Shown here: positions 1 to 64,000 of the stretch, piece by piece
Layout: each line of letters opens with the position of its first letter
Numbering within the stretch: the first letter of the stretch is position 1
NCBI RefSeq assembly: GCF_001194135.2
Contig: NC_068997.1
Coordinates: 1,788,951-1,852,950, forward strand
Length of the DNA: 64,000 bases
Source of the DNA: Octopus bimaculoides
Lineage: Eukaryota
Reading direction: 5' to 3'
The notes under the pieces: model-generated
Database searches by the model: none
Told to the model about the DNA's origin: nothing
What the model saw: the letters and a program-made list of their open reading frames with translations, nothing else
Made by a program: the position numbers and the translations under genes

Positions 1-398
1 ACTTCTGTCCCCTTCCTATTATTTCCATTTGGAGATTGTTTCAGGAAGAAACCCACGCACAGACACAGCATATACATATATATANNNNNNNNNNNNNNNN
101 NNNNNNNNNNNNNNNNNNNNNNNNNNNNNNNNNNNNNNNNNNNNNNNNNNNNNNNNNNNNNNNNNNNNNNNNNNNNNNNNNNNNNNNNNNNNNNNNNNNN
201 NNNNNNNNNNNNNNNNNNNNNNNNNNNNNNNNNNNNNNNNNNNNNNNNNNNNNNNNNNNNNNNNNNNNNNNNNNNNNNNNNNNNNNNNNNNNNNNNNNNN
301 NNNNNNNNNNNNNNNNNNNNNNNNNNNNNNNNNNNNNNNNNNNNNNNNNNNNNNNNNNNNNNNNNNNNNNNNNNNNNNNNNNNNNNNNNNNNNNNNNN

Positions 399-473
<75 letters not shown>

Positions 474-492
474 CAGCAACAACAACAACAAC

Positions 493-527
<35 letters not shown>

Positions 528-540
528 CAGCAACAACAAC

Positions 541-600
<60 letters not shown>

Positions 601-601
601 T
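399..601. repeat. Compound (TAA)n microsatellite with two CAA/CAG-rich interruptions
   Basis: Read directly; the interruption caacagcaacaacaac occurs twice. Confidence 0.95.
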
Positions 602-638
602 CATTCTGCTGTCTGATTTTTCCTCTTTCTCCATCTCA

Positions 639-674
<36 letters not shown>

Positions 675-1160
675 TCTTTACTCGTTTATAGCTATTTTTT
701 TTTTACCTTTATGGTATCTGTATACTCATGTGTAAGAATATGGAGCAATTGCAAGCTGTCTATCGGAAAAAACAGGTCCCCAATGGAGAAAAAGAAAATC
801 GACCAACATCGTGCATAGTGAATGTGAGCCAGAAGTTGCCAAACGAAGGTTACTGAGAACATGTAAACTGTCTGACCATTCTTTTCTCCACAGTGAACCA
901 ACGAGAAATCGATGTTGATGTAACTACACATATATACATTGTTACATTATTATATAGTTTCATTTCCTCTCTGTCGTAATAAATGAGTATATTTCTTTAA
1001 TATAAAATATTGCTAAGCTATTATATTTCGCTAAAATTGGATTAGGAAGCGAAATGCTCAGAATTGCTTATGGAAATAGTTTGGCACTAGTACAGATTCC
1101 TTAGTAAATCGTTTGTGTTGATATTTACGAATTTTATAAACTATGTACGAACATATGGAT

Positions 1161-1191
<31 letters not shown>

Positions 1192-1989
1192 CACACATAC
1201 ACACACAAAGTGAAAGATACGATGACGACCCGACAAATAGCAGTTATAACTATTCTGGGAGCAGATCCACTTTTCTGAGAATGAAGGGATAACAAGAAAG
1301 ATACATACATACATACATACATANNNNNNNNNNNNNNNNNNNNNNNNNNNNNNNNNNNNNNNNNNNNNNNNNNNNNNNNNNNNNNNNNNNNNNNNNNNNN
1401 NNNNNNNNNNNNNNNNNNNNNNNNNNNNNNNNNNNNNNNNNNNNNNNNNNNNNNNNNNNNNNNNNNNNNNNNNNNNNNNNNNNNNNNNNNNNNNNNNNNN
1501 NNNNNNNNNNNNNNNNNNNNNNNNNNNNNNNNNNNNNNNNNNNNNNNNNNNNNNNNNNNNNNNNNNNNNNNNNNNNNNNNNNNNNNNNNNNNNNNNNNNN
1601 NNNNNNNNNNNNNNNNNNNNNNNNNNNNNNNNNNNNNNNNNNNNNNNNNNNNNTATATATATATATATATATATATATATCTTTTATAAATAAATCCAAG
1701 AGAGTTAGGGCCTGTGAATCCAAGTCATTAAGGGATAATATCTCTCCAATATACTGCCGGAAGAATACCCGATTATTATTATTACACTAGTGTTTATGTG
1801 TGTGTCTAAAAATCAGCTGTGTATTGCAGGGTTGCTTTATTGTTACCATTAACTTAGAAATGAAGAAAGATATAGTGCTAAATACAAAAAAAATAAAATA
1901 AAAAATAAAAAAAACAGTCATATTTAATTCGGTTTTTGAGTCTATCTTCAACTATGATCATAAATGATGAGTAATTTCAGAAAAGTATG

Positions 1990-2360
1990 GCTGCGAATAC
2001 AAGCAGTGAACATGGTGTTCTCCCGAAAGGTTTTCGGTGCAACATTACTCGACAGGACTGCATAGAGCAAAGAGCTGTTTCATCTCCTCATTGAAAGGTC
2101 ACAACTCAGATACTAGGACATGTCATTAGAATGTAGTAAGAAAGGATCGCAAGATGAATTCTTCATGCCGAATCCATCGGCAGGAGATGTGGGAAGTAGA
2201 CGCAGAACAAAATAGTTGGATAATATTCATAATATCATTTGGACACGCTTGAGAATCCAGCCGAGAAGTCTAATGACGTTTGCTTCGTAGTGGAACCTAT
2301 GGAGAAGGCACCCGAGGATTCTATCCCCTGGATAGCGAGCGGAGAAGCTGGGTGGATGAA
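1990..2360 (+). mobile_element. Degenerate 3' end of an RTE-like non-LTR retrotransposon
   Basis: Manual translation gives LGHVIR ... GSRRRTK*LDNI ... WRR, resembling the GHxxR / RWxDxI C-terminal motifs of RTE-clade ORF2. It contains stops and frameshifts. Confidence 0.5.
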
Positions 2361-2644
2361 TTAATTTAGTAACCCCTCAGATAGTTGTATTATACATTGA
2401 TACTATTTTACATGGCATGAAATATCTAAAACAATTTTGCTATGGATATCGTGGAATACGACTTCATGGGATTGCATATTATGCGAATTATAAATGGGTG
2501 TAAATTTGGAACACGAAAGGGTGATAATAAGGACTAATATACGAAAAAAATGCGGTTTCATCAATGATTCTTGAGCTAAAAGGGTATAATTTTACCTCAT
2601 CACATGCTATGATTACGCGTCTACATGTGTTTTAATGAATGATA

Positions 2645-2681
<37 letters not shown>

Positions 2682-2896
2682 CACACACACAAATAAAGGT
2701 TACAAACCTCATTAAGGGATAGCAAAATCCTATGAAAGTACTGGTTAGTTACCTATACAAAGAACATTGAACATTACGATTAATATTCAACTGTGAGGTA
2801 GGTATATAAACCGTGGTTTACATATATTTATTACAATAAGAAAATAGAGATATAATTAATAAATTATTACTTATTAATAAAAAAATTCACAAACAT

Positions 2897-2981
2897 CTCT
2901 TACATCTGTTTCAATTCTAAACTTTCAGAAAACTAATTAACACAAATAAAAATTATTTGAAAGACGAATCTCGTCAGAGGT
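2897..2981 (-). ncRNA. Degenerate minimal type I hammerhead motif with long stem II (Penelope pLTR-like)
   Basis: Minus strand reads CTGACGA, GATTC..CTTTCA / TGAAAG..GAATT, GAAA, CAGATG, TA. Stem I is only 2 bp. Confidence 0.5.
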
Positions 2982-4029
2982 ATTTTAACATGCATACATA
3001 CATACATACATACATACATACATACATNNNNNNNNNNNNNNNNNNNNNNNNNNNNNNNNNNNNNNNNNNNNNNNNNNNNNNNNNNNNNNNNNNNNNNNNN
3101 NNNNNNNNNNNNNNNNNNNNNNNNNNNNNNNNNNNNNNNNNNNNNNNNNNNNNNNNNNNNNNNNNNNNNNNNNNNNNNNNTAATTTAGTACGATCGTTTC
3201 ACAGTTAAGAGTAAAGAATTCTCTATTCTGATCTTCAGCTAAATATTCTAATACATTTGTTAACGTCTAAATAACTCACGTTAATTTTGACCATGCGACA
3301 TCAATACCACGTGAGGAAGACGTTAAGAAATTTATCGGCCAGTGAGTTCAAAATCTCTAAATACATATAGGCATCGCACCTGCTCGTATGTAGTTTCACA
3401 CATTATGCGAAATATCAACGAGGTGTATCAGAATGCCTTTGAGATATAAACATATTAAAATATACCAGCATGACCGCAGCCACTTGGCTGAAACACATAA
3501 ATAAATAAATATATCATTGGACACATCGGGTTTCTGCAAACTGGCACATTTATCAAAAATAAAAAATAACAAATAAATAAACAAACGTACAGCCCCCAAG
3601 CTCCATCAGTAACAATCAAATGAATACTGGCCTGGTTTTTTGGATTAAATATATTGGCAGCAATGAAGTCACGAGGAATAAAAAAATCGCTTAATCTTCG
3701 AACAAGCTCTAGAATTTCACATTTAACCATAGTACTACAAAGCGAGGTATATAGGTAAACAACAATTGCGTTTAGATTTATCAATATATCGTTATTTCTT
3801 TTTAGTACGATACACCATGAAATGTATTTGAAAGCATGAGTCTATGAAAGGGCTCGATAAATTTGCATGTCTAGCATTAAATCTTTAGAGATATTGAATA
3901 AAAAACATTCGCGACATATACATATCAGTGTGTATGTATGTGCATATGTAGTGACGGAGACACCATAGAAGACGTGTTAGTTCTGCAAACACGTCACTTT
4001 AGGTTTATTAAATAGGTGTTTTGAACTGC

Positions 4030-4077
<48 letters not shown>

Positions 4078-4178
4078 CGACGGGCTTCTTTCAGTTTCCG
4101 TCTACAAAATTCACTCACAAGACACTTGCCCAAGGTGCCACGCAGTGGGACTGAACCCGGAACCATGTGGTTGGTAAG
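4078..4178 (-). mobile_element. SINE family A, partial copy
   Basis: Near-identical to 17171-17300. Confidence 0.85.
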
Positions 4179-4884
4179 TATGTGTACATATATCTGTTGT
4201 TAGTATTCTTTTCAGGAATATTACTACCGCTACTTTCCACACAGCAACTGCTGCTACGGCTACCGCTAATAACAATTGTAAGTTTGCAATCACATCCCCA
4301 CCCCGACGTCCACGTTTCCCTTTTCACTTTTCCTCTCACTTTCTCTCACCCTCTCTTACTGCCGTGCGTTTCTTTACCACCCAGTTTTTTTTCTCTCTTT
4401 CCCTTCTCTTACTAGCCATTCTCTTACCTTCCCACTAGTCGCCTCCTAATTCTCTCCTCTCCCACATTTTACGATCCCCGCTCTGTCTCTTCTTTCTTTT
4501 ATTCAACAATCAATATCCACCCCCTTCATAATTCTTTCCATACCTCATCACCTCTTACTCCCTCTTTCATACAACATCAATAAAAACTATCATCATATTA
4601 TAAATAGAAAATCGAATTCAATAATCAGAATTCAACAAATGGATCTTTTATTGAACTGTCAGGCTGAGCAGTCGAGAATTCATCCGAGACACACAGACGT
4701 AGCTTGCGTGCGGGTGGGGTGGTAGTGGAAGGTTTATAACTCTACTAGTGAGCATCAGAGTGATAGGGTGGGTAGACAGAATGTTGACGTTGAAGATGAT
4801 GACGAAGGGGCAGGCGGTGGTTAACAAAATAGTTAAATTATTTCTTTTACATAATATAACAGCGATAGATTGACAGAATCGTTA

Positions 4885-5070
4885 AAATGTCGAAGGAAAT
4901 GCCTTGCAGTATTTTTTCCGTCTCAGAGTTCTGAGCTGAGTTCAAATTCCACTGAAGGCATCCATTTGAGATCGATGGTATGAAGTACCGACCAAGTACT
5001 GGGTTCGATAAAAATACGAGTCGAATACTGGGGTCCATGGTTTCGATCGGCTAACACCTCTCTGGCTTCG
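4885..5070 (+). mobile_element. SINE family C copy (gagttcaaattcc...ggggtcgat type)
   Basis: B-box-like GAGTTCAAATTCC; similar copies at 9630, 11700, 31020, 42120, 48000 and 54420. Confidence 0.7.
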
Positions 5071-5377
5071 GGATTAAACTATAAACAATTATATAATAAT
5101 AATTATTATTATTGAATGAGAGAGCAGTTCATGCCAGCATTGCAACACTCGATCCAATAACACGGTTTATAAACTCTATGCTTGGAATGACAAATTTTAA
5201 ATACTATTGCAACTTACACACAAGGTACAGGAAACTTATATGTATACCATTCTGATTAAATAATGGAACTGCATATACAATATCTCTGCATATCTCACGT
5301 CTGTTTTCAATCCTCCTCTTCACTCTCTATTTCATATCTTCTCTAGAATAAATATTGCTTAACCATTTTCTCGCACC

Positions 5378-5425
5378 GTCTCCGATGAAGGGATATATAA
5401 AATATCCCGGAAACAGCTGTAAGAC
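5378..5425 (+). ncRNA. Minimal type I hammerhead ribozyme motif (Penelope-like pLTR type)
   Basis: Stem I GTCT/AGAC; core CCGATGA (U4C); stem II GGGATAT/ATATCCC; GAAA; palindromic stem III ACAGCTGT; GUA cleavage triplet at 5419-5421. Confidence 0.75.
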
Positions 5426-5720
5426 CTTCTCTATATAAATTTTCTGAAATATTTCACAGCCATGGATTTTTATCTCATTCTGTTAATTATATATATATAT
5501 ATATATNNNNNNNNNNATATATATGTATGTATATATATATAATTTTGAATTAAATTCACGGACCCCCAGTACTACCCTTGCGGAATCACTGCTCTACACT
5601 ATCAGGTTCTGCTGCTTTCTAGTTGCTCATCTTATTGCTCACATTTCAGATACTGTCCTTCGATAGCTTCTTGCTTGAGATAATCGAATAGTTCCTCCCC
5701 CACAAATTTTGTAGAAAGGG

Positions 5721-5721
<1 letters not shown>

Positions 5722-5789
<68 letters not shown>

Positions 5790-5925
5790 GTTATTATTAT
5801 TGAGTGAGAGAGCAGTGTATGCCATCATTGGAACACTGGGGTAAAATATACAAAATACAGTATAGCCACCGTGACTAACCGTCTGATGAGAGTGCACCAG
5901 CCACATGCATCACAACCATATTGGG
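5722..5925 (-). mobile_element. 3' end of a non-LTR retroelement with (TAA)n tail
   Basis: (TTA)n is followed by gagtgagagagcag...; the same junction recurs at ~5100-5140. Confidence 0.55.
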
Positions 5926-6839
5926 GGAAAACGGCCAACGTTATGGTTGCAGGAAAATGGATGCATGCCAAATTCATCACCTATAGCTCCACAACGGCAT
6001 TTTTGTCACGGTGACAGTGGCGCTGGGGAACTCTGATACGAGTGCAACCATCATCAAGATGGATACTGTTTGCTGAAAAGGGCACCGAATTTAAACCACA
6101 TGTCAATTAGTAAACTGCTATGGAGTTTTGTCATTGACAAGAAGAAACATTTCTGTATCAACAATAAAAACGGCAACGGCTTAACAGATGAGAACATTTG
6201 TAAGAAGAACAGCAAAAGGGCAACATTAATTGAGTGATTTTCAAACGAAATCTCAGATATAACAACACCAAAAAGAACAACGACAGTGGTGAAGAAGTCA
6301 CCTAGCCTTCTAGAAATAGCAGAATATCGTTCTTAAATATGCGAAGGAGAAATTAGATAATTTAGTACTAGGCGGCTCCAAAATAGGTGGTGAGGTCGGG
6401 GTTGGATTGTCTTTGTTGATTGTCCTGCGTTGTATACCGTTAGCAACAATCATAAAAGTAACAATGAAAGCAATTTCTAAAAGAAACAATAGTATTATTC
6501 GTAATAAAAGCAGGAACAACAACAGCGAGTAAGAAGTACAATAACAACAAAATAATCTGTTGGTCGGGTAATAAAATAATGTTATTATGACAAGAATATG
6601 AACAAGTACAGGAGTCTGGAACATCGACAACAATAATAAGAGGAACAATAATAATAAAGAAGAAGAAATAAAGCGAACAGTGAGAATGGCACCAATAAAA
6701 TGTGCCATTAATGGTTGGCTTGAACAGGAACAATGAAGAGAGGAATAAAATCCACGGAAGCATTATTACAGATATCCGTGGAACTTGTCTTCTATTTTGG
6801 TAGAAATAATGATTATTATTAATTATTTTTGTAACAGAT

Positions 6840-7012
6840 ATGACTGTGTGGTTAAGAAGTTCATTTTCGTACTATATGGTTTCTGGTTCCTGTCTGCCAG
6901 GCAGTGTCTTGTACAGTTATCTTCCGCCACACCTAGGTGTTAGCGGATGCCTACCTTGTGAGTGAAATTTGACGGACGGAAACTGTGAAGAACTACATTT
7001 CAAAAAATAAAT

Positions 7013-7015
<3 letters not shown>
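6840..7015 (+). mobile_element. SINE family A, degenerate copy
   Basis: tgactgtgtggttaagaag head and ccttgtgagtgaaatttgacggacggaaactg body match the family. Confidence 0.65.
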
Positions 7016-7044
<29 letters not shown>

Positions 7045-7058
7045 CATACATACATACA

Positions 7059-7121
<63 letters not shown>

Positions 7122-7454
7122 GTATATATATTTCGTTTTTGGATTTCAATAGTCTTTCAACTAGTCAAGACTATTGAAAAGGTTGCAAGACGCAACGAAA
7201 ATTTTAGGAAAATAAAAATAATAAGTGGAAATTTTAACGGTGAGTCTGTTAAATTTTAAGGCACAATAAGAAAATGACTCTCCCCAGACACAACAGTATA
7301 TATATATACAAAACAAAATAAAATTGAGGGTTACCGCACGAGTAAAAATATAAGGAAAAGAATCTGAAAATGCAATCTTTTAAAAGTACTTATTAACTTA
7401 ACCGGTTTCACTTATTCAAAACGATATTCAAAATAAAGTGTAGGGTTTTGTGTA

Positions 7455-7830
7455 TCCTCTATGGTGCCAAAGATTATTTTACAAAAATATTCAAATCAAG
7501 TGACAGAGCTTGAGCTTGAAAAGGTTTGAGGCTTTGCGTATCCTCTGTAATGAGTCAAAACATTACATAAAACCATTTGGGTCAGGTAATAATTTTTTTT
7601 ATAATCATAAGGACAAAAAAACTAGCTTACAGGAATATATCCCGATCAAGTAATAGAGTATTTGACAAGGCGATAAAATATGTGCATCCTCTGTGATGAG
7701 CCAAGAAATAGTTTACCTAAAAACATTCAGACCAGGTAATATTTTTTTTATAATGATAAGATGAAAATTAGTTTACATGAATATATACCGATCAAATAAT
7801 AGAGTCTTTGACAAGAAGATAAAATATGTA
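7455..7830. repeat. Diverged tandem duplication, 146-bp period, plus a truncated unit
   Basis: tcctct anchor at 7455, 7541 and 7687; the two full units share ccgatcaa..taatagagt..ttgacaag. Confidence 0.85.
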
Positions 7831-8099
7831 ACAAACCATTTCAAGTTCTTGGATCTGGCTTCTAAGGGTCTTGCATCTGGCTGGAATTTGGCAGTTATAA
7901 ACAGAGTTGCAAATTCTTCTGTATAAAATCTTCCTTTTATCCAAAAATGAGAAATGTGAATGATATATCCCTTAAACACCGTTGTTCTCCAGTATTCGTT
8001 TTCAGGTGTAAAAACCGTGTGCCTGGCTGAGGGTCACAGGTTACAATGTATTTGTCGATTGATAAAAAGGTTTTGAGTGCGTTTATATGTATGACTTAT

Positions 8100-8910
8100 A
8101 AGTAAAGAATGGTGTGTATTTGCGTGTATGTGTGTGTGTTTTCGTCTGGGAAATGTGGATAACGGGTTTGTGTCTGTGTGTGTATGAACATGTGTGTGTG
8201 TATGTAGGTGTTCCATTTGTGTGTGTGTACGTGTGTGTGTATGTATGTGAGTGTGTACATGCATGTGTGCATGCGTGTATATGTGTGTGTTGTGGTTTTC
8301 AGGGTGGTGTGTGTGTGTGTACGTGCGTACGCGTATGTGTGCATACCGGTGTACCTGTGTGTGTTGCGCTTTGTTAGAGCGGTGTGTGCGTGTGTACATA
8401 GGTATGTGTGTTGTGTTTGTCCGGGCGGCCTGTGCACGCACACAACTGCATGTGTATGTCTGTATGTATTTGTTATTTGTATTTCTTCAGGGCAGTGTGT
8501 GTGTGTATGTGTGGATGTCTATATGTATGTGTGTATTTTTTGCGTCCGACAGGGTGGTGTACGTATGGAAGTGTCTACGTGTATGTGCCTGTGCCCGTAT
8601 ATATATCTGTGTCTGTGTGTGTTTGTTGTGACTGTTAAACTGTATTGCGTGTGTTTGTGTGTGCTTTATCTAGGAATATATGTGTGCGTTTTTGTTTTCG
8701 CCAGGACGGTGTATGTGTGTGTGCGTGTGTGTGCGCGCGTGTGTGTGCGCGCATGTGTGTGCACGCGCGCGTGTAAGTGTATACGTGCATGTACCTCTGT
8801 GTGTGTGTATATACGTCTGTGTGTGAGTGTTTGTTGTGACTGTTAGATTGTATTGCATATGTATATGTGTGTGTTTTTTTTTCTAGGAATATGTGTGAGT
8901 GTGTTTTTAT
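8100..8910. repeat. Degenerate (TG)n-rich low-complexity tract
   Basis: Read directly; it produces the spurious VCVC/HTHT ORFs. Confidence 0.9.
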
Positions 8911-9307
8911 GTAAACTATTTTTTGACTCATCACAGAGGATATGCAAAGCCTCAAACATTTTCTTATCAATGTCAAAGACTCTATTACTTGATTTGAATA
9001 CATTTTTGTAAACTAATTTTTCACACCACANNNNNNNNNNNNNNNNNNNNNNNNNNNNNNNNNNNNNNNNNNNNNNNNNNNNNNNNNNNNNNNNNNNNNN
9101 NNNNNNNNNNNNNNNNNNNNNNNNNNNNNNNNNNNNNNNNNNNNNNNNNNNNNNNNNNNNNNNNNNNNNNNNNNNNNNNNNNNNNNNNNNNNNNNNNNNN
9201 NNNNNNNNNNNNNNNNNNNNNNNNNNNNNNNNNNNNNNNNNNNNNNNNNNNNNNNNNNNNNNNNNNNNNNNNNNNNNNNNNNNNNNNNNNNNNNNNNNNN
9301 NNNNNNN

Positions 9308-9377
<70 letters not shown>

Positions 9378-9410
9378 TTGCAAGTGTACCAGGTATTACA
9401 ACCTGTTTAC

Positions 9411-9588
9411 TTCTTGTGCAATCTGGAGACGTTTAGTTGGAGTTCTGAATAATTATCAATTCCTCCATACACCTTGCTGATTATATCGTGATCTGCTGTA
9501 ATGGTTCCATCTATTCTATCATGTGACACTTTCATCAGAACTCTTTCCCTGCTTGTATTAGTATGATCTCTAATACTTTGAGATATGT
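9411..9588 (-). CDS. Candidate host exon (DISQSIRDHTNTSRERVLMKVSHDRIDGTITADHDIISKVYGGIDNYSELQLNVSRLHK), product unknown
   Basis: Unique sequence with a polypyrimidine tract then gaag|AC, an open phase-1 frame, and a possible donor AA|GTAAAC or an adjacent stop. No homology recognised. Confidence 0.35.
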
Positions 9589-9627
9589 CTTCAGAAATGA
9601 AAAAAAGGAAAAGTGACAAAAATCGTT

Positions 9628-9775
9628 AGCATGTCGGGCAAAATGCTTTGTGGCATTTCATTCATCTTTAGGCTGAGTTCAAACTCCACCGAGGTCGAAT
9701 TTGCCTTTCATTCTCTTGGGGTCGATGAAATGAGTACCAATCGATCACTGGGGTCGATGTAATTTAGGCCTCGTG
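9628..9775 (+). mobile_element. SINE family C copy
   Basis: gagttcaaactccaccgaggtcgaatttgcctttcattc...ggggtcgat. Confidence 0.8.
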
Positions 9776-9815
9776 CGAATAACAAAAACTGCAGCTGCTG
9801 CTGCTGCTGCTGCTG

Positions 9816-9895
<80 letters not shown>

Positions 9896-10225
9896 AGTAC
9901 CTTCTATTTGTACTTCAGCCACCCTTATCGATGGTGTCCAGCATCAATAACAATAAATACGACAGCAATAATAACGTTAACGTCAAAAGTGCACGGGTGG
10001 GAGACGAAAGAAGAATTTATTGGTAATGTTGAAAGAGGCAAAGAAAGGAAAAAAGGAAAGGAGAAAGATCAAGCATTTAATATCGCACATAAAGGCAAGG
10101 GGTTTATTTGACACAGTTTAGAAATATATNNNNNNNNNNNNNNNNNNNNNNNNNNNNNNNNNNNNNNNNNNNNNNNNNNNNNNNNNNNNNNNNNNNNNNN
10201 NNNNNNNNNNNNNNNNNNNNNNNNN

Positions 10226-10261
<36 letters not shown>

Positions 10262-10681
10262 GTGAAAAACAAGGTAATTACAAAACTGATACAAAAAAAA
10301 AAAGCTAAATTCCATTCTTCAAAATTTTGAAATCTAACATTTGTGCGATTCGTCAAAACAGAACGCATCATTGTGTCGCATATTCAGCAGGGAAATGCTA
10401 AATTTTTAATTTGGTTTTAAAGTCTTTGTAATTTGTATGAAGTTGTTATTGTCTCCAATGAGATTCTTTAATCAATTCGACAATCGCTTATCGAACAATC
10501 TTCATTGGAATGGAAATTCTCTGAGACATTATATACACAAACAAACAGTATTACATAAGTATCCACACGAATACATACTTATAAGCACACACATTCAAAT
10601 ATACAGGGAAACAGTTTTCAGCTAGATATTTTTTATGTATATACAACCACACATAGGGTTTATGATATAATATGCGCGCGC

Positions 10682-10751
<70 letters not shown>

Positions 10752-10761
10752 NNNNNNNNNN

Positions 10762-10793
<32 letters not shown>

Positions 10794-11689
10794 TCCTTCT
10801 GAAACGAGTTGCTGGTTCTTCCGCTTATAAAAAATCTACTCTACCCAACACGCGAATCGTCTACCCCTTTGAACTGTAGTCTTCCCACTAAACGTGAATA
10901 TACTAAAGCGCCGGATACTGCTGCATTCATCTTTTGAGATCCTCTCATATTAACGTACGCTGTTAAAGACACACATATTTCGCAGTAGACGAGAACTGGC
11001 TGGTATGATCCCTGGAACTGCTACATCACGTGATTTCAGCGAGGTGAGCCTTCTCAGTGGCAGAAGTTCAAGCCTGTATACCATCCAAATCTTACTGTCA
11101 ACATTATATAGAATAGAATTGGTGTTTGAGTTATTGGTATTGCAAACAAGTAGCAGTTTCTTTTTTAAAAATAAATATTAGCGGTGGTAGCAGATGATTA
11201 TCGTCTGCCATGATATATGTCTATGTTTTAACAACGTAAATCAATACGAAAAGACCTCGAAGGCGAATACCGCAATATTCTGTGCTCTAAATAGTACATC
11301 CATGTTGAGTAGGATATAAAGATTGCCTTCTAGTATTAATAGTTTCCGTCGCTAATATTATATACAAAGAAACAGTGTTCTCAGATTTCCTAGAAATGTA
11401 ATGCTCAATAATGTATACTCATTGTCGTTGCTAAGCTGAAGTCTACCTATGACTGCTCAGTCGGAAATCTGTAAACAATGTCACAATTTACCACATCATG
11501 AATGTTGTTTTATAGTAGATCACTTGCAGAGGAGCAAGGAGGAGAAGATGGCTTGATTACATCGACTTGGCTGTAAATATGAATTTAATTTTGACGAACA
11601 TTGACAACTTTAAGCGAAATATTGCGTGACATGTATGAATCTATTCTTCTAACTTACCGACAATTTTCTCTCTAACATTATGAGCTTGC

Positions 11690-11880
11690 AGAATCGTTAC
11701 CACACCGGACAACATACTTAGCGGTATTTCTTCCGGTGGTTTTACGTTCTAAGTTGACATTCCACCAAGCACATGATTGCCATTCATCCTTACTGAATCG
11801 ATAAAATAAGTATCAATCATATATAAGAGTAGATGAAGTCGACTGGCCCCTTACCCATAATTTCAGGACTTGTGCCGTTA
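11690..11880 (+). mobile_element. SINE family C copy, diverged
   Basis: Shares ttacgttct..., gataaaataagta... and gtcgactggcccc with the other copies. Confidence 0.7.
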
Positions 11881-13339
11881 ATGGCTAAATGACTCTTACT
11901 GACGTTATTCCATACCACCAAATTGTGAATATATGCTTCCTACCCCAGATATATGCAGGTGGATTTTAACTTACAATAAATATCATGTATTGAGACACAG
12001 TTTGTACGTCAAAAGTTCACTGGAAGCCCTTTCTGGCTTTTAGGCTAATACCAGATTCCTTAATTGTCGTCAACTCTCCATTCTATCAGGATCTTAGTTT
12101 TCTTAGCGACATTCAACTGAGGCCAAACTGGGGCAATGCCGTGAATTGTTATAATCGCTGGGACGTATTTTGTGTTGCACTTATTTAATCAATCTATAGT
12201 AATTAAACTACATAAGTTCGGATATAAAGGACCCCAAGCTAATAAACATAACACCAATCCTGCACAGTGGGTAATTTAAACACCACAAACATACATATGC
12301 ACGCACACATGCAGAAAAGTGGTTTCTCATAGTTTCTGTCTACCAAATTCCACAAATAAATTATTGGTCAACTTAAAAACTATCGTAAAACTAACTTGCC
12401 CAATATGTGGCACAGTTGGGTCGTACCTGCAACTCACGGTTGTGATGCGAATTTCTTAACTATATAACTGCATTTATGACTGTAACCAGTTCCATATCGA
12501 TATCATATTTGACTACACAAGGTTTAAAAAAATATTTCACTGATTTTAATCACGACTTAATCGATAATTTATTACATTTCACAACTTCATTTTATATTTA
12601 TGCCAATTAGTTATCATAAATTTATGGTAGTTAATTACTATATATGTAGAAAGTCATACCTTTTAAAGATACGTTATGCACGATTAAATCTATCCGGTAC
12701 TGGTTTTATTAACAATCCTCTAATGATGAATTGTCGACAAGAGTCATGTCGGATCTGAATCGAAAACGTAAACAAATGTATCTAAATTGCACAAAATATT
12801 TAATATGGTTTTAATATGGTACTCTACAGATTCAGCCACTGGCTCCACCTTTGCTCTATATTGTATTGATCTGTACTGGCTATGAACGCTTAATGTGATG
12901 ACACGAGGAAGTATTTTGCAATAGCAAGGTAATTCTTTCCTTGGATTCCAAAGACAAAACCTCTGAAATAAAATTATGAAAATATTCAGCTCTATTTATT
13001 TATCTCGGATGAATATTCTGGGGAATGTTTATAGAATCTACTTTCAAGATAGATTCTGTACATTTTAATTCACGTGGAATTAGTCTTGATTCAACAACGA
13101 ATATTCTTCAAAAGAAGCGCGTTAGAATGACAGATGTACAGAACTACCTGAGATGGAACAATGTCAGAACTGATGCAAAAAAAAGAAATGATAAACTCTC
13201 AGAAGTATTGGGACTTCAATAATAGTGGAATTTTAGTGTAGTGGTATGCGATGATGGCGGAATCTGGAAGGACAGCTAAAAGTGATAGGCTGCCAAATGT
13301 CGATTGGCAGATATGTTATCATAGAAGATACAAACTTAT

Positions 13340-14760
13340 TGAGTTGCATTCAGAATTCCAATATTGTCTGTGGCAGTATTTCTATCTGTTAGTGATAAGT
13401 TTGTAAATTTGTACCAGTAATGTATCAGGGTCAATATATTCACAGCAATCCATTTTCCTTGTCTTAAAGAATTAATCTATGCTTATCACAAACGACACTG
13501 ATTTTGGAATTAATGTAGCTATTTCCGTACAAACTGGAATCTATAATCATAACAAAAACAACATTGAGTTTCAAATTGTAACACGTTCGAGTGCGCAGTG
13601 ATATTCTTGTTGGAGTCTACAAAGCATTTGGTCAGGCGCATATTGGAATCAACTTAATTGACGTTATCTCTATGACGTATTGGCATTGTACCTAAGACAG
13701 AAATATATAATTAATCAATGCATATAGGATTTATACTTCTGCAATGGAACATGGCAATAGATGACATTTGAGAGCCACTGGTGCAATTTGGTATCTCATT
13801 TCTTTGGAAATTATATTAACATCTTTAAATATTTAATAACTATTCTATGTAAACAGAGATCAGTTAAAGAGACAATAGTTCATATTGTAAGTACAACAGC
13901 AGACGTAATATTGTCTCTCTAAAGCTACACCACTTAAATCTTTACTCCTTTCTCTCACTCTGTTTTTCCATCGGAACCTATCAGTTTCATTGTATCATCT
14001 TCGCTAGAGGTTAATAAGTAACAAGTTCCAGTCTAGTACATCTCGCTTGCAAACTTCGAATCAGCCAGAAACAGGAATCCGTAATTATCTTGAACGGATG
14101 TTCTATTGCATTATGTTCTCACTTGCTAAATGTCAACTGTGTGATGACTGTTCGATATCAGTGAGAAGTGATCAGGTACATGTATCCATCATCATGCTGA
14201 TATTCAGAGAAAATTCTTAAAAGATTTGTGAATCGCTAATTTCATAGCTCACTGTTCAGAACCAACAAACTCCATACCCTATTCAATTATGATTTAAATC
14301 ACAAATCATCACTTGATTAACTTCAGGATGCTCTAACATTTCAACCTTTAATGCGATTGTATTGATAATTAACACAACAATTCTCCATGTTTCTCATATT
14401 GTATGAACCTGGCTACACAGATAATGACAGGGAACTCTGTATATTCCAATACATTAAACAATAATACGCCATTTTAAAGTTTGGGATAGAGCTTATTGTA
14501 TTAAACAATTGCTGCAATCCTGTCGTTGAATTCTATCAAGCGAATGACATGAATGGCTGTGGACTGTGACATTATTAGGTACGCATTGTCTTCTAACTTA
14601 TTCCAGTTGACAGAAACATTACACAGCGCTTGTCTTAGGTGCTATTCAACAAAGCATTATCTCGTATGTATATCATGTAGTCCTACAGAAAACACAGGAA
14701 GCATTATTAAAAGTATATTTATACAAATAATTCTTTTTATCTGGATTTCCAATACTGTTA
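13340..14760 (+). mobile_element. Possible very old LINE remnants (RT/APE-like fragments)
   Basis: Weak motifs only: YKAF..HIG at ~13620 and ISCSPTE at ~14670; many stops. Confidence 0.25.
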
Positions 14761-16873
14761 ACGAGTTGCTGCTATGTTTATCGAGTTACTATTGTCAGCT
14801 AAATGGTAAAAAACGATGACTTTTTTAAAGTGGTCTACATATACTAACCTCCTTTAGGTTTTCTTTATGAACTACCTGCTTTTTCTGATGCTCGATATTC
14901 TCTTTTCTTCCTTACAATTTGTATAACATTTTGTTTAAAAATATGATCCGATTTCCTTTAAATTTCAATTCTACACTTCCTACCTCTGGCAACCAACACA
15001 AACCAAACCAAGTAACACAGCCGTAACATAATTACTGAGAGTAAACTCCTTTACTCCTCCGTAATTCACAGCAAAAAACAAAGTAAAAAAATTAGTGTCG
15101 TCAGCAAAGCAAATGGTTGTTATATTTGATATTATTTTATCGTTTATCCGACCTTCATTCAGCTTTGATGACTCATTGTGTTTGATGTGTTCTTAGCAAT
15201 ATATATAAACATCACTCTCTCACTAACTCACCTCCCCTCAGTCTGTCTATATATCGATGTATCTATCTGTCTATCTACTTGTCTGTCTATCTACTTGTCT
15301 GTCTATCTACTTGCACATTCAGACAAACGGACACAGTATTAGTTCGTAGCAGTGCAATCTTACTGTGAGCCTTGCATCACCACCATCATTCGCAGTGTAG
15401 AGATTGTAGTCGTCTGCATTGCATTAACCTTAGCAACACTCATACACTGTACATACACACACAAAACAATTATATAGCGTACTCGAGACAACCGGGCCAG
15501 TGAAGTAGCCTTGATGTGGTCGCACTCTCTGCTGAAAATGGGAGGCAAGTCTCCCTCTAATCATAATCTATCGTCTTAAAATTCGAACAATACGTTGAAC
15601 AATGTATTCGTATATGCATAAATCCATGGGATGAGCAAGGCTCTGATACTTTCACCGTGTGGCTTGTTAGTAGATGATAGAGAGTTCAACAAAGCCATAT
15701 AGCGATGCCTGCACGAGCCAAAGAAGAGGGTTTCACAAGGTGCTGGACCTCTAGAAACAGCATCCAAATCTCCCTTAAATGACACCCTACTGTTAGAAAA
15801 TTTAGTCTGGAGTAAATTATACAGGAACAAACATAGACCAGATGATGACGTTACAGTTACACGTATTTACTCTTTAAGGGCAGTCTTAGGAGTAAACAAC
15901 AACAATTTATGGCTGTAATTATATTGTATCCAATAATTAAATCAAATCACCATTCTCCGATTACATTTGAGCTGTTGCTAATTGGTTAGAATTTAATTAG
16001 GTGATTAATAGTCAATTCCGTTTCATAGAATTAACTAGAAATATTGATTTATCATCATTTAGCACTTTAACCACTGAGCCATGCGAGTGAATTCGTTAAT
16101 ATCGATTTCAAAGATAGGTATGAAGCCTTAAATTTAGGGAAAGAGGCACAGATATTTACAGCTATTTAACTGGTACTTTCTTTTATCAAACCCAGAAAAA
16201 TGAATGATTAAGTTATTCTCGTGGATATTTGCGCCACCCAACAAATGTGAGATATCACGTGTTTATGAGATATCCTCTCTAAAACGTTCTAAATACCCGA
16301 AAGAGTCGTGTAGATGTATCAGCATCGTTTCTTACTGTTTCACCTTTGAATATATTGAGTTCAAATCACACAGACGATGATTTTACATTTTATAACTTAG
16401 GGTGATCATATAAAAAAAAAACTATACTGCTGTGATCGTTTCCCTCCACGCCGTACCTGGTCCTGACGTGACCGTCACGACACTGTGTATCTCGGACTAC
16501 CATTAAAATTTGTTTACGGCCACTGTAAGCTAGCGGTTCAGCAAAAGAGACCGACAAAATAAGTTCCATGTTAAAAAGAAAATAGTGGGATCCATTACTT
16601 CGACTAAACATTTCAAGGCAGTGTCCCAGCATTGCTAAAGTTCAATGACTGTAAGAAGCAAGAGACAAGACAAAATTATAAATCGAATTCAATTGTTTGA
16701 TCATATATCTGATATTTTACGGTATCGACAATACAAAACAGTAATATAATAATCATTTCACCCCACATTGTTTTATAAGCTGAAAAGTCTGATGCCTTAG
16801 TAGAGTTCACCCTGTTGCAAACATTAGACACAATTCACCGGTTCGAAACTAACTGCCTCCCTCTTTTGCACAG

Positions 16874-16893
16874 GTCTTGGAAACTCTGTAAAC
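16874..16893 (+). other. Candidate 20-nt microexon of a plus-strand transcript
   Basis: Branch site ACTAACT (16848-16854), tract gcctccctcttttgcacAG, exon GTCTTGGAAACTCTGTAAAC, donor GTAAGT (16894-16899). Confidence 0.55.
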
Positions 16894-16930
16894 GTAAGTC
16901 AATGGTGCTGCTGTTCACTCCCTGATTATA

Positions 16931-17334
16931 ACTCTTTTACTTGTTTCAGTCATTTGACTGCGGCCATGCCGGAGCACCGACTTTAGTTGAGCAAATCGAC
17001 CCCAGGACTTATTCTTTGTAAGCCTAGTACTTATTCTATCGGTCTCTTTTTGCCGAACCGCTAAGTTACGGGGACGTAAACACACCAGCATCGGTTGTCA
17101 AGCGAAGTTGGAGGGACAAAGACAGACATACAAGCATTTATACACACATACATATACATATACATATATACGACGGGCTTCTTTCAGTTTCCGTCTACCA
17201 AATCCACTCATAAGGCTTTGGTCGGCCCGAGGCTATAGTAGAAGACACTTGCCCAAGGTGCCGCGCAGTGGGACTGAACCCAGAACCTTGTGGTTGGTAA
17301 GCAAGCTACTTACCACACAGCCACTCCTGCGCCT
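16931..17334 (-). mobile_element. tRNA-like SINE family A, near full-length composite copy
   Basis: Minus-strand head aggcgcaggagtggctgtgtggtaag with B-box-like GGTTCAGTCCC, internal (TA/CA)n, and a body repeated at 4078, 36985, 43180 and 53370. Confidence 0.9.
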
Positions 17335-17394
17335 ATAAGGTAAAAATTTGCGAGAAAAGAAAATTTAGCATCTTATGATAATTCTGCTTCTTAT

Positions 17395-17676
17395 TGCATT
17401 ACTTAGCCCGTCAGTAACGCTTTTCCGTGATTAGAGAAAAAGAGAGAGAAAGAAAAGAGGAAGAGAGAAAAAGTGGGAGTGAGAAAAAGAGAGAGAGAGA
17501 GGCGTTCATGACATGAGGTAGAAGGAATGTAATTGTGATGCTTTCACGTGATTAGTTGAAGCGAAAGAGAGGAGAAAGTAAAAGGCGAGAGAAAAAAAGA
17601 TAAGGTGAAGAGTGAGACAGAAAGAGAGGGAAAGAAAAAGAGGGAAAGAGAAGCGTGAGGTTAAATAAAGGCAGAG

Positions 17677-17733
<57 letters not shown>

Positions 17734-17980
17734 AGACAGGAAGGGAGAGAAATGATGATGGTGGTGGCTGTGGTAGTGGTAGTGGTGCATAAAGTATATA
17801 AGGTGTATATATAAAGTGCATTACGTAATCATCGTATTCCAGTTTCTTTCAATTTTGAATGTGTAGTAGGTGAGCGACTATCAATTCAGACGCAACACAG
17901 GCTACGTTTCAGAGAATTTTTGGGATAAAGCTTTCAGAAAAAGCCCAATATTCCGAGAAATATTCACTGGTCCCACTAGT
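17395..17980 (+). mobile_element. Non-autonomous Helitron-like element (3' part)
   Basis: Similar to 20680-21031; ends in a degenerate hairpin followed by CTAG|T at 17976-17980. Confidence 0.7.
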
Positions 17981-18752
17981 ATGAATTGTTCTTCTTAAAA
18001 ATTACAAAATTAGAAGAGGATGGATGAATTTAAAATCCGTTTGTCAACTTTTTAACAGTCTGCTGTAATTGGAATTATTATTTTCAGTGTTTAAACACAA
18101 TTCTTGTTTCACAATACGCCTGGTTCAATTTATTATTATATATGATTACAACGGTTTATATATCTGAATAATAGTTTTTGAGATTATCTCTTCAAGCAAG
18201 TTTTCAGATTACTTGAAAATATTAAGTGTAGTTAATATTCTTCTACAAACATATGTTGCATCTGATTGCCACCAGCTAAACCTTTCATCTATACACCATA
18301 TTGAATACAAGAAAATGTTTTCGTTATAAAGGAGTTTTAACGGGTCATTCAAAATCTACCAGGTGATTTCAACTACAAAAGAAGCCGACTTCATTTGAAG
18401 AAATATCTAACATTCCGTAAGGAATTCAGTATCTGTCCCAAACAGCCCTTTGTTACTCAATAGGTTTTTGTTCTTATTGTCATTTTTAAGTAAATATTCT
18501 TTGAGTGACATTACCAATGAATACAGAGAAGTGGAACACACACACACACAAAGACATGTCTGTGTGTATAGTTATATATATGAATACATACACACACGCA
18601 CATATGTCTCTATCTATCTATATGTATGTGTGTATGTGTATATATATATATATTAATATCAAAGATCCCTATGACAGGTTGTAATCCTTTGAAACATATG
18701 TAGGAATAAAGTATGCAATTATAACATGCGTTTTCTCCATTCCTTAAATTTT

Positions 18753-18789
<37 letters not shown>

Positions 18790-18791
<2 letters not shown>

Positions 18792-18900
18792 GCTAAATGT
18801 GAAAACTAATTTCTGTGTATCAGTATGTCACACTTTATCCCCCTTCCTCTCTATTCAATGACACTTCTACTATTTCTCATGCTGGGAGGAGGTGAGGGCG
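18790..18900 (+). mobile_element. Helitron 5' subterminal fragment
   Basis: Matches the 19370-19470 block (gtcacac...ctattcaatgacacttctactatt). Confidence 0.55.
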
Positions 18901-18917
18901 GTGGCTAAGACAGAGAG

Positions 18918-19002
<85 letters not shown>

Positions 19003-19344
19003 GAGAGACAGAGAGATAGAGAGAGAAACAGAGGGAGAGAAACAGAGACAAAGACATTTAGGGAGAGTCGATGATGTTTTATTAAAAGTAGTAATTTTTG
19101 ATGGTGGCAGTGGGGGTCATAATAAGAGAGAGAGAAAGAGTGGGTATGTGAGAGGAAAAGGGAGATGATGTACAACTTTGTTTAACTATGTCTCGTTGAC
19201 AGAAATTCCTGTGGCCAACATACTGAACAATGAACTAACATACTGAACCAACGTACTGAACCAATATACTGAACACTGAATTCTTTTACACACATATTTA
19301 GCCTTTCGCTTTTATCAGTTTTGTTTTATTTTTGCTTTCTTTAA

Positions 19345-21031
19345 TCTATATATATGATAATAAATGAGAACGCAAATGTCGTTGTGTCAGTGTGTCACAC
19401 GTTTTCAACTTTACTCCTCCAACCCCTTCTCTCACTATTCAATGGCACTTCTACTATTTCTCGTGCTTTATTCTTCTTTCATTATTCAATGACATTTCTA
19501 CTATTCCTCATGCTTTACCTCCCTCTCACTTAAATGCGAAAGCTAATGTCTGTATGTCAGTGTGTCACACTTTTTCAACTTTACTTCTTCGACACTCTCT
19601 TTCACTATTCAATGACACTGCTACTATTCCTCATGCCTATTTTCGGTAGCTCTTTCAGTTCTAAACCAGAACATGTTTTATAACTCCGAGAACTGAAAGC
19701 GCTTGGACATTTTTTGGATATTTACCTCTCATAACTCTCAACTATAAAAATGTTGGAAACTTAGTATTTTTTTCAGATTTGATTAACCATGTTTATGCTA
19801 ACATTAAACACCATTTCATGGATTCAAGCTCGTTTTGTGAGAGGGCCATATTAGCTCACAAGTATCAAACTGTGGATAGCATCAACTGAAAACTTCTCCA
19901 AGAAATTCCCAAAGAAAGCATAGAGTCCTTTTCCGTTGACACTGTGGTTGAACAAGTGCAGGCAGTGAATTATCCTATAGAGTTCCTGAACTCATTGAAT
20001 GCTATCACACAAGCTAGAATTAAAAGAAAATGTGCGAGTTATGCTATTGAGAAATCTGGATCCTCCAAAGCTTTGTAATGGAGAAGGTTAATTGTCAAGA
20101 AGATGCTTCCTCATCTCTTGGAAGCAGAGATCCTTACTGGTTCAGGAAAAGAGGAAAGAATTTTAATTCCAAGAACCCCCTTAATTCCTCCAGATCATTC
20201 TTTTGAGTTCAAAAACTTTAATTTCCAGTGAGAGTGAGTTGTGCGAAGTCAGTCAATAAATTCCAAGAAAACTCAATGAAAGTAACTGGGCCTCATCTGA
20301 TGGAACCTTTTTTTCCTTACGGCTTACTCATTGTTGGTTATTCATGGGTCGGGAATGAAAACATTCTATTTATACTGACCACTGATGGGAAGACAGAAAA
20401 TGATCATGCTGCTTTTCAATCATTGTTTTGNNNNNNNNNNNNNNNNNNNNNNNNNNNNNNNNNNNNNNNNNNNNNNNNNNNNNNNNNNNNNNNNNNNNNN
20501 NNNNNNNNNNNNNNNNNNNNNNNNNNNNNNNNNNNNNNNNNNNNNNNNNNNNNNNNNNNNNNNNNNNATATATGGGAGGGATGGGAGGGATGGGGGAGGG
20601 AAAGGTGGGACGGGAAGAAAGATGGGGAGAGATGGTGGTGAGTGATGTGTAATTTTCTTTTGAACTAAAATTTTCTCCTCCGTTACTTAGCCCTTCTGTA
20701 ACGCTTTCACGTGATTAATTGAAGGAAAGGTGGGGAGCGAAAAAAGAAGGTGAGATATAAAAGAGGATATGGCGAAGAGTGAGAGAAAGAAGGAGAATGC
20801 TGTGTATTAAGTTTATAAAATTGTTCATAAAATATATAAAGTGTGTATATAAAGTACATTAAGTAATCATAGTATTCCAATTTCCTTCGCCATTAAATGA
20901 TTAACAGACGAACGACTACCTTTTGATACCATCGCAACACAGGCTACACTTTCAGCTTTTTGGATAAAGTTTTCAGAAAAGACCCAGTTAATTTACCATT
21001 AACTCCGTGAAATAATCACGGGTCCCGCTAG
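19345..21031 (+). mobile_element. Internally deleted Helitron with PIF1-type helicase remnant
   Basis: 5' A|TCTATATATAT; 3' hairpin CCGTGA/TCACGG (21005-21021) then CTAG (21028-21031); internal helicase motifs. Confidence 0.85.
19870..20420 (+). pseudogene. Helitron RepHel helicase C-terminal fragment
   Basis: NYPIEFLNSL, VMLLRNLDPPKLCNG, LIVKKM..HLLEAEILTG, IPRTPLIP, FPVRVS.AKSVNKFQ; frameshifted. Confidence 0.9.
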
Positions 21032-21332
21032 CAATAATTATACTAGCATAATATAAATAACATGTCAAATGTTTTGGTGCGTGACTTTTGACCCACACTA
21101 TGTGTGTGTGCGTGAGTGTATGTTCATGTGTGCATGGATGTATGTGCACGTTCTGTAAATATATGTTGTGCATGAGTGCACATGTGCGCGTGATGATATA
21201 CAATTACTTCATACCATGGTTTCACACATACTCGACAGGACAGTGACATCTGTCTGCCATCTACTCAGAGATTCTCTGAGAAACCGCGTCATTGATTTTA
21301 TTATGCATTTACGACATTCATACTTATACATA

Positions 21333-21371
<39 letters not shown>

Positions 21372-21855
21372 CCACACATATACGCAGTATCTGCATACAT
21401 TTATATACGTTTTCTTCAATAAATCTTCATAGTTTACAACGTGATAATTGGTGTTTCTCTGATTAATCATTGTCAATCCCTTCATTGTGCGCATGTGTGC
21501 GTCCTTTACTGTGTGAGCAAACTGCACAACAATGGCAAATGAATCTTTTGGTTTTGTCTGCAATAACTGTTATGCCATACTGGTACAAAAGAAAATGCTA
21601 TTTTCAACTGAAATAATTATCTGAAGCAACTACCTCACAACACTGGCAGTCATGCGTAATAGAGCTTCGCAGGGAATACAATATAATGTACATATAAATT
21701 TGTATATTAAAGTTCAATTCTAAAACAGAGAGAAGATATTGGCTTCCAATGTTTGAAAATTTATATGAAACTAGATGAGCTTACATGGTTAGTAAGAATT
21801 GCTACAGGGATCAACGAGTCAGTCCCACCCGTTTTTACACACACAAACACATACG

Positions 21856-21888
<33 letters not shown>

Positions 21889-22019
21889 GCGCTCACACAC
21901 ACACACAAACGCACACACAGACACACACACATACACTCACGCATGCACACATACAAAAATTGCTTTATATATATATATATATATACATATACACACATGC
22001 ACATTTCATATGCATTCGA

Positions 22020-22056
<37 letters not shown>

Positions 22057-22111
22057 CATGATTGACCGTTGACTGAACACTATTCAATTTTTTTTTTCCT
22101 TGTCTCCGTAT

Positions 22112-22148
22112 TCTTTCTGTTGAAGAGCGTAGCTCGAAACGTCAAAGA
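22112..22148 (+). ncRNA. Minimal type I hammerhead motif with non-canonical core CUGUUGA
   Basis: Stem I TCTTT/AAAGA; CTGTTGA; extra A; stem II GAGC-GTA-GCTC; GAAA; palindromic ACGT stem III; GUC triplet. It lies in a ~200-bp repeat also found at 29110 and 37200. Confidence 0.7.
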
Positions 22149-22414
22149 CTTTCCGTATTCCCGAGCGTCATACTAATATATACTTTTGTTATTTACACCA
22201 CCTGTCCTCGTCTGTTGTTATTATTTGTATATTCTNNNNNNNNNNNNNNNNNNNNNNNNNNNNNNNNNNNNNNNNNNNNNNNNNNNNNNNNNNNNNNNNN
22301 NNNNNNNNNNNNNNNNNNNNNNNNNNNNNNNNNNNNNNNNNNNNNNNNNNNNNNNNNNNNNNNNNNNNNNNNNNNNNNNNNNNNNNNNNNNNNNNNNNNN
22401 NNNNNNNNNNNNNN

Positions 22415-22449
<35 letters not shown>

Positions 22450-22760
22450 TAATCGAACGAATGCATATGCATGAATACATGTATGAAATGTGCATGTGTG
22501 TACAAACTCAATTATAATATGTGTATTCTTGTGATTATATATATCATGAACTTTAATGATTACAGTCATAGATAATTTTTTTTCTTGCTTTAATGGTAGA
22601 AATAGTTGAAAACTCAGAGTTATCCTCAACAGCATTTACTGACCTTTTAGAAATTAGCAATTTCCTTTAGATTTGAACCAATAGCATTTTTTATTAACAT
22701 TTATGTAATAATCTCACAGTGGTTATTACTGACATAAGAATTTATACATGCATATGCATG

Positions 22761-22805
<45 letters not shown>

Positions 22806-22918
22806 TCATACGCACACATAACCACACGCATACACATATATCTATATAAACGTACATATGCGCATATATCCATCCACACAAATATGCAAATATGAATACA
22901 CACACATACACGCATATA

Positions 22919-23008
<90 letters not shown>

Positions 23009-24794
23009 CGTGTGTGTGTGTGTGTGTGTTTGTATGTGTGTGGGTGTGTGTGTGTGTGTTCAGTCAGCCTCTGTATGTATCTTTTAACAAGGTATCTTTT
23101 CTCCCTTAGTAAATGTGAGTTCATTAAGCGTACTTCTATAAAATCATTTCTAATTTATCTACATGTACGTCTAACCACCCGCAAACTATATATCTTCTGA
23201 TATGAAACTGAGGAAAGCCAGTGGCTGAATCATTAAATATCCGTTATTTTAATAAATACCAGTAAACTGAATTACGTTTTTGAGCAGCGGAACTGTGTAC
23301 ACGACAGCAATAATTACAGGAAACTAGTAGAACTGTTCTCCAGTCGACTCTTCGATTCAGTAGAAAGTGTTTTGTAGTTATAGACATATGATATATTTAT
23401 ATATCCAATCTAATCTCTCTATTATTCGAACAGATGCAAACATATTTATTGTTCATCCACCCTCGCGCTGCTTCGGAATTTTGCTCTTTGTGTGTGTGAG
23501 TGTATGTGTGTGTTAGTGCGAGAGATAGAGAGGGATAGAAAGAGAGACAGAGTGTGTGTATGTCTGTTTTTGAACGTTGTTGAGTTATAAGTACTCGAAC
23601 TTTCGGGAGAATGTGACATAAATTTTGGATCAGTGTATCTTGAAGCTCATAAAGCTATAAGTAACTGTATGTAAATTTTGCGTCGAAGGTTAAAACATTT
23701 TTGATAGAAAAAGGTCAAACACCTTTGAAATCTACAGGAGATGTTGGTTCGCGTCCTACGAGCAGTCTTCGATATTGTTTCCGAAAGGGCTTTTCAATCC
23801 AATATATACATTTATAGCATGGTGTGCTTCGAAATACATCTCATCTTACGTTTAGAAGCGATGCACAGTATCAGAATTTTCTACTCTAATCAATTAAACT
23901 ACTCCAAATTCTTATTAAAATATCTGAGCAAGTGGAGTCTGGGCCGGCTTGTTTGTACTGACATCAATTCGTATAAGTTGTAGCAATGAAATCAAACCAA
24001 ATAGTGATATTTAGAAATCATTTAATATGTACGTTTTCAGGTCTGCATAAGACATACTAAGAAATGTATCCATTACACAAGATCTTCCTCAGTTAATAGA
24101 TTTCAAAATAGTTTGAAATGTTTGAAGCCATTCAAATGAAACAATTCAAAATATTTCGAAACATTTTGACTGAGAAAGACTTGCATAATAGTTGCATTTC
24201 CTAATATAATGCACAGAGCTTCACACAACTAGTCAGTATAATCTAAATGTTATCCAAACCAAACAAGTTTATCTATGACAAAAACAATCAATATAAATGT
24301 AAGTAATCTCAAGAAACCATAATCCCAGTAACACCTTCCTTTACCAGGAGGGACAGCTCAACATAACGATACTAAAACAGCAAAGACAAGCAGACATAAC
24401 AGATATATATTCCCATCATGAGCTGGCAAACTGATATCACTATAGTTTCTATACCTGGGCAGCGCCATTCACTCCGGCAGTGACAACAGCGTTAGAAACT
24501 TAAATGCTTTCTGGGAATTAATTGTAATCAGCAAGGGCGAAAGAACATAATATGTGCATAACGCCAACACCCGCTTATTATTACAAGCAACAACATGAAA
24601 TAAAACAATTAGTATTAACTTATAGTTACAAAGAGGCACCTACAAAGCAAAAAACTTACAGCCCAAAGGGATATTATGATCCAAACATTATAATACAAAA
24701 GAACAAGCAAACAAAAGATATGATGATATCAACTGTTCAACCACTGATACGTAGCACAATACCAGCAGCAAACCAAGCACTTAAAACATATAAA

Positions 24795-25392
24795 CTATAA
24801 AACGAACACATACGGCTAGATTCGCTGCTTCGTTGTCCATATAATTTCATAAGCACACTATAAAACGAACACATACGGCTAGATTCGCTGCTTCGTTGTC
24901 CATATAATTTCATAAGCACACTATAAAACGAACACATACGGCTAGATTCGCTGCTTCGTTGNNNNNNNNNNNNNNNNNNNNNNNNNNNNNNNNNNNNNNN
25001 NNNNNNNNNNNNNNNNNNNNNNNNNNNNNNNNNNNNNNNNNNNNNNNNNNNNNNNNNNNNNNNNNNNNNNNNNNNNNNNNNNNNNNNNNNNNNNNNNNNN
25101 NNNNNNNNNNNNNNNNNNNNNNNNNNNNNNNNNNNNNNNNNNNNNNNNNNNNNNNNNNNNNNNNNNNNNNNNNNNNNNNNNNNNNNNNNNNNNNNNNNNN
25201 NNNNAACTATAAAACGAACACATACGGCTAGATTCGCTGCTTCGTTGTCCATATAATTTCATAAGCACACTATAAAACGAACACATACGGCTAGATTCGC
25301 TGCTTCGTTGTCCATATAATTTCATAAGCACACTATGAAACGAACACATACGGCTAGATTCGCTGCTTCGTTGTCCATATAATTTCATAAGC
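24795..25392. repeat. 63-bp minisatellite, at least 5.6 near-identical copies, spanning a gap
   Basis: Units start at 24795, 24858, 24921, 25207, 25270 and 25333. Confidence 0.97.
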
Positions 25393-26149
25393 ATGATACT
25401 GCACACAAAAAACGAATAAAAGTAAATTTTGTGCAACAGTGTAATCCACAACGAACGTCCTCGAACGATGTAAGCAAAGATCAATATTTATGAAATGAAT
25501 GCTTAATATTATAAAATAAATCAACCGAAGTAAAAATAAAAGTAAAAATAAACAATAGAATTATAATTAAAATAAAAATTATATATATGTAAAAATAATA
25601 AATACAAAGCAAAAACTACATAAATAAAACAAATTAAAAGTAATGAAACGTCCTAACTAGAAAAAGACTAAATAATTCATTATTAATTAAATGGCCAACG
25701 TGCTGGTTCCTCAAGAACACAAACTACACTCAAATTACATAATAAGCTAATATATAGTTTAAATCAACACATACATCTAAGAACTATAAATATTTAAAAT
25801 TACTAAAACAAATTTATCATAACAAAATTATTCTACATATGAATAAACACAACGCGCTGCAGAGAAATTAAGGGAAACCATACGTCTTTAACCCATGGCC
25901 GCTAAAATCCAAAAGATTTATCTATCTATAGGTAGAAGTAATACCAACTCCCCAGAGGAAGTGACGTTTTACATAATAGTGAATGAAAAAGAGCCAACTC
26001 CTTCACACCCCGCCGCCATAGCAAAACTGAATGGGGATAACTATCCAGCGGAAGTGACACAGGACACAAGAGAATGACAACGAACCACCCAAAAGGCTGC
26101 TAAGCAATGATTCAACCTTACGTTTATTAAGGAAAAACTAGTACTTCTT

Positions 26150-27345
26150 ACAATTCGTTGTACAGCTTGTCCATATTGTCATAAAATTTCACCACCAAAC
26201 TTTTACTGCCCTTAACATTTTAATCATATCCAAAAACGTTCTAACGTTATATATTATTCTACCATATCTAATAACTTGACTGAAAAGCAGATAACCTATT
26301 CAAAGAGGAATTCTACTCTCCGCCCAAGGCAACGATTCAATACGGAAATTAAAGCTATTAGTTTCATTATAAACGCTAGTCACCATCTTACCATCTACAC
26401 TAACTCTCTTAACATCTAAATAGTTACCCTCATTTACGGAGTCACCATTTCCAGTCTGTTCGGGACCCGCTAGATATATTTTCCTAAAAATATTGAGAAC
26501 ACCTGTAATTAGGAATTGAAATATCTTCGACACATCTGCAGTGTTTACTGAGCTGTTTGACCAAACATATCTTTTTCCTTCGGTATCGATCATTAAAGTT
26601 GAAGTCGCACGAAGACAAATACAAGTCCATTAACACAGCGCTACGATTACTATCCACCGGATTTCCCTTAAATTGTCTAAAAATCTAAGAAAATGAAATA
26701 TATGCGGTATAAACCATAAAGTTGATGGCCTTCTAGAGTCTATTTTAACTAAAACATGTATAACCATTATATACATACAAAAAGCCTATGCCATTTTAAA
26801 TAGAAATACACTTATAACCTTTATTAAACACAATATCAATTACAGTAACTATATCTTCTTCCGCTCTTTTGAAATCGAGATTACTATACAATGTGGAACA
26901 GTTACAGATATGCATGGTCCCAACTGATTTTCACTCTTTTGAAGTATAAGAGTCAGGAACCAAAATGACATAAATGTTTACTACAGAATTGTTAAAGATT
27001 GGTCCGCAGTATCTCAAAAAGTACGAACAAACCACATATAAGCTTCAGTAAGCGATATAGATAGTTGTTTGATCGTACATTTTCTAGCACCCATAATAAA
27101 TTTACTTTTATCATCATTCATTTTATTTCAACTTTTCTTGCTTTCTCCTTCGGCACTTTAATCAGTCTGTTACAAAAACTATCAACTAAAAAAGCTAAAA
27201 GTTTCTTAATTTCGGAAAGGGTACCATCTCTGAAGAAAACAGTATTTCTAATCCCTCCTTTCATACAATTTATCAAGTTTGACCTAAAGTACAGAAATAT
27301 CTATTTCCGACCTGTTTTTTTTTTCTATTTCGTATAACACCATGG
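26150..27345 (-). mobile_element. Penelope-like element reverse transcriptase remnant
   Basis: Manual translation gives CNCSTLYSNL, FRQFKGNPVDSNRSAVLMDLYL, CRCVEDI (YIDD position), NYLDV, VYNETNSFNFRIESLPW...IP and FSQVIRYGRI, a motif order typical of PLE RT. Stops and frameshifts are present. Confidence 0.85.
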
Positions 27346-27590
27346 CGACACTTTCTACTTAATACAGGCTGTGAAAATACACGTTCACTCGAGTGAGACT
27401 CGAAAAGTACGTATTAAATGATATCAAAGTATCACTATTTGGTTCGATTTCATTATTACCACTTTAAATATACGTATACATTCATATACATACATACATA
27501 CATATATACACACACACATAAATACATACATACACACATACAAATATAAAATGTATACATATATTCATATATAGACAGACATACGTATTT

Positions 27591-27631
<41 letters not shown>

Positions 27632-27641
27632 NNNNNNNNNN

Positions 27642-27682
<41 letters not shown>

Positions 27683-29021
27683 CCCCCACTCAGAAAGTGA
27701 ACGTACACTTATGTGTGTGCACGCGCGCCATAATGGATGCGTATGTGCGCGCGCGAGCGTCTGTGTTTATGTATTAGCCTGTGCTAAATGTTGATATTTC
27801 AATATCTCCCAATACATATTTTAAAAACATAATAGATTCTTGAAAGAGGAAATCAGAAGACGAAACTTCATCAAGTGCAGTGAAAAGAGATTGAATAAAT
27901 AAACATAGCGATGTACAGGAAATGTAAACTGTAGAGTCTTCAGAAATAACATTGAAAATAACAAAATAAAAGAAAAAAAACCGATGTAAAAATACTGAAT
28001 ATTGAAGCGGAGTAGAAGCGGGCGGAGGGAGAGACGGTTATTGTTTTTTGTAGTCTTTTCTAAGCTGAGACATTTTTTTTTTTTTGGCTTGATAATTTAA
28101 AAGAATCTAAATTCATTTGCTTTCAATCAAGAATATTTGATATTCGCCATTACACTGTAGATGTCAAAACAGCAATATATTACAGTTTGAAATCAATACT
28201 TACACAATAATATTTATTTGGATCAATCTGTAACAGATATATTCTTACGGATGCGTGCGTACGTATTTTGTTTGTAAGATCGCGTATAAAGTCCTGACTA
28301 TGATTTTAAACTGTCTCTTGTAGTGCATCACTGCTTTGGGAATTCCAGGTTTTTGGGGAAGTGTGGAACCACCCCTTAGCCACCATTCTTCTCAAGTATA
28401 ATCTAACTCAGAATAGTAGGACATGTCAGGGTTCTAGCTACGGGTCAAGTAGCATATTAGGGTTTGCCTAGCTATGAATGTGAAGACTGTATCTGGCAGA
28501 GGGAAAGGTGTCTGCAGTAACGCATCGCAGAGTGAAGAGGACAAGATGACGTAAGAAAGACATGTTCATCATTCCCTGAATCTGCCTCCATTCCTTGCCC
28601 TCGTGACTGGGTCAGGTCACCAGATTGAAGAGGATCGCGGATGAAAGAGTAGGCTTGAGGTTGCACAAATGTTCTTCAGTTTAAAGAAAGTCACAACACA
28701 AGACATCAGTCATCCTTAACGATACTAGAATGTCTTTGACGCCCTGACGCACGAGATTGATCCGTGTATACATGAGTAATTATAGTGTGCTATGCACTAG
28801 CGCCCCTAAGAAGTAAAGAACTCATTACTTTTGTGAATTTAATCTGGGAATTGGAAGGTTTAATACACCACGAGAAGTTATGGGTTTGTTCTGGTCTGAT
28901 AATATGGTGATGGTCAGTACAGGATGATCAGGGGCGTGCGTACACACACACACACACCTCTAAATGTCAACCTATATCTTTATCTACCTAGCTCTTTATA
29001 TCTCAATCAATCAATCAATCA

Positions 29022-29076
<55 letters not shown>

Positions 29077-29165
29077 ATTTTTCAACATGTAGAACCAATA
29101 ATCCAGAATCGGTTTTTCTGTCTCCATATTGTTTTGCTCTCTTTTTCTCCTCTTTTGTTCCTATC

Positions 29166-29209
29166 AAGCCTATCTGTTGAAGAGCGTAAGCTCGATACAT
29201 CAAAGGCTT
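29166..29209 (+). ncRNA. Degenerate hammerhead motif, same family as 22112
   Basis: AAGCCTAT/AAAGGCTT stem I; CTGTTGA A GAGC-GTAA-GCTC; GAAA mutated to GATA. Confidence 0.6.
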
Positions 29210-29624
29210 TTCTATTATCCCCGAGCATCAAACCAATGCCTCTACTTGTTGTTCACTCACGTGACTCTGTCTTTTGATTTCTGTAAATTTGAACCATATC
29301 TGTCCATCTACCTGGATTAGTGGAACTTTGCCTTTACAAGCAGTGCAAACGTTAATCAACATGTAAAGTGTGTATGATTTAATAGAGTATGAAACTGTTA
29401 CCACTCTGCCGACCACCACCGTCCTACTGCCCCTCTTCAAACATCCTTCAGCATCTGTCCCCCACCCCGCCACCATTAAATCATCCAAGAAGCACGGCTA
29501 GGTTGTGAAATTCATAATCACTTTCAAACAATCCCAGTAAGAAAACAGTCCAAACTTTGTGAGGAAACATTTAAAACCTTCTAGTCAGGTGGGAACGGGC
29601 TGTGAACTTGATCCTTTGTATCCT

Positions 29625-29899
29625 TTAAGATTTATTTTGTGGTTTTTGTGAGGTCTCTAAATTTAGTGGGAGGGAAGTTATCCTCAAACTGGAGTCCTTG
29701 CCTAAATGCTGCGACATGTGAGCTTTCCTAAAGACGTCAAAGGACATTATTCGTGGCTCGATGTTTGTGGGTCTTCGTCTTGATTGTAGGTCACATCGAA
29801 TATACTTAGCAGTGCCTTTCTTTATTCTTTCCGTTCCTATAACATTCCTTTTATCTTTATAAAACTCAATAATCATACTTTCACTTTGTGTGCCTATGT
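29625..29899 (-). CDS. Candidate terminal host exon (DIGTQSESMIIEFYKDKRN...KPQNKS*), product unknown
   Basis: Acceptor tacttcccag|AC, then ~90 open codons of unique sequence to a stop. No homology recognised. Confidence 0.3.
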
Positions 29900-31014
29900 C
29901 TGGGAAGTACATTTATATATTTATTTATACGCATGCAAACAGTACGTAAGTCTAAATGTTGAATGAATAACCTGATAGCACAAATTATGATTATACCAAC
30001 TGAGACTAAAGATCGGAGGGATGAGCCTCTGATATATATAGCCAGGGATGAGAGGAGAGTAGAATAGCATCCGTGTATATATGTATTCGCGCGTGTGCAC
30101 ACATACACACACATTTGAGTATATATTCTTACTTAAATACACGCGAAGCCACACATACATAAGATATTGTTTTTTTTTTCCGAAGATGTTCTATTTAAGC
30201 TGAGATACCCAGCTTTTTCCAATTCATAAATAGTTCCTCTGAAGCAGAATATTTCGAATAATCTCTTTCAATAAAGTAAACCATGAATAAGCGAAAGCAG
30301 AGTTTCTCTCTTTAAACATTAAATCTGAAAAAAACAGACTTCCGGTTTTGACCATCCATTCAATACGTTTAATATTTATACCACCCATAACCTCAAAAAT
30401 CCAAAACCAACACCACGAGGCACCATACCCACCAATACACCGTTCGCAAAGGGTACCTTATTTTATTGATATCCAGAAATATTGAATGACAAAGCTGACT
30501 TCAGCTGGAATTGAACTCAGAGAGCAGAAAGAAATATTGTCATTTTGTTTTACCCTGCGCTCGAGATTTTTCTGCCGCTTCACAGCTTAGTCTTTTTAGT
30601 TGCATATGGACAAGATAACCGGCCCTGGTATATTACTGGTATGGAATTTATAAGGTGTTTACTGACAATAAAGTGGTATATAGCTGGATATGAACTTAAA
30701 ATGAAGATGGCAGGAATTCAAATAATAACAGGAACTCACCGGCCTTTTCTCTCTCTCTCCACATCATTCTCGTCTCTCCCTTACTCTGCCATAATTGACG
30801 ACGAGGTAGATCGCTTGGTGGTTGTTTGATGTACTAGAATTAGCAATCAAAGCTCCCTAGAGAATCAAAGGAGGAAGAGAGTGGCATTAAGTAATCTTAC
30901 CTTCCACACTCCTAAAAGAACGTGATGGTCTCGGCTGAAAAGACTTTAATTATCTTAATGACGAGGTTTGCTCGCCATCAAGGTCGGCCTATGGTTAAAT
31001 AATAACAATAGTAA

Positions 31015-31215
31015 TTCTAATTTTGGCACAAGGTTAGCAATTTTGTGAAAAGTGTGAAGTCGATACCATCGATCCCAGTGTTTCAATGGTACCTATTTTA
31101 TCGCCCCCGAAGTGTTGAAAAGTAAAGTCGGCAATGGTGAAATTTGAACCCCGAACGGAAAGACGGACGAGATTCTGCTAAGCATTTGTCTAGTGTGCTA
31201 ACGATTTTACAAGCA
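31015..31215 (-). mobile_element. SINE family C copy
   Basis: Reverse complement matches 9628-9775. Confidence 0.8.
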
Positions 31216-31226
31216 TGTCGCCTAAG

Positions 31227-31337
<111 letters not shown>

Positions 31338-32595
31338 GACTTATCCTTAAGTCGTAGTTAAATGGACGGAATAAGATGGAAGCTATTAACACCTGGGCGG
31401 TTTCAGTATTTAGATATGGAGCAGTGGTGATCGCATGGGCAATATACGAGCTAAACAGCTTAGACAGAAAGACAAGCAAGTTGCTGACTAGAAATAGGAT
31501 ACTCTGCTCCAAAATGACAAATACAGACTGTATGTACCAAGAAAAATAGGGAGGAAATGGACTGATTGGATGCGAATATCGCATTAGAGCAGAAGCCAAC
31601 ACTATAGCATGGTATCTAAAAAATGCCACTGAACCACTGTTATTGGAAGTAAGAAGGTCAGGCTTGTGTGGGATTGAAGATTGCAAAGATAAAGAACTGT
31701 ACAAGCACTTGAGAATGAATGAAACAGAAAATAGGTGGATAAAGAAAAGAATGCATGGACAATTTCATAGGGACGTTGAAGATAAGACTGGCAGAGAAAC
31801 AAGATGGCTATGGATGATAGCACACTATAATAACTCGTGTATACACGGATTAAAAACCGGAAACAGAGGCTTTAATCTGTACTGCCCAAGAGCAAGCACT
31901 AAGAACCAATTACATCAAATACAGATTAGGTAACAGATCAGAAAGTGATGAGTGCAGAATCTGTGGACAAAATGCTGAAACCGTATGGCATATTACCAGC
32001 CAATGTACGCCACTAGCCCAGAAAGAATATGAGGCGTCATGACAATATAGAAAGGAATGTCCATTGGACACTTTACAACAGATATGGGCTTGACAGAGCA
32101 AAAAAGTGGTACGAACAGAACCCCGAAGGCACCATCGAAAGTGATAATGCAAAGATCTTATGGGATTTTATGATTCAGTGCCACCATGTGATAGAGAATA
32201 GGAAACCAGACGTAGTCTTAATTGAGAAAGACAGTAAACTATGCTGGATCATATCTGTAGCATGTCCAGCTGACAACAAGGTATGCAATAAGGAAGAAAG
32301 AAAAGTAGATGGATATGACAGGTTAACTTGGGAGGTTAAGCAGTTGTGATCGATGAAAAAGGTGGTAGTAGTACCAATAACTGTCGGAGACTAGGGAACA
32401 GTGAGTAAAAATCTCGCGAAGTTCATGGAACAAATAGGGGCTGCAATAAGGCTGGAGCACTTGCAGTAAACAACATTGCTTGGAACCGCTCGAATACTCC
32501 GGAAGGTGCTCGAAAAAAAAAGGTGTTACCTTAGTTCACTGGTAGTGAACAGCTGGCAATGTAGTAAATCTCCAGCGTTAGAAGCGGTGCAAGAC
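31338..32595 (+). mobile_element. 5'-truncated R4/Dong-type RLE non-LTR retrotransposon
   Basis: GLKPETEALI..AQEQAL, zinc knuckle CRICGQNAETVWHITSQC, HDN..RNVHW, RLE motif RKPDVVLIEK, LLGTARILRKVL; followed by a (TAA)n tail. Confidence 0.92.
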
Positions 32596-32599
32596 AATA

Positions 32600-32631
<32 letters not shown>

Positions 32632-32638
32632 CAACAAC

Positions 32639-32730
<92 letters not shown>

Positions 32731-32775
32731 TAACAATAATAATAATAATAATAATACTAAGAATAATAATAATAA

Positions 32776-33060
32776 TATGTATGATAAAGGGGGTGTCAAA
32801 AACATCTAGTTAACATCCCAGGAGAACCAAGTCTGAGAGAAATCCAAAAGATTGTGCTGACAAGTACTGCCCACATCCTTAGAAAAACACTATGTATAAA
32901 AATGTCTTTTGTTTTACTTTTAGATATTTCGCTACTGATCCTGCCACCTTCTCTTCTCAAGCCTTCAGTCTTACTGTAACATCTCTTATCGTTCACTCTT
33001 TCTAGGTCGTTGGGTATGTCTCGGCAAGTGATTGCAACAAACATGCAGATTAAAAGTAAA
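32776..33060 (+). mobile_element. 3' end of a second R4/Dong-like element
   Basis: IPGEPSLREIQKIVLTSTAHILRKTL, then a 3' UTR and (TAA)n. Confidence 0.85.
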
Positions 33061-33073
33061 TAATAATAATAAC

Positions 33074-33131
<58 letters not shown>

Positions 33132-33180
33132 TTAATAATAATGTTAATAATAATAATAATTCTTATTCTTATTATTATTA

Positions 33181-33536
33181 ATACCAGCCACTGCGGGACG
33201 CGATAGGAAAGGGAAACAGAAAAGAGTGAGAAATACCAGCCACTGCAGTATGAGATAGGAAAGTTGTGGGGCATGAAGAAAGTAATGGTGATACTGATGT
33301 CAATTGGAGCATTAGGAACAGCTTCCAAGGACTCTGAAAAACATATTAATAATATTGGAGTTGCTGTCAGGCTTGAAGGGAGCCAGAAGACAGCATTGTT
33401 GGATACAGCTCATGTTCTAAAGAGAGTATTGCTTCTTTGAGTGACAGGAAAAGGCACTGCTTGAAAACTTTGGTGAATTGTTATCGTCTGCTTTCAAGTA
33501 AAAAATAAGCAGTAATTAAGAACTATCTGAGAGTCT

Positions 33537-33538
<2 letters not shown>
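33181..33538 (+). mobile_element. 3' end of a third R4/Dong-like element
   Basis: KYQPLQYEIGKLWGMKKVMV...IGALGT...QKTALLDTAHVLKRVL, then a 3' UTR and (TAA)n. Confidence 0.85.
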
Positions 33539-33581
<43 letters not shown>

Positions 33582-33604
33582 GTAATAGTAATAATAATAA
33601 TAAT

Positions 33605-33919
33605 GTTGTTGTTGGCACTCCGTCGCTTACGACGTCGAGGGTTTCAGTTGATCCGATCAATGGAACAGCCTGCTCGAGAAATTAACGTGCAAGTGGCTGA
33701 GCACTCCACAGACACGTGTACCCTTAACGTAGTTCTCGGGGATATTCAGCGTGACACAGTGTGACAATGCTGACCCTTCCAATTACAAGCACAACAGAAA
33801 CAGGAAGTAAGAGTGAGAGAAAGTTGTGGTGAAAGAGTACAGCAGGGTTCGCCACCATCCCCTGCCGGAGCCTCGTGGAGCTTTAGGTGTTTTCGCTCAA
33901 TAAACACTCACAACACCCG
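33605..33919 (-). mobile_element. tRNA-derived SINE family B (head lost in gap)
   Basis: Reverse complement of 50048-50355, with an (AAC)n tail. Confidence 0.9.
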
Positions 33920-34003
33920 NNNNNNNNNNNNNNNNNNNNNNNNNNNNNNNNNNNNNNNNNNNNNNNNNNNNNNNAACAACAACAATAATCATAATAATAA
34001 TAA

Positions 34004-34034
<31 letters not shown>

Positions 34035-34035
34035 A

Positions 34036-34080
<45 letters not shown>

Positions 34081-35354
34081 AATCAACAAGGGACGGCCAA
34101 CACAGTCACTACTCATACTTCTAATAATTAGTAAATATCCCTGAAATAACACCTTAAAGGAATTACATATTCGGTAAAGTAAAGCTAGGTACATTAAGTC
34201 AAAGATATACTGGATCAGGGGTTGATTGCAAGGCGAAACAATAATGCACTCCTAGACACTCTATTTCTGAATTATACAAAAACATGCAATGATTGTAGTT
34301 GGAAAGCTTTTGAATATAGGACTGGCGAATTAGGAATAAAAGAGTACAATAACAGAAATATTAGCAACAACAATAACAACAGTAGCAGCAGAAAACAACA
34401 GCACTGGCAGCAACAACAACAACAACAGCAAAAACCTGAATGCGACAAATACAATAAAGAAATCAGAAAATGGAAAATTTCATAAACAAATAAATGAATA
34501 AATAAAGTAAAAACAAAACAACAGACAACGTTGAAAGGAAAGTCTAACCTTGGAATCTTGGATCAATTGTTTAAAATATATTGTGAAGAATTCAGTTGTG
34601 AAGGAAAGATGCGCACAAAAATGGTAAAAGAACTACTGACAGCTGATAACAAACGCCACTACATCAACATGCAACAACGAAATATCTTCCCCTACCTCCA
34701 CATGCTATCAAATTTTGTTCTGCAATGTTAAACTTAGTTTACTCTCTTTCTCAGGTATCCCGGCATGCCTCAATAAGATTCTTCAGTCTCTCGTCTCCAT
34801 TAAGTGATCTAATGCTGGAGATCAATGGAATATTCCATTAACCGTTTTGTGTACAATAAAGTACATATTTAAATGTACAATAAACATATCATATACTAAA
34901 CTGGCTACTGCTTAATACTGAGTACATTAGAAGCTTATTACATATCCTGTACGAAATAATGTATTAATAATATATGGCATATTAGGTAAATACTATAAAA
35001 TATATACACGCGCGCTCACACACACGCACGTACACAATATATATATATATATATATATATANNNNNNNNNNNNNNNNNNNNNNNNNNNNNNNNNNNNNNN
35101 NNNNNNNNNNNNNNNNNNNNNNNNNNNNNNNNNNNNNNNNNNNNNNNNNNNNNNNNNNNNNNNNNNNNNNNNNNNNNNNNNNNNNNNNNNNNNNNNNNNN
35201 NNNNNNNNNNNNNNNNNNNNNNNNNNNNNNNNNNNNNNNNNNNNNNNNNNNNNNNNNNNNNNNNNNNNNNNNNNNNNNNNNNNNNNNNNNNNNNNNNNNN
35301 NNNNNNNNNNNNNNNNNNNNNNNNNNNNNNNNNNNNNNNNNNNNNNNNNNNNNN

Positions 35355-35387
<33 letters not shown>

Positions 35388-35549
35388 CATACACGTGCGC
35401 GCACACACTTGCGCATGTAGAACGTGGATTTGTGTAAGGGTGACGAATGGTGTTCCTTACCAAAGCTCTTCATTCCATGCTACCCCAGTTCACTCAGCTA
35501 GGAGGCTCTTACGACAAGCCTACGTCTCGTCCAGAGGGAATATATATAT

Positions 35550-36220
35550 ATAAAGTAGTTGTATGCTGCCTACTTAATGTCACAGTACCATGAAAAGAAT
35601 AATACTAGTGCTATTTATCCCATAGGAAGCAGCAACGCTTCCTGTCAGCCTTGACGCATTTCCTGTGTCCTTATGTTTACAAGGGGGAGATAATCAATTC
35701 CATCCAGCCACGCCAGCATCCAGAGACTAGTTTCTGAGTCATTGCTTGTCTTCAATCTGGAGTAGCATGCCCTGCTAGTTGGAGATGCTTATCTGGCTCT
35801 TGTAAACATATAATTATTCTAGTGAAATACATTCACTGATTTCAAAAATAGAAATGATGCATTTCTAAATTTCTCAGAGAGATTTATGCAGTAGTAATAC
35901 GATAGTTAATGCATTTCACTAGAATAATTATATGTTTACAAGTGCTAGATAGGCAACTCCAACAAGCAGGCCATGCTACTCCAGACTGAAGACGTGCAAT
36001 GACTCAGAAACTAGTCTCTGGATGCAGGCTTAGCTGGGTGGAGGTGCTATCTCCCTGTTGTAAACATAAGGACACAGTAAATGTGGCAAGGCTGTCAGGA
36101 AGCGGTGCTGCTTCCTATGGGATAAATAGCAGTAGTATTGTCCCCTTCGTGGGACTGTCACCTTAAGTTGCCAGCGTACAACTACTTTATTGTATCAGTA
36201 CTGCATAAATCACTCTGAGA
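35550..36220. mobile_element. Foldback/MITE-like structure: ~280-bp inverted arms plus a nested 29-bp TIR pair
   Basis: 35550-35833 is the reverse complement of 35908-36190; 35872-35900 is the reverse complement of 36192-36220. Confidence 0.85.
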
Positions 36221-36231
36221 GAGTGCATAAA

Positions 36232-36263
<32 letters not shown>

Positions 36264-36984
36264 NNNNNNNNNNNNNNNNNNNNNNNNNNNNNNNNNNNNN
36301 NNNNNNNNNNNNNNNNNNNNNNNNNNNNNNNNNNNNNNNNNNNNNNNNNNNNNNNNNNNNNNNNNNNNNNNNNNNNNNNNNNNNNNNNNNNNNNNNNNNN
36401 NNNNNNNNNNNNNNNNNNNNNNNNNNNNNNNNNNNNNNNNNNNNNNNNNNNNNNNNNNNNNNNNNNNNNNNNNNNNNNNNNNNNNNNNNNNNNNNNNNNN
36501 NNNNNNNNNNNNNNNNNNNNNNNNNNNNNNNNNNNNNNNNNNNNNNNNNNNNNNNNNNNNNNNNNNNNNNNNNNNNNNNNNNNNNNNNNNNNNNNNNNNN
36601 NNNNNNNNNNNNNNNNNNNNNNNNNNNNNNNNNNNNNNNNNNNNNNNNNNNNNNNNNNNNNNNNNNNNNNNNNNNNNNNNNNNNNNNNNNNNNNNNNNNN
36701 NNNNNNNNNNNNNNNNNNNNNNNNNNNNNNNNNNNNNNNNNNNNNNNNNNNNNNNNNNNNNNNNNNNNNNNNNNNNNNNNNNNNNNNNNNNNNNNNNNNN
36801 NNNNNNNNNNNNNNNNNNNNNNNNNNNNNNNNNNNNNNNNNNNNNNNNNNNNNNNNNNNNNNNNNNNNNNNNNNNNNNNNNNNNNNNNNNNNNNNNNNNN
36901 NNNNNNNNNNNNNNNNNNNNNNNNNNNNNNNNNTATATATATATATATATATATGCATACATACATTTATATGACATATGAGTC

Positions 36985-37190
36985 TGTGTTTGTTCCCCCA
37001 CCATCGCTTGACGACCGATGCTGGTGTGCTTATGTCCTCGTAACTTATCGGTCCAGCAAAAGGGACGATAGAATATGTACCTAGCTTAGAAAGAATAAGT
37101 CGTGGGGTCGATTTGTTCGACTCAAAACTTAAAGACGGTGCTCCAGCATGGCCGCAGTCAAATGACTGAAACAAGTAAAAAAAAATAAAG
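36985..37190 (+). mobile_element. SINE family A, 3' half
   Basis: Reverse complement of 16931-17120. Confidence 0.85.
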
Positions 37191-37289
37191 AATACAGTTC
37201 AAATTTATTAAAACTTGAAACGAAAGACGAAAACAGGTGAGGGAACAACAATCAGGTGTTTTAGTTTGACGCTCGGGAAGAATGGAAAA

Positions 37290-37326
37290 TCGTTGACTTT
37301 TCGAACCTACGCTCTTCGATAGAAAG
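37290..37326 (-). ncRNA. Degenerate hammerhead motif, same family as 22112
   Basis: Minus strand reads cttt CTATCGA A GAGC-GTAG-GTTC GAAA AGTC, and the flanks match the 22070-22240 repeat. Confidence 0.55.
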
Positions 37327-38198
37327 GGTGGAAATTATAAAAAATATGAGGAATGAAAAGGAAAAACGGAGATTGAAAAGATGTATATACACGATTAGCG
37401 TTGAGTGTCGGAAAACAAAGTGTCCAAAACAATATTAGAGAGAATACTATCTTTATTTTGATCGAATCAGTCCTTTATGACTCTGGAGTTGTATCTGCGC
37501 ACTCTTGCGTGACAACACTTAAAGTAAATATTCGATAGAATCAGCGAGAGTGGCACAGGGGATGACACGGCTGTACTTTAGAATGACAAGGCTGTACTTT
37601 AGAATCCACGCAGTTGGAGCGAATTCGAAACTTCCTATTCTACGACTATCGCAGTTGTCAGATAGCATACTAGAATATATTGCACATTAAATGCTTAATG
37701 GATATACAATATCATATATCGTAGATAGTTATACTACTTATGACATATAGCATATTGGATGAAATTATTAACTTGAATCCATATAATTAGATGTTAGGGA
37801 AGAGGATTATTTCCACATACGTAAAGCTTTCATGCAATCCACATTACAATGAGTCAAAACCTATGTAGGTACACACACACATACACACACGCCATTTCAA
37901 TATATATTGTGCGTATAATTTATAATTTCAACTTATCAAAGATGCATATGATGCTGCGCATAATTAATCCCAATAAGGACGACGAACGCGAATTGGACTG
38001 GTCATTTCTACAGTTTTCCGGTTTGTGCCTGATATAAATTGCTTTGACCTATCAGTCTCTGTGGACAGAATACGAAGCTACTTGATTTGTAATAAATCCC
38101 TAAATCGGATTGAAATCAGTGATGATAATCGAAATAATGTTAATTCTTCTGGTCACGAAGTGAGATATACGTTTTGCGTTCACTTTCAGACAGTTGGG

Positions 38199-38259
<61 letters not shown>

Positions 38260-38755
38260 ATGTCTGTCTGTCTGTCTGTCTGTTTGTTTGTCTGTCTATC
38301 TCTCTCTCATTGTATATGTGTTTGTGTGTGTGTGTGTATATATATATGTATCTATTTGTCACACAATGAGACACACCTGCAGCGCTGGATGTTCCTGTAG
38401 CCACTTGTAAGGGATCGATGCTAGTTGTGTCAAAACAATTGTCGCGATTAATAACAACTATCGTATATTCTATCTTCTGTCTTTATATGTATACAGAAGG
38501 AACACAACAATCGCAAACCAACAAAACAACATGCGGGAAAATAAACTATAGTACGACAAACGGCAAACAGGACACAAACAAGATAACGGATCATTCGCAG
38601 CTGATTTCCTATACAATGCACTCTCAGCCACTATTATTGACAATTAAATTCTCCCTTTTGGTTTTATATTGTGTCTAGCTACCTTTATTATTTTATAATT
38701 TTCACATTACCATTTTGCTGAATCAGCCATTAATTCGTATAGTAAAATCTATAAG

Positions 38756-38823
38756 CGATGGAGTAGTACTACTGATGAATTTTAATTTCAAGCGAAATTG
38801 GCTTGCCAATTTAATACCCTCAC
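38756..38823 (+). ncRNA. Type I hammerhead ribozyme, unit 1
   Basis: GTACTA / CTGATGA / ATTT-TAATTTC-AAGC / GAAA / TTGGC-TT-GCCAA / TT / TAATAC. The core is intact; stems I and II carry mismatches. Confidence 0.8.
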
Positions 38824-39088
38824 TCGCCTCGGGGCAGTTAAGTCCCCTATCAGTACAGAGATCTGTGCTCTTTGTGATTATAAGGGTTTTTGATACTTAT
38901 TTCTAGTAATTTAGGTGCTACAATTATCTTCAATCACTATTAGTGGTAATTGAATTCTTCCTTTTTGGTTTTATATTGTGTCTAGCCACCTGCATTATTT
39001 CATAATTTTCACATTACCATTTTGTAGAATCACCCATTAATTCGTATAGTAATATCTATATGCTGACAGACTGGATTTGACTTTATAG

Positions 39089-39160
39089 GCGATGGAGTAG
39101 TAGTACTACTGATGGGCTTTAATTTCAAGCGTAACTAGCTTGCCAGTTTAGTGCCCTCGC
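39089..39160 (+). ncRNA. Type I hammerhead ribozyme, unit 2
   Basis: GTACTA / CTGATGG / GCTT-TAATTTC-AAGC / GTAA / CTAGC-TT-GCCAG / TT / TAGTGC, with stem I extension GCGA-GG / CC-TCGC. Stems I and II are intact; the core has two substitutions. Confidence 0.75.
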
Positions 39161-39386
39161 TCGCAATGGGGCAGTTAACTCCCTTGTCAGTAGATAGACT
39201 TGCTCTATGTTTATGGCTATAAGGGTCTTTGATTCTTATTTCTAGCAATCTAGGTGCTACAATGCATACCCAGTCACTATCAGTGACAATTTCGCTTTAG
39301 GTTTTATATTGCGTATAGCCACCTAGTAACTAGAACAGTTGGCACCTATACATACTTACATACATATATATGTTTATATATGTATA

Positions 39387-39431
<45 letters not shown>

Positions 39432-39554
39432 ATATAATATAATATATATACCGTAGTAAGAACATAAATGCGAAACAAGATGGAAAAAATAGTACTCGAA
39501 TACCGGAGGTTGAGTAATATGCTTTATTAAGAAGCAGTAAAAAATATCTCAAAA

Positions 39555-39594
39555 ACTGTTACTCAGAGTTTCACGCTCCTGTTCGTCGGGCAGT
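39555..39594 (-). ncRNA. Minimal type I hammerhead motif in a Penelope pLTR-like remnant
   Basis: Minus strand reads ACTGC / CCGACGA / ACA-GGAG-CGT / GAAA / CTC-T-GAG / TA / ACAGT. Confidence 0.7.
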
Positions 39595-42119
39595 TTTGTT
39601 TAGAATAGAACAAAATGAGGTTGTATGCATAAATATACAATTACTTTGATAGCTACTCATTTGAAATTGGTTTTGTTTCATTGGTCCTTTCAACTAACGG
39701 TTGAATGAAATTACAATTGCGGTTTAAAATCATATTATAAAAATCGAAGAAAACCTTAACTCAAAAATAGCTTATGTAGGATGGGAAAAAAAGACCTGAA
39801 TATCTAGGGTAAATAATTAGTGGTAAAAAAATACTAATAATTTAAATAAATTAAATGATATATCCATCAAAAAATTTTCAATCTAAAATACATATACATT
39901 TAGCAATACATACACATACCAAATAACGTGTGTATACTTACATGCACTAAACATACAGGCGTTGGTAATGGCTACATATATATATATATATATATATCTT
40001 GGACCATGAAATCCTGCTTGTCCTCTCAAACGATGGTAAGTTATGGTTTCAGGAAATTTGGTTATTATTTCTATCTTGTTGATCTATAGTGTAAAATCTC
40101 CACGATTGGCCCTGATTGCAAAAGTCGGTAATTGCAATCTACATAATCATTCATACGGTTGATCCCTTTATAAAATCACAAATAAAGAACACGATTTGAC
40201 ATTTCTTTCAATATAACTACTTTTATATCATAGTTTATTGCGATATAGCTACTTTCACATCATAGTGCCGAGGTCAACGTGACCTAGAGTCAAACCTGCT
40301 TAGCCTTTAGTATCTTCCTGTATCTTAGACCACATTGTCATCGCCGTAGTGATACGAGTTGAAAATTTGGTTCTAACTCCTAGTATGTCGAACGATGGTA
40401 TAAATACTGCTTTTTCCTTGGCTTGTTGGTAGCAGATAATATCACTATATAATGCGGGAGCTTCGCCCTATCTCTTAAAAATTGCAGCAAAATCACTTAT
40501 ATCTTGGGAAACGAATAGGAACATATGATAAGGATGTCCTCCTACATATCACTAAAGAGAGAGGATAATCATCTCTGGAATGCTTTTCATCGTAGTGCTA
40601 ATCTGGGATAAGCCACAATAAATAGAACACTAAAACGGCAGCTGTTTTATTTGCTGAAATACTCTCATAGGTTACCTTGCAGGGCGATTTGTTCTTACCA
40701 ACGAGCACTAAATAACAATATTTTAGGATGTCCTGCTGCAATATGACTGCCAGCTATTAAATGTAATTTCCCGTTATTTGATATATTACTACATCTAATC
40801 TCTCTCTCCCTCGCCTTTTGTCTCTTTCTTTCTGACACGTTAGACAGAATATCTTCGTAACCTGAAATTATTTGTAGAATTCCTTTATGAACAACACAAA
40901 TCCTTATCGACTCGAAAAGTAGCTTGAATAAAGGCTGCTTGTTTCATTTTCATCTCACAGAAATCAAATAATTTGGAGCTATTTATCATGGTGTAACACC
41001 ATAATGAAACCAACGCTCCTACTTGAGATTGCAATACAAAAGAAAAACGGTGACCTGTTATAAGATGCCTGATAAAATAGATTTCATTAAATATTAAATA
41101 ATGGTCACGTGCTCAATCTTATGAGCATTATTCTGTTTCATTAGTTATTCAGATTATTTAGCATCGAATTGCTGTTTTTTTTTTAATGTGAATCGCCATT
41201 TTCTATCGAAGGAATTTTCCACTGAAGTTTTAAATCATGCTGACAGTAATATAAAAGATGCAATGGAGAGATGAATCCTCAATGCTCCACCTCAAACATC
41301 TCTGTCACCATGATAAAGAACATCTTATCGCAGACAATAAAATGTGTGACGATAAGAAGGGCAAACAACTGTTGAAACTATGCCAATAGACATATGCATT
41401 ACAACAGACAACTAGCTTTCTCTATTGTTGAAGCGGTAAGAGGACAAGTAGCAAACACTGAGATACCGAGAGAGACACCCAATTCACGCAAGATCAGAGA
41501 AATAGCCATAACATGAAGGTGGTGGTGGTGATGATTATGATGATGATGTAGCACATATCAGATTGATTGGCTGGCCTTGGACTGTTCTAAATGTACCTAT
41601 TACAGCCGTTGATCTGTATTTCTTAATCCCAACAACCCCGTGCTGAAGAGAAGAAATCTCACGCTTTTGGTAAACAAATGATATTCTTTACCATTCTCTC
41701 AATTGACACTGTCTGTTAGCTTAACATGAGGTTAACCCTCGTAAAGCGGAACAATGTGTACTGACATTCCGACCACGGCCATCCCGGCCTTTTCATTCAT
41801 TATTTTATCCAATGTGTCAATTTAAAGTTGATAATGTCTGTTTTGAGGGAACGTTAGCTGCACAGTCTAGTATATCAATAACTATGTAATAAATCCCTCA
41901 TTGGTTCCAGTGAGTAGAATGTCATTCTAGTGGGCAATCAAGATGGTATTGCTTTCATGTAGTTCTTCATAGGTTAAAAACATTTCGTGATTTAAACTTG
42001 CTGGGCTACAGCGACAGCAATCCCAAATGCATTAATTTTAATATTTTAGTTCTTTCAACAACTGTATGTGACAATATTGGAGCAACGCTTGCTTCATTGA
42101 TTTCCACGTTTGTTAGATA

Positions 42120-42295
42120 CGATTTCAAAGTTTGGCATTAGACCAGCAATTCCAGTGCTCAAATGGCACTTGTTTTATCGTTCCCAAGACGATGAAACGG
42201 AAAGTCGAACTCGGTGGAAATTGAACTCAGAATGTAAAGACGAACGAAATGCTGTTAAGCATATTGCCTGGCTTGCTAAAGATTCTACCAGCTCG
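42120..42295 (-). mobile_element. SINE family C copy
   Basis: gtcgaactcggtggaaattgaactcagaa matches the family in reverse. Confidence 0.75.
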
Positions 42296-43179
42296 CCACT
42301 TATGGCAACAACTTCAGACGCATTAATTCTACATTCTTTTAGTCCTCCCAATAACTGTGTGTGTCGATGCTGGGGAAATGCGCGCGTCTTTGATTTCCTC
42401 GTTTGTAAGATATAACTTATGTTGATAGGGAATATAACAGGATTGAACTAGAGTGAAACAACAACAATATCTCTACTTCTTTGAAAATATGGCTTATCAA
42501 ACGAGAAAAGCATGCCCGTGGTTGCGTGACATGCTCTACATAATAGCCAAATTTTCTTTGCAATAACACTTCTGTTTTCAAATGAATAAGAAAACCCGTT
42601 TAGATAATAAAGGCCTACGTATTAGATAGATGAAACGGCCACACTTAGAATTAGATGTCATGGAACGTATTAGGTACTAGATAAAGATTCATGATATGCT
42701 GATATAAAACCTCTCCAACATCAAGACGAAGGTAAAAGGAAACTGGTTGGCAAATCATATTTTACTTCAGCGTGTGGAAAAAACAGGTATATATAAGACA
42801 AAATAAAAAAAAACAAACAAACAAAAAGATCAAATAGAAATATCCTATATTGAATACAACATACTCAATGTAGTTCGTCTAACGGTATAAAGCTTGAACA
42901 CCTTATACAGTTAGCTAACATAGGAAAGCAAAAATGTTAAAGTTGTTATTAGAATTCGTTTCAACTACAAACAGCTATTTGTATCAATAATTAATTCTTC
43001 GATATGTCTCGATCTGTTGTAAGACAATTTTCTCAAGGCTTCTAGGACAGATATAGGAATACGTATTTAGTGAAGGAATTTCCTTTTCAACCAATCGGAT
43101 CCGGATTAGGTCTTACTACATATCGCATTGTGTTAATGCCTTCCATTGTAATTTTGAAACAGTTTCAGTTTCAATGACG

Positions 43180-43319
43180 TGGCTATGTGGTAAGAAGCTT
43201 GCTTCCTAAACACGCGGTGCCGGGTTCATCCCCACTGCGTGGCACCACCTTGAGCAGGTGTCTTCTATAGCCTCCGGCCGACCGGAGCCATGTGAGTGGA
43301 TTTCGGAAACAAGCCCTTC

Positions 43320-43320
<1 letters not shown>
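43180..43320 (+). mobile_element. SINE family A, 5' half
   Basis: tggctatgtggtaagaagcttgcttcc...gggttcatccccactgcgtggcacc. Confidence 0.85.
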
Positions 43321-43373
<53 letters not shown>

Positions 43374-43974
43374 NNNNNNNNNNNNNNNNNNNNNNNNNNN
43401 NNNNNNNNNNNNNNNNNNNNNNNNNNNNNNNNNNNNNNNNNNNNNNNNNNNNNNNNNNNNNNNNNNNNNNNNNNNNNNNNNNNNNNNNNNNNNNNNNNNN
43501 NNNNNNNNNNNNNNNNNNNNNNNNNNNNNNNNNNNNNNNNNNNNNNNNNNNNNNNNNNNNNNNNNNNNNNNNNNNNNNNNNNNNNNNNNNNNNNNNNNNN
43601 NNNNNNNNNNNNNNNNNNNNNNNNNNNNNNNNNNNNNNNNTATATATGCAAATATTTAGATTCAGATGAATTAGGTACTTAAGTTTTGAGGCACCAGAAT
43701 TTAGTACGGTATTATCCATACAATTTCAAAATAAGGTTAATAAAATCAAAATAATTAGAAAATAGAGAAAATCACAGATTAACCAACACATCTATTGGAC
43801 CACATTTATAGCTTATTTTTAATACAAAGCATGACATAACAAGACAGGTGACGTAAGATATCTTACGCTCGTTACTGATCAGGTTGCCAAAATGCAGTCT
43901 ATAAATAAATGCGAGAACAAAACTCTTCATCTTGAAAAGGCATTCGAATTAAGGCAACGAATCTTCATCAGAGT

Positions 43975-44560
43975 GAAAAACACTCAATAAGTATCCGGAC
44001 TGTTTCCATAGTAACAAATCTAAAGAACGTAGAGTGAAGTGACTTGACATAGATTGACCTTGAACTCTACTGTGCTTGCGCACTAAATTTTACAGCAGTG
44101 CTTGGAAGGAATGTGTGTAACGTGTGATCATCGCATTGACCATCACGGAGAAAGTTGTCTAGGTGATATCTGCTCAGAAGTCCATCCAAAATTGCAGAAA
44201 GTTTATGGAGAGGTGTGTATGAGCCACACACAAGTGTACGAGGGGGTTCAGACATTTCGAAGATGGCCGTTCTGGGACGAATGTTCTGGGAGACCCGCAA
44301 CAAGCAAAACTGAAAAAACATCGCAGAAGTGCGTGCAGCTGTGAGGGGAAATCGTCAAATCACCACCCGTGAATTAGAGCATGTGCAGATTAGTTACGGT
44401 TCAGATCAGTCCATTATCATTCAAAATCTGGATATGAGACACATGTCTGTCAAGTTGGTGTCAAAACCGCTTTCAGCTGACCAAGAAACATACAAGTTTC
44501 AGTTGCACAAGATCTTGATCATGTCGAGAAAGATGAAAATGTTTGAAAACTTTCCGTAGG
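43975..44560 (+). mobile_element. Mariner-type transposon 5' remnant (HTH region)
   Basis: TIR-like aataagtatccggact; LQKVYGEVCMS..QVYE, SGRP..S, ITTRELE, ISYGS..SII...L.MR.MSVKLV.K.L (WVP-like position); disrupted. Confidence 0.85.
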
Positions 44561-44867
44561 CCTCTGAGTACGTATCGCCAACCTTTAGGCAAAATTTGAT
44601 GCAGATTATCTGCTCAACTTTCTCTATCATGCTCCATGCGACCATCACATGCTACACACCTCCCTTCCAAGCCCTGCTGTAAATACAGAAAGTGAGCTAG
44701 AAGGTAAAATTTAGTGCGGATGCACAGCAGAGTTCAATGTCAATCTGTACCAAGCGGCTTCACTCTGAGTGCTTTAGCTTCGTTACAATGCCAACAGTCC
44801 GGATACTTATTGATCAGACCACATATATACATTTATATATATGCATGTATGTATGCATATGCATGTA

Positions 44868-44906
<39 letters not shown>

Positions 44907-45627
44907 NNNNNNNNNNNNNNNNNNNNNNNNNNNNNNNNNNNNNNNNNNNNNNNNNNNNNNNNNNNNNNNNNNNNNNNNNNNNNNNNNNNNNNNNNNNNNN
45001 NNNNNNNNNNNNNNNNNNNNNNNNNNNNNNNNNNNNNNNNNNNNNNNNNNNNNNNNNNNNNNNNNNNNNNNNNNNNNNNNNNNNNNNNNNNNNNNNNNNN
45101 NNNNNNNNNNNNNNNNNNNNNNNNNNNNNNNNNNNNNNNNNNNNNNNNNNNNNNNNNNNNNNNNNNNNNNNNNNNNNNNNNNNNNNNNNNNNNNNNNNNN
45201 NNNNNNNNNNNNNNNNNNNNNNNNNNNNNNNNNNNNNNNNNNNNNNNNNNNNNNNNNNNNNNNNNNNNNNNNNNNNNNNNNNNNNNNNNNNNNNNNNNNN
45301 NNNNNNNNNNNNNNNNNNNNNNNNNNNNNNNNNNNNNNNNNNNNNNNNNNNNNNNNNNNNNNNNNNNNNNNNNNNNNNNNNNNNNTATATGCATGTATGT
45401 ATGCATATGCATGTATGTGTGTGTGTATATATATATATGAAATCAATAGACCGCCATCATGCCACCATATACTGCTAAATTCCTAAGATCCAGGAAGTAA
45501 GCAAAACTACTTATCGACTGCTTGTGTAGGACTGATCCAGGGTGACACGACAAAATGTTGTCATCTATGTCAACCTTATCGTCTTCACTGCTATCATCAT
45601 CTTTTTTTTAAATTATTGTGACAATAA

Positions 45628-46157
45628 TGACGTCAATTCTATAGTTGGTGGTGACGCTGGTGCCTTATGCCTGAGCTGTTTGTGTTGCTACTGCTGATGA
45701 TGCATTGGGAGGAGAGGTGAGGGTTATGGTGGGAGAGATGATAGCTCTGGTCGTAGTGGAGGTTGGTGGTGGAGGTGGTAGTGGTGGTGAGTGTAATGAC
45801 GAAGATTATGATGATGTCTGCATTGGCGACATTTACGACGAGCAATGACGTCCCAATTTTATTGTTTACATCATACATCAAAGCTTGCCACTTTTATATA
45901 CACACACATACGCACACACATACGCACACACATACGCACACACAAACACACACACACACACACACACATACACGCGCGCGCGCATCTGATACGTTGCATA
46001 TTGTATACATGTAATATCAACCATATCTTTATTAATAGCATCAACACCGTTACACACATGAAGGTGAAGAAGAAATTTGAAGAGAAAGCAATAGAAAAGC
46101 ATCAGTGTCTGTGTCAGAGTGCGCGCGTGTGTGCGTGTGTGTGAGATAATGACGTCA
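45628..46157. promoter_or_regulatory. Two full CRE palindromes (TGACGTCA) plus a half-site
   Basis: TGACGTCA at 45628-45635 and 46150-46157, TGACG at 45846. Motif evidence only. Confidence 0.3.
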
Positions 46158-46296
46158 CAGGAGATGGTATATAGTCGAGCATAGCTGCCGTTATGTGATA
46201 TATAGCTATCTCACTAGACAGATCAATCACATGAATGTGACAATGTACGTCACTGTTATCTTGTGCGTGAGTATATATGCACACGCATTCACTCAT

Positions 46297-46327
<31 letters not shown>

Positions 46328-46967
46328 CATACATACGTACATACATTGCGGCAAACAATATCAGGTACCTGTAATAAGATTCATCTATACTCCTGCATAC
46401 ATATACACCTGTGCATCTATATAATATATACATATATATATGCGCACATATATGTGTACAACAGCCATTCATACATGACGTATATATATATATANNNNNN
46501 NNNNNNNNNNNNNNNNNNNNNNNNNNNNNNNNNNNNNNNNNNNNNNNNNNNNNNNNNNNNNNNNNNNNNNNNNNNNNNNNNNNNNNNNNNNNNNNNNNNN
46601 NNNNNNNNNNNNNNNNNNNNNNNNNNNNNNNNNNNNNNNNNNNNNNNNNNNNNNNNNNNNNNNNNNNNNNNNNNNNNNNNNNNNNNNNNNNNNNNNNNNN
46701 NNNNNNNNNNNNNNNNNNNNNNNNNNNNNNNNNNNNNNNNNNNNNNNNNNNNNNNNNNNNNNNNNNNNNNNNNNNNNNNNNNNNNNNNNNNNNNNNNNNN
46801 NNNNNNNNNNNNNNNNNNNNNNNNNNNNNNNNNNNNNNNNNNNNNNNNNNNNNNNNNNNNNNNNNNNNNNNNNNNNNNNNNNNNNNNNNNNNNNNNNNNN
46901 NNNNNNNNNNNNNNNNNNNNNNNNNNNNNNNNNNNNNNNNNNNNNNNNNNNNNNNNNNNNNNNNNNN

Positions 46968-46999
<32 letters not shown>

Positions 47000-47994
47000 C
47001 ACACACACGCCACACAAGCTCCACAAACAGGGCCGCTATGGTTGTAGTATATAAAACTAAATGGCATCCCTCTCACTAAACCCCTCATCGGTAAATCATA
47101 TAGCGTGAAGCATATCTCAATAAATCAAGATTTCTCCAATAAAATACACTTTTCGATCAATGTATTATTGATGAGGCAATCAGAAAGCGATCAATTGGCA
47201 ATATTTTCACCTTGATTATTGATTATCGAAGAACTAGGTAGATGATTGGTTGGATAGGTGGCTGGTTCCCTAGCTGGCTGACTGGCCGACTGGATGGGTA
47301 GATCGACAGCTGGACGATCGTGTGGGTGGGTCTACAGAGAACAAGCTCGATGAGTAGGTGGATAGGTGGACGTTTGTGTCACCTGGGGGTGATATTTGCT
47401 GATGAAAGACGGATATAGTGCTTCGCATCCCTGGACGGTTGCTTCAATGGATCGTTAGCTATTTTTAGATGAGGATGAGTGAATTATTGGAAAAGGGTTG
47501 CAATAGAGAAAAGAGTTGGGTTCGGTATAGTAAGGGAATTCAACAATCGCTTCATATCCATATGGAAGCAACGGTGCATGCAGAAGTTGGATTGACTGAA
47601 GGGTATTATGAGACGGCGTTTAGCGGAAAAGTGTGTATTTGAGGGTTGGTCGTGCTGGTAGATTAGGTACTTGTGGGTGTAACACCTGTTATTTCTGTTA
47701 GAAATGTGATTATTTATGTTTAGCTGTTCGTGTGTGCGTGTGTGCGTGTGTGATAAAATATGGCTCAAGAATGATGACAAATGAACATACGCAAAAGAGA
47801 ATACAAAGAGACATGGACACACTTTCTCTTCATTGGTTATCGACCAAAAAGATTCCGAACAGCATTGATAACTTGGTGGCGTCAACAATAGAATCAGCAA
47901 ACCATCTGAAAAACAGTATAAGAAAAATGTGTCCCAAGACTAAAAAGAAAAAAAAGGGCGAGTGATGACGAGAACGAGAATATATATATATGAA

Positions 47995-48075
47995 GAACGC
48001 AGCGTCGGACACTGCGGTGTGAGTTCAAATCCTACTGAGATCATCTTCGCCTTTTATCATTCCGAGGTGGATAGA
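47995..48075 (+). mobile_element. SINE family C fragment
   Basis: gagttcaaatcctactgagatcatcttcgccttttatcattccgagg. Confidence 0.6.
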
Positions 48076-49446
48076 GGACGAAAACAGGGTAGTGGATTAG
48101 AAAGAAAAACTGTTAGGATACTTGGCGGTACATCTTTCATCTGGTTAGGCTGATGAGACTGGTGTTATGTAGTCTTGTCCTCGTCTTAGGACAGTATCAA
48201 TGGGGGAGAACCGACAGTTCGAATGTCTGATAGCCCTACTCACACACAGTGTGAATACTGAAGAAAACCTTCATATATATATATATATATATATACATAC
48301 ACATATATATATATATACTTACAAGTTTTGGCCATTGTTGGCGCCCAGGCCATGTCTAACTTACTAGCGCATTACAGAGTAAGCTGGATCAACCGGCAAA
48401 CATCAATTCCTACTTGAATGAGAAACCACAGCTCAGTCAAACAGGAAGATAATGCTTATCATATTATATCAATGTGACCGTGATTTATCTGGTATTTCCT
48501 GAAGGGATTATTTCAAGTACAGCTTGAATGTCATGAGGGCTTTATCGTTACCGATTTCTTTCGAGATTTTATTGAATAAAGCAGAACAAGGATGAAATAT
48601 TCACCACGGTGTACAAACAATGTAGATTTTCACAGCGGTGTTGAAGAAAATAAAGCTTTAGGCCTTTGGACCGATCACAATAGTGAAGGCCTTCAAACAA
48701 TATATTTAATTTCCTTTTGTTATAAATCTCCTGGTTTCTTCAATTTTCTTGTTTTGTTTTCTGAAGGCAAACCATTGTGAGCACTACTATGCATGCGTAT
48801 ATGTGCACGTGCGTATGTGCGTGTGTGTGTGTGTGGATGAGTGCTCACATTTGTATATTTATGCGTACATGTATGTAATTATGTGTTTAGATATACGTGC
48901 GTATATATATATATATATATATATATATNNNNNNNNNNNNNNNNNNNNNNNNNNNNNNNNNNNNNNNNNNNNNNNNNNNNNNNNNNNNNNNNNNNNNNNN
49001 NNNNNNNNNNNNNNNNNNNNNNNNNNNNNNNNNNNNNNNNNNNNNNNNNNNNNNNNNNNNNNNNNNNNNNNNNNNNNNNNNNNNNNNNNNNNNNNNNNNN
49101 NNNNNNNNNNNNNNNNNNNNNNNNNNNNNNNNNNNNNNNNNNNNNNNNNNNNNNNNNNNNNNNNNNNNNNNNNNNNNNNNNNNNNNNNNNNNNNNNNNNN
49201 NNNNNNNNNNNNNNNNNNNNNNNNNNNNNNNNNNNNNNNNNNNNNNNNNNNNNNNNNNNNNNNNNNNNNNNNNNNNNNNNNNNNNNNNNNNNNNNNNNNN
49301 NNNNNNNNNNNNNNNNNNNNNNNNNNNNNNNNNNNNNNNNNNNNNNNNNNNNNNNNNNNNNNNNNNNNNNNNNNNNNNNNNNNNNNNNNNNNNNNNNNNN
49401 NNNNNNNNNNNNNNNNNNNNNNNNNNNNNNNNNNNNNNNNNNNNNN

Positions 49447-49489
<43 letters not shown>

Positions 49490-49779
49490 CCAGGGTGAGA
49501 GAGGAAGTGGCAGAGACGTATTATATGAGTCGTTAATTATAAAGATGAATGAAATCTAAATTGGATCAATGGAGGAACCAAAGTCTTTACTACACGTGAG
49601 GAGTAGGAGCAGCAATGTAGTAATACAGCCACATATGCACTACCAAACGTGCTCAGTCTTATACACACACGCGCACATACATATGTACACGCACACACAT
49701 ATATACACGAATGCACATACACAGCCACACATGCACATACGCATGCACGCATACTAATAATTACACACACACATACATG

Positions 49780-49825
<46 letters not shown>

Positions 49826-49977
49826 TATATATATATAAAACAAGTTAAGAGCACGTAGCGTTTCATTAATTAATAAGTTGAAAGAACGTATAACAAATGC
49901 ACAAACAAACGGAAAACAGACACAGATGGTCACCAAACCCATATCAGTTATTAACCAGAGGATCAAGCATATATTGT

Positions 49978-50355
49978 GGAGGCGCAATGGCCCAGTGGTT
50001 AGGGCAGCGGACTCGCGGTCATAGGATCGTGGTTTCGATTCCCAGACCGGGCGTTGTGAGTGTTTATCGAGCGAAACACCTAAAGCTCCACGAGGCTCCG
50101 GCAAACCTTGCTGTACTCTTTCACCACAACTTTCTCTCCCTCTTACTTCCTGTTTCTGTTGTACCTGTATTTCAAAGGGTCGGCCTTGTTACACTCCGTG
50201 TCACGCTGAATATCCGCGAAAACTACGTTAAGGGTACACGTGTGTGTGGAGTACTCAGCCACTTGCACGTTAATTTCACGAGCAGACTGTTCCGTTGATC
50301 GGATCAACTGGAACCCTCGACGTCGTAAGCGACGGAGTGCCAACAACAACAACAA
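49978..50355 (+). mobile_element. tRNA-derived SINE family B, full length
   Basis: A box TGGCCCAGTGG (49988), B box GGTTTCGATTCCC (50031), (AAC)n tail; second copy at 33605. Confidence 0.92.
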
Positions 50356-50867
50356 GCATATATATATCAATATTTGATTTTAGGTTTAGTTGTAATAAAA
50401 ACAATTTTATATTAAGCTGAAGGGTTGCTCCATACATGTGTAGAGTACAAGTTTATTTTTTCTTTAATGGTACTGAATGTGACTTCGAAGTTTCGGTCAG
50501 CTAAGCCATATGTATATGAGATGTAGAATTAGATACATGAGTATATAAACTTATTTGTTATACATTCTGTCGACTCTTAAATATACTCTTATTTTTAAAT
50601 AACAGAAAATATATATTAAACTATATATATTCTTGATTGGGTTCATTTTTTTCCTCTTTGCTCAATCACGTTAACCCCCCCCCCTCACACACACACGCAC
50701 ACACACATACACACACACCTTGCACACACATTTATTGGATTACATATAAAGTTCAAAAAGACGTTTCTATTGTAATAAAAAAGGTCATGATATAGAGGTG
50801 CATTTCAAATGTATTAGTACCGAATCACATGCACATAGCTGACAAGAAGAAAGAGACGGAGAGAGGG

Positions 50868-51000
<133 letters not shown>

Positions 51001-51350
51001 AATACGAAAAGTATAATTTAAAAATACAAAATACAAATACACGATTTTAATAAACGCACACTGTGTGAGTGTAAGTATGTGCGTTTTCATTAATTCTTCT
51101 AAGTACATATACAGAAACATACATATATGTATGTGTGTGCGTTTCTGAAAATGTTTTCTTTATTAACAACTCCTCATAAATATATCCACTTTGTTCAGCA
51201 CGTGTCACGGGTACTTATTTGAACTATGGCCTTCACGGCTCCATACAAAGCATAATCCAACTTTCTATATATATACATATATATATATATACGAAGAGTG
51301 AGAGAGAGAGAGACACACACACACACACACACACACACACGTATATACAT

Positions 51351-51434
<84 letters not shown>

Positions 51435-51896
51435 TACGTGTGTGTTTTGTGTGTACGTGTCTATTATATTTAAGTAAAAATACAATTGGATCCATGCCAC
51501 AAAACTGCTGCTGAGGACAGGAGACAGGTAAACCAGCAGTGAGCAAAAATCGTAGAACCAGGCACACGCACAGACGTGTGTATATATATATATATACACG
51601 CATGACTACGTGCCTGCACACATACACGCACTGTTGTATGCCCACAATCCCTTATAGAACATATAGACATGCTAGCGTGTGTGCGTGCGTGACTGCTTGT
51701 GTGTGTTCATGTATATTTATGTGTTTAGATAAGATATTTTAACATATATGTAATTCATAGTAATAATAAAAAAATGCTTGAACAGAGGACCAAAACTAAA
51801 GCATGAAATATATGAATGAATGTTATATATCTTGAAACTGATCATACTGGTGTTATGTGTCATCTAGGTACACAGTGTGTGTCTGTGTGTGTGTGT

Positions 51897-51952
<56 letters not shown>

Positions 51953-52557
51953 ATATTAATAAATGTATATATTTATACACACACAAATAACAACATTGTT
52001 AACATAGCAGGTAAAACAAGTCAGGTGCGACAAGTATAAAAAGTTATAGATGAAGAAAAGCGCACTTTACCTGGTGATTTAGTAAAAACTGTGTTGGTCG
52101 ATATATCATAGAAGAGAGAGAGAGACCAAATGACGTTTGCTTCAGCAAGTTAATGTATAAATATTATGAATGGACATCTGAAGCGGAATTTATGAATGAA
52201 CGAGTGGCTGGCGTGGAATGGAGTAAATAGTTTTATACAACACACTACCGTAAAGCTGAGGTTGAAAACACTTCTGTTATTCGCTGTGTTTGAATTAACT
52301 TACCTGGATTCTTCTCTCCTGCCGAAAGTTCCAACCTCTTCTACAATCCTTTATTCCTCGTTTATTCATATCATTTCTTTTGCTAGTGTATTTATTTCAG
52401 GTATATATTTAAACAAATAAAACTATGCGGACATATACATGCAGTTACACACACATGCATACATATATACACACATGTATCTACACATGAATACATATAT
52501 TCATGTATATCTACATACCTTTAAAATGTACACACATATACATACATACATACATAA

Positions 52558-52614
<57 letters not shown>

Positions 52615-52708
52615 TATGCATATATGTCAGTGTTTGTGTGTATGTATGTATGTATGTATATACATACATACACATATAAATATATATATGTATGTATACT
52701 TACATATG

Positions 52709-52756
<48 letters not shown>

Positions 52757-53368
52757 NNNNNNNNNNTATGTATATGTGTATGTATATATATATGTATATG
52801 TGTGTGTGTGTGTGTGTGTATTTACACCCCCATACTATATCTATATGTGCAATTGTTGAATATAATTATTTTAAGTAATTTTCCAATAAACATATGGTAA
52901 CATCTATTTCACACACACATACACACAAATACACACATGGACACGAACATAAACACAAGCATTGAAACCCTCACCCACTCACACTTATCAGCCCGTCCTC
53001 TGTTTTAAAAATAGAACACTCGCAAATGTTTCTATTAAAAGACCGTTCTCAGCTGTGACCTCCCACCCCGCCCACAAACAATGATGCTATTTGTTGTCGT
53101 TAACGTCTCTCACTACCACCCATCCGTTATCATATGAAACTTAAGATATTTGTAGACGTAAAAATGAGGTGTAGACGATATGATATTGTGAAGGCGTGGC
53201 ACCTTTGGTGTGTAATGGACACAACACTTAACAGGTGTTCTCTTTAATAATACCTGACAATATTTATATTTCTGTCTTATCCGAAAAGAAAAAAATGTTT
53301 CCTTTTCTGGATGGTCTTTACGTAATTAGTGTTAGTGAATAAAAAAAACATTATATGGGTTGTCTTTT

Positions 53369-53672
53369 ATCGTTTACTTGTTTCAGTCATTAGACCGCGG
53401 CCATGCTGGGATCTCACCGGTAAATTACAAGAACGTAACCACACTAACACCGGTTCTGAAGCCTAGCGGGGTGCAAACACAGGTACAAAGACACACACAC
53501 ACACACACCATATATATATATTCGACGGGTTTCTTTCCGTCTATTAAATCCATTCACAAAGCTTTGGTCGGTCCGAGGTTACAGTAGAAGACCCTTGCCC
53601 AAAGTGCCACACAATGCGACTGAACCCAGAGCTATGTGGTTGGGAAGCAAACTTCTTACCACATGGGTACGC
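53369..53672 (-). mobile_element. SINE family A, composite copy
   Basis: Same two-part structure as 16931-17334. Confidence 0.85.
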
Positions 53673-54409
53673 TTGCGCCTGATTCGTCTAATCTTCGTAA
53701 AGGGTTTATAGCATTATATATTTCACTTTGGAGGGTTTCATTGTTTTTGTCTTTTCCTCAGCAAGGTCTCTGTTTATTTTACTCTGTTCTTGACTATTGT
53801 TATCAAAGTACTGAAAGTGATGGTGCGTTGCACAAGTGCGAGTTTTTGCATTCTTAGTTCGTATCCCAAACTTATAGATTTTTCGCGACACTGAACGATG
53901 CAAGTCAACATTAGACCGAGGTTAGGTTTTGAACTCTCAATGTTGAGCAATGAAACTATTTTAGCGTGGTTTCATGTTAACGGTACAAAGAATTCTAAAA
54001 GTCACACAACGTCAATGATTGTTGGTGAAGAGACACCATTGATGAAATATATACCAGTAATTCATTGGAATTTATTTTCTTGACCAATTAATAGAAGATC
54101 GCAGCGTGAGTTGAACTAGAAATACTGCAAAAATATTTTATGCGACACATTCCCCGTCTTGTCACATTTTCTGATCACCAGCTGTACCACCGATTTAGAG
54201 GCATGAGCTACAAAAACATTCACTAGAGTGGTCGGAGGAGCCAGGGTTTTCTACGGTAGACATTCGTTAATTACTTTGCATGTGATATTACTCGTTATAA
54301 ACCAAGGCTACATTGGTATATAATATTGCACAAGTAAATGAGTGCAGTACCATTTATTCCTTTCCCAAACAGAAACGTAAATATAACGATTTCTTACAGA
54401 CACAGAAGT

Positions 54410-54570
54410 TAGTCAAATAGACGCCAGTACTCAACGGGGCCTTTGTTTTATTGAGCTCCGGGAACGAAAAGAAATGGATGCTGGCAGGATTTGAACTCAG
54501 AACATAAAAAGAATTTAGTAACTAAATACCACGAAACAAACACAACGATTCTGTCAATGCACCGCCTCTG
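54410..54570 (-). mobile_element. SINE family C copy, diverged
   Basis: ggcaggatttgaactcagaac matches the family in reverse. Confidence 0.65.
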
Positions 54571-56492
54571 TTGGGATTAACATCTAGTGGTAATGCTTAT
54601 CAGTATACCAGAGTGCTTAATTATCTTGGCCCCAAAGGAGTGAAGACTGTGTTATAAAAATTCCCCACACTACAGCAATACCAATACTAAGTTATTGATC
54701 ACTTTTGCAGGGGTTCGTAATGGCTCCTGATTCAAACAGCGAGTTTTGACCGTAACTCTTTCAGAATCGAACTAAGCCATCTCCATCGCAACATATTGTT
54801 TAATCTCAGACACGTCTTTATCAAACAGATTTATGAACAAAAGTTTTCTGGTCTTTTACCAGGTACGCTGTGTGTTAAACTTCCTTATCGAATGAGTACT
54901 TCTTTTTTCACGAAGTCTAGCGTTCAATTTGAGAGATGATTGCCGGCTATTTCAAACATGTGAAGCGACGAGGTAGATTCGAAAATCACTTATGTCTATT
55001 AGTTTGCTACCTGTACTGTCTCAGTCAATTCCACTACCTGTGGAATACGATCAGCGGTAGCATGTTAAAACATCAACAACCCAGAGTATACGTATCTAAG
55101 TGTAATTCACTACCGGAAAGAGGTCTGTGATTTTCGAACAAATAACAAGACAACACTGGCACATATCTAGGTCCCTATTTATTTCCAGTTAACCTTTATA
55201 TTTTGTATTAATTACAATACTTTAAATTCATGTTTAAATTTCATATAATTTATTTAAAGTAAAGTATCTTGGCAGTCACAAAGAATATATGTGGAACAGA
55301 CTGCCTGCAGGACACTGGTTGATCAAAGCTGACTCAAGCCCTATTATATTGACGAAGATTAAATATCTGGCTACCTACATGGAATACGTGTATGGCTCTA
55401 TTTAGGATGACCTGGAAATACACATACCAACCGAACAGAATTAAAAGTGAGAATCTGGAGCAATTTTGAATATTTCATTTATAACAGCAAAAAACTAACA
55501 TTCATTCTATGTCTTTGGAGCGTAACATGAGGTGACCCCCAACAGAAAATAATGTTATTCATTAAAAACAAGTTAGCCCTCACTGAACATATTGCAGACT
55601 AACCCCAGGTCAGTCCTAACTGAACATATTGTTAATCCCTAAATAACCCTGATCGAGCATAATGTTGTGTAAATCCAAGTGAGATTTGTTACAGCTCCTA
55701 AATTGTGTCAGAAGTATACTAATTCTCTCATAGATAAGATAGAAGAGAGCTCAAGTGGATTATATGACTCTTAATGATTTTATCCCCCCCCCCCAAATAA
55801 GATGGAACGCAGCGCCAACAAAGACAAGATATCAACTCAGAAGGTACAGAAATGTCATTAAATGACGCCAAGCATTTCATCGGTTGTTTTACCAGTTTTC
55901 TTATGCAAATCCTTAAACAAAAGTGCTGGTTTCTATTACTGACACAACATCACCATTATATTATTTTGCAATCTATAAAATGTCCTCTAGTTATTAGCAG
56001 TAGTTATATTTTAGATAGACACAAACGAAAATTAAAGAAAGTTAACCACTATGAGGTTTGAAATAATACAAGCAAGCACGTCACACTATATACCACAACA
56101 TACTTTGATCCTTCTATCTACTATTCTCAACTCAGCAATAATAATAATAATAAATATATTAAAGTATATCTTTTATTGTGGGATTCGAATCTATTTTGCA
56201 GATTTAAAGAACGTACAAGGAAACGGTAGTATCAGAGTGCCAAAACTAGTAATGTAACAAATAACATACCACACTAGATCAATGAGAGCAACAGGTGAAA
56301 AAAAACTACTAACTTCAACAGAAGCTGATATCTCTACAGACAGGTAACTGTTTACCTGGCTCACTCGCTGTTCTCTCTCTCTCTCTCTCTCCTTAAATCA
56401 ACATCGTTTCGTAGCGATCGTTAAACGTACAAACATCAAACACTTGTCGTTCAAACGTTATTCTATATACGTATAGGATGAATGTGTGTGTG

Positions 56493-56560
<68 letters not shown>

Positions 56561-56846
56561 CAGAGAGATACCTATATATGTGTATGTATGTGTGTGTGTT
56601 TATAAATGTATTTATATATACATTTATACATATATAATTACATGTAAATATTATGCCTATATATNNNNNNNNNNNNNNNNNNNNNNNNNNNNNNNNNNNN
56701 NNNNNNNNNNNNNNNNNNNNNNNNNNNNNNNNNNNNNNNNNNNNNNNNNNNNNNNNNNNNNNNNNNNNNNNNNNNNNNNNNNNNNNNNNNNNNNNNNNNN
56801 TATATATGTATATATATACATATATGATATGTGTGTGTATATATAC

Positions 56847-56877
<31 letters not shown>

Positions 56878-58625
56878 CACACATACATACATACATATGT
56901 ACATATATATACAGGGAAATTTTATACCTGAATATTTATTGGTGTATTGGTGTAATTATATAAATATGATATACATAATTAATAGAAGCTCGCTTATACA
57001 TGTGTGTGTGTGTGTGTGTGTGTATGTGTGTGTGTAAATTGTTACGTCTTTATTTGAAATATATGCATGTATTACTCAGCTTCCCATGTTTGTGTGTATA
57101 TTGTCAATGTATGCATTTAAACGAATATACAATGAGTGTGTGTGCGTGTGTGTAGCGCGTGCCCGTGTGTGTGCGTGTATGTGAACGTATCCGTATAGAG
57201 TGTCAACGCGTAAAATGGGAAATTATGCGACAAACTGGATCGTCATACGTGTCCGTTAAGAGGCGCTATGCGGTGTTTTTGTCGTTACACCTGTGATATC
57301 AACAGGTGAGTGTGTTTGGCTGATGAAGTTTATCATCACATTACTGATACTATCGCTGTCTCTACACTTTCACACCGTATTAATTCTCGGATGGTGACGG
57401 AATATTTTCTGTCGTCAGCTAGGAAGAGTTGTGCAATTATAAGTAGGATAAAAGACAATATTTTTTTTAGAAGGATTTGAAGTGAATGAAGATTACTATG
57501 TATTTCATAATATTAAAACACTCCCTATTGCGTCTCACACAAACGGACATTTTTGTTTTTTTATCTAAGTGCGACATTAATTTTTCTCAAGTATTTAAAT
57601 GAGGGCAATGAAATTGCATTACTGGTACACATTTAATGCCCCTCGGTGAAATTAAGTGATGAAGTTGTGATGAAGTTGTGATGTAGTTGAACCCCAAGCG
57701 AACCTAAACGCCTCTGTTGAGCCCGTCTTTGTTTGTAATCATTTTTAATATAAATGAACGATTGCAAACCGTCAAAGTGTCGGTTTTTCGGGTCCTTATT
57801 AACATCGAGTAATGTTTATATGTTTCTCAAAATATGTAAATGAAATGGAATGAAAAAAAAAAAAGGTTTCAAAAAAGAATCGATCCCGAATCAAGGACCA
57901 ATGTCCTCAGATACTTTCCTTTCCTTTACATTGATCGTCAAATAACAATGTCAACAATGACTTCTTACATGACGTCACAAATTTTTACAGCTGACAAGGA
58001 AATAGGGAATTGTAAAGTAATTTCAATTCCGATCCGATTGGAAAACGAAACCTTTGTGTGGGAGCGGCTTGCTGGGAGATAAAGTTTTTTTCCCTCTTAA
58101 ATACTTATATACAGAAGATTCCAGCGACCGATCAGCGTTGATGTCATTTTAGGGATTATTAAATTATGTAAAGTGAAACGGTGACAAATCTGGGCTGGAG
58201 ATTTAGGTCATTGTAATTTCACTAATTCTTCACAAAGGTAATGGGTATATATAAAATACACTAGAGTTCATGTCTTCATTCGCGTTATCTACGTGGATGA
58301 AGTAGGGTAACATTGTCGGGGAGTGTAATTTGAAAGAAAATCAGCTTCCAAGAAAATCCTTGTTTTCTTCCGATTTTAAGAGATTTCTATGGAGAGAGTT
58401 TCACACGTTTTCAATTAGAATTCAATTGATGACATCAACCCCAGTTCTAGAACTTTACTTTATTTTGTCTTCCATGGAAAATAGGAAAGCGAGCTTTGAA
58501 CTCAGATCCTTAGCTAAATACACTCAATACATTTTATACGGTGCTCTACTGATTCTGTCATAATAAACGATTCTAATGTAGGCATTGTTAGAAATGAAAA
58601 GGAGAAACAATTCATAATACATACA

Positions 58626-58662
<37 letters not shown>

Positions 58663-58687
58663 GTCTGTCAGTCTGTCTGTCTGTCTG

Positions 58688-58784
<97 letters not shown>

Positions 58785-59399
58785 GTATATATTGAAAGTT
58801 TAAAAAGGTATATAGATCATGTCATAAATCACACAGGTCATAATTAACACGATCCTGTTGCTGAATACTGGGTCTTTTAAGGTAGAGTGAGTCACAAAAC
58901 TAGAGATTAGATATTGCTTATGCCCCTGAAAATATACTCTTATTGCAAGGGATTTTCATGGGATGGGGTGGGAGGTACACTATCGTTTAACTGTTTATTA
59001 TTATTGTTATTTTGTTTTTTTTTCACCTCAAGTGAAATTGCAAGTGAAGTGTAAACCACCGAATGGTTATTTCACTAAAAACAAATTGTAATAAATTTCT
59101 TTCCTTCTTTTAATAAGGTTTGGGTTAGGGTTTGGGAGTTGGATTTTGGTGCAACTGTTTCTTGTATGTTTGCTGCCGATCTGTAATATCGAAACCGAGA
59201 CTACCAGATATCACCTCGGTGTGTGTATATATGTATACAGACGACACCCCTACACATATACACGTATATACATACGTATATACATGCATATTATATATAT
59301 ACACGTACAAACATACATACGTATATACATATATGTAATATATATACACGTACATACATACATACACACATACACACACACGCATACACACACACACAC

Positions 59400-59444
<45 letters not shown>

Positions 59445-59534
59445 AAGACAAAAATGCTTGGCACGCATCTTTAAATCACCTACATTTCTCTCTCACTTTC
59501 TCTGTAACTTACAAAGCACAATATTCGAACTTAC

Positions 59535-59608
59535 CTGAGTTTCTTTAATTACAATCCAAACAACTGTTTCACTTCTCACGTAATAAAGTAATTGTTTCAC
59601 TTCGATAT
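59535..59608 (-). CDS. Candidate 74-nt host exon (IEVKQLLYYVRSETVVWIVIKETQ)
   Basis: Acceptor gatttgcag| and strong donor CAG|GTAAGT; one open frame (phase 1 to phase 0). Confidence 0.25.
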
Positions 59609-60041
59609 CTGCAAATCATCGTTTGCATAAGCGATGTATATGTGTATATTTTATATGTATAGAAAAATATTCTTTTATGTGAATGTGAGTATATCTATGT
59701 ATACATCTACGTATGAGCATATGTATATAGGTGCGTCACAGTACAGGTGTGTCCAGGTGTGTATATAAGATATGATATTTTTGATTCTATGCAACCATAT
59801 AAGTTCGTTTGAGTGTATAATATATAATTATACTGAAGGTGGTCTGTTAGTTAAACATTAATTAAAATTCAAAATAATTACTCTAATTATTTGTTTTCTT
59901 TCTGCGTAAACTCACCAGTTTTGTAATTATAATCTCACCTGTCAACCTGGCGGTATTCGATTAAAAGAAATTTTAATTATGATTAAGAATAATGTCTTAT
60001 ATTGCTATGGCCTCTGTCCTATATTATCATTCTTCTTCTTC

Positions 60042-60049
60042 TTATTATT

Positions 60050-60102
<53 letters not shown>

Positions 60103-60135
60103 CGTTGTTGTTGCTATTGTTGTTGTTGTTATTAT
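60042..60135. repeat. (TTG)n/(TTA)n microsatellite
   Basis: Read directly. Confidence 0.95.
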
Positions 60136-61155
60136 TTACTGTTGTTAATTTCACGTTCTTATTCTACCCTACTCCTCGCTATTCACTTATATTTCGCCTT
60201 TGCACTGTTTTAACTTTTATTAGCCACAAGGGACAAGAAAGTTTATTTCAAAATTAATTAGTAGTAGTAGCAATAATTTTGGATGGTGTTGGTATTAGTA
60301 ATGATAATACTCATCGTAGTGGGTATTGTTATTTAGCCCTAGGTAAGCCCTGTGAACTATGATCAAAGCTGTTTAGGAAACAGCTACCCACGCCTTGGGA
60401 TTATTCGGTGCGCTGCGTCCTCCTATATATGAAGGGATTTTGCTGCTATTTCTTGCAGGTCAAGACACCACACCGAGGCTCTCTTGTTGACTATTCAGTG
60501 TTTAATGCTGGAGGAAATATTTATCATGATTAGTAGTAGTAACGCTGACGTCTTGTAAGTTAAGATAAAAGTAAATCTGAAGTACATAAACACACAAATA
60601 TATGTGTGTGTGTGTGTGTGTGCGTGTGTGTGTGTGTGAAAGAGTGAGATGTGTTTCTGGATCAGTGATGGACCCCTCTTTCATAGAACCACCACATACT
60701 ATATTAATCTAGCCTTGTGTATCTAGGCTAATATTAACCAATATCGCCCTAGACATCAGTGTATTTCTGTTTCTCTGTTATCTTTCTTTTATACAAAGCA
60801 TAAATCCATAATCCCTCGCTTCCTTGTCCCCTCCCCCTCTAGTTTATTATTTCCCCCTATATTAAATATCAATATAGCTAGAGTTGTATTTTATGAATGT
60901 GTGTGTGTATGTGTGTGTGTCTGTGTGCGTGTGTGTGTGTGTGTGTGTGCACACGGCTTAATTTTCCCTTTAAGCGTGGTTTTAGTTTCCCCCCCTTTTT
61001 TAAAGTTGTTGTTTATGTTATTGCTGGAAAAGTTGTTATTGGTGTTGTTAATGTTGTTTTTGATTCCCTATAATGTTGTTGTTTATGAAAATATAGTCCA
61101 TTTCCGAATATAAATTCCAGATTCTCCTTCCAGTTTATCCAGGTCTAACTCATAA

Positions 61156-61269
61156 GGTATATCACAGGTGTATCACAGGTGTATCACAGGTGTATCACAG
61201 GTGTATCACNNNNNNNNNNGGTGTATCACAGGTGTATCACAGGTGTATCACAGGTGTATCACAGGTGTA
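61156..61269. repeat. 11-bp minisatellite (TCACAGGTGTA)n
   Basis: About 9 visible units around a 10-N gap. Confidence 0.95.
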
Positions 61270-61739
61270 ATAGCAAAATCACGGAAGATTGATATAAGAT
61301 AGAAATGAATGCGATATTAGTATATCAAGGTAAATGTTTAAGTAGAATCATATGCTGGAGTGCCAGAATTTGATTTCTTTCCATTCTAACACAGGTGTAA
61401 CACAGGTGTGTTAGTAAAACATTACAGGAAAGGACCGTTGGGTGGGGGAGAATTGGTAAAAACTTTTGTTTTTAAATAATACAAAATAGAATAAGGACCT
61501 GTTGTAGAATAAGGTAGGTATGTCTGCAACTACACAGGTTTTCTGCCTGTCCACTGAACTGAAAGTCTTTTCTCAGGTGAAATAGCAATACTAGAGGGAG
61601 GATGAGGGGTGTTACAAAGAAAGAGGAGAAAGAAAACAGGTAAGGTATAGGCTTGCGTTTGTATTCTTCAGCCAGGTAAATGTATCTGCGACTGCGCCAG
61701 GTTTTATTGTTGTTTTCTCTCTCTCTTTCTCTCCCTCTC

Positions 61740-61790
<51 letters not shown>

Positions 61791-63203
61791 TTCTTGCTCT
61801 CTATCTATCTCCACCTGTAAGCTTTTGACTGGATCGCTTCTTCCTGCAAAACAGTAAACGTTTGTGCGCGTGTGCGCGTGCGTTCGTGCGCGTGTGTGCG
61901 AGTGTGTGTGTGTGTCTGTGCGTGGGTGTGTGTGTACGTGTGTGTGTATGTGTGTCGATGTGTATTAGTGTGCGTAAAACGCACGGTTACTAGTGGGCAT
62001 GCATCACTCCACCAGGCAAGCTGCTACTAGCCGTGTGACATCTTACTTCTCTGTGGAACCACTGAGACGTGTTATGCACCAGAGAGAGAGAGAGAGAGAG
62101 ACTGACAGACAGAGACAGAGAGAGAGACAGAGTGTGTGTGTGTGTCTATATGTATATATGCTTCTATATATATATATATATATACATCTATGAAGTGAAA
62201 CTACGAGAGAGAAGCTGTGTGTACCAATGCCTATGTGCGTGCATCTGTGTGCGGTAGGAAATATGTTTCTTACGGTGTAGAAACTACATTTGGTTCTGGA
62301 CTAAATGCTATGCTCTGTCGCATGCAACACGTGTCTTGCAGTATCGGTGCAAAAGGTAGGGCGCGCATCTGTGAGTGCGTCATACGTTTGCGTGTGCGCG
62401 TTCTGTCCTCTGTTTCGTCGCATTTTGAGTTTTCATTATAAATGTAGCTACGTATATAAGCATGTACGTTTTTCCGCTGTTTGATTCTACACACACACAT
62501 ATGCGCGCGTGCACACACATACACACACATATATATACATGAGTATGTGTGTGTGTGTGTGTGTGTGTGCTTCTGTCTGTGTGTCTGTCTGTGTATATGC
62601 ATGTGCGCATATATATACATATACATACATACATGTATACACTACAAGCGCATACACATATGTGGGTTTTTTATTCCAAGTTATATATAAAAAATAATTG
62701 GATATTAAACTAGAAGGATAACTCAATATCTTCTAGTGAACTACGTGTTTATTAAACTTTTACAAAGAAAAGATTGACAGGGAATTCGAAGTTTCGGCTT
62801 ATTTGCCTTTGTCACACACCGCATATATACATATATATATATATATATNNNNNNNNNNNNNNNNNNNNNNNNNNNNNNNNNNNNNNNNNNNNNNNNNNNN
62901 NNNNNNNNNNNNNNNNNNNNNNNNNNNNNNNNNNNNNNNNNNNNNNNNNNNNNNNNNNNNNNNNNNNNNNNNNNNNNNNNNNNNNNNNNNNNNNNNNNNN
63001 NNNNNNNNNNNNNNNNNNNNNNNNNNNNNNNNNNNNNNNNNNNNNNNNNNNNNNNNNNNNNNNNNNNNNNNNNNNNNNNNNNNNNNNNNNNNNNNNNNNN
63101 NNNNNNNNNNNNNNNNNNNNNNNNNNNNNNNNNNNNNNNNNNNNNNNNNNNNNNNNNNNNNNNNNNNNNNNNNNNNNNNNNNNNNNNNNNNNNNNNNNNN
63201 NNN

Positions 63204-63242
<39 letters not shown>

Positions 63243-63243
<1 letters not shown>

Positions 63244-64000
63244 GGGATTGGACAAAATAATGGAAACAGCTAGTATCATAGCATCACTATTTTAAAATAT
63301 TTGTAAAACCGTCTAAAGTTTGTTTATTTTATGTTTTTTATATATTATTAGTGTTGCTTAATACGTTTTGCTAAAATTGCTGTTTCTTTTCAGATATAAT
63401 CAGAAAAAGGTAAGTGAGTACTTGTACGGCAGGCGCTAGCGTAACGGAAACAGCCAAAATGTTTGGTGTATCAAGAAGTACATTCTCTAAAGTAATGACA
63501 GCCTTTGAGAAAGAGGGAAAAAACTCCTCCTTGAAACAAAACTCCGGAAGAAAGCCAAAACTTTCAGACAGGAACCGTTGGTCACTTACACGAATTGATA
63601 AAAAGGATCACAAAAGTAAAGCTCCCAAAATTATTGCAGAACTTAATGACTACCTCGAGAACCCAGTTTCCACAAAAACTGTTCGCCGGTAGCTGCACAA
63701 ATCCGGATTTCACGGGAGGACTGCAATCAGAAAACCACTACTTTCTATAAAACAAACGTTGCAAAGCGTTTAGAGTGGAAAAACCTACAGAATTGGTTGT
63801 TAGAGCAGTGGAAGAATGTTATTTTCTCGGACAAATCATCCTTTACCTTATTTCCGATCACCGGCCTAATATACGTGTGGAGACAGCCAAAAGAAGCATT
63901 TGACCCAGACAGCCTTCTTCCAACTGTTAAACACGGAAGAGGAATTGTGATGATCGGGGTGGGGGCTGTATCTTGAAAATCCGCCGGCCCAATGCTTTCC
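63243..64000 (+). mobile_element. Tc1-type DNA transposon, 5' part, with disrupted transposase
   Basis: TA|CGGGATTGGACAAAATAATGGAAAC TIR; GASVTETAKMFGVSRST, SGRKPKL, VSTKTVRR, RKPLL, WKNVIFSD, PTVKHG.G.VM; in-frame stop and frameshift. Confidence 0.92.

Follow-up and report, generated by a model that had tools for sequence, protein, structure and literature searches.

A 713-bp direct tandem repeat at positions 38612-39324 of the window, the 64-kb stretch of Octopus bimaculoides DNA analysed here, is probably a decayed remnant, no longer active, of a retrozyme-like tandem retroelement with hammerheads, that is, of a metazoan non-LTR retrozyme or of close kin derived from Penelope-like elements (PLEs). 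Repeat finding, self-blastn and MAFFT alignment show about 2.2 diverged copies of a unit of about 310-340 bp, and both full units present, at the same offset, the layout of a type I hammerhead ribozyme (HHR). An earlier reading of this DNA, made from the sequence only, had proposed just such an arrangement of units and layout, on which repeat finding, blastn, alignments and sequence agree. Type I hammerheads in tandem repeats of about 300 bp are already well described across invertebrates, and the array is probably a degenerate member of that known class. The array and its immediate surroundings are as follows.

38612-39324, + strand: whole array (direct-repeat families D2-D5, D7 and D8; self-blastn; alignments)
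38612-38918, + strand: unit 1, 307 nt, whose starting TACAAT recurs at 38919 and 39258
38919-39257, + strand: unit 2, 339 nt (pairwise alignment)
39258-39324, + strand: partial unit 3, 67 nt, which stops short of the ribozyme position (families D4 and D7; alignment A1)
38201-38355, no strand: (TATC)n(TCTG)n(TG)n block to the left of the array (TRF, sequence)
39348-39450, no strand: (ATAC)n/(AT)n microsatellite, about 20 nt past the right end of the array (TRF, sequence)
38608-38615 (left) and 39345-39352 (right), no strand: candidate target-site duplication CCTATACA, 8 bp, the longest word common to both flanks

The units start 307-339 nt apart. Compared with unit 1 in pairwise alignment, unit 2 has an insertion of 27 nt (39057-39083) and one more GTA, and the two differ further by 30 transitions and 15 transversions. 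Identity between units is 82-90% within blocks and 76% overall by blastn. In the same pairwise alignment the segment holding the HHR is 83% conserved between the units, as against 89% for the sequence that precedes it and 79% for the sequence that follows, so that it is conserved no better than the rest of the unit and has enjoyed no protection since the duplication. Self-blastn recovered no further copy of the unit in the 64-kb window. The window as a whole is draft assembly with a GC content of about 33%; it contains dozens of microsatellites and numerous N gaps but lacks any genuine long open reading frame (ORF). The flanks of the array are unique sequence bounded by the microsatellites (TRF, sequence); no long direct repeat flanks it, and the shared word CCTATACA has P of about 0.04-0.05, which we rate as not significant. 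Retrozyme target-site duplications, when present, are longer than 4 bp. Published retrozymes consist of units of 150-450 bp with GC below 45-50%, occur as dimers to multimers and have no LTR, PBS or PPT (PMC7229834). The array is likewise head-to-tail, with units in the range of 150-450 bp and a copy number within the span from dimer to multimer, and it is low in GC (35.6% for the monomer) and without coding capacity, as it holds short ORFs only. The ORF fragments flanking it contain no Pfam domains.

The hammerhead-like motifs, and the monomer that they would delimit, lie at the following positions.

38755-38827, + strand: unit 1 hammerhead-like motif, the sole match of the tuned descriptor (see below) in the window; predicted cut after 38811
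39089-39160, + strand: unit 2 hammerhead-like motif (sequence); predicted cut after 39148
38812-39148, + strand: the sole complete 337-nt monomer, predicted product of two cleavages (cut-site coordinates)

In unit 1 the motif reads GCGAUGG-AGUA-GUACUA / CUGAUGA / AUUU-UAAUUUC-AAGC / GAAA / UUGG-CUUG-CCAA / U-U, cut / UAAUAC-CC-UCAC-UCGC, with GUACUA at 38766-71, CUGAUGA at 38772-78, GAAA at 38794-97 and U16.1 and U17 at 38810-11. Its core is intact (12 of 12 positions right) and its helix III has 5 bp closed by a CUUG loop, but helix II is weakened by an A·C at 10.1-11.1 and a U·G pair, and helix I by a C·A mismatch, which bears out the earlier description of a unit with its core kept and its stems damaged. 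In unit 2 the motif reads GCGAUGG-AGUAGUA-GUACUA / CUGAUGG / GCUU-UAAUUUC-AAGC / GUAA / CUAG-CUUG-CCAG / U-U, cut / UAGUGC-CC-UCGC, with the GUACUA of helix I at 39103-08. Here helices I (6/6) and II (GCUU/AAGC, including G10.1-C11.1) are intact and the core carries two changes, A9G (CUGAUGG) and A13U (GUAA); all of this had been read correctly before, but an A·C mismatch in helix III had gone unmentioned. Natural hammerheads are not known to vary at A9 or A13, and most activity is lost when these bases are replaced. A 6-bp helix I and a 4-bp helix II with a 7-nt loop represent the canonical geometry of a type I HHR, as in the Schistosoma ribozyme.

The initial claim of a full type I hammerhead in each unit therefore does not hold, since both are incomplete (helix I and II mismatches in unit 1; A9G, A13U and the helix III A·C in unit 2), and a complete HHR is found only in the best-of-both consensus of the two copies. 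Active elements have been defined as those in which two or more successive units each carry a complete type I HHR, with the core CUGANGA/GAAA/UH and three proper helices (10.64898/2026.07.22.740005), and no unit of the array carries one. As each copy lacks an essential part of the ribozyme, the locus should no longer self-cleave efficiently. The defects of the two units lie at different positions, as would be expected if one functional ancestor had decayed twice independently. The predicted cut sites, after 38811 and after 39148, are 337 nt apart, and these coordinates agree with those first proposed.

Two further features had been offered in favour of the hammerhead fold. At 15.2-16.2, unit 1 has U-A where unit 2 has C-G, and this switch, which had been read as covariation, is real but amounts to one pair and two transitions in two sequences and carries no statistical weight. 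RNAalifold, applied to both motifs, prefers a rival non-HHR fold built on CAAGC/GCUUG that itself has one 'compensated' pair, so that covariation between two sequences cannot discriminate between the folds. Helix I can also be extended, since GCGAUGG is pairable with CC-UCGC past a bulge of 4 or 7 nt (AGUA or AGUAGUA), and this bulge and the 7-nt loop 2 lie at the right distances for a candidate contact between loops 1 and 2. The pairing past the bulge thus exists as claimed, but when bulges are permitted to the same degree, about 27% of randomly drawn pairs of flanks also yield an extension of at least seven pairs. A perfect 12-nt palindrome at 38762-38773 and 39099-39110 (AGUAGUACUACU; AGTAGTACTACT) shares bases with the 5' strand of helix I in each unit; AGUAGUACUACU competes for that strand, forming a rival hairpin in minimum free energy (MFE) predictions, and AGTAGTACTACT could also permit pairing between two RNAs.

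How often such a motif would arise by chance was estimated with two descriptors, both designed after the motif had been seen, and with simulation. A type I descriptor tuned to thresholds that unit 1 just satisfies has one match in the window on both strands, unit 1 itself, against an expectation of 0.003 (order-1) or 0.017 (order-3 Markov, window composition). A generic descriptor (perfect core, at least 5/6 pairs in helix I, at least 3/4 in helix II, and an A-U plus at least 1 bp in helix III) retrieves all four of the experimentally validated retrozyme HHRs of PMC7229834 (Supplementary Table 2) and has no matches in 83 kb of unrelated control loci; in the window it has three matches, unit 1 included, against 0.135 expected (about 8e-4 per unit). 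The consensus was evaluated separately by simulating a duplicated sequence with 18% divergence and accepting the better base at every column: a perfect best-of-both HHR with the observed helix lengths appeared 7 times in 1259 simulations of 59 kb on both strands, or 3e-5 per 337-nt unit, and one with minimal helices at rates of 5e-4 (helices of 5/4/1) and 1e-3 (5/3/1) per unit. The complete two-copy consensus already noted in the sequence-only reading is perfect in its best-of-both form, with a frequency of 3e-5 to 1e-3 per simulated dimer. Chance is an unlikely origin for the core together with its three helices, even allowing for the post hoc choice of descriptor.

Covariance models give the individual units little recognition. 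The Rfam hammerhead families match neither unit at the gathering threshold (34 bits for RF00163 Hammerhead_1) over the whole window, have no match at E<=10 on 1.1 kb and match neither unit in slices of 83 nt, a scale at which the listing extends down to matches of about 7-8 bits, so that Hammerhead_1, the family named earlier as a check, finds neither copy at any of these three scales. This silence does not reflect a failure of the tool, since the same slice test on 3180-3262 returns Hammerhead_1 with 25.2 bits; it counts against membership of the family, not against a decayed origin. A custom covariance model, R1, built from the four validated retrozyme HHRs, gave unit 2 a score of 10.5 bits with an E value of 1.3, the fourth best in the window, and did not list unit 1. 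Folded as hammerheads, unit 1, unit 2 and the best-of-both consensus have energies of +2.7, -8.8 and -15.2 kcal/mol, compared with MFE values of -12.5, -20.7 and -20.7 kcal/mol respectively, and the HHR fold is never the minimum. These folding results weigh little, however, because the Rfam-recognised motif at 3183-3244 folds no better than its shuffles (z = +0.3).

In the likelier of two alternatives, the array is a local tandem duplication of an ordinary sort, or a minisatellite, that does not stem from a ribozyme; its likeness to a hammerhead would be a matter of chance, inflated by picking the better base from each copy. This reading would account for the lack of a complete HHR in either copy, for the want of significant covariance-model support (Rfam; R1 at 10.5 bits and E 1.3 on unit 2), for the thermodynamic preference for other structures and for an HHR segment without extra conservation; neither the covariation nor the helix I extension is significant, the descriptors are post hoc and the single known locus lies within this window. 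It has to contend with the low rates at which such motifs arise, 0.135 per window (about 8e-4 per unit) for a single copy and 3e-5 to 1e-3 per dimer for the best of both, and with a genomic context that is the published one, a tandem repeat with low GC and units of about 300 bp, the same window also containing another type I HHR, one that Rfam recognises. We consider this explanation unlikely.

A relic of the retrozyme kind fits the array better, and the features that agree with it are the unit size, the 36% GC, the tandem arrangement, the lack of coding capacity, the type I topology and the improbable likeness to a HHR. The retrozymes Amil224 (coral), Mg353 (mussel) and Ax330/Ax353 (axolotl) are likewise head-to-tail, low-GC, non-coding repeats of a few hundred bp (PMC7229834), and metazoan retrozymes, like the array, have a single type I hammerhead at a constant offset in each unit and form arrays as short as a dimer. 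In length the unit, at 307-339 nt, matches the elements of mussel (350-390 bp) and axolotl (330/350 bp). In contrast to metazoan retrozymes, both hammerheads of the array are defective. Published retrozyme HHRs have a helix III of 1-3 bp and C or A at position 17 (PMC7229834), whereas in the array helix III is 5 bp long and ends in a CUUG loop, and position 17 is U. The array shows no sequence similarity to the four published retrozyme constructs, its best R1 match standing at E 1.3. Marked self-pairing has been described for retrozyme circles (PMC7229834), whereas the 337-nt monomer folded as a circle (-70.6 kcal/mol, z = -1.16, 27 of 200 shuffles as good, 61% of bases paired) is not predicted to be highly self-paired, a property that may have disappeared from a copy in decay. 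With the Hammerhead_1 family (RF00163, which includes newt satellite 2, Schistosoma Sm-alpha and cricket satellites) the array has in common its type I topology and satellite-like tandem context, and unit 1 also the core CUGANGA...GAAA...UH, but the model recognises neither unit at any listed score. The proposal that the array is a decayed copy from a retrozyme family is therefore supported in part, by size, GC, tandem layout, topology and chance rates, and receives no backing from Rfam, R1 or the self-pairing of the monomer.

Other hammerhead-like motifs occur in the window. On the minus strand at 3183-3244 lies a better hammerhead than those of the array, with AUUUAG / CUGAAGA / a 31-nt helix II region / GAAA / CGAUCG / UA / CUAAAU; it scores 25.2 bits with Rfam Hammerhead_1 (E 1e-4 on the slice; gathering score 34) and 16.2 bits with R1, and passes the generic descriptor. 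It abuts an N gap (3033-3179) that may hide a collapsed tandem array. The presence of this Rfam-recognised type I HHR, together with three descriptor matches where 0.135 are expected, indicates that the genome carries HHR elements. The third match of the generic descriptor, at 24008-24098 on the minus strand, is probably due to chance; its loop 2 is 39 nt long and its loop 3 is 17 nt long. An inverted repeat of about 640 bp (35550-35837 / 35904-36190), with arms 87-89% complementary, 66 nt between the inner arms and N gaps on both sides of 35550-36190, carries a HHR-like motif in each arm, at 35719-35761 (- strand) and 35980-36022 (+ strand), reading UCCAGA / CUGAAGA / ... / GAAA / CUAG / UC / UCUGGA. 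R1 scores these motifs at 19.2 bits (E 0.004) and 11.8 bits; Rfam does not list them, and their helix II is poor, with 2/4 pairs.

The window also holds repeats and element remnants of other kinds. A SINE-like element is present in several copies, at 4072-4102 and 17165-17195 (- strand), with similar translated pieces near 43.3, 50.0 and 53.5 kb; a 31-base word ending in GAAGCCCGTCGTATATA and followed by a TA microsatellite, which we take to be the tail of an octopus SINE, occurs exactly at 4072 and 17165. A 63-bp tandem repeat forms two runs (24794-24961 and 25206-25393; 2.7 and 3.0 copies, 99-100% identical) with an N gap between them, and they probably belong to a single longer array that the assembly has split. 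At 31550-33437 (+ strand) there is a retrotransposon (LINE)-like coding remnant without a Pfam match, which has 54-63% protein and about 70% DNA identity to eukaryote-like contigs (ENA ERZ25073763 and ERZ25066843), where the similar sequence lies beside RVT_1 ORFs. Tc1/mariner-like transposase remnants lie at 63414-63973 (+ strand), with a match to HTH_28/HTH_23, and at 44087-44556 (+ strand), the latter judged by eye.

A second alternative, that the units are tandem pLTR pieces of a degraded Penelope-like element, the hammerhead being its own and the coding part lost or unassembled, is in our view improbable. It overlaps with the main reading, since a recent preprint derives retrozymes from PLE pLTRs (10.64898/2026.07.22.740005). 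The hammerheads of pLTRs resemble those of the array in being placed in a tandem unit and adjacent to microsatellites (Cervera & de la Pena 2014; Craig et al. 2021, PMC8557442): PLEs have HHRs within their pLTRs and insert as partial tandems, some clades prefer microsatellites such as (TA)n (PMC8557442), and an (AT)n tract lies about 20 nt from the end of the array. PLEs are present in octopus genomes (PMC13282606), and head-to-head copies adjoining a pLTR are typical of Penelope-like insertions (PMC8557442), a structure seen about 2.6 kb upstream of the array in the inverted repeat with a HHR-like motif per arm. However, the array unit and the inverted repeat at 35.5-36.2 kb have no sequence in common, and no reverse transcriptase (RT) or GIY-YIG domain is found in the ORF fragments on either side of the array, a region with assembly gaps. 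Moreover, the hammerheads of metazoan PLEs are minimal, with a very short palindromic helix III and without loop contacts (PMC7229834), whereas the helices of the array motif are of full, canonical length.

For the relic of a retrozyme or its close kin, the mechanism of active families (Cervera & de la Pena 2020, PMC7229834) suggests how the array may have arisen. The ancestor would have been a non-autonomous element, either a metazoan non-LTR retrozyme or something closely related that came from the repeat flanking a Penelope-like element. In its multimeric + strand transcript a type I hammerhead would have folded in each unit and cut after position 17, releasing monomers of about 337 nt with 5'-OH and 2',3'-cyclic phosphate ends, which a tRNA ligase of the RtcB type could then have circularised. 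The reverse transcriptase of a retrotransposon would have copied either the circle or the multimer into DNA as a head-to-tail array. We infer from the anatomy of the repeat that such ribozyme activity, an RNA circle and retrotransposition lie in the ancestry of this locus. The approximately 2.2 units would since have diverged by about 15-20% without constraint, a different essential part being lost from each copy, namely helix II and one helix I pair from unit 1, and A9 and A13 from unit 2.

Searches for relatives returned none: a 29-base pattern had no match in metagenome contigs, and a 75-aa frame spanning unit 1 had no protein match. The three matches of a 21-base pattern and the single viral match of a 19-mer are all chance, being confined to the seed. 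In the literature we searched, papers on retrozymes, PLEs and octopus repeats among it, neither hammerheads nor retrozymes are reported from octopus, and the papers of those three kinds report no hammerhead retrozymes from cephalopods. It is conceivable, if somewhat doubtful, that intact kin of the array elsewhere in the genome form an undescribed cephalopod retrozyme family, which would be expected to combine a canonical type I hammerhead with a helix III of unusual length and cleavage at U17, and to yield abundant circular RNAs of about 337 nt.

Taken alone, the locus, an inactive relic, leaves current views as they stand. If a family were confirmed genome-wide, hammerhead retrozymes would extend to the cephalopods, the known ribozymes of this class would gain a variant in which helix III is long and cleavage is at U17, and repeat annotation would gain a class that is now probably filed as 'unknown' or as simple tandem repeat.
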